Source of the DNA: Gemmatimonadota bacterium
GTDB lineage: Bacteria > Gemmatimonadota > Gemmatimonadetes > Gemmatimonadales > Gemmatimonadaceae
Reading direction: 5' to 3'
Assembly: GCA_031372565.1 (NCBI GenBank)
Contig: JANMLN010000022.1
Coordinates: forward strand, 1-31,907
Length of the DNA stretch: 31,907 nucleotides
Positions 1-31,907 of the stretch are shown one piece after another. Positions within the stretch are counted from its first letter, which is position 1; each line of letters opens with the position of its first letter. The translations under genes were made by a program, and so were the position numbers. Under the pieces are notes generated by a model. That model did not search any database, was not told the DNA's origin, and saw only the letters and a list, made by a program, of their open reading frames with translations.

Positions 1-2
1 CG

Positions 3-725
3 ACGGTCGATGCCGTCTTCGGGCTGCACGTCTTTCCCGGACCTTCAGGCGCGATCATCACCAAGTCGGGCCCGTGGCTCGCGGCGGCAAACAGTGCCAC
101 GATCATCGTGAAGGGGCGCCAGACACACGGTGCGCAGCCGTGGGGTGGTGTTGATCCCGTGGTGGTCGGCGCGCAGATCGTGGGTGCGCTTCAGACGGTG
201 GTGAGCCGGCAGGTCGACATCACGCGCGCGCCGGCGATCGTCACGATTGGCGCATTCCAGGGCGGTGTGCGTTCGAACATCATCCCCGACTCGGCGGTGA
301 TGCTGCTCTCGATCCGCACCTTCGACCAGCCGATGCGCGACGAGATCTTCCAGCGGGTCACGCGCATCGCCGAGCAGACGGCGGCGGCCAGTGGCGCGAC
401 CGCGAAGGTGACCATCGACTCCGGCTACCACGTGACCGTGAACCAGCCTGCGCTCACCAAGCGGATGTGGCCCACACTGATGCGCGCCGCGGGCGCGAGC
501 GGCGTGATCGAGAGCGGACTGATCACGGGTTCCGAGGACTTCTCCTTCTTCCAGGAGCGTGTGCCGGGCCTGTTCATCGGCCTGGGCGTGACGCCGAAGG
601 ACAAGGATCCGCGCACGGCAGCCGCGAATCACTCGCCACTGTTCTTCGCGGACGAGAACGCGCTGCCCAATGGCGTGCGGGCGATGGTGATGCTCGCGGT
701 CGACTACCTCGCGGGCGGGAAGTAG
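3..725 (+). CDS. M20 family amidohydrolase (5'-truncated by window edge)
   Basis: Frame is open from nt 3 (TVDAVFGLHVFPG...). Motifs GRQTHGAQPW, GVDP, NIIPD, GSEDFSFF and NHSPLF are typical of M20D/Acy1-like amidohydrolases. Confidence 0.9.
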   Translation, partial: TVDAVFGLHVFPGPSGAIITKSGPWLAAANSATIIVKGRQTHGAQPWGGVDPVVVGAQIVGALQTVVSRQVDITRAPAIVTIGAFQGGVRSNIIPDSAVMLLSIRTFDQPMRDEIFQRVTRIAEQTAAASGATAKVTIDSGYHVTVNQPALTKRMWPTLMRAAGASGVIESGLITGSEDFSFFQERVPGLFIGLGVTPKDKDPRTAAANHSPLFFADENALPNGVRAMVMLAVDYLAGGK

Positions 726-765
726 CGCCACGGTTGCGCGACACGACGCACGATATCTTCCTCCC

Positions 766-1311
766 ATGGCCCTGACCGCGACCGTCTCGACGTTCGACAT
801 TGCGCTCAACGACGTGGACCGCCACGTGTACGAACAACTCTCGCTCAAGGTCGCGCGCCATCCGAGCGAGACGGAGGATCACCTCTGGACGCGCGTGCTG
901 GCCTACTGCCTCGAGTACACCGAGGGGATCGCGTTCTCCAAGGGCGGCCTGTCCGACCCCGATGAGCCGGCGATCCTCGTGCGCGACCTGACCGGGACGA
1001 TCACGGCCTGGATCGAGGTTGGCGCACCCGATGCCGCTCGGTTGCACAAGGCGAGCAAGGCGGCGCCGCGCGTCGCGCTGTACACGCACAAGGACCCGCG
1101 CATTCTGCTGCGCGGCTATGACGGCGCGCGCATTCACCGCGCCGAGGATGTGGACATCTTCGCCGTGGACCGCGAGTTGCTCGCCGCGCTCGCGGATCAC
1201 CTCGACAAACGCGTCACGTGCTCGCTGTCGGTGACCGACGGACAGCTCTACGTGGACATCAACGGCACGGTCTTGCCCGGGACCGTCGAACGCCTCACCC
1301 TGCCCGGCTGA
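766..1311 (+). CDS. yaeQ: YaeQ family protein
   Basis: MALTAT..., ARHPSET, RVLAYCL, GLSDPDEP and WIEVG match the YaeQ pattern. TATCTT lies 6 nt before the ATG. Confidence 0.9.
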   Translation: MALTATVSTFDIALNDVDRHVYEQLSLKVARHPSETEDHLWTRVLAYCLEYTEGIAFSKGGLSDPDEPAILVRDLTGTITAWIEVGAPDAARLHKASKAAPRVALYTHKDPRILLRGYDGARIHRAEDVDIFAVDRELLAALADHLDKRVTCSLSVTDGQLYVDINGTVLPGTVERLTLPG

Positions 1312-1319
1312 CCGTGCCC

Positions 1320-2588
1320 ATGCGTCGTCTGATCGTTGTGGCCGCGCTCGTGACCGCCAGCGCGTCGGTGGCGAACGCGCAGCAGAAGGAACTCGCCAGC
1401 TTCCTGCCGCAGGCGCGGCGCCTGATGCGCGAAGCGCCCTTCATCGACTCGCACAACGACCTTCCCGAGATGCTGCACGCGCGCTCGCGCGGTGACTTTT
1501 CGAAGGATGACCCGGAGAAGCCGCTTGCGCGGATCGACACGGACCTGCCGCGGCTCAAGGCGGGAGGGGTGGGCGCGGAGTTCTGGGCGGCGTATGTCCC
1601 GTCGATGTACGACGGCCACGGCGCCGCGGCGCACGCGCTGACGCTCATCGACCAGATCCACCGGATGAATGCGCGGTCCCGCGTGCTGCAGCAAGCGACG
1701 TCGGCCGATGGCATCACGCGCGCCTTCAAGGCCGGCAAGATCGCGTCGCTGATCGGGATCGAGGGCGGGCACGCGATCGAGAACAACCTGTCGGTGCTGC
1801 GCGAGTTCTACGCGGCGGGGGTGCGCTACATGACGCTGACCCACGGCTCCACGATTCCGTGGGCAGATGCCGCCACCGACTCGGCGCGCCACAAGGGGCT
1901 CACGCCGTTCGGCCACGAAGTGGTGCGCGAGATGAACCGTCTTGGCATGATGGTCGACATCTCGCATGTGTCGGACGGCGTCATGAGCGACGTGGCGCGC
2001 ACGAGCGTCGCGCCGCTCTTCTTCTCGCACTCGTCGGCGCGCGCGTTGGCCGATCATCCGCGCAACGTGCCCGACTCGATTCTGGCGATTGTCGGCAAGA
2101 AGGGGGGCGTCGTGATGGTCAATGCCTACCCGGCCTTCATCGACCCGGTGGGCGCGCAGAAGATGCAGAAGGTCTTCGAGGTCGAGCGCACCTTCCGCGC
2201 GCAGTATCCGAACGATCCGGCCAAGGTCGACTCGTTGTTCGGGGCGTACATCAACGGCCCCGAGATTCCGCGTGGCACGCTCGGTCAGTACGTCGACCAC
2301 ATCGAGCATGTCATGCGGGTGGCCGGCCCGACGCATGTCGGCATCGGCGCGGATCTGGGCTCGCTCGAAATCCACCCGGTTGGCCTCGAGGACGTGTCCC
2401 GGTTTCCGAACGTGGTCGCCGAGCTCCTGCGCCGCGGGCACAGCGAAGCGGAGGTCAAGCTGATCATGGGGGGCAACCTGCTGCGCGTGATGCGCGAGAC
2501 CGAAGCGGTGGCGCGTCGACTGCAGAAGACGCGCGGCCCGTCCACGGCCACGATGGCGCAACTCGACTCGAACCGCGTCCGCCCGTAG
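1320..2588 (+). CDS. Secreted membrane dipeptidase (peptidase M19)
   Basis: Signal peptide MRRLIVVAALVTASASVANA, then DSHND, GIEGGH, YMTLTH, EMNRLGMMVDISH, FSHSS, HPRNVPD. Start moved to ATG 1320. Confidence 0.9.
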   Translation: MRRLIVVAALVTASASVANAQQKELASFLPQARRLMREAPFIDSHNDLPEMLHARSRGDFSKDDPEKPLARIDTDLPRLKAGGVGAEFWAAYVPSMYDGHGAAAHALTLIDQIHRMNARSRVLQQATSADGITRAFKAGKIASLIGIEGGHAIENNLSVLREFYAAGVRYMTLTHGSTIPWADAATDSARHKGLTPFGHEVVREMNRLGMMVDISHVSDGVMSDVARTSVAPLFFSHSSARALADHPRNVPDSILAIVGKKGGVVMVNAYPAFIDPVGAQKMQKVFEVERTFRAQYPNDPAKVDSLFGAYINGPEIPRGTLGQYVDHIEHVMRVAGPTHVGIGADLGSLEIHPVGLEDVSRFPNVVAELLRRGHSEAEVKLIMGGNLLRVMRETEAVARRLQKTRGPSTATMAQLDSNRVRP

Positions 2589-2630
2589 CCACGCACGCGC
2601 TGTGCGCGCGTGCATCACATCACGCGCGTG

Positions 2631-4025
2631 CTACGTCGCGGTCGCCAGCTGTCGCGCCCGCGGCACCGGCGTGTGCTTGTAGCGCCCCGGCAGTCCCATC
2701 GGCGGCTTCCCGATGTCCTCCCCGGCTGAGCGCAGCTCACGCGCGAGCTCTGCGCGGAACTTGCCGTAGTCCACTTCGACCGCGTGCCGCTGTCCGCCGT
2801 CAAAGTCATAGTGCGGATGCGCGAGTTCGTCGGCGATGGCCGCGTCGAGATCGGCCGGCCGGCGGTAGCGACCCTGCAGTTCGAGGCAGGCGATGCGCGC
2901 CTGGTAGTCGGCCAACGGCCAGATGCACCCGAGCGGCTGGAAGAGCCCGATGAAGTAGAGCGTCGGGTGCTCGGGGTGCAGCATCTTGCGGTAGAGCGGA
3001 ATCTTCTCGAGTCGCTTGAAGTTGACGAACGCTTCGTCGAAGAAGGGGAAGGTGGTCCAGAAGCCGGTGCACGCACAGATGATGTCGAACGCTTCGCGCA
3101 TGCCGTCGGTGAAGGTCACCTCGAGCCCATCCCACCGCGCGATGCCGCGACGCGGCTTCACGCGACCGTGCCGGATGAAGTCGAGCAGATCGGAGTTGAG
3201 TGTCGGATGCTGCGTGAGCGGCGGCCGCGGATTCTCCGGCAATCCGTAGCGGCTGTACGGCCCCTGCAACACGCGCAGCATCAGCCGGAACACGATCTGC
3301 CGGATCGCAACCGGGACCCACGCCGAGTGCGACGCAAACACGTCCGTCGGCTGCCCGAACAGGAACTTGGGAAAGAACCACTGCGGGCTGCGCATCGACA
3401 TGCACACGGTGCCCGCCACGCGCGCCGATTCCACCGCGACGTCGCACGCCGAGTTGCCGCCACCGATGACCAGCACGCGCTGTCCGCGCCAGCTCTCGTC
3501 GACGCCCTTGAAGTCGTGGGAGTGGAGGAAGCGGCCGGTGTATCTGCCGTCGTACTCGGGCACCTTGGGGTCCCAGTGATGTCCGCTGGCGACCATGAGC
3601 GCATCGAAGCGCTCCGTGGTGACGGTGCCGTCGGGGGCCTGCACGCGCACCGACCAGGCACCGCCCGGCAACGGCGACACGTGCTGCACCTCGTGGTTGA
3701 ACTGGATGACGTCCATCACGCCGAAGTGCCGCGCATACCCCTCGAAGTAGGCCTGCACCTGGCGGTGATTCGGATAGTCCGGATACTCGGCCGGCATCGG
3801 GAAGTCTTCGTACTCGGACCACGCCTTCGAGCTGATGATGTGCGTGTTCTCGTACACGCTCGAGTGGTTGGTGCGCGAGTTGAAGACCCAGTTGCCGCCC
3901 ACCATGTCGTTCTTCTCGTAGCAGGTGACGTCGAGACCGGCGACGAGACAGTTCTTGGCGGCGGCGAGGCCGCTTGGGCCCGCGCCGATCACGCAGACGC
4001 GTGGCGATGATGTGGAGGACGGCAT
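2631..4025 (-). CDS. Flavin-containing monooxygenase (class B, FMO-like)
   Basis: FAD motif GAGPSG, GGNW, FMO fingerprint YTGRFLHSHDF, NADPH motif GGGNS, and CTGF. Confidence 0.92.
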   Translation of the reverse strand: MPSSTSSPRVCVIGAGPSGLAAAKNCLVAGLDVTCYEKNDMVGGNWVFNSRTNHSSVYENTHIISSKAWSEYEDFPMPAEYPDYPNHRQVQAYFEGYARHFGVMDVIQFNHEVQHVSPLPGGAWSVRVQAPDGTVTTERFDALMVASGHHWDPKVPEYDGRYTGRFLHSHDFKGVDESWRGQRVLVIGGGNSACDVAVESARVAGTVCMSMRSPQWFFPKFLFGQPTDVFASHSAWVPVAIRQIVFRLMLRVLQGPYSRYGLPENPRPPLTQHPTLNSDLLDFIRHGRVKPRRGIARWDGLEVTFTDGMREAFDIICACTGFWTTFPFFDEAFVNFKRLEKIPLYRKMLHPEHPTLYFIGLFQPLGCIWPLADYQARIACLELQGRYRRPADLDAAIADELAHPHYDFDGGQRHAVEVDYGKFRAELARELRSAGEDIGKPPMGLPGRYKHTPVPRARQLATAT

Positions 4026-4027
4026 GC

Positions 4028-4040
4028 CCTCAATTTGAGG
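4028..4040. promoter_or_regulatory. Palindrome CCTCAA-T-TTGAGG overlapping the putative -10 (CAAATT, minus strand) of the FMO gene
   Basis: Perfect 6-bp inverted repeat immediately upstream of the ATG at 4025. Confidence 0.35.
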
Positions 4041-4080
4041 CGGCGCCGTGCGAGGCGCCTCCCCCTCTCGCCACGCCGGG

Positions 4081-4803
4081 TCAGCGGCCGCTGCGCCGGG
4101 TCAGTCGCCGCAGCGCGGAGTAACCGTCGCGGAGCATCCGGTGCCCCCACAACCACCCGCGCGCCACCGTGCAGGTGATGTCAGCCCACACGACCGTCGC
4201 GGCCCGAGCGGTGGCCGAGTGCTGGCGCGGCGCGAGGATCGCCGACCAGGCGATCGGCCACGGACCGCCGTCGCCCCGCAGGCGGACCCGGACGAGGTCG
4301 AAGCGGTGACTCAGCAGCCGGTTGAGCTGAGCGAAGGTGAATCGCTGCGGATGCTCGTCGGTCGGGTACGGCCGCTCGATGTGGACATGCAGCCAGAGCT
4401 GCCCACCGGGGGCCAGGTGTGCCTCCAGCACGGCGAGCAGCTCGTCCGGCGCCTCCATGTGGTCGAGCGCGTTGAGCAGCAGGATGAGCGAGAATCGCTG
4501 GTCGGGCAGCGCCTGCACGATCGGGTAGCGCTTGTCGGGGAAGCGGGCGTTGTACTCGTCCGCGAGGGCGTCGACCGCCACGACGCGCGCCTCCGGGGGG
4601 GCGAACACTTCGAGGACCGAGAACGGCCCCGAGCCGACGTCGGCGATCTGTTCACGCGCCCAGTCGAGCTGCGCGAAGGGGAAGAAGCCGCGATACCGCT
4701 CCAGATCCCGGCGCCAGAGCCGGAGTTCATTGCGCTCCCAGTACGCGAGCTCCGCCGAGAGACTCTGCTCGGTGGGGGCACCGGGAAGTGGTCGCGAGGT
4801 CAT
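4081..4803 (-). CDS. Class I SAM-dependent methyltransferase
   Basis: Motif I IADVGSGP, VVAVD, NALDH, LAPGGQL. Extended -10 TGcTACCTT lies 7 nt before ATG 4803. Confidence 0.8.
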   Translation of the reverse strand: MTSRPLPGAPTEQSLSAELAYWERNELRLWRRDLERYRGFFPFAQLDWAREQIADVGSGPFSVLEVFAPPEARVVAVDALADEYNARFPDKRYPIVQALPDQRFSLILLLNALDHMEAPDELLAVLEAHLAPGGQLWLHVHIERPYPTDEHPQRFTFAQLNRLLSHRFDLVRVRLRGDGGPWPIAWSAILAPRQHSATARAATVVWADITCTVARGWLWGHRMLRDGYSALRRLTRRSGR

Positions 4804-4865
4804 GGCGAGCAAGGTAGCAGGGCCACCGGTCGTGTCACCCGTGGCGTCACGGGGCGCAAACGACG

Positions 4866-4898
4866 CGCGCCCGCCCGTCAGGCGGACGGGCGGGCGCG
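4866..4898 (-). terminator. GC-rich hairpin, probable terminator of the lipoprotein gene
   Basis: 14-bp perfect stem CGCGCCCGCCCGTC/GACGGGCGGGCGCG with a 5-nt loop, 22 nt after the stop at 4921. The T-tract is weak (cgtcgttt). Confidence 0.55.
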
Positions 4899-4920
4899 GG
4901 GGTCGCTGGAAGCTGGCAGC

Positions 4921-5754
4921 TTAGTTCAGCGGGCAGGTGATGCCGGGATAGGCATCGGAGAACGACTCGAACCGGTTCTTGGTCGGATCGTAGACCTTGC
5001 TGGCGAAGGCGGCGTTGAACTCGCTGATGATCTGCGAGGAGGTGAGTCCGTAGGTCGGCGAGCCGATCGCGCCAGCGTTGAGGAACGCGCTCACCGTGTG
5101 CCGTCCGAGGGCGTTGAGACCACCGCCGCCCTGCGAGAGGACCTGCTGGAACGTCTTGTTGGGGAACGCGTTGGCGAACACGGCGCTGAACAGCGTACTC
5201 TGCGTGTACGGCGCCGGCCAGCGCCTGTGGTTCTTCCAGTAGCCCGGCGTGCAACCCTGCGTTGGTCTCACAGCCGAGACGTATCCGAAGTCCAGCGACA
5301 CGTTGGCTTCGCCGTCCGCAACCGTGGCGGTGGTGCACGAGCGGTTGCTATCGATCTCACGGTCCGCGCCCACTTCTGCGGCCGTCGGCGCGTAGGTCAT
5401 CGGCGTCACCGCCTCGACCGAGTACGTCCCCGCGGTCACATAGAACTGGTAGTAGCCGGTAATCGGATCGCTGACCTGCGTCTGGATCGGCGTGCCGCCG
5501 CACACCGTGCCGGCGTACAGGTTGAGCGTGACGTTCGGGAGTGGCGCGTCGCCGACATCCTGAATGCCGTTCCCGTTCACGTCGACCCACGTCAGATCAC
5601 CCAACGACGTGGCGAAGAAGAACGTCGACGTGCGATTGACGCGGTTCGTACTCTTCGGCGCGAGCGCGGACTGGTCGCTGCACGCAGCGAGCACGACGGC
5701 GCTTGCAACGGCCAGCGTGGTCAGCGGATGGCGCGTGGATGGCAGGCGGATCAT
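4921..5754 (-). CDS. Lipoprotein with SdrD B-like (Cna-B type) domain and C-terminal GCTPGYWKNH domain
   Basis: GGAG RBS before ATG 5754; lipobox LAAC; SLGDLTWVDVNGNGIQDVGDAPLPNVTLNL...GYYQF...GTYSV...LDFGY is SdrD_B-like. Confidence 0.8.
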   Translation of the reverse strand: MIRLPSTRHPLTTLAVASAVVLAACSDQSALAPKSTNRVNRTSTFFFATSLGDLTWVDVNGNGIQDVGDAPLPNVTLNLYAGTVCGGTPIQTQVSDPITGYYQFYVTAGTYSVEAVTPMTYAPTAAEVGADREIDSNRSCTTATVADGEANVSLDFGYVSAVRPTQGCTPGYWKNHRRWPAPYTQSTLFSAVFANAFPNKTFQQVLSQGGGGLNALGRHTVSAFLNAGAIGSPTYGLTSSQIISEFNAAFASKVYDPTKNRFESFSDAYPGITCPLN

Positions 5755-5836
5755 TGGGTGCACTCCAGAGATCGAATACGCAGGAAGTCGAGGCTGACGG
5801 CAGACGGAGGCGTCGCGGGCAACATGCCCTCGAGAC

Positions 5837-5931
5837 GCATGGAACATGCCATCGATAGCAGTCTGGAAGTCCTTATTCCACAACGCGTTAGGATTGTCAC
5901 ACGCCCCCTAGGTGTTGCGTGAACACAACAC
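5837..5931 (-). promoter_or_regulatory. Putative sigma54 promoter with IHF-like site and upstream palindrome
   Basis: Minus-strand TGGCATGTTCCATGC (5851-5837, GG-N10-GC); CCACAA-N4-TTA at 5878-5890; GTGTTG-N8-CAACAC at 5912-5931. Confidence 0.5.
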
Positions 5932-5966
5932 AACTGCGGGAGCAGGGCGGCGGCGAGGCCAGAGAC

Positions 5967-5996
5967 AGGCAGGTCCTTCGCTGTGCGCAGGTCGAC
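5967..5996 (-). repeat. REP-like 30-bp repeat, diverged copy
   Basis: Reverse complement GTCGACCTGCGCACAGCGAAGGACCTGCCT versus consensus GTCGTCCTGAGCGAAGCGAAGGACCTGCTT. Confidence 0.75.
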
Positions 5997-5998
5997 GG

Positions 5999-7510
5999 CT
6001 AGCGGTACGTCTCGAAGAAGCTCGGACCGCGCGCATCGAGACGCACACCGCCCAGCCGCCCGGTCAGTCGCGCCGTCCCCTTGAGCTGGATGAAGTACGG
6101 TCGCGGGACCTCGCGCGCCGCCACGCTCTCGCCGCGCTCGATCAGGCCGCGGCGCGTGTCCGTGCCCACCGCATCCTCCACCTCGAGCGCGATCATCAGT
6201 GTGTCCGCGCCGCGCACATCTGTCATCGTACCACGCTGCGGCACGCGCACGGCACGACCATCGACCATGATGGTGCGCGCATCGTCCCACGTGATCGCTC
6301 GCGGGCGGAACAGCGCGCGAAAGCCCAGGGAATCAACCAGATACAGGAACAGGGGCGCGCGCGCCGCACTGCTGTCAGCCTGCCGCACACGCCCGAACAA
6401 CAACGAATACTCCCCGGCGCGCGCCTGCCCCCACTCCCACTCGACGCGCCGCCACAGCCCCCAGTTATGGTCGTGATACGCGGGCGCCACGTCGATGCGC
6501 TCGCACCCCCCGCTCACGCAGATCGTGCCGCTGGCCTCCGCACGCAGCGCCGGTACCGCATAGCCCGACACCAGCCCGCCGGGAAGACCATCACCCAGCG
6601 AGGCGCCCGGGAAGTACGCGCGCGGCGACGGCGTCACCTCGAGATCCACGGTCGCGGTCTGCCCCGCGTCGGCTCCCTGCCCCGCGGCCGTGCCCGTCAC
6701 GCGATACGTCCCGCGATCGGTCACCCGTACGGCGCCGGGTCCCACCACCAGATCGGCCGCGTCGGTCGAGAACTGCACCGCGCTCGGTGGCACCTGCAGC
6801 GCGAACCGCCGCGCGCGCTGCCCCTCGGCGTGCAACGTGAACAGGAGCTGGCCTCCCCACCGACCGTCCGGCACGTTGCCCGCGATCATCCAGGTGAGGA
6901 AGGCCCACTTCCGCCCGCCGCTCCAGAGCACGTTCACGTAGTGCCACTCGCCCCAGCTCTCGCGCTCCGACACGCTCCGATCGGCGGGGGGCAGGTGAAA
7001 GTGATCGAGATCGTCGCGCAACTCGCGCGGCGTGGGCTGCATCCACCGGCGATCCGTGTCGTCGTCGTCCCACGCGCCGCTGGCCAGCGCTGGCGCCGCA
7101 CCGACCGCGCGTGTCGCCGACGGGATCTCGCCCGTCGCGCGCACCGACCACTCCTGCGCGCCGGCGCGCATCCACAACGTCTTCCCCTCCACCTGCGGCG
7201 CCACCGCGCGCACCGCACGCGCCAGCCGAGGCGACGCCAACAGCTGCTGATGGATGAACCGCGCGTTGGGAATCGAGAAGTACAGGCCACCCACCCCACC
7301 CGTCTTCATGACCTCGAGATCGAGCCCCTCCGGGAGCACCGTCACCTGCCCGCCGCCGATCAGCTTCTCGTCGCTCGCCTGTGCGAGCATCGCGGCGCCA
7401 ATCGAGAGCAGCACGATCATCACACCGACACCGATGCCGAACCCGACAAAGAGCAACGCGGTGCGCCACGGTTGATGCACGACGTTGCGCAGCGCCAGCT
7501 TCGCGATCAC
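5999..7510 (-). CDS. N-terminal half of a MacB/LolE-type ABC permease (TM1 + part of periplasmic domain) fused to an AttH/CrtC-like (lipocalin-type beta-barrel) domain
   Basis: MIAKLALRNVVHQPWRTALLFVGFGIGVGVMIVLLSI is a MacB-type N-terminus/TM1, and there are no C-terminal FtsX helices. WGEWHYVN and YHDHNWG resemble AttH/CrtC/tocopherol-cyclase-like motifs. GTGA overlap with the ATPase gene. Confidence 0.75.
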   Translation of the reverse strand: MIAKLALRNVVHQPWRTALLFVGFGIGVGVMIVLLSIGAAMLAQASDEKLIGGGQVTVLPEGLDLEVMKTGGVGGLYFSIPNARFIHQQLLASPRLARAVRAVAPQVEGKTLWMRAGAQEWSVRATGEIPSATRAVGAAPALASGAWDDDDTDRRWMQPTPRELRDDLDHFHLPPADRSVSERESWGEWHYVNVLWSGGRKWAFLTWMIAGNVPDGRWGGQLLFTLHAEGQRARRFALQVPPSAVQFSTDAADLVVGPGAVRVTDRGTYRVTGTAAGQGADAGQTATVDLEVTPSPRAYFPGASLGDGLPGGLVSGYAVPALRAEASGTICVSGGCERIDVAPAYHDHNWGLWRRVEWEWGQARAGEYSLLFGRVRQADSSAARAPLFLYLVDSLGFRALFRPRAITWDDARTIMVDGRAVRVPQRGTMTDVRGADTLMIALEVEDAVGTDTRRGLIERGESVAAREVPRPYFIQLKGTARLTGRLGGVRLDARGPSFFETYR

Positions 7511-8202
7511 GTGGCCTCGTCCTTCACGACCTGACCGTCGCGCAGCGACACGATCCGTCGACCGGCACGCGCCAGCGATGCGTCATGCGTCACGATCACG
7601 AGCGTCGTGCCGTCCGCGTTCAGCCGATGCAGCAACTTGATCACCTCGGCGCCCGTTGCCGCGTCAAGCTCGCCCGTCGGCTCGTCGGCCAGCAGGAAGG
7701 CCGGCTTGTTCGACAGCGCCCGCGCGATCGCGACCCGCTGCTGCTCGCCGCCGGAGAGCTCGCTCGGCCGATGCTGCGCGCGCGCCTTGAGTCCCACGTA
7801 ATCGAGCAGCTCCAGCACACGCGTGCGCCGCTCAGCCGTCGGGACCCTGGCCTCGGCCATCGGCAGCTCCACGTTCTCGAACGCCGAGAGCTGCGGCATC
7901 AGGTAGAAGCGCTGGAACACGAAGCCCACCTCGCGCAGCCGGAGCGCCGTCGCCTCCTGGTCGGACAACGTGGCCGTGTCGCGCCCCCGAATCTCGACCG
8001 CACCGGAACTCGGACGATCGATGGCGCCCAGCAGGTTGAGCATGGTGCTCTTGCCGCAGCCGCTGGGCCCGATGAGCGACACCCACTCGCCCTCGCGCAC
8101 GTCGAGCGAGATGCCGCGCACGGCGCGCACCGTCTCGGCGCCCAGCGTGAACTCGCGCTTCACGTCGCGGGTGGCGAGCACGACGGGACGGAGATCGGTC
8201 AT
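7507..8202 (-). CDS. ABC transporter ATP-binding protein (LolD/MacB family)
   Basis: Walker A GPSGCGKST, VGFVFQ, LSGGEQQRVAIARAL, LLADEPTGELD, VTHD. ATGA overlap at 8199-8202. Confidence 0.95.
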   Translation of the reverse strand: MTDLRPVVLATRDVKREFTLGAETVRAVRGISLDVREGEWVSLIGPSGCGKSTMLNLLGAIDRPSSGAVEIRGRDTATLSDQEATALRLREVGFVFQRFYLMPQLSAFENVELPMAEARVPTAERRTRVLELLDYVGLKARAQHRPSELSGGEQQRVAIARALSNKPAFLLADEPTGELDAATGAEVIKLLHRLNADGTTLVIVTHDASLARAGRRIVSLRDGQVVKDEAT

Positions 8203-9386
8203 GCGACGGCCTCGGTGCGCAGGGTGCGGGCAATGGGGAGCCGAGCGGCGCGCCACGCGGGGATCGCGCCCGCCATGAAGCCGGTCAACACGAGCAGCCC
8301 GAGCGCGCCGAACGCATCGCGCGCCTCGAACACGAAGAACGAGATGTGCTCGGGGAGACTCGGAAAGCCCGTGAGGATGCTGTTGAGCCACTGCGCCGTC
8401 ACGAGCCCGAGCCCGAGCCCGAGCGTGGCCCCGGCGAGCGCCAAGGCGAGCCCTTCGAGCATTACCTGCCAGGCAATGCGCGAGGCACCCACGCCAATGG
8501 CACGCAGCACCGCGATCTCGCCCAGCCGTTCGTTCACCGACACGGTCACGATCGTGGAGACGAGCAGGAACCCGACCACGAGCGAGATGCTGCCGAGGAC
8601 GAGCGCCATCTGGCGGAAGTAGCCCAGCCGCTCCTCGGCCTGTTTCACGGCGGACTGCGTCGAGAGCGCCGAGACGCGTGGCTGCTCGCGCGCGATGCGC
8701 ACGCCGACGGAATCCGGATTCCGCCCGTCACGCAACTTGAGCATCACGAGGGTCAAGCGATCGCGCCCGTCGGTTCCGCGCATGGCCTGCATCGTCGCGA
8801 GCGGCAGCGCCGCCGCCGACTGGTCCGCAGCGAGATAGGTGAACGACGCTTCGCCCACGATCGTGAACGGCTGCGCGCCCGCAAAGGTGCGCAGCTGAGG
8901 ATCGTAGCCGGCAGCGAGCGTGATCGTGTCGCCGATCGCGCGTCCGGTGGCCGCGAGGTAGGCCCGGTTGAACACGACTTCGTTCGGCGTCCGTGGGTTC
9001 CGGCCGCGCAGCAGGTTGTAGTCGCCCTGCGATTGCGGCGCGAGACCCAGGCCGAACGCCGTCACGGCGCCTTCGCCCTTGGGACTGTGCACGCTGCCGC
9101 CGAGCACGGGCGCCACCGTCGAGATGTCGGGGTCGCGCTCGAGCGCGGCCACGAGCTCCGCCGCGCCGCCGAGCGTCGCTTCGCCATCGAAGGGCAGCGT
9201 GCCGCGCGGACTCAATCGCAGCTGGAAGCCCTGCGCCTCGAGCAGTTGCTTGAACGACACGCGCATGCCGCTCGACATCATCACCATGTCGAGCAGCATC
9301 GCCGACGAGATCGCGATGCCCGCCAGCGCGAGCAGCGTGCGCGCGCGGTGGCGCGTCAGCGAACGGGCCGCCATCGCGATGATCAT
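8199..9386 (-). CDS. Full-length MacB/LolE-type ABC permease (MacB_PCD + FtsX)
   Basis: MIIAMAARSLTRHRARTLLALAGIAI (TM1), a periplasmic domain, SVNERLGEIAVLRAIG, and PAWRAARLPIARTLR. ATGA overlap at 9383-9386. Confidence 0.92.
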   Translation of the reverse strand: MIIAMAARSLTRHRARTLLALAGIAISSAMLLDMVMMSSGMRVSFKQLLEAQGFQLRLSPRGTLPFDGEATLGGAAELVAALERDPDISTVAPVLGGSVHSPKGEGAVTAFGLGLAPQSQGDYNLLRGRNPRTPNEVVFNRAYLAATGRAIGDTITLAAGYDPQLRTFAGAQPFTIVGEASFTYLAADQSAAALPLATMQAMRGTDGRDRLTLVMLKLRDGRNPDSVGVRIAREQPRVSALSTQSAVKQAEERLGYFRQMALVLGSISLVVGFLLVSTIVTVSVNERLGEIAVLRAIGVGASRIAWQVMLEGLALALAGATLGLGLGLVTAQWLNSILTGFPSLPEHISFFVFEARDAFGALGLLVLTGFMAGAIPAWRAARLPIARTLRTEAVA

Positions 9387-10198
9387 CGGCCGAGCAGCAC
9401 GAGCGGGGGCAGCTTCACGAGCCGCCGCGCCGCGAGGGCGCCCGTGACGAGGCCCAACACGACCGAGAGCGACACGGCGAAGGCGACGATCTCGGGCGTC
9501 ACGAGCGAAAAGGTCAGCGGGGTGCGATAAACCCCTTGGTAGTACCAGTTCACGATGGCCGAGGCCGCATAGCCGAGCCCCACGCCGAGCACGCTGCCCA
9601 CCCCCGCCACGACGGCGGCCTCGAGCACCACGCTGCCGATGATCGATCGCTCCGAGATGCCCATCAGCCGGAGCGCGGCCACTTCGCGCCGCCGCGCATC
9701 GACGCGCAGCAGCATGAGGCACAGCAGGAAGATCGCGCTCGCCACGATCGTGATCATGCCGATCGCCTTGTGGAACCGGTCGATCACGGCGAAGGTGCGC
9801 GAGCTCTCGACGGCGATCGCCTTGGACGGATAGGCGCGGAAGCCGAACGCCGAGGCGTTGATCTGTTCGACGGCGGCATCCGTGAGCGCATCACTCGTGG
9901 TCGCGACGGCGAACCGGTCCACGCGATCGCCGTACGCGAGTGCACGCTGCACGTCGCCCAGGTGCATGCGCACCCGGTACTCGGCGCGCGCCACTTCGCT
10001 CGGATCGGCGCCGCGCTTGACGAAGGCCGCGATGACGAGCGTGTCACCCAACCCGCCGGGCTCCTGCGACACGACGACCTTGTCACCGATCGCGAGCCGG
10101 CCGTCCGCGGCGAGGCGTTCGTCCACCGCAATGGTGCGCACGCGCGGTGTCGAGTCGACAGGCGCGGCGGCGGCGAGGGCGAGGAGCAGCGTCAGCAT
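9383..10198 (-). CDS. C-terminal half of a MacB/LolE-type ABC permease (FtsX domain) with its own signal peptide
   Basis: Short signal-like MLTLLLALAAAA, then IAVDERLA..LAIGDKV, RRREVAALRLMG and three C-terminal hydrophobic helices. Lacks TM1. Confidence 0.85.
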   Translation of the reverse strand: MLTLLLALAAAAPVDSTPRVRTIAVDERLAADGRLAIGDKVVVSQEPGGLGDTLVIAAFVKRGADPSEVARAEYRVRMHLGDVQRALAYGDRVDRFAVATTSDALTDAAVEQINASAFGFRAYPSKAIAVESSRTFAVIDRFHKAIGMITIVASAIFLLCLMLLRVDARRREVAALRLMGISERSIIGSVVLEAAVVAGVGSVLGVGLGYAASAIVNWYYQGVYRTPLTFSLVTPEIVAFAVSLSVVLGLVTGALAARRLVKLPPLVLLGR

Positions 10199-10234
10199 GG
10201 AAGCGTGAAACGTACCGGACGCCCCCGCTGTTCC

Positions 10235-10341
10235 GTCGTCCTGAGCGAAGCGAAGGACCTGCTTGTCGTCCGGAGCGCCGCGAAGGACCAGCGTGTTCCG
10301 GGGCCCACCACAAGCAGGTCCTTCGCGGCGCTCAGGACGAC
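10235..10341. repeat. REP-like cluster: two tandem 30-bp copies plus one inverted copy
   Basis: 10235-10264 GTCGTCCTGAGCGAAGCGAAGGACCTGCTT; 10265-10294 GTCGTCCGGAGCGCCGCGAAGGACCAGCGT; inverted copy at 10312-10341. Confidence 0.9.
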
Positions 10342-10348
10342 CGCGCGC

Positions 10349-11134
10349 TCAGGTCGCCACCTCTCCTGGCGACGGCTTCTTCGGCGCCTCCACCATCACG
10401 GCGCGCGCCACCGTGCTCCCGACCACGTGCGTGCGCCGCGCCTTCGCCCCCTTCCCCGCCACTTCCACCGTGAGCGGGCCGTCGAAGGGCGCCCGGGCCA
10501 GCACGGTCACCATCGTGCCGGGTTTGATGGCCAGCGACGCCACGTACCGCAGCAACGCCCCGTCTTCGTCGCCCACGGCAGCCACACGCGCTCGCTTGCC
10601 CACCGCCTGCTCGGCCAGCATCTGGCGCGGCACCAGGACGAGGGTGCCATCACGCGTCGGGATCGGGGCACCATGCGGATCGGTCGCGGGATGGCCGAGC
10701 GCGGCCGCCATCCGGTCGATCAGTTCATCGCTCGCGGCATGCTCGAGCCGCTCCGCTTCCGCATGCACGCGGTCCCAGGGGTAGCCGAGGGCATCGGCCA
10801 GGTAGGCCTCGATCACGCGGTGACGGCGCAGCATCCGCAACGCGGCGCGGCGGCCGCTCGCGGTGAGGCTGACCCCCTTGTAGCGCTCGTACGTGAGCAA
10901 CTCGAGCGCGGAGAGCCGCCGCAACATGCCCGTGACCGACGGCGGCGAGATGTCGAGTCGCTCGGCGATCGCGTTGGTCGCGGCCGGCCGGCTCGTCATC
11001 TCCTCCAGCTCGTAGATCGCCTTGAGGTAGTCCTCGACCGACCCGGTGAGCGGTTCGCCGGCCTCCGCGCCGTACCGGTCCCCGCCACCGGAGTGGCCAC
11101 GCTCGGCCGGACGCGACGTCTTGCGGGTGCTCAC
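10349..11134 (-). CDS. mntR: DtxR/MntR family metal-dependent transcriptional regulator with C-terminal FeoA-like domain
   Basis: VEDYLKAIYEL, ISPPSVTGMLRRL, RRHRVIEAYL, EAERLEH, DPHGAPIP. Start placed at the GTGA overlap with usp, which is uncertain. Confidence 0.9.
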   Translation of the reverse strand: MSTRKTSRPAERGHSGGGDRYGAEAGEPLTGSVEDYLKAIYELEEMTSRPAATNAIAERLDISPPSVTGMLRRLSALELLTYERYKGVSLTASGRRAALRMLRRHRVIEAYLADALGYPWDRVHAEAERLEHAASDELIDRMAAALGHPATDPHGAPIPTRDGTLVLVPRQMLAEQAVGKRARVAAVGDEDGALLRYVASLAIKPGTMVTVLARAPFDGPLTVEVAGKGAKARRTHVVGSTVARAVMVEAPKKPSPGEVAT

Positions 11135-11580
11135 GCGGAGCCCTTGGGCGATGCGAGCAGCGGATCGCGGACGAGCAGGACGGGCACCATCGAGAGGTGC
11201 CTGACGGTGCTGGCGACGCTGCCGAGCACGATGTCGGCGAGCAGCCGGTGCCCGTGCGTTCCCATCGCGATCAGGTCGCACTGCTCGCGTTCGGCGAGCG
11301 CCACGATCTCGCGGGCCGGGTCACCGCCGGCGAGGACGGCTTCCGCGTCGAGCCCCTCGTCGCGGAGCGCGGTTGCCAGCGCCTCGAGGTACGCGCGGTC
11401 CTTGCGCATCTCCTCGCTCTCCCGGAGCGCGAGCGCTTCCTGGTTGCGCGCCGCCCAGCCGTCGGCCACATGCACGAGCAGGAGCCGGGCGCCACAGTGC
11501 CGCGCCAGTCCCCGCACGTGGGCGAGGATGCACGCGTCGGTGCCGGTGTTCTCGAGCGGAACCAGGATGCGGCGATACAT
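11131..11580 (-). CDS. Universal stress protein (UspA family)
   Basis: MYRRILVPL, GDPAREIV, DLIAMGTHGHR...LGSVASTVRH..VPVLLV. Confidence 0.93.
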   Translation of the reverse strand: MYRRILVPLENTGTDACILAHVRGLARHCGARLLLVHVADGWAARNQEALALRESEEMRKDRAYLEALATALRDEGLDAEAVLAGGDPAREIVALAEREQCDLIAMGTHGHRLLADIVLGSVASTVRHLSMVPVLLVRDPLLASPKGSA

Positions 11581-11603
11581 GGGGCGTCAGCGCGGGGAGC
11601 CCA

Positions 11604-12986
11604 TCACGCCAACCACCCGCGCACGGTCTGCACGAGCAGCCAGCCGTTCAGCACCGCAATGACGCCGGCCACGAGCCAGCTCAGCACGGTCACCCATCTC
11701 GCATTCACGAGGTCGCCCATCTTGCGGCGGTCCGATGTGAACAGGATGAGCGGGAACACGGCAAACGACAGCTGCAGGCTCAGGATCACCTGACTCAGCA
11801 CCAGCAGCTTGGCCGTCCCGCTTGCGCCGAAGAAGATAGCGGTGACACCAGCGGGCACAATCGCGATGAGCCGCGTGATGAGACGCCGCACCCAGGGTTG
11901 CAGCCGCAGATCGAGGAACCCTTCCATCACGATCTGCCCGGCGAGCGTTCCCGTGAGCGTGGAGTTCTGCCCGCTGGCGAGCAGCGCAATGGCGAACACC
12001 GTGCTGGCGCCCGCCCCGAGGAGCGGTGTCAGCAGTTGGTAGGCATCCTGGATCTCGGCGACCTTCGTGTTGCCACTCGTATGGAACGTGGCCGCCGCGA
12101 CGATGAGGATGGCCGCGTTGATGAACAGCGCGAAGGTGAGCGCGATCGTGCTGTCGGCAAAGGCAAACCGGACCGCCTCGCGCTTGCCGGCGGCCGACTC
12201 TTCATAGCGGCGCGTCTGCACGATCGACGAGTGCAGGTAGAGATTGTGCGGCATCACGGTGGCGCCGAGGATGCCCATCGCGATGTAGAGCTTGTCGCGA
12301 TTGGTGATCACGTCGATGGTCGGGATGAAGCCGGCCATCACGGCCGCCACGTCCGGCTTCGAGAGGACGAGCTCGAACATGAAGCAGACGCCAACCGTGA
12401 CGACGAGCGCCACCACGAGCGCTTCCAGCAACCGAAACCCGCGAGACTGCAGCGCCAGCACGATCAGCACGTCGAACATCGTGGCCGCGACCCCCCACGG
12501 CAGCGGCATGCCGAAGAGCAGGTTGAGCGCGATGGCCGTGCCAATCACTTCGGCCAGATCGCAGGCGGCGATCGCGAGCTCGCACAGGACCCAGAGCGCG
12601 AGGGCGACCGGCCGGGGATAGGCGTCATGGCAGGCCTGCGCGAGGTCGCGCCCCGTGGCGATGCCAAGCTTGCTGGCGAGCCCCTGCAGCAGCACCGCCA
12701 TCAGGTTCGAGATCAGGATGACGCAGAGCAGCGAATACCCGAACTGTGATCCACCCGCGAGGTCGGTGGCCCAGTTGCCCGGGTCCATGTAGCCGACGGC
12801 CACGAGATATCCCGGCCCCGCGTACGCGAGCAGCTTGCGGAACCAGCTCGTGCCGACCACCGGAATCGTCCGATACGCCTCAGCGAGCGATGGCGTCGGC
12901 CGGGCGTGCCGCCAACCGTCGGCGGACCGGTGCGGCGGAGTGGGATCGCTCGGAGGGAGCGGCGGCGGGAGTATCGGGGCGGCCAT
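11604..12986 (-). CDS. mntH: Nramp family Mn2+/Fe2+ transporter
   Basis: [45 protein letters not shown]. Confidence 0.95.
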
Positions 12987-13006
12987 GGAGGAGTCCCGAA
13001 CAGATT

Positions 13007-13030
13007 AGTTAGGGGAACCTAACTCTAGCA
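13007..13030 (-). promoter_or_regulatory. Putative MntR/DtxR-type operator AGTTAGG-N4-CCTAACT overlapping extended -10 (TGcTAGAGT)
   Basis: Perfect 7-bp inverted repeat at 13007-13024 in an AT-rich patch 20 nt upstream of mntH. The TTAGG-N4-CCTAA core resembles DtxR-family boxes. Confidence 0.75.
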
Positions 13031-13063
13031 ACCCCGCCGCACGAAGGCTCCGCCTACGAGGGG

Positions 13064-13669
13064 CTACCAGGGCACGAGCGGCACACCGAGCAACTGGCTC
13101 AGGATGCGCTCGGTCATGCCCCAGATCACGCGATCGCCCACGGCAAAGGCTGGCATCCGGTACGTCGCCCCGCGCGCCTCGACCGCCCGCATGCCGCGCG
13201 TCTCCGGATCGAGCAGTGTCCCGAGCGGCACCCAGAAGGCGGCGGCCACCTCATCGCTCACTGTTGGTTCGAAGGGCCCGTGCAGCACGAACACGTGCGG
13301 GCGAACGACGATCGGGGGCAGCACCGGGGTGCGGGGGTGGATTTCGTCCAAGGTGCCCACCAGTGACGCGACCCGCGCGAGATCGCCGCCGAGCTCCTCG
13401 CGCGTCTCGCGAATCGAGGTCTCCACGAGATCGGCGTCGGTCGCCTCCCATCGCCCGCCGGGAAAAGCGATCTGCCCGCTCCACGGGTCGCCGGGAAAGA
13501 CGGCCCGCTGAATGAACAGCAGGTCCGCCGACCCGTGCGCGTCGGGGCGCAGGACGGCGGCCACTGCCGCGCGTCGGACGTCGGGGGCCGCATCGGCGAC
13601 GGCAGGCACCAGCGTGCGAACCCGCGCCGTCAGCACCGCGAGGGGTGCCGCCCCGACGTTGCCGGTCAT
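13064..13669 (-). CDS. Nudix hydrolase, CoA pyrophosphatase (NudL-like)
   Basis: RRAAVAAVL, WSGQIAFPGG...RETREELG Nudix box, and IWGMTERIL. ATGA overlap with the rhodanese gene. Confidence 0.9.
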   Translation of the reverse strand: MTGNVGAAPLAVLTARVRTLVPAVADAAPDVRRAAVAAVLRPDAHGSADLLFIQRAVFPGDPWSGQIAFPGGRWEATDADLVETSIRETREELGGDLARVASLVGTLDEIHPRTPVLPPIVVRPHVFVLHGPFEPTVSDEVAAAFWVPLGTLLDPETRGMRAVEARGATYRMPAFAVGDRVIWGMTERILSQLLGVPLVPW

Positions 13670-14019
13670 CCCTCGACGGGATTCCCTGACATGGCCCATG
13701 CCTTGAAGCCGCCCGCCATCGACGACACGGTGCCGTACCCCATCTCGGCCAGCGTCACCGCAGCGAGCGCCGAGCGGTTACCGCTGGCGCAGTAGATCAC
13801 CACCTCGTGCTCGCGCGGGATGCGGGCTTCGATCGTGGTCTCGAGCTGACCGCGCGGGATGAAGACGGCACCCGGAATGCGCCCGAGGTTGTACTCGTTC
13901 GGCTCGCGACAATCGAGGAAGGTCACCGCCTGAGCGCCGTGGCGCTCGCGGGCCTGCGCCACGGTCACCTCGGTGATCCTGGCCTTGGCTTCGGTTATGA
14001 GGTCCTGACCGGTCTTCAC
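13666..14019 (-). CDS. Rhodanese-like sulfurtransferase
   Basis: LDCREPNEY..GRIPGA, active site YCASGNRS, MAGGFKAW. Confidence 0.92.
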   Translation of the reverse strand: MKTGQDLITEAKARITEVTVAQARERHGAQAVTFLDCREPNEYNLGRIPGAVFIPRGQLETTIEARIPREHEVVIYCASGNRSALAAVTLAEMGYGTVSSMAGGFKAWAMSGNPVEG

Positions 14020-14118
14020 GGCGAAAGGGGCAAAGGGTGGACGTGGGGATGCGACGCGTCACGGTGCCAACGGGAGGATAGCCCCCGCCCCGCGGACCGC
14101 GCTACGTGCACGCCTGCA

Positions 14119-14147
14119 TTGACGGCACGCGTCCCGACCGCCACCAT
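14119..14147 (+). promoter_or_regulatory. Putative sigma70-type promoter
   Basis: TTGACG-N17-CACCAT upstream of the GGAGG RBS (14191-14195). Confidence 0.45.
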
Positions 14148-14200
14148 AGAGGGCGACGCGAACGCGCGTCAACCTGACTCGGACTCCCGTGGAGGACTGC

Positions 14201-15061
14201 TTGCTGCCCACCGCTGTCGTCATTGCACGCGCCGGACTGCTGCTCACCCTCGCCGCGTCGGTCGGCGGGGCGCAGGCGCCCAAGGCCGCTCCTCGTCCTG
14301 CTACAGCGCAGGCGTCGAACACGATCACGATCGTCGCGTACAACCACTTCTACGAGGCGCCGAACCCGATCAACGCCGGCGTCGTCACCTTCCGGTTCGT
14401 CAATCGTGGCCCCGATCTGCACCAGATGTGGATCGTGAAGATCGACGAGGGCTATGCCTTCAGTGACTTCATGAACGCGATCCGACCCGGGCGCCCCATG
14501 CCGGCCTGGTTGCACGGCCTCGGTGGCCCGGAGTCGCCGGAAGTGGGCGACGAGGTCAGCGTGACCGTGAAGCTCGAACCCGGCCGCTACGCGCTCGCCT
14601 GCTTCATCCCGACCGCCGATGGCGGCTCGCACCTCACCAAGGGGATGTTCCTCCCGCTGACGGTCAAGGACGCCAAGGCGAAGCCGGCTCCGATGCCCAA
14701 GTCCGACGGGTCGATCATGCTCCGGGACGGCGACGTGGATGTGAACGGCGCCGACAAGGCCGGCCGGCATATCCTGCGCGTGGAAAACTCGAGCACCGCC
14801 GCACGCGGCGCGCGCCTGGGCCGCCTGCTCGACGGAAAGACGATGGCCGACGTCGCCAGCTGGCTGGCGAGCGGCGGTGACCATGCCACAGCGCCCGTCA
14901 AGCTGCTGGGCGGCGTGACCCCGTTGGCCGCAGGCGAGGTCAACTGGATCTCGCTCACGCTCTCCAAGGGTGACTACGTCGTGCTGCCGATGGCCTTCGG
15001 AATCGGAAGCGGCGCTCCGCAGTACGTCGCCAGCTCGGCGCGCAAGTTCTCCGTGCAGTAG
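14201..15061 (+). CDS. Secreted two-domain cupredoxin-like protein
   Basis: GGAGG then TTG start at 14201, followed by a signal peptide. Domain 1 has N.GPDLHQM and PGRYALACFIP..DGGSHLTKGM (His, Cys, His, Met type-1 Cu pattern). Domain 2 is a degenerate repeat. Confidence 0.72.
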   Translation: MLPTAVVIARAGLLLTLAASVGGAQAPKAAPRPATAQASNTITIVAYNHFYEAPNPINAGVVTFRFVNRGPDLHQMWIVKIDEGYAFSDFMNAIRPGRPMPAWLHGLGGPESPEVGDEVSVTVKLEPGRYALACFIPTADGGSHLTKGMFLPLTVKDAKAKPAPMPKSDGSIMLRDGDVDVNGADKAGRHILRVENSSTAARGARLGRLLDGKTMADVASWLASGGDHATAPVKLLGGVTPLAAGEVNWISLTLSKGDYVVLPMAFGIGSGAPQYVASSARKFSVQ

Positions 15062-15113
15062 CGCGCCAGGCACCACGTTCGGCCCGGGCGGCCCCCACGC
15101 GTATCTTGCGCGC

Positions 15114-16262
15114 GTGCGGGCCGCCCTTCTTTTCGCGCTTCCCTGGATCCTCCTGCCGCTGGTCGTGATCGCACGACTGGTGCGGAGCCGCTTCTTGAAT
15201 GCGTACGATCCGACACCGCCGGCCGATGCGCCGCTCGTGTCGGTCATCATTCCGGCGCGCAACGAAGCCCACAACATCGAGCGCTGCGTGGCTGGCGTGC
15301 TGGCGAGCCGGTGGCCGGCGCTCGAGGTGCTCGTCGTCGACGACCATTCCACCGATGGCACGGGCGACATCGCACGCGCCCTCGCCGCGCGGGACCCGCG
15401 CGTGCGCGTGATCGACGCCCCGCCGCTCCCCGACGACTGGTTCGGCAAGCAGTGGGCGTGCCAGACCGGTGCCAATGCGGCGCGTGGCGACTGGCTGCTC
15501 TTCACGGATGCCGACACGACGCACACCCCGGAACTCCTCCCTCGTGTCATGGCGTGGCAGCGCGCACGGAACGCGCAGGTGGTCACCATCGGCGGGAAGC
15601 AGGAGATGCACACGCTCGGCGAACGGCTCGTGACGCCGCAACTCTTCCTGATTCTCCTGTTCCGCATGGGCAGCACCGAGGCCATTGCCGGCGCCAGGCG
15701 CGCCGAAGACTCGATCACCAACGGGCAGTACACCATGTATGCCCGCACGGTGTACGACCAGATTGGCGGCCACGCCTCGGTCAGGCACAACGTGGCCGAA
15801 GATCTGCTGCTCGGACAGGTCGTCTGGCGCGCCGGGCATCGCGTCCACCTCGCGGTCGCGATGGAGTACTTCTCCACGCGCATGTACACCGATCTGCGCT
15901 CCCTCGTGAACGGGTGGACCAAGAACGTGTACGCCGGCGGCAAGTACGCACTGCCGGCCGGGACACCCCGGTGGGTCTTCCTGACGCTGATGTTCGCGCC
16001 AGTGGTCGTCACACTCGCACCCGTACTGCTCGCCGTGCTGTTTGCCGTCGGCGCGGTCGGCACGACCGCCGGACTGGGCGGCGTCATCGCCTATGGCGCG
16101 ATCACGCTCTGGATGGCCGCGCTGTACCTGTTCGACGGCGTGCCGGTCTGGGTGGCGCCACTCTGGCCCCTCGGGACGTGCGTGATCGGGTTCATCTTCA
16201 CCCGTGCGATCCTGCGCGGCGATCAGGTGGAGTGGAAGGGACGACGGTACGCGTCGCGCTGA
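15114..16262 (+). CDS. Glycosyltransferase family 2, CrtQ/CruC/HpnB-like membrane GT
   Basis: VSVIIPARNEA, VVDDHSTDGT, LPDDWFGKQWAC, FTDADT, VAEDL, WKGRRY. TATCTT lies 6 nt before GTG 15114. Confidence 0.88.
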   Translation: MRAALLFALPWILLPLVVIARLVRSRFLNAYDPTPPADAPLVSVIIPARNEAHNIERCVAGVLASRWPALEVLVVDDHSTDGTGDIARALAARDPRVRVIDAPPLPDDWFGKQWACQTGANAARGDWLLFTDADTTHTPELLPRVMAWQRARNAQVVTIGGKQEMHTLGERLVTPQLFLILLFRMGSTEAIAGARRAEDSITNGQYTMYARTVYDQIGGHASVRHNVAEDLLLGQVVWRAGHRVHLAVAMEYFSTRMYTDLRSLVNGWTKNVYAGGKYALPAGTPRWVFLTLMFAPVVVTLAPVLLAVLFAVGAVGTTAGLGGVIAYGAITLWMAALYLFDGVPVWVAPLWPLGTCVIGFIFTRAILRGDQVEWKGRRYASR

Positions 16263-16364
16263 GCCGCCGCGATCCGAGGCGCGCCACACGGCGACGCAGC
16301 GAAAAGACCCACCCCGCGTGAGTTGGGTGCATGTAGTTGAGGGGCAGGCCGCGACACTGGCTTC

Positions 16365-19300
16365 ATGCCCTCGCTTCGCGATGCCACCCGCCTCCTTGCC
16401 GCCGCCGATTCATCCGCCGCACTGTCCGCCGTCACGGCGACGCTCGGCTTCGGCGATGCCGCACCGCTCGACCCGACCGCCCGTGATGCGCTCGGCCTGA
16501 CGAGCGATATCGTCCGCGCACATTGCGCGGAGGCCCCCGGCGCGCTCCGCGCGCTCCTGCTCGAGGTCAGCGCCGACCGCACCCTCGGGGAACTCCTCCC
16601 CCGACTTGCCGCGCGCATCGACGCGCGTGCGCCGCAGTTCCACTGGCTCGTCGTCGCCACGACGGCGCGCGGCGAAGTGGCGCTCGCCACCTGGCAACCC
16701 GACGTGCGTGGCCCGCGACTGGCCGCGCTGGTGGTCGCGCGCGGTCACCTCGTGGACGCCGACGCCGAAACGCTCTGCGCGCTGGCGGCTCGCCGTGACG
16801 GCCCCGATGCCCTCGTGCACGCCCGATGGCACGAGGTGCTCGGACGCGACGCGCTCACCCGGCGCTTCTATCGCGCCCTCGAACAGCAGGTGCTCGCGCT
16901 CGCGGCCACCGTGCCGTCGCTCCCTGCCGACGACGCGCGCGAACTGGCGCTGCTCATCACCTGCCGCCTGCTCTTCCTGGCGTTCGTGCAGTCCAAGGGA
17001 TGGCTGGATCATGACCGCGCCTGGCTGACGCACGCCGTGGATCGCGCAATGAGCCAGGGCGGTGATCTCCATCGCCGACTGCTCCGTCCGCTCTTCTTTG
17101 GTACGCTCAACACCCCGTGGCGCGATCGGGCCCCCACCGCGCGCGCCCTCGGACAGCTGCCCTTCCTGAACGGCGGACTGTTCGCCCCCGCCCCCGTGGA
17201 ACGGCGATGGCCACGCGCGCGCCTCGGCGACGAGGCACTCGCCCGCATCACCGGCGATCTGCTCGCGCGCTATCGCTTCACCGCGCGGGAAGACATCGCG
17301 ACAGGCCGCGAGGCGGCCATCGACCCCGAGATGCTCGGCCGCGCCTTCGAATCGCTCATGTGCTCCGAGGAGCGCCGCGCGAGCGGCACCTTCTACACGC
17401 CGCCGAGTGTTGTCGAGGACGCCACGGCACGCGCCCTCACCGCCGCGCTGGCGGCGCGCGGCATTCGTGCGAGCGCCGTCACACAGGCGCTCGCCGGCCA
17501 GCGTCCCGGCGGCACGGCGGCCGCACGCCTGGCCGACACGCTGCCCACGCTGCGCGTGCTGGATCCCGCCTGCGGTTCGGGCGCCTTCCTCGTGCACGCC
17601 CTCGGTGCGCTGGCCACGATGCGGCGCGCCTGCGGTGACACGCGACCGAGCGAAGCCATCCGACGTGATGTCCTCGCGGCCAACCTCTTCGGCGTCGATC
17701 TGCACCCGACCGCCGTCTGGCTCTGCGAGCTGCGACTCTGGCTCGCGGTCGTCATCGAGAGCGAGGCCACCGACCCGCGCGCCGTGGTCCCGCTGCCAAA
17801 CCTCGATCGGCACATCCGGGTCGGCGATGCGCTCGCGGGCGATGCCTTCTCCGGCGGCCTTGTGGTGCTCGGCGGCGGTGCCGTGGCGCGGCTGCGACAG
17901 CGCTATGCCCGCGCCAGCGGGGCACGCAAGACATCTCTGGCTCGCGCGCTCGATCGTGCCGAACGGACCGCCGCCCTAGGCGCGTGCGACAGCGCGTTGA
18001 CGCATGCGGTGTCCTCGCGGCGTGAAGCCTTGCTGGCTGCGCGCGCCCGCGATCTGTTCGGCGAGCGGTCCGCGCCGAGCGCGGACGCACGGCGCGCACT
18101 CGACGACATCCGCTCCCGCGTACGGGCGCTCCGACATCGTCGCGACACGTTGGCGGCAGGCGGCGCCCTTCCCTTCTCCTTCGCTGCACACTTTCCCGAC
18201 GCCGCGCAGGCGGGTGGCTTCGACGCCATCGTGGGCAATCCGCCGTGGGTACGGTTGCACAATATTCCGCCCGCAGCACGCGACCGGCTGCGGCGCACCT
18301 TCCGCGTCTTTCGCGACGCCGCATGGACGGCAGGCGCGGAAGCGGCGCGCGCGGGGAGCGGGTTCGCCGCACAGGTCGATCTGGCCGCGCTCTTCGTCGA
18401 ACGCAGCGTCGGACTGCTCGGGCCGGCGGGCGCCCTCGCGTTGCTCCTGCCAGCGAAGCTCTGGCGCTCGCTGGCCGGCGGAGGCGTGCGCCGATTGCTC
18501 CAGACCGACGCCACGGTGCTTGCCGTCGACGACTGGTCGGACGCGCCCGCCATGTTCGATGCGGCGACCTACCCCTCGCTCGTCGTGGCACAGCGGGGTG
18601 GCGCACGCGAAGGCGACGTGGCCATCAGCGCACATGGGCACGACGGGGCACGACGGTGGCTGGTACCGCGATCGGCGCTGCCCTTCGATGACACCGACGG
18701 CAGTCCGTGGCTCGCGCTACCGCCCGACGTGCGCGCATCGTTTGATCGGGTGCGCGCGGCGGGCCCCGCACTCGCCGCGTCACCGCTCGGCCGCCCGCTG
18801 CTCGGCGTCAAGTGCGGTGCGAACGAGGCATTCCTCGTGCGCGTGGGCGCCATGACGCGCGAAGGCGTGCAGGTGCGCGCCGGCTCGCGCACGGCGAACG
18901 TCGAGTCGGCCATGCTCCGCCCGATCGTGCGGGGCGAGGATGTCACACCATGGCGGGCGCGTCTTGGCGCAGACGCGGTGCTCTGGACCCACGACGCGTC
19001 GGGCGCACCCTTGGCCGCGCTCCCGCCGCTCGCCGCCGAGTGGCTGCGACCGTGGCGCCGTCGCCTCGCAGCGCGCAGCGATGCCCGCGGCGAGCAATGG
19101 TGGGCGTTGTTTCGCACCCCTGCCGCCCGGAGCGACCGCGCGCGCGTGGTCTGGGCCGACGTTGCGAGGCGTCCTCGTGCCGCCGTGCTCTCACCGGGCG
19201 ACCGCACCGTGCCGCTCAACAGCTGCTACGTGCTGCCCGCTGCCACGACCGACGATGCACTCGCATTTGCTGCGTTGCTCAACAGTCCCATAGCGGCCGC

Positions 19301-19541
19301 CTGGCTCGACGCGCTGGCCGAACCTGCGCGGGGCGGGTATCGCCGCTACCTCGGCTGGACACTCGCCTTGCTCCCGGTACCCGCAGACTGGGCGCACGCG
19401 CGGAAGGTGCTGGTTCCGCTCGCGCACGAGGCGCTGGCGGGATCGCCCCCGGACGATGGCGCACTCACGACAGCCGTCGCGCGGGCTTTTCGGCTCCGCC
19501 GTGACAGCCTGGCGCCGCTGCTCGATTGGTGGCGCCCATGA
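16365..19541 (+). CDS. Large N6-adenine DNA methyltransferase, Eco57I/type IIG-like architecture with probable TaqI_C-like target-recognition region
   Basis: RLLFLAFVQSKGWL, PFLNGGLF, IDPEMLGRAFESL, SGTFYTP, motif I VLDPACGSGAFL, LPNLD..I..GDAL, motif IV FDAIVGNPPW, LLNS. Confidence 0.88.
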   Translation: MPSLRDATRLLAAADSSAALSAVTATLGFGDAAPLDPTARDALGLTSDIVRAHCAEAPGALRALLLEVSADRTLGELLPRLAARIDARAPQFHWLVVATTARGEVALATWQPDVRGPRLAALVVARGHLVDADAETLCALAARRDGPDALVHARWHEVLGRDALTRRFYRALEQQVLALAATVPSLPADDARELALLITCRLLFLAFVQSKGWLDHDRAWLTHAVDRAMSQGGDLHRRLLRPLFFGTLNTPWRDRAPTARALGQLPFLNGGLFAPAPVERRWPRARLGDEALARITGDLLARYRFTAREDIATGREAAIDPEMLGRAFESLMCSEERRASGTFYTPPSVVEDATARALTAALAARGIRASAVTQALAGQRPGGTAAARLADTLPTLRVLDPACGSGAFLVHALGALATMRRACGDTRPSEAIRRDVLAANLFGVDLHPTAVWLCELRLWLAVVIESEATDPRAVVPLPNLDRHIRVGDALAGDAFSGGLVVLGGGAVARLRQRYARASGARKTSLARALDRAERTAALGACDSALTHAVSSRREALLAARARDLFGERSAPSADARRALDDIRSRVRALRHRRDTLAAGGALPFSFAAHFPDAAQAGGFDAIVGNPPWVRLHNIPPAARDRLRRTFRVFRDAAWTAGAEAARAGSGFAAQVDLAALFVERSVGLLGPAGALALLLPAKLWRSLAGGGVRRLLQTDATVLAVDDWSDAPAMFDAATYPSLVVAQRGGAREGDVAISAHGHDGARRWLVPRSALPFDDTDGSPWLALPPDVRASFDRVRAAGPALAASPLGRPLLGVKCGANEAFLVRVGAMTREGVQVRAGSRTANVESAMLRPIVRGEDVTPWRARLGADAVLWTHDASGAPLAALPPLAAEWLRPWRRRLAARSDARGEQWWALFRTPAARSDRARVVWADVARRPRAAVLSPGDRTVPLNSCYVLPAATTDDALAFAALLNSPIAAAWLDALAEPARGGYRRYLGWTLALLPVPADWAHARKVLVPLAHEALAGSPPDDGALTTAVARAFRLRRDSLAPLLDWWRP

Positions 19542-21712
19542 GCGACCTGCTTCGCGCCGCCTTCGCGTCGTGCGTGCTTGGCGCCTGGTCGCGCCATCGC
19601 CCGCGCGATGGACGCACGCTCGGCGGCATCACGCTGCACGAGCACCAGCACGACGCGGTGGCCCGCTGCCGCGCGCTCATTGCAGCGCACGGCGGCGCGC
19701 TGCTCGCCGACCAGGTGGGACTCGGCAAGACCTTTGTCGCGCTCGCGCTCGCACGCGAGATGGGCGATGCGATCGTCGTCGCGCCTGCCGCGCTCCGTGA
19801 GCAATGGACGCGAGCCGCAACCCGCGCCGGGATGCGCGCCTGTCCGTTCGTCTCCTTCGAGGCGCTCAGTCGCGGTGCCGTGCCGCGCGATGACGCGGCA
19901 CTCGTGATCGTCGATGAGGCGCATCACCTGCGCTCTGCGCACACCCGGCGCCACCGCACCATGGCGCGGCTCGGACAGCGGCGCCCGCTGCTGCTCATGA
20001 CCGCCACGCCGGTGCACAACCGCGCCCGCGACCTGGCCGTGCTCCTCTCGCTGGTGATGGGCGAGCGCGCGCTCCGTGCGAGTCTCGCGGAGCTGCAGCT
20101 GCTCGTGGTGCGCCGCACCGACGCGACCATTGCGGCCGTGTCGATGCGTCCCATCGTCGAGCACGCCCCTCCGCTGCGGCTCCCGGAATCGGACGATCTG
20201 CTTCACGACATCACCACCCTGCCATCTCCCGTGCCACCCCGCGACGGCGGCCGTGCTGACGCGCTCGTCACGCTCGGCCTCCTGCGCGCGTGGGCGTCGA
20301 GCGATGCGGCGCTGGTGGCGGCCCTCCGCCGCCGACTCGCGATGGCACGTGCGCTCGATGATGCGCTCACGGAGGGCCGGCACCCCACCCGCGCGGAGCT
20401 CGCGGCCTGGACCGAATCAGAGGGGATCCAGCAGCTCGCGCTTCCGCTGCTGGTGACCACCACCGTTGCGCCGTCGCGCGACGCCGCCGAGTGGCATGCG
20501 CGGGTCGTCACCCACGCGGATGCCGTGCGCGAGCTCCTCGCCCGTCTTGCCGCACACGATTCCCCGCGCGACGCCGCTCGCGCCGAGTGGTTGCTGTCGC
20601 TGCGGCGGCGGCATGGCGATCACCGCCTGCTGGCCTTCACCCACAGCGCGGAGACCGCGCGTGCGCTCTATCGACGGCTGCGCGCCGCGCCCGGCATTGC
20701 CGTGCTGACGGCCGATGGCGGCGACGTCGCCGGTGGGCGGCTCACGCGCGATGCGGTGCTGGATCGCTTTGCACCGCGCGCACGTGGCGCCGCGCCTCCG
20801 CCCGCCCACTCGGCAGTCCACCTCCTGATTGCCACCGACCTGCTGGCGGAAGGACTCGACCTGCAGGAGACGGGCCTCATCGTGCATCTGGACATGCCAT
20901 GGACCCCGGCGCGACTCGAGCAGCGCGTCGGTCGGGTGGCGCGACCAGGCGCGATCGCGGCAACCGTGCGCGTGTACGCCATCGCGCCTCCCGCGAGCGC
21001 CGAGGCGGTCGTGCGCGTGGAAGCGCGGCTGCGCGCGAAGCTCGCTGACGTCGAACGCTGCCTTGGAGGCTTGCCGCTCGGGCGGACGGCGCTGCTCGAG
21101 GCACCACGTTCCGAACGAAGCGCGCTCGAGGCCAGCGAGGCGCAGCGCGCGCTGCTTGCGAGGTGGCGGCGGGGCGCCGAGCAGCGCGCGCCTGCCACTG
21201 AGCCAACCATGATGCTCGCGAGCGCGACCGCCGGTTGGGTGGCGTTCGTCCACGACACGGACCATGGCGCATCGGGCGGACTCGTGGCCGGCACCACCGA
21301 GGGCGCGTCGGACGATCCTGGCGTCGTCCTCGACGCGTTGCAGCGACTGGACAGCGCGTGCGATCTGGGGGCGGCGCGTCTCGACACGACCACCGCCCTG
21401 TTGTCGTGGCGCGCACACCGGGCAGGGGCGGTGCGCGCGGGACTCGCACCGGGCAGCGCCGTGCCGTCGCGCCATCAGCGTCGCGCGCTGACCCGCGTGT
21501 CGACCGCGATGGCCCGTGTCGCACCACACCAGCGCGCGCAGCTGGGCGCCATGGCGCAGCGCGCGCGTCGCGCCCTGTCACGGCCGCCCAGCGCGCAGCG
21601 GGATGCACAGCTGGGCGCCCTCATGGCCGCGCATCCGGTGGACGACGCGGCGTGGCTCGCGCAGCTCGCCATCCTCGACGGCGACGGCGGTGCAGATGCT
21701 GACGCTCGCTGA
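19538..21712 (+). CDS. SNF2-like superfamily 2 helicase/ATPase
   Basis: LHEHQ, LADQVGLGKT, VDEAHHLR, MTATP, IATDLLAEGLDLQ, DMPWTPARLEQRVGRVAR. ATGA overlap with the MTase stop. Confidence 0.88.
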   Translation: MSDLLRAAFASCVLGAWSRHRPRDGRTLGGITLHEHQHDAVARCRALIAAHGGALLADQVGLGKTFVALALAREMGDAIVVAPAALREQWTRAATRAGMRACPFVSFEALSRGAVPRDDAALVIVDEAHHLRSAHTRRHRTMARLGQRRPLLLMTATPVHNRARDLAVLLSLVMGERALRASLAELQLLVVRRTDATIAAVSMRPIVEHAPPLRLPESDDLLHDITTLPSPVPPRDGGRADALVTLGLLRAWASSDAALVAALRRRLAMARALDDALTEGRHPTRAELAAWTESEGIQQLALPLLVTTTVAPSRDAAEWHARVVTHADAVRELLARLAAHDSPRDAARAEWLLSLRRRHGDHRLLAFTHSAETARALYRRLRAAPGIAVLTADGGDVAGGRLTRDAVLDRFAPRARGAAPPPAHSAVHLLIATDLLAEGLDLQETGLIVHLDMPWTPARLEQRVGRVARPGAIAATVRVYAIAPPASAEAVVRVEARLRAKLADVERCLGGLPLGRTALLEAPRSERSALEASEAQRALLARWRRGAEQRAPATEPTMMLASATAGWVAFVHDTDHGASGGLVAGTTEGASDDPGVVLDALQRLDSACDLGAARLDTTTALLSWRAHRAGAVRAGLAPGSAVPSRHQRRALTRVSTAMARVAPHQRAQLGAMAQRARRALSRPPSAQRDAQLGALMAAHPVDDAAWLAQLAILDGDGGADADAR

Positions 21713-21776
21713 ACCCCGCGCGGCTGAACCACGCTCGTGGGACCGCCGCGCACGCTCACCCCGTACCTTCCCTTCC

Positions 21777-22421
21777 GTGACGACCGCACCCGACACCCTG
21801 CTCTTCGACCTCGACGGTACACTCGTCGACACCATCGGCCTCATCCTCGGCTCGATGCACCACACCTTTACGGGTCGCGAGCGCGCGCCGACCGATGCCT
21901 GGTGGCTCTCGCAGCTTGGGCGGCCGCTGCCGTACATGATCGGCTACTGGTCGGAGAGTGACGACGACGCGCTGATGCTCATCGCGCGGTACCGCGAGCA
22001 CCAGCGCACCGAACACGACACGCTGATACGCGCCTATCCCGATGCCACCGACGTGGTCCGCGAGTTGCACGCGCGCGGTCACACGATGGGCGTCGTCACG
22101 AGCAAGGGGGTGGCGATGGCGACCCGAGCGCTCGACTGGGCGGGCATGACCCCCTTCATGAGCGTGATCGTCGGTCTCGAGTCGACGGCGGTGCACAAGC
22201 CTGACCCGGCACCGGTCTGGTTCGCGCTTGATACACTCGGAGCCAAGGCTGAGCAGGCCTGGATGATCGGCGACTCGCCGTTTGACCTGCGGGCCGGTCG
22301 CGCAGCGGGGACGCGGACGTGCGGCGCGCTGTGGGGGCCGTTCGCTCGGGCGGACCTGGAGGCGGAGCGGCCGGATGCGCTGGCGGCGGGGATGCGGGAC
22401 GTGCTGTCGATTGTGGGGTGA
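21777..22421 (+). CDS. HAD-IA hydrolase (PpaX/phosphoglycolate phosphatase-like)
   Basis: LFDLDGTLVDT, VVTSK, HKPDPAP, MIGDSPFD. TACCTT lies 7 nt before GTG 21777. Confidence 0.92.
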   Translation: MTTAPDTLLFDLDGTLVDTIGLILGSMHHTFTGRERAPTDAWWLSQLGRPLPYMIGYWSESDDDALMLIARYREHQRTEHDTLIRAYPDATDVVRELHARGHTMGVVTSKGVAMATRALDWAGMTPFMSVIVGLESTAVHKPDPAPVWFALDTLGAKAEQAWMIGDSPFDLRAGRAAGTRTCGALWGPFARADLEAERPDALAAGMRDVLSIVG

Positions 22422-22447
22422 GGGGGGGACGAGGACGAGAACGGCAG

Positions 22448-22477
22448 AAGCGGGTCCTTCGCTTTGCTCAGGACGAC
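22448..22477 (-). repeat. REP-like 30-bp repeat
   Basis: Reverse complement GTCGTCCTGAGCAAAGCGAAGGACCCGCTT, 28/30 identical to the copy at 10235. Confidence 0.85.
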
Positions 22478-22525
22478 TTGGGTTCGGGATTTCTTCGGTC
22501 CACTGAAAGCCGCGCAGCCCCATCT

Positions 22526-22553
22526 TCAAACCTTCCGTGACATCCCGGTATCT
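22526..22553 (+). promoter_or_regulatory. Possible ECF-sigma autoregulatory promoter
   Basis: TCAAAC-N16-GTATCT, 33 nt upstream of the sigma factor ATG. An AAC at -35 is typical of ECF promoters. Confidence 0.4.
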
Positions 22554-22586
22554 CAGTAAGCGAGAAGACCGGACCCGACTTCCCAC

Positions 22587-23153
22587 ATGACCGCAGTGGC
22601 TTTGATCGAACAACGGCCTGGCGACGATGCGTCGCAGACCGCTGACGCCGCACTCGCGGCCGCCGGCGATCGCCGGGCGTTCGAACGACTCTACCGCGCC
22701 AATGTGGGGCGCATCTTTTCGCTCTGCCTGCGGATGGTCGCGGACCGGGCGCAGGCGGAGGAACTGACGCAGGACGTGTTCGTGCGGGCGTGGGACAAGC
22801 TGTCGCTGTTTCGCGGGGAGAGCGCGTTCTCCACCTGGCTGCATCGGATGGCGGTCAACGTGGTGCTCAACCAGCGGAAGAGCAGCAGCCGGGATCGGAA
22901 ACGGTTCGGCACGGACGAGGAGGAGCTCGACGAGATCGTGCATCCGCGCGGCACGGCCATGCCGGGCATGCGACTGGATCTGGAACAGGCGATCGGCCAG
23001 TTGCCGCCGGGCGCGCGCAAGATCTTCGTGCTCCATGACGTGGAAGGGTTCCGCCATGAGGAGATTGCCGAACAGCTCGGCATCACCAGTGGCGGCAGCA
23101 AGGCCCAGCTGCACCGGGCTCGCATGTTGCTTCGGGAGAAACTCGAACGATGA
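22587..23153 (+). CDS. ECF RNA polymerase sigma-70 factor
   Basis: GDRRAFERLY, AEELTQDVFVRAW, FRGESAFSTWLHR, LPPGAR.IFVLHDVEGFRHEEIAEQLG..SKAQLHRAR. Confidence 0.95.
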   Translation: MTAVALIEQRPGDDASQTADAALAAAGDRRAFERLYRANVGRIFSLCLRMVADRAQAEELTQDVFVRAWDKLSLFRGESAFSTWLHRMAVNVVLNQRKSSSRDRKRFGTDEEELDEIVHPRGTAMPGMRLDLEQAIGQLPPGARKIFVLHDVEGFRHEEIAEQLGITSGGSKAQLHRARMLLREKLER

Positions 23154-23893
23154 CGCATCTGATGACGTGCGCACAGGTGGACGCGCAGCTGGCCGACTGG
23201 CTGGAGGGGACGCTCGAACCGAGCGCCGCCCAGGCCGTGACGGCGCACGTCCGCACCTGCTCCCGCTGCAGCGCCGTGATCGCGGCGCTCGACGAGCCGC
23301 TGAGCGACGCCGCCGCGCTGCCGGATCTGCTCCCCTCGCGTGACCTGTGGGCCGGCATCGAGGCGCGCATCCAGACGCCGGTTGTGGAGCTCGCGGCGCG
23401 CCCGGCCAGCACCGCGCTCGTGACCCCCCGCCGCTTCGGCTGGATGGCGCAGGCCGCCGCGGCGGTCGCGCTCGTGACGGTGACGGCGGGCACCACGTGG
23501 GTGTATGCAGGCCGCGTTGTGCGGAGCGCCGTGACCTCTGAGACGGGCGTGGCGCTGGTTGATGGCGTGCGCGACGGCTGGGGCGCGTCCGCCGCCCGCA
23601 ACGGGGCGCGCGCGGTGAGCCGCGAAGGGGCGCTGTTGACCGTGGAGCGGACGTATGACAGCGAGATCGGTGCCCTGCGTGGCATCGTCGCGCTGCGCCG
23701 GAACGAACTCGACCCCAAGACCCTGGCCGTCCTCGAGAAGAACCTCAAGGTGATTGACGCCGCCATCACCGAGAGTCGTCAGGCCGTGCAGGGTGACCCC
23801 GCGAACGCCGGGCTGGGCGACCAGCTCGCGCGGACGCTCGACAAGAAGCTGCAGCTCCTTCGGACGGTGGCCCTGCTGCCGCCGCGTGCCTGA
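23150..23893 (+). CDS. Zinc-binding anti-sigma factor (zf-HC2/ZAS) with one TM helix and a helical extracytoplasmic C-terminus
   Basis: HVRTCSRC (HxxxCxxC); hydrophobic AAAAVALVTVTAGTTWV. ATGA overlap with the sigma gene. Confidence 0.85.
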   Translation: MTHLMTCAQVDAQLADWLEGTLEPSAAQAVTAHVRTCSRCSAVIAALDEPLSDAAALPDLLPSRDLWAGIEARIQTPVVELAARPASTALVTPRRFGWMAQAAAAVALVTVTAGTTWVYAGRVVRSAVTSETGVALVDGVRDGWGASAARNGARAVSREGALLTVERTYDSEIGALRGIVALRRNELDPKTLAVLEKNLKVIDAAITESRQAVQGDPANAGLGDQLARTLDKKLQLLRTVALLPPRA

Positions 23894-23894
23894 G

Positions 23895-24911
23895 ATGACC
23901 ATGACCCGACGTACCCTTCGTCTCGCTGCTGCCCTCGCCTTCGTCGCGAGCGCAGCCCCCGTCGCCCCGTTGCTGGCGCAGTCGCGCGAGCGTCCTGAAC
24001 GCCCGGAGCGTCCCGAGCGCCCGCAGCGTCCAGAGCGCCCGGAGCAGGGCGGGAGCGGCGACGACATCACGCGCATCGACACCACGTTCACCTTCGCGCC
24101 GGGTGGCACGCTCGACCTCACGCAGGTCTCGGGCAACATCACCGTGACCGCCTCGCGCGGACGCGAGGCGAAGGTCAACGCGTACACCGAGTTGGGCTAC
24201 CTGCGCGCCGACTTTTCGCCGTCGCGCATCAGCATCGAGGTCCGCTCGCGTCGCAACCGGATGGGCGAGTCGGAGTTTCGCGTGCAGGTGCCGATCGGGA
24301 CGCGGGTGCTGGCACGGTCGGTGTCCGGCGACGTGACCGTCACCGGCATGCGCGCGGCCGTCGACGCGCGGAGCGTGAGCGGCAGCATTCATGTCGAGGA
24401 TGCCAGCGAGCGCGTGACCATCGAGACGGTCTCGGGCGACGTGACCGCATCGACGCTCTCCGGCCCGGTGCGTGCGCAGAGCGTGAGTGGCGACGTCAAG
24501 CTCGCCGGGTTGGCGGGCGATCTCGACGTCGAGTCGGTGAGCGGCGAGATCTCGTTGCGCGATGCGAAGTCGGGCAACGTGCGCGCCGAGTCGGTGAGCG
24601 GCGGCATCGAGTATGCGGGCACCGTCGACAAGAGCGGGCGATACGAGTTCAAGTCGCACTCGGGCGATGTGGATCTCCTCATGCCCGAGGGGAGCGGCGC
24701 CTCGTTCTCCGTGAGCACGTTCAGCGGGTCCATCGACAGCGCCATCCCGATGACGCTGCAGCCCTCCGACGACGCGCGTGGCCGCGGCCGCGCCAAGACG
24801 ATGGAGTTCAGCCTCGGCGGCGGCGGGGCGCGCATCACCGTGCGCACGTTCAGCGGCGACGTCACCATCGAGCGGGCCGGCGCACGCGCCGGCAAGCGCA
24901 AGGGAGAGTAG
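23895..24911 (+). CDS. DUF4097 (toast-rack/adhesin-like beta-strand repeat) secreted protein
   Basis: Signal peptide, ERP repeats, and many (S/T)VSG(D/S)(V/I) repeats. Confidence 0.85.
   Translation: MTMTRRTLRLAAALAFVASAAPVAPLLAQSRERPERPERPERPQRPERPEQGGSGDDITRIDTTFTFAPGGTLDLTQVSGNITVTASRGREAKVNAYTELGYLRADFSPSRISIEVRSRRNRMGESEFRVQVPIGTRVLARSVSGDVTVTGMRAAVDARSVSGSIHVEDASERVTIETVSGDVTASTLSGPVRAQSVSGDVKLAGLAGDLDVESVSGEISLRDAKSGNVRAESVSGGIEYAGTVDKSGRYEFKSHSGDVDLLMPEGSGASFSVSTFSGSIDSAIPMTLQPSDDARGRGRAKTMEFSLGGGGARITVRTFSGDVTIERAGARAGKRKGE
23988..24041 (+). repeat. Coding tandem repeat, 6 x 9 bp (E/Q-R-P)
   Basis: gagcgtcct gaacgcccg gagcgtccc gagcgcccg cagcgtcca gagcgcccg. Confidence 0.85.
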
Positions 24912-24913
24912 CC

Positions 24914-25729
24914 ATGCGACCTGTCGTTGTGTTCGCCCTCGGACTCGCGATCGCCGGCGCGCCATCGCACCTCGTCGCGCAGGAGCGGGAGGCCTCGCGC
25001 GGGCCCGACTTCACCTGGGACGGCCGCCTGGAGAAGGGACGCACGCTGATCGTGCGCAACCTGAACGGCGCCATCCGCGTGACCCGGGCCGACGGTGATC
25101 GCGCCTCGATCACCGCGACCAAGCGGTGGCGCCGCGGCGATCCCGCCGACGTGCGCATCGAGCAGGTCAAGACCGGCTCGAGTGGCGACATCCTGGTGTG
25201 CGCCTTCTGGACCGAGAACGCGAGCTGCGACGAGCGCGGGTATCGGAGCCGCGGCGATGGCGGCTGGCGCAACAACCGCAACGACGTGTCGGTCGAGTTC
25301 GTGGTCAAGCTCCCGGCGGGGGTGAAGGTCACGGTGAGCTCGGTCAACGGCGAGGTGTCGGTCGAGGACGCAACGGCCGACGTGGACGCCACGAGCGTCA
25401 ACGGCTCCGTGTGGGCGGCCTCCAATGGCGGACCGGTCGAGGCGAGCACCGTCAACGGCGATGTGCGCGCACGCATGGCGCAGCACGCGGGGCGCGACCT
25501 GCGCTTCAGCAGCGTCAACGGCACGGTCATCGTGCAGGTCCCCGAGAACTGCGATGCCGAGCTGTCGATGCGCACGGTCAACGGGAGCGTGTCGAGCGAC
25601 TTCCCCGTCACGATCCAGGGGCGGCTCAACCCGCGGCGGCTCAACGCCACGCTTGGAAAGGGTGGTCCCGTGATCGAGATGAAGACGGTCAATGGTGACG
25701 TGCGGCTGCGCAAGGTGATGGCGCCCTGA
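24914..25729 (+). CDS. DUF4097 family secreted protein
   Basis: AGGGAG RBS, signal peptide, and repeated (S/T)VNG(D/S/E)V motifs. Confidence 0.85.
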   Translation: MRPVVVFALGLAIAGAPSHLVAQEREASRGPDFTWDGRLEKGRTLIVRNLNGAIRVTRADGDRASITATKRWRRGDPADVRIEQVKTGSSGDILVCAFWTENASCDERGYRSRGDGGWRNNRNDVSVEFVVKLPAGVKVTVSSVNGEVSVEDATADVDATSVNGSVWAASNGGPVEASTVNGDVRARMAQHAGRDLRFSSVNGTVIVQVPENCDAELSMRTVNGSVSSDFPVTIQGRLNPRRLNATLGKGGPVIEMKTVNGDVRLRKVMAP

Positions 25730-25740
25730 TCGATCGGTCG

Positions 25741-25767
25741 TGAAACCAGGCGTGCGCGCCGCACGTA
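25741..25767 (+). promoter_or_regulatory. Possible internal ECF promoter
   Basis: TGAAAC-N17-CGTA, close to the B. subtilis SigW-type consensus, 32 nt before ATG 25800. Confidence 0.4.
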
Positions 25768-25799
25768 CGGCCAGCATCCCTCCAGCCACCGAGCTGCCC

Positions 25800-26597
25800 A
25801 TGTTGCCCCGCGTCCTCCGTCCGCTCGCCGCACTCTCGCTGCTGCTCGTCCTCATCGCCTGTGGTGGCGGCGTGCCGCTCCCGCGCGCCGAGCTGCACGA
25901 CGCGATCGCGGCCGGGCAAACGCTCTCGATCCGCAACGTGTCGGGCGAGATTCGCGTCACGGCAGCGCGCGAAGGGGCGCTGCGCATCGTGGCGCAGGGT
26001 GCGAGCGATGGCTCCCGACCGGAGCGTGTCCGGATTGTCAGCCGCGCCGTCGGCAGCGGACTGGCCGTCTGCGCGCTCTGGGGAAACGCCACGGCGTGCG
26101 ACGAGGGCGCCTACTCGCCCTCGAGCACCTCGTTCTGGCAGCGGCTCAACTTCCGGTCGCCTGTGAGCGTGAACTTCACCGTCGAGTTGCCGGCAGGCGT
26201 CAAGCTCGACATCCGTGACGTGAATGGCAGCGTGACGGTGGACGGTGCCACCAGCGACGTCCTCGTGCACGCGGTCAACGGCAGCGTGCGTGCCGCGACC
26301 ACGTCGGGCATCCTGGAGCTCAAGACCGTCAACGGCGACGTCACGGGCGATGTCCGCGGTGCCGCCACACGCATTCTCGCCAAAACCGTGAATGGTACGG
26401 TGGACATGACAGGCCCCGCCGACTTGGCCGGCGAGATCGAGATGGGTGCCGTCAACGGCGCGCTCACGAGCGACTTCGCCATCAACACGGTCGGCAAGCT
26501 GAGCAAGCGGAAGCTGGCCGGGCGCATCGGGACCGGCGGCGGTTCGGTCGAGCTCAAGTCGGTCAACGGGTCGGTGGCTTTGCACAAGCGCGCGTAG
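25800..26597 (+). CDS. DUF4097 family lipoprotein
   Basis: Lipobox LIAC-GGG and VNG repeats. Paralogous to 24914-25729, with shared C-A-x-W...A.CDE segments. Confidence 0.85.
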   Translation: MLPRVLRPLAALSLLLVLIACGGGVPLPRAELHDAIAAGQTLSIRNVSGEIRVTAAREGALRIVAQGASDGSRPERVRIVSRAVGSGLAVCALWGNATACDEGAYSPSSTSFWQRLNFRSPVSVNFTVELPAGVKLDIRDVNGSVTVDGATSDVLVHAVNGSVRAATTSGILELKTVNGDVTGDVRGAATRILAKTVNGTVDMTGPADLAGEIEMGAVNGALTSDFAINTVGKLSKRKLAGRIGTGGGSVELKSVNGSVALHKRA

Positions 26598-26664
26598 CCA
26601 TTGCAGAGCCTGTAACGGATCACCCGACAACGGAACATCAATCCCCACAAGGGGTTACGTCGAA

Positions 26665-26703
26665 AGGGCGGCACTCCATTCCGGCGTGCCGCCCTGCTAT
26701 ATT
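26665..26703 (+). promoter_or_regulatory. Inverted repeat followed by extended -10 (TGcTATATT) of yccA-like gene
   Basis: AGGGCGGCAC-N11-GTGCCGCCCT (26665-26695), then TGCTATATT (26695-26703). AGGAG RBS at 26722-26726. Confidence 0.45.
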
Positions 26704-26733
26704 TCGTCATACCCTCGCTACAGGAGCCAACCC

Positions 26734-27411
26734 GTGGGTTTCTCGTATCCCGTCTCGGGACAGGTGGTGCGGAGCGGCGCGGAGCGTGCAACGCTCGTGC
26801 GACGCACGTATGGCCTCGTCTTCGTCTCGATCTTCTTCACGATCGCTGGCAGTGCGCTCGGCCTCTCGCAGCCTGGGCTGCTCGAGTTCTCGGCGCGCCA
26901 CCCGTTCATCATGATGCTCATCACGTTCGCGCCGTTGCTCATGGCGACGCGCGTGCGCACGCAGTTCCCGGCCAACGTCGGGTTCGTCCTGCTCTTCACG
27001 CTCGTTGAGGGCGTGGCGATCTCGCCGCTGCTGGCCTACTACGGTCGCAACAATCCGGACCTGATCTGGCAGGCGGGGGCGCTCACGCTCTCCACCTTCG
27101 GCGTCCTCACGGCCTATACCTGGCTGTCCAAGCGCGACTTCAGCGCGCTCGGCTCCTTCTTCGTGGTCGGCTTGTGGGTGCTGATCGGCACGTCGTTGCT
27201 CAACATGTTCTTCCAGAGCGCGCTCGCGAGCCTGTGGATCGCCGGCGCGACGGTGCTCGTCTTCTCCGGCATGCTGATTTTCGACACGTGGCGCCTCAAG
27301 AACGTGTTCGGGCCGGATGAGTACGTGATGGCCGCGGTGCAGATCTATCTCGACCTGCTGAACATGTTCCTCGCCATCGTGCAACTGCTGGGCGGCGGGC
27401 GGCGCGACTAG
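26734..27411 (+). CDS. Bax inhibitor-1/YccA family membrane protein
   Basis: About 7 hydrophobic helices, RRTYGL, KRDFSALG, IFDT, and YVMAAVQIYLDLLNMFL. GTG start after AGGAG. Confidence 0.92.
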   Translation: MGFSYPVSGQVVRSGAERATLVRRTYGLVFVSIFFTIAGSALGLSQPGLLEFSARHPFIMMLITFAPLLMATRVRTQFPANVGFVLLFTLVEGVAISPLLAYYGRNNPDLIWQAGALTLSTFGVLTAYTWLSKRDFSALGSFFVVGLWVLIGTSLLNMFFQSALASLWIAGATVLVFSGMLIFDTWRLKNVFGPDEYVMAAVQIYLDLLNMFLAIVQLLGGGRRD

Positions 27412-27431
27412 CCGATCGACGCTTCTCGATG

Positions 27432-27474
27432 ACATCGCCCCCGGTGACCCCTCTTGGGTCACCGGGGGCGATGT
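27432..27474. terminator. Long perfect hairpin between convergent genes (probable bidirectional terminator)
   Basis: 19-bp stem ACATCGCCCCCGGTGACCC / GGGTCACCGGGGGCGATGT with loop CTCTT. No U-tract. Confidence 0.6.
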
Positions 27475-27552
27475 GCATCGGGGCCTCGCGTCACGGCGAC
27501 GCGACCGCGCGCGCGGTCGTCGCACCACCGCGTGGACCGTCGCTCGAACGCC

Positions 27553-28404
27553 CTACCCGATCGCGTCGCGAGCCAGCACCGCGAGGTCGTCGGCGCCATG
27601 CCCGCCTGCGATGAGCGCGTCCATGCGCTCCGCCACCGCCGGGAGCGCGGCGAGCGCCAGCGGGCCGGCCGTCTCGATCATCAACCGCACATCCTTGCGC
27701 GCCATGGCCAGCTCGAAGGAGGCGGGCGCGAACTTCCCCCCGGCCATCGCGGTTCCGCGCCCCGTGACGACGGTGGTCAGGTTGAAGAAGTCGAAGAGCC
27801 GCGCGCTGTCCGTGGCCGGAACGCCGGCCGCCTTGCCCACGGTGAACATGTCGGCCACGGTGCCGGCGATGCCGATGAGCAACGCGTTGCCGCACAGCTT
27901 GTAGACGGCGGCCAGATCGCCGCGCTCGCCCAGATACTCGACGCGCTGCGCCTGCGCCGCGAGCGCGGGGTGCACGGCATCGAACAGCGCCCGTGGTCCC
28001 GACGCCATGATGGTGCCCATGGCCTTGCGCGCCATCGAGGGCCCGATGAAGACCGGACAGTGCAGGTACCGCACCCCCTCCGACGCCAAATGTTCACAGC
28101 GCGCGGCCGTGAGCGCGGGCTGCGTGGTGGTATGGTCGACGATGATCGCGTCGGCGCCGAGTCCATCACGGCACTGCGCGATCACCTCGTTGACCGAGGC
28201 ATCGTCCATGAGCACGACGTGCACCCGTTCGGCCCCCCGCACGGCCTCTGCCGGTGATGCGGCCACCCGCGCGCCGAAGGGGGCCAGCGCCTCCGCCTTG
28301 GCGGCGGTGCGGTTCCAGACCGCGACGGTATCGCCGCGTCCGAGCGCGGCCTCTGCAAACGCCGAACCGAGCAGGCCGGTCCCCAGGTACGCGATGTGGG
28401 TCAT
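27553..28404 (-). CDS. NAD(P)-dependent beta-hydroxyacid dehydrogenase (3-hydroxyisobutyrate dehydrogenase family)
   Basis: GTGLLGS, VWNRTAAKA, PVFIGP, catalytic YKLCGN, FELAMARKD. TAAATT lies 6 nt before the ATG. Confidence 0.9.
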   Translation of the reverse strand: MTHIAYLGTGLLGSAFAEAALGRGDTVAVWNRTAAKAEALAPFGARVAASPAEAVRGAERVHVVLMDDASVNEVIAQCRDGLGADAIIVDHTTTQPALTAARCEHLASEGVRYLHCPVFIGPSMARKAMGTIMASGPRALFDAVHPALAAQAQRVEYLGERGDLAAVYKLCGNALLIGIAGTVADMFTVGKAAGVPATDSARLFDFFNLTTVVTGRGTAMAGGKFAPASFELAMARKDVRLMIETAGPLALAALPAVAERMDALIAGGHGADDLAVLARDAIG

Positions 28405-28465
28405 GGGTCCAATTTAGGGCGTGTGGTTGCGCAGGACCTGCCCCACGGCGCAGGTTTGCCCCAGC

Positions 28466-30214
28466 ATGCCGACTCAATCTCTTGTCTCGCTCTCCGCCAC
28501 CGACTGGGCGGTGATGGCTGTCTATTTCGCCTTCGTGTTGGGGATCGGCGTGGTGCTCCGCCGATCCGTGACGTCGAGCGACGAATTCCTGTTGAGCGGG
28601 CGCTCGATGCCGGCGTGGGTGAGCGCGCTGGCCTTCCTCTCCGCCAACCTCGGCGCGCAGGAAGTGATCGGCATGGGTGCGTCGGGCGCCAAGTACGGCA
28701 TCGCGACGAGCCATTTCTACTGGATTGGCGCGGTCCCGGCGATGCTGTTCGTGGGGCTCTTCATGATGCCCTTCTATTACGGCTCCAAGGCGCGGTCGGT
28801 CCCGGAGTACCTGCGCCTCCGCTTCGATGAAAAGACGCGTGCCTACAACGCGGTGTCGTTCGCGGTGATGACCGTGTTCTCCAGCGGCATCTCGATGTAC
28901 GCGATGGGCAAGCTGTTCAACCTGCTGCTGGGCTGGAACCTCGACGCCGCGATGCTGGCGAGCGCCGCGATCGTGCTGGCCTACACGCTGCTCGGTGGTC
29001 TCACCAGCGCGATCTACAATGAAGTGCTGCAGTTCTTCCTGATCGTGTTCGGTTTCGCGCCGCTGGTGTGGCTCGGCATGCGCGACGTGGGTGGCTGGAG
29101 CGGGCTCGTGGCCAAGCTGCAGACGGTGGCCACGACACAGGGCTATGCCAGCGACGCGTGGGTGCGCAGCTGGCACCACATGGGCGCGGCCAAGGACAAT
29201 CCGATCGGCGTGGAGTGGTTCGGGCTCGTGGCGGGCCTGGGCTTCGTGCTCTCGTTCGGCTACTGGTGCACCGACTTCCTCGTGGTGCAGCGCGCGATGG
29301 CGGCGGAGTCGATGACGGCCGCGCGGCGCACGCCGATCCTCGCGGCATTCCCGAAGATGCTCTTCCCGTTCCTCGTGATCGTGCCGGGCATGCTGGCCAT
29401 GGCGTTGACCGCCAGCGGGGCCGCGGTCATCCCGCCCAAGCTCGATGCCGCCGGTGCGCCGCTCGTGGATGCGCTCGGACGGGCCGTGCTCGATTTCGAC
29501 CTGGCCACGCCGTCGCTGCTCATCAAGTACTTCCCGTCGGGGATGCTCGGCCTCGGACTCACGGCGCTGCTCGCGAGCTTCATGAGCGGCATGGCGGGCA
29601 ACGTCACGGCATTCAACACCGTGGTCACGTACGACCTGTATCAGGGCTACGTGAACAAGAACGGCAGCGACAAGCACTACCTCATGGTGGCACGCGTCAC
29701 GACCGTGGTCGGGATCATGGTGTCGATCGCGGCGGCCTATGTGGCGGCGGCGTTCAACAACATCATGGACGTGCTGCAGCTCGTGTTCGCGTTCGTGAAC
29801 GCGCCGCTCTTCGCGACCTTTGCGCTCGGCATGTTCTGGAAGCGCAGCACGGGGCACGGCGCGTTCTGGGGCCTCGTGTCGGGCACGGCGAGCGCCGCCC
29901 TCCACCATGGCATCTCGCTGCCGGCCGGTGCGGTCGTGGGGGTGAAGGGCGGATTCTTCGGCGTGATGATCGGCTACCCGAGCGAGCTGGCACAGACGTT
30001 CTGGACGGCGATCATCGCGTGGAGCACCTGTTTCGCGGTGACGATGGTGGTGAGCCTCGTGACGAAGCCGCGGCCCGAGAGCGAACTGACCGGATTGGTG
30101 ATCGGATTGACGCCCAAACCCAATGACGAGGACGTGAGCTGGTGGCAGCGCCCCACGACGCTCGCCGTCGTGGTCGTGGCCTGCCTGCTCGGCCTCAACG
30201 CGGTGTTCTGGTGA
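28466..30214 (+). CDS. Sodium:solute symporter (SSS family, probably sugar/polyol)
   Basis: FLLSGRSMP, SANLGAQE, SVPEYLRLRF, YWCTDFLVVQRAMAA, GLTALLASFMSG; 13-14 hydrophobic segments. Confidence 0.93.
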   Translation: MPTQSLVSLSATDWAVMAVYFAFVLGIGVVLRRSVTSSDEFLLSGRSMPAWVSALAFLSANLGAQEVIGMGASGAKYGIATSHFYWIGAVPAMLFVGLFMMPFYYGSKARSVPEYLRLRFDEKTRAYNAVSFAVMTVFSSGISMYAMGKLFNLLLGWNLDAAMLASAAIVLAYTLLGGLTSAIYNEVLQFFLIVFGFAPLVWLGMRDVGGWSGLVAKLQTVATTQGYASDAWVRSWHHMGAAKDNPIGVEWFGLVAGLGFVLSFGYWCTDFLVVQRAMAAESMTAARRTPILAAFPKMLFPFLVIVPGMLAMALTASGAAVIPPKLDAAGAPLVDALGRAVLDFDLATPSLLIKYFPSGMLGLGLTALLASFMSGMAGNVTAFNTVVTYDLYQGYVNKNGSDKHYLMVARVTTVVGIMVSIAAAYVAAAFNNIMDVLQLVFAFVNAPLFATFALGMFWKRSTGHGAFWGLVSGTASAALHHGISLPAGAVVGVKGGFFGVMIGYPSELAQTFWTAIIAWSTCFAVTMVVSLVTKPRPESELTGLVIGLTPKPNDEDVSWWQRPTTLAVVVVACLLGLNAVFW

Positions 30215-30411
30215 GCGGCGGCGCGAAGTTCGACGTGCGGGCGCCGCTCGGAGCGCTCTTCGTGCTGCTCGGCGCGATCATTGCCGTGGCGGGGTTCGTC
30301 TCGCGCAATGCCACGCCGACCGGGCTGCCGATCGGGCTGGTGTGGGGCAGCGTGATGATGGTGTTCGGCGCGGTGGTCAGCGCGATGGCGTGGCGCGGGC
30401 GCGGGCGGTAG
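30211..30411 (+). CDS. Small two-TM membrane protein, probable SSS transporter partner
   Basis: GTGA overlap with the SSS stop; 66 aa, FDVRAPLGALFVLLG...IGLVWGSVMMVFG. Confidence 0.75.
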   Translation: MSGGAKFDVRAPLGALFVLLGAIIAVAGFVSRNATPTGLPIGLVWGSVMMVFGAVVSAMAWRGRGR

Positions 30412-30511
30412 TCGACGTCAGGGGTTCGCTGCCGCGCTCACGCGCCGTCGCGCACGGAGTGCCGCCTGGACACGATGAGCGCCTCCGGCAACGTGACTCA
30501 CGCAGGCCCCC

Positions 30512-30796
30512 TCACCCCGCCGCCGCATCGATCTTCGCGGCGAGGTCGAGATCGAGTTGCGTCACGCCACCCGAGGAGTGCGTCGAGAGCGTGATCGTGA
30601 TCTTCGTGTAGCGGATGTCGATATCCGGATGGTGATCCACCGCTTCGGCTTCCATCGCGATGCGCTGCACGAACGCGATCCCCTCGAGGAAGGCCGCGCG
30701 CTGGTAGGTCTTGGTGATCGTGTCGCCCTTGCGCGACCAGCCGGCGAGGGTGCCGAGTGCGCGCTGAATGGCAATGTCGGAGAGTCGTTCAGCCAT
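30512..30796 (-). CDS. phhB: Pterin-4-alpha-carbinolamine dehydratase (PhhB/PCD)
   Basis: AEAVDHHPDI, LSTHSSGGVTQLDLDLAAKID. Confidence 0.92.
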   Translation of the reverse strand: MAERLSDIAIQRALGTLAGWSRKGDTITKTYQRAAFLEGIAFVQRIAMEAEAVDHHPDIDIRYTKITITLSTHSSGGVTQLDLDLAAKIDAAAG

Positions 30797-31814
30797 GATC
30801 GGAGGAGGCGGAGGGAGCGAGGGCGCCACCGCGGCGCCGCGTGCCGGCGCGCCGCACGCCGATCATCTCGGCGACGACGCTGACGGCGATCTCTTCTGGG
30901 GTGTCGGCGCCGATGGCGATGCCGATCGGAGCGTGAATGGCGTCGAGCCGCTCGCGTGGCACCCCCCAGCTCGTGAGCAACGCCCACGTCAGCGCAACCT
31001 TGCGCCGCGAGCCGAGCATGCCGAGGTAGCGGAGGTCGCGCCGCGCAATCTGGTCGACGATGAGCGCATCGTGCTGGTGGCCGCGCGTGGCGACGACCGC
31101 GTACGTCGCGCCATCGAGATCCAGCGTGCTGCCGACATCGTGCCAGTCGCAGGTGATGGTCGCGGCCGCCGTGGGGTGCCGCGCCCGGTCCGTGAACTCG
31201 GCCCGATCATCCACGACGGTCACGCGCCATCCGGCGGTGGTGGCCGCGCGCGCGATGGCGCCGCCCACGTGACCGCCGCCGAAGACGACCAGCCGCGGTG
31301 CACCGGCCACGAGTTCGGTCAGGGCGTGCGTGTCGAGCGCCGGGAGCAGGTCGAGCGCCTCTTCGTCGAGCGCGCCGACGAGGGCGATTCGTTTATCGGG
31401 GCCACGCGTCCACTCGAGCCCGGTCACGAGGAGTCGACGCTCGCCGTTGGCAACCGCGCTGATCGCCTCCGCGTACACGCGCGCCAGCAGCGCGTCGGGG
31501 TAGACGGGTTCGACGACGATCGTGGCGGTGCCGCCACAGGTGAGTCCGTAGTCGCCGGCCAGTTCGGCATTGAGCGTATGTTCGGTCACGCGCGGCGCAC
31601 GCCGTTCGAGCACGTCGTGGCACTGCTCGATGACCTCGCCCTCGAGGCACCCGCCGCCGATCGTGCCGAGTCGTGCGCCGCCGGCGGTGACGAGGAGCTT
31701 GGCGGTGGCCGACATGGGCAGCGAGCCACGGCGCCGTGCGACGGTTGCGAGCGCACCAGCGCCACCACCCGCAGCCAGGCGGGCGCACTCGGCGAGGATC
31801 GCGGCGAGGGACAT
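30789..31814 (-). CDS. xdhC: XdhC/CoxI family molybdoenzyme maturation protein
   Basis: GTIGGGCLEG, GLTCGG, VFGGGHVG, VATRGHQHD, YLGMLGSRRK, HAPIGIAIGADTPEEIAVSVVAE. TACCTT lies 6 nt before the ATG. Confidence 0.92.
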   Translation of the reverse strand: MSLAAILAECARLAAGGGAGALATVARRRGSLPMSATAKLLVTAGGARLGTIGGGCLEGEVIEQCHDVLERRAPRVTEHTLNAELAGDYGLTCGGTATIVVEPVYPDALLARVYAEAISAVANGERRLLVTGLEWTRGPDKRIALVGALDEEALDLLPALDTHALTELVAGAPRLVVFGGGHVGGAIARAATTAGWRVTVVDDRAEFTDRARHPTAAATITCDWHDVGSTLDLDGATYAVVATRGHQHDALIVDQIARRDLRYLGMLGSRRKVALTWALLTSWGVPRERLDAIHAPIGIAIGADTPEEIAVSVVAEMIGVRRAGTRRRGGALAPSASSDHG

Positions 31815-31828
31815 GGGGGAAAGGTACC

Positions 31829-31888
31829 GTGGGCCGGAGCGCGGCGAAGGCCCCCGTCGTCGTCCTGAGCGAAGCGAAGGACCTGCTT
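31829..31888 (+). repeat. REP-like repeat: one exact copy preceded by a degenerate tandem copy
   Basis: 31859-31888 is identical to 10235-10264. 31829-31858 (GTGGGCCGGAGCGCGGCGAAGGCCCCCGTC) is a decayed 30-bp unit. Confidence 0.85.
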
Positions 31889-31907
31889 TTCGTCGGGTCG
31901 CGTCGGG

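Follow-up and report, generated by a model that had tools for sequence, protein, structure and literature searches.

A Gemmatimonadota operon predicted to encode a type VII ABC transporter that has a split permease unit and a tethered AttH-like domain

What defines type VII ABC systems is a four-helix permease unit together with a periplasmic partner. The window analyzed here (the whole 31,907-nucleotide stretch of DNA) contains an operon with one full-length permease gene and two further genes that each appear to encode part of a permease. The question is whether these two parts belong to a single second unit, and what the large extra domain carried by one of them would do there.

Operon layout and the complete permease unit

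The operon consists of four open reading frames on the minus strand, in the order 271-aa C-half permease gene (9383-10198), 395-aa permease gene (8199-9386, with its ATG at 9386), 231-aa ABC ATPase gene (7507-8202) and 503-aa fusion gene (5999-7510). All of the genes overlap, through ATGA, ATGA and GTGA at the three junctions, and the coordinates agree with the original prediction of four coupled genes of these lengths in this order. An intergenic cluster of direct and inverted copies of a ~32-35-nt unit lies directly upstream of the operon (10235..10341, unstranded). The conserved genes upstream encode NRAMP, Usp and a DtxR/MntR-type regulator. These neighbors suggest a link with metal or stress biology and not with lipids, and a search of the neighboring genes for a clue to the substrate of the transporter gave none. 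All feature coordinates given below are on the minus strand.

Pfam analysis of the 395-aa permease detected MacB_PCD at residues 17-231 (53.2 bits against a cut-off of 27) and FtsX at residues 263-384 (58 bits against 25.5). The protein has four transmembrane (TM) helices and a full periplasmic domain, and is a complete MacB/LolC-type 4-TM permease unit. The ATPase matched Pfam ABC_tran with E = 1.8e-34 (119.7 bits). Its best NCBIfam matches were the MacB nucleotide-binding domain, LolD and FtsE, with the MacB and LolD scores below their cut-offs, and it is a standard MacB/LolD-type nucleotide-binding domain.

Two proteins carry complementary parts of a second permease unit

The 503-aa protein has a single hydrophobic helix at residues 19-37 (7400..7456), which corresponds to TM1 of the split unit. 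Residues 17-151 (7058..7462) matched positions 1-114 of the 207 in Pfam MacB_PCD (PF12704) with E = 3.2e-5; at 24.7 bits the match falls slightly short of the gathering score of 27. These residues mark the first half of a MacB-type periplasmic domain. The match recurred in 40 of 41 members of the 503-aa family. Alignment of the 503-aa and 395-aa family profiles with hhalign paired residues 1-148 with 1-131, weakly (E = 0.002, probability 13%). A PDB profile search matched TM1 alone (5XU1 chain M, E = 0.23), and the AlphaFold2 (AF2) model of the 503-aa protein on its own has low confidence over residues 38-149 (pLDDT <50). The half-domain is nonetheless among the most conserved parts of the protein, with residues 47-80 nearly invariant. 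The similarity originally noted by eye between residues 1-147 and the N-half of the 395-aa permease stood in the Pfam and family-profile comparisons but not in pairwise BLASTP (E = 1.9, not significant). The likeness to a MacB-type permease appears real at the profile level, while being weak by every sequence measure.

The 271-aa protein opens with a signal-like stretch (residues 1-13; 10160..10198), identified by hydropathy. A comparison of 53 family N-termini showed that this stretch is hydrophobic in most relatives although its sequence varies, which agrees with the signal-like start proposed earlier. A periplasmic half-domain follows at residues ~17-135 (9794..10150), delimited by hhalign and by MacB_PCD matches in relatives. 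By the published domain boundaries (PMC5985334) it would comprise the second part of the Sabre subdomain and the second Porter beta-alpha-beta element. The FtsX domain (PF02687) occupies residues 146-265 (9404..9763; E = 8e-19, 68.3 bits against a cut-off of 25.5) and was matched in 41 of 41 relatives. It contains TM helices at 146-164, 186-215 and 237-255, so the protein does supply the three FtsX helices assigned to it. The hhalign comparison with the 395-aa family was strong, pairing residues 17-264 with 131-384 (probability 98.8%, E = 7e-17). When 16 relatives were scanned singly, 4 matched MacB_PCD over positions 113/118-205/206, the best at 24.5 bits over positions 117-206; a MacB_PCD match of any kind occurred in 11 of 41 family members, all below the gathering score. 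The AF2 model of the protein has a pLDDT of 78, and its Foldseek matches were LolE (top), Spr0695-type, MacB, LolC, HrtB and YtrF proteins (E = 5e-6 to 7e-5).

In the profile alignments both proteins break at residue 131 of the 395-aa permease. Partial MacB_PCD matches had been expected on both pieces and were found at positions 1-114 in the 503-aa protein and 113/118-206 in relatives of the 271-aa protein; together they cover positions 1-206 of 207, with each half alone below threshold. One TM helix from the 503-aa protein and three from the 271-aa protein add up to four, as in the 395-aa permease, and a 4-TM unit with a large domain between TM1 and TM2 is obtained from the split genes only when both proteins are combined. 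The abutting MacB_PCD ranges and the common break at residue 131 bear out the claim that the halves fit together with neither overlap nor gap. These results identify the 503-aa and 271-aa proteins as complementary, non-overlapping parts of a second permease unit.

Co-folding was run with residues 1-155 of the 503-aa protein and residues 18-271 of the 271-aa protein, alongside three controls. The ipSAE was 0.56 (runs of 0.56, 0.59 and 0.54) compared to 0.00 for the best control. The runs shared at least 92% of contacts, and partner pLDDT was at least 69. Among 157 solved complexes, 116 attained the co-folding mark, as did 2 of the 215 mismatched pairs, but an ipSAE of 0.60 or less was found for only 18 of the 157 solved complexes, yet for both of the mismatched pairs that passed. 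Solved MacB and LolCDE structures resemble the predicted pair, and the pass may reflect this likeness alone. The two halves scored above the controls, and by the verdict of the tool this lends the complex weak support.

The AttH-like domain of the 503-aa protein

Residues ~158-503 of the 503-aa protein (~345 residues; 6002..7039) form the extra domain. The AF2 model over residues 161-500 has block-mean pLDDT values mostly of 76-96, although a few blocks fall to 46-69. It is chiefly beta-strand over ~185-502 and is a double beta-barrel. The best Foldseek match was the putative AttH 2ICH (E = 7.8e-14, target-normalized TM score 0.64), followed by Diels-Alderases, kievitone hydratase and 25-phosphosteroid lyase. 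All 18 Foldseek rows with E below 1e-8 (10 PDB entries) were AttH-fold proteins, and Atlas feature scores to CrtC/AttH/Svf1 clusters were 0.94-0.96. The AttH-like fold, as described in SCOP, consists of two orthogonally packed lipocalin-like beta-barrels (PMC2954199). Pfam detected no family at E ≤ 0.1 in residues ~158-503, and no Pfam or NCBIfam model, including CrtC, Lipocalin_9, DA_N and Svf1, recognized the domain. Scans of 41 relatives with Pfam gave marginal matches only, to AsqO_C in 5 of them, at E = 0.03 or weaker, and to Tocopherol_cycl in 10, at E = 0.023 or weaker. The predicted structure thus identifies the C-terminal domain as an AttH/CrtC two-barrel fold; the original assignment held for the fold (AF2, Foldseek, Atlas) but the anticipated Pfam match was absent.

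Both motifs singled out in the original prediction are present and strongly conserved in a 41-row alignment. In WGEWHYVN (residues 186-193; 6932..6955), W186, E188, W189, H190, Y191 and N193 are invariant. G187 is variable, and at least 90% of the rows have phenylalanine in place of V192. All seven residues of YHDHNWG (residues 345-351; 6458..6478) are invariant. The only two cysteines of the protein, C331 and C336 (6503..6520), are also invariant and would fit a periplasmic disulfide. The catalytic residues of CrtC are H239, W241, Y266 and D268 in Rubrivivax numbering (PMC4717167). The invariant H348-N-W350 is an H-x-W triplet that resembles the essential H239/W241 pair of CrtC in pattern only, and no Y-x-D was seen ~27 residues downstream of it, where the CrtC spacing would place one. 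Characterized AttH-like proteins are isoprenoid hydratases (PMC4717167; bioRxiv 10.1101/2025.10.20.683597). A lipid or isoprenoid role is proposed for the domain. The barrel may hold a substrate or, more probably, transform it by hydratase- or lyase-type chemistry; transformation is favored because of the many invariant polar and aromatic residues in the barrel.

The reading that we prefer, with a probability of about 0.72, is that the four genes encode one type VII ABC machine, an extractor resembling AttEFGH, whose second permease is split within the Sabre subdomain and covalently carries an AttH-like domain that binds or modifies lipids or isoprenoids. Within the membrane, the 503-aa and 271-aa pieces would come together as a LolE-like unit, and this unit would pair with the 395-aa unit and two copies of the ATPase. 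The 271-aa piece would need its own signal-like N-terminus to carry its first ~130 residues across the membrane. A break within Sabre would mean that the AttH-like domain is held on the periplasmic domain, probably at the periplasmic tip of the permease.

Conservation across Gemmatimonadota and alternative explanations

Protein searches of 8000 candidates each returned 2994 matches at E ≤ 0.001 for the 503-aa query and 3357 for the 271-aa query. The lengths of the 120 best matches listed were 467-515 aa and 257-296 aa, respectively. A genome scan with two peptide patterns, one of them YHDHNWG, found 475 relatives in species genomes, and the best 80 of the 475 were examined. These are Gemmatimonadota records except for one labeled 'bacterium' and one labeled Kuenenia, and among them the arrangement was not seen outside Gemmatimonadota. 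All four genes were found with their order kept at 62 of 80 loci; at the remaining 18, a contig end truncates the locus. At loci with at least 2900 nt of upstream sequence the count was 58 of 58, which agrees with the proposal that relatives share the gene order and break point. Among 60 loci, overlapping junctions numbered 28 (271/395), 45 (395/ATPase) and 42 (ATPase/503). The four-gene set is conserved in order and break point across Gemmatimonadota. A search for longer proteins yielded no credible unsplit form. It gave only three close candidates, each a single-sequence cluster: the one that was compared with the 395-aa permease was a read-through, while the remaining two had the look of gene-calling artifacts. 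No credible full-length counterpart of the 271-aa gene emerged from this search, in line with the original prediction.

The recurrence of the split leaves a negligible chance that it is an artifact or a decaying gene, whether through a frameshift, faulty assembly or a pair of pseudogenes. The window consists of one high-GC sequence, and frameshifts do occur in some related long-read loci (L015, L076), but the same split is present at 62 loci that are 49-85% identical and come from independent assemblies. GC3 is 0.87-0.91 in the 503-aa and 271-aa genes alike, and both families show strong conservation, with column identities that average 59-70%. The original prediction also argued from gene order, and that argument holds: a single frameshift cannot create the pair because the C-half gene comes first in the operon, two genes from the N-half.

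The biological alternatives concern what the pieces form. In one, the transporter is a homodimer of the 395-aa protein with the ATPase. The 503-aa protein would then be a membrane-anchored AttH-like periplasmic partner (compare TesA and EnvC), with an anchor derived from the N-terminus of a permease, and the 271-aa protein would be an accessory of its own with three TM helices; the two would rebuild no permease unit. The 395-aa protein is complete, MacB and FtsX act as homodimers (PMC5985334), and the weak N-half similarity, the lack of a confident fold for residues 38-149 alone and the weak co-folding support would all suit this arrangement. We nevertheless consider it unlikely. The two pieces map next to each other on a single Pfam profile (1-114 and ~117-206) and meet at one residue of the 395-aa permease. 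The conservation of the half-domain in the 503-aa protein is unexpected for a relic anchor, and without TM1 and half of its periplasmic domain an FtsX protein would not make a complete fold. The genes also co-occur strictly, at 58 of 58 loci. A lipoprotein-release system of the LolCDE type, with the barrel as a tethered LolA-like acceptor of acyl chains, is very unlikely. An acceptor held by a covalent tether cannot carry cargo across to the outer membrane, and the AttH-like fold differs from that of LolA, even though a barrel suits acyl chains. The operon does have a heterodimer-like anatomy and a single ATPase gene, LolE tops the Foldseek list for the 271-aa model, and lolCE and LolD are among the best NCBIfam matches, but the scores fall far below the cut-offs (lolCE TIGR02212, 54 vs 362.45 bits; LolE TIGR02213, 35.6 vs 540.35; LolD TIGR02211, 227.2 vs 307.75).

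Relation to known systems and wider meaning

AttH-family genes associate with LolD-like ABC systems (PMC2954199), and attE-H of Agrobacterium tumefaciens and Rv0986-0988 of Mycobacterium tuberculosis have been described as operons (PMC3982062). Compared at the domain level only, these loci likewise combine an ABC ATPase and two permease units with an AttH-like two-barrel protein, and the best structural match of the extra domain is itself an NE1406-type AttH (PDB 2ICH). In AttEFGH, however, AttH is a separate protein. Here the N-terminal third of one permease unit carries the AttH-like domain as a fusion, and that unit is divided between two genes, one at either end of the operon; M. tuberculosis, by contrast, has both permease units fused in one protein. 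The domain here is too diverged for a match to the AttH/CrtC Pfam models. It shares the two-barrel fold with the carotenoid 1,2-hydratase CrtC, kievitone hydratase, archaeal Hgs, fungal Diels-Alderases and 25-phosphosteroid lyase, and like AttH-fold enzymes it has many invariant aromatic and polar residues. Those enzymes differ in being soluble or free-standing rather than transporter subunits. Sequence identity in the Foldseek alignments is 11-15%, and the domain has no Pfam match.

The E. coli YbbAP-TesA system is a precedent for an extractor that works with a periplasmic enzyme (PMC12646458). The proposed arrangement would parallel YbbAP presenting substrates to TesA, and also the separate-gene AttEFGH and Rv0986-0988 systems. 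TesA, in contrast, is a separate SGNH-type hydrolase bound non-covalently, and YbbP is a fused 10-helix double permease whereas the units here are separate or split; the NCBIfam YbbP model gave 16.7 bits against a cut-off of 999. The likeness is one of mechanism, by analogy, and not of membership. LolCDE likewise combines two distinct 4-TM units with a single kind of ATPase and gives the best structural matches for the 271-aa model; the extraction of lipid-anchored cargo would, by analogy, be a further shared trait. It differs in that here the scores stay below the Lol family models, there is no free LolA-like shuttle and one unit is split.

A 2018 review describes the unit as organized with a fused or separate ATPase, as homo- or heterodimers, and as YbbP- or BceB-type double permeases, and a permease unit split inside its periplasmic domain is absent from the organizations that it names (PMC5985334). 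A single membrane subunit made from two proteins, one with a lipid-enzyme-like barrel, was not found in the literature searched. If the split-unit reading is true, a Porter/Sabre domain can be built from two chains, which is a new organization of the MacB 4-helix unit. More tentatively, and on balance doubtfully, the split might solve a topological problem and mark a new class of transporter-enzyme chimera, in which a periplasmic isoprenoid- or lipid-modifying enzyme is covalently joined through the break in Sabre and extraction and modification are mechanically coupled; the NRAMP/Usp/DtxR-MntR context would then tie envelope-lipid remodeling to manganese or oxidative stress.

As a soil phylum, Gemmatimonadota has received little study. 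Judged from the best 80 of the 475 genome matches, the arrangement is widespread within it and is a candidate phylum marker. With the partner domain fixed covalently at a defined point, the operon would provide a natural, testable model for the role of AttH proteins beside ABC transporters. That role bears on AttEFGH and on the virulence-linked Rv0986-0988 locus (PMC3982062).

Gene layout and the permease break point

The minus strand (5999-10198) carries the four open reading frames head to tail; in operon order they encode the 271-aa protein (9383-10198), the 395-aa protein (8199-9386), a 231-aa ATPase (7507-8202) and the 503-aa protein (5999-7510). The coordinates, lengths, order and translational coupling given in the original prediction were reproduced, and the successive junctions overlap by ATGA, ATGA and GTGA. 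The window has a G+C content of ~70%, and the GC3 of the 503-aa and 271-aa genes (0.87-0.91) is like that of real genes in the window. A promoter scan of 5800-10500 returned no sigma-70-like site. The two terminator-like sites both fall within the 503-aa gene, and their count is no higher than chance.

Pfam assigns MacB_PCD (residues 17-231, 53.2 bits) and FtsX (residues 263-384) to the 395-aa protein and ABC_tran (E = 1.8e-34) to the ATPase. The sole Pfam match of the 271-aa protein is FtsX (residues 146-265, E = 8e-19). The sole match of the 503-aa protein is a partial MacB_PCD (residues 17-151, profile positions 1-114 of 207, E = 3.2e-5) with 24.7 bits compared to a gathering score of 27. 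NCBIfam gave no match to the 503-aa protein, and the MacB, LolC/E, LolD and FtsX models matched by the other three all scored far under their cut-offs. Hydropathy indicates one TM helix in the 503-aa protein, three in the 271-aa protein and four in the 395-aa protein, and a short hydrophobic stretch at the 271-aa N terminus.

The 503-aa protein's N-terminal portion had been likened by eye to the N-half of the 395-aa permease. Pairwise BLASTP between the two was not significant (E = 1.9), so this similarity, taken alone, is within chance; at the family level it held, and 40 of 41 503-type relatives match MacB_PCD. The 271-aa protein had been expected to carry a partial MacB_PCD together with FtsX. 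The partial domain was not matched in the protein itself but was detected in 4 of 16 relatives scanned individually (117-206, 118-206, 113-205 and 116-206), and an alignment-mode scan matched it in 11 of 41 members of the family at E ≤ 10. Profile-profile comparison aligned residues 17-264 of the 271-aa family with residues 131-384 of the 395-aa family (probability 98.8%, E = 7e-17) and, weakly, 503-aa residues 1-148 with 395-aa residues 1-131 (probability 13%, E = 0.002). Searched against the PDB as a sequence profile, the 503-aa family gave a TM1 match only (E = 0.23). The Pfam ranges (MacB_PCD 1-114 versus 113/118-205/206) and the profile alignments, which meet at 395-aa residue 131, agree on a single predicted break point at which the halves abut without overlap or gap, as originally proposed.

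A 2018 MacB-family review gives the order of the MacB periplasmic subdomains as Porter, Sabre, Porter (PMC5985334). Lengths and profile positions would place the break inside the Sabre subdomain. The first periplasmic half-domain contains a glycine-rich stretch (503-aa residues 47-80, window 7271-7372) that is nearly invariant among relatives; its residues 68-78 have no counterpart in the 395-aa permease in the profile alignment. This stretch may be a functional loop particular to the split unit.

The 271-aa model (pLDDT 78) matches LolE, LolC, MacB, HrtB, YtrF and a pneumococcal MacB-like permease over ~260-290 columns. With alignments paired by locus, co-folding of residues 1-155 of the 503-aa protein and residues 18-271 of the 271-aa protein gave an ipSAE of 0.56 (runs 0.56, 0.59 and 0.54) versus 0.00 for the best of three controls; contacts agreed between runs to at least 92%, and partner pLDDT was at least 69. 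Of 157 solved complexes, 116 reached the mark used, as did 2 of 215 mismatched pairs; scores ≤0.60 comprise just 18 of the 157 solved complexes but both passing mismatches. The structures of MacB and LolCDE are solved, so the pass may stem from resemblance to those structures and not from binding of the two halves. The predicted co-folding gives weak support for assembly of the two halves.

Conservation and genomic setting

Of 8000 candidates scored with the 503-aa query, 2994 matched at E ≤ 0.001; the top 120 measure 467-515 aa, and all named ones are from Gemmatimonadota. The best 120 of 3357 matches to the 271-aa query are 257-296 aa. An exhaustive search of cluster representatives with the 503-aa protein retrieved 526 clusters at E ≤ 0.001, in which full-length relatives down to 32% identity (the distant ones 32-41%) are 459-510 aa. 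An unsplit form of ~760 aa is absent from the best 150 of these 526 clusters.

Four longer proteins, each a one-sequence cluster, were considered as fused or unsplit forms. Cluster P0337 (720 aa) is a frame-garbled ORF joining an ATPase with a 503-type sequence and has no Pfam match. The other three are the only close ones retrieved in a search for longer relatives of the 271-aa protein. Comparison with the 395-aa permease identified P0393 as a read-through of 271-type and 395-type genes; P0394 contains a repressor domain and is therefore probably a gene-call error joining a regulator to a 271-type gene; P0395 is frame-garbled. On their sequences, none is taken as an unsplit ancestor. A frameshift origin of the split is excluded by gene order because the C-half gene comes first and the N-half lies two genes away; the original prediction had likewise set the leading position of the C-half gene, with its signal peptide, against a recent frameshift.

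A genome scan yielded 475 relatives. The best 80 are all Gemmatimonadota except one labelled 'bacterium' and one Kuenenia-labelled bin. The same four genes were mapped in the same order by tblastn and ORF mapping in 62 of the 80 loci; the remaining 18 are cut by contig ends, and the predicted order and break point recur in all 58 loci whose upstream sequence reaches 2900 nt or more. Overlapping junctions were counted in 60 loci: 28 at 271/395, 45 at 395/ATPase and 42 at ATPase/503. Two loci from long-read MAG assemblies (L015 and L076) were left out of this count; their permease and ATPase genes are in pieces, and the breaks look like sequencing frameshifts, not biology. The bin labelled Candidatus Kuenenia stuttgartiensis (L080) carries a typical Gemmatimonadota-type operon at 55% identity and is probably contaminated. 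Among plasmids, tblastn matched nothing but a Sulfitobacter hypothetical protein of 200 aa whose context is unrelated.

Seven of the 80 loci have an additional coding stretch of ~150-200 residues between the ATPase and the 503-type gene. It is a gene of its own in L005, L009 (5411-6001), L010, L014 and L031, where its end overlaps the 503-type gene start in at least three (L005, L009 and L010), and in L024 and L040 it extends the ATPase at the C terminus. The stretch has no Pfam match and no obvious signal peptide.

Directly upstream on the minus strand (10349-12986) are genes for three products: a DtxR/MntR-type regulator that carries a FeoA domain, a universal stress protein and an NRAMP transporter. 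A rough count of GC3-filtered ORFs in the loci with a 271-type gene (62 of 80) puts upstream relatives of the regulator in at least 20 loci, of the stress protein in at least 24 and of the transporter in at least 36, and a DUF72-like gene lies downstream in 30 of 80 loci. The recurrence may reflect inherited synteny within one family, not a functional link; from gene context, a link of the operon to manganese or stress is possible. Control by a Mn riboswitch or MntR was considered and dropped; the RNA search found no match, with no Rfam family anywhere in the window. The longest ORF for the regulator opens with ~75 Arg/Ala-rich residues (window 11056-11281) that have no domain match and overlap the universal stress protein gene; its real start probably lies further downstream. 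Downstream of the operon (2631-5883, minus strand) are genes for a protein that looks secreted and has an SdrD B-like domain, for a small methyltransferase and for a flavin monooxygenase, none of which is among the conserved neighbours of related loci.

A GC-rich repeat with the core GCGAAGGACCTGC has 8 matches in the window at ≤2 mismatches compared to 1.96 expected, with sites at 10235-10341, 5969-5981, 22450-22462 and 31874-31886. Four core matches immediately flank the operon, upstream or downstream, and at least two others (23851 and 28429) are within predicted genes. The upstream site (10235-10341) holds three ~32-35-nt copies that form long inverted repeats, 91% complementary. In appearance it is REP- or MITE-like, or else a cluster of terminators.

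The AttH-like domain

AF2 was run on the 503-aa protein with a 26-sequence alignment. Residues ~160-503 were modeled as mainly beta with block-mean pLDDT mostly 76-96 and dips to 46-69; residues 38-149 fell below pLDDT 50. The top Foldseek match in the PDB was 2ICH, the putative AttH protein NE1406 (E = 7.8e-14, target-normalised TM 0.64), followed by CghA, Fsa2, Phm7 and related pericyclases, kievitone hydratase and 25-phosphosteroid lyase. Beyond these, the E-values leap to 7e-5 or worse. A protein-language-model atlas independently returned CrtC, AttH, Svf1 and Diels-Alderase clusters at 0.94-0.96. The partial MacB_PCD expected on this protein was found, but the expected AttH/CrtC model matched none of the 41 relatives in Pfam at E ≤ 10. 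All superfamily Pfam models were unmatched, so the domain appears to be a diverged branch recognisable by fold only. The original observation of a split permease with an AttH-like domain was confirmed, and its interpretation is supported at the level of architecture.

Residues W186, E188, W189, H190, Y191, N193, Y345 to G351, D393 and R402 are invariant in the 41 relatives, as are C331 and C336, the sole cysteines of the protein. This polar and aromatic pattern would resemble an active site more than a passive pocket. CrtC requires H239, W241, Y266 and D268 (PMC4717167); H-x-W also occurs in the 503-aa domain, and its likeness to CrtC H239/W241 is one of pattern only.

Proposed working and known relatives

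Sequence and models indicate that the operon encodes a complete permease unit, an ATPase and two complementary fragments of a second unit, the first of which ends in a predicted AttH-fold domain. The main texts of openly available papers, searched in full text, yielded no account of a type VII permease whose periplasmic domain is split or that is fused to AttH, and the 2018 review (PMC5985334) does not list such a permutation. The nearest systems in gene content are AttEFGH and Rv0986-0988 (PMC3982062), and the NE1406 structure paper already noted that AttH-family genes adjoin LolD-like ABC genes (PMC2954199). The nearest worked example for the proposed mechanism is YbbAP-TesA, in which a periplasmic hydrolase bound to a type VII transporter is offered substrates drawn from the membrane (PMC12646458).

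The signal-like N terminus of the 271-aa protein would serve export of its first ~130 residues, and the 503-aa and 271-aa fragments would together form a LolE-like unit that adjoins the 395-aa unit and two copies of the ATPase. By analogy, mechanotransmission would lift a hydrophobic molecule from the inner membrane and pass it to the barrel tethered there. The AttH-fold enzymes characterised so far hydrate double bonds of isoprenoids, membrane lipids included (bioRxiv 10.1101/2025.10.20.683597); an isoprenoid or lipid is therefore the best guess for the substrate.
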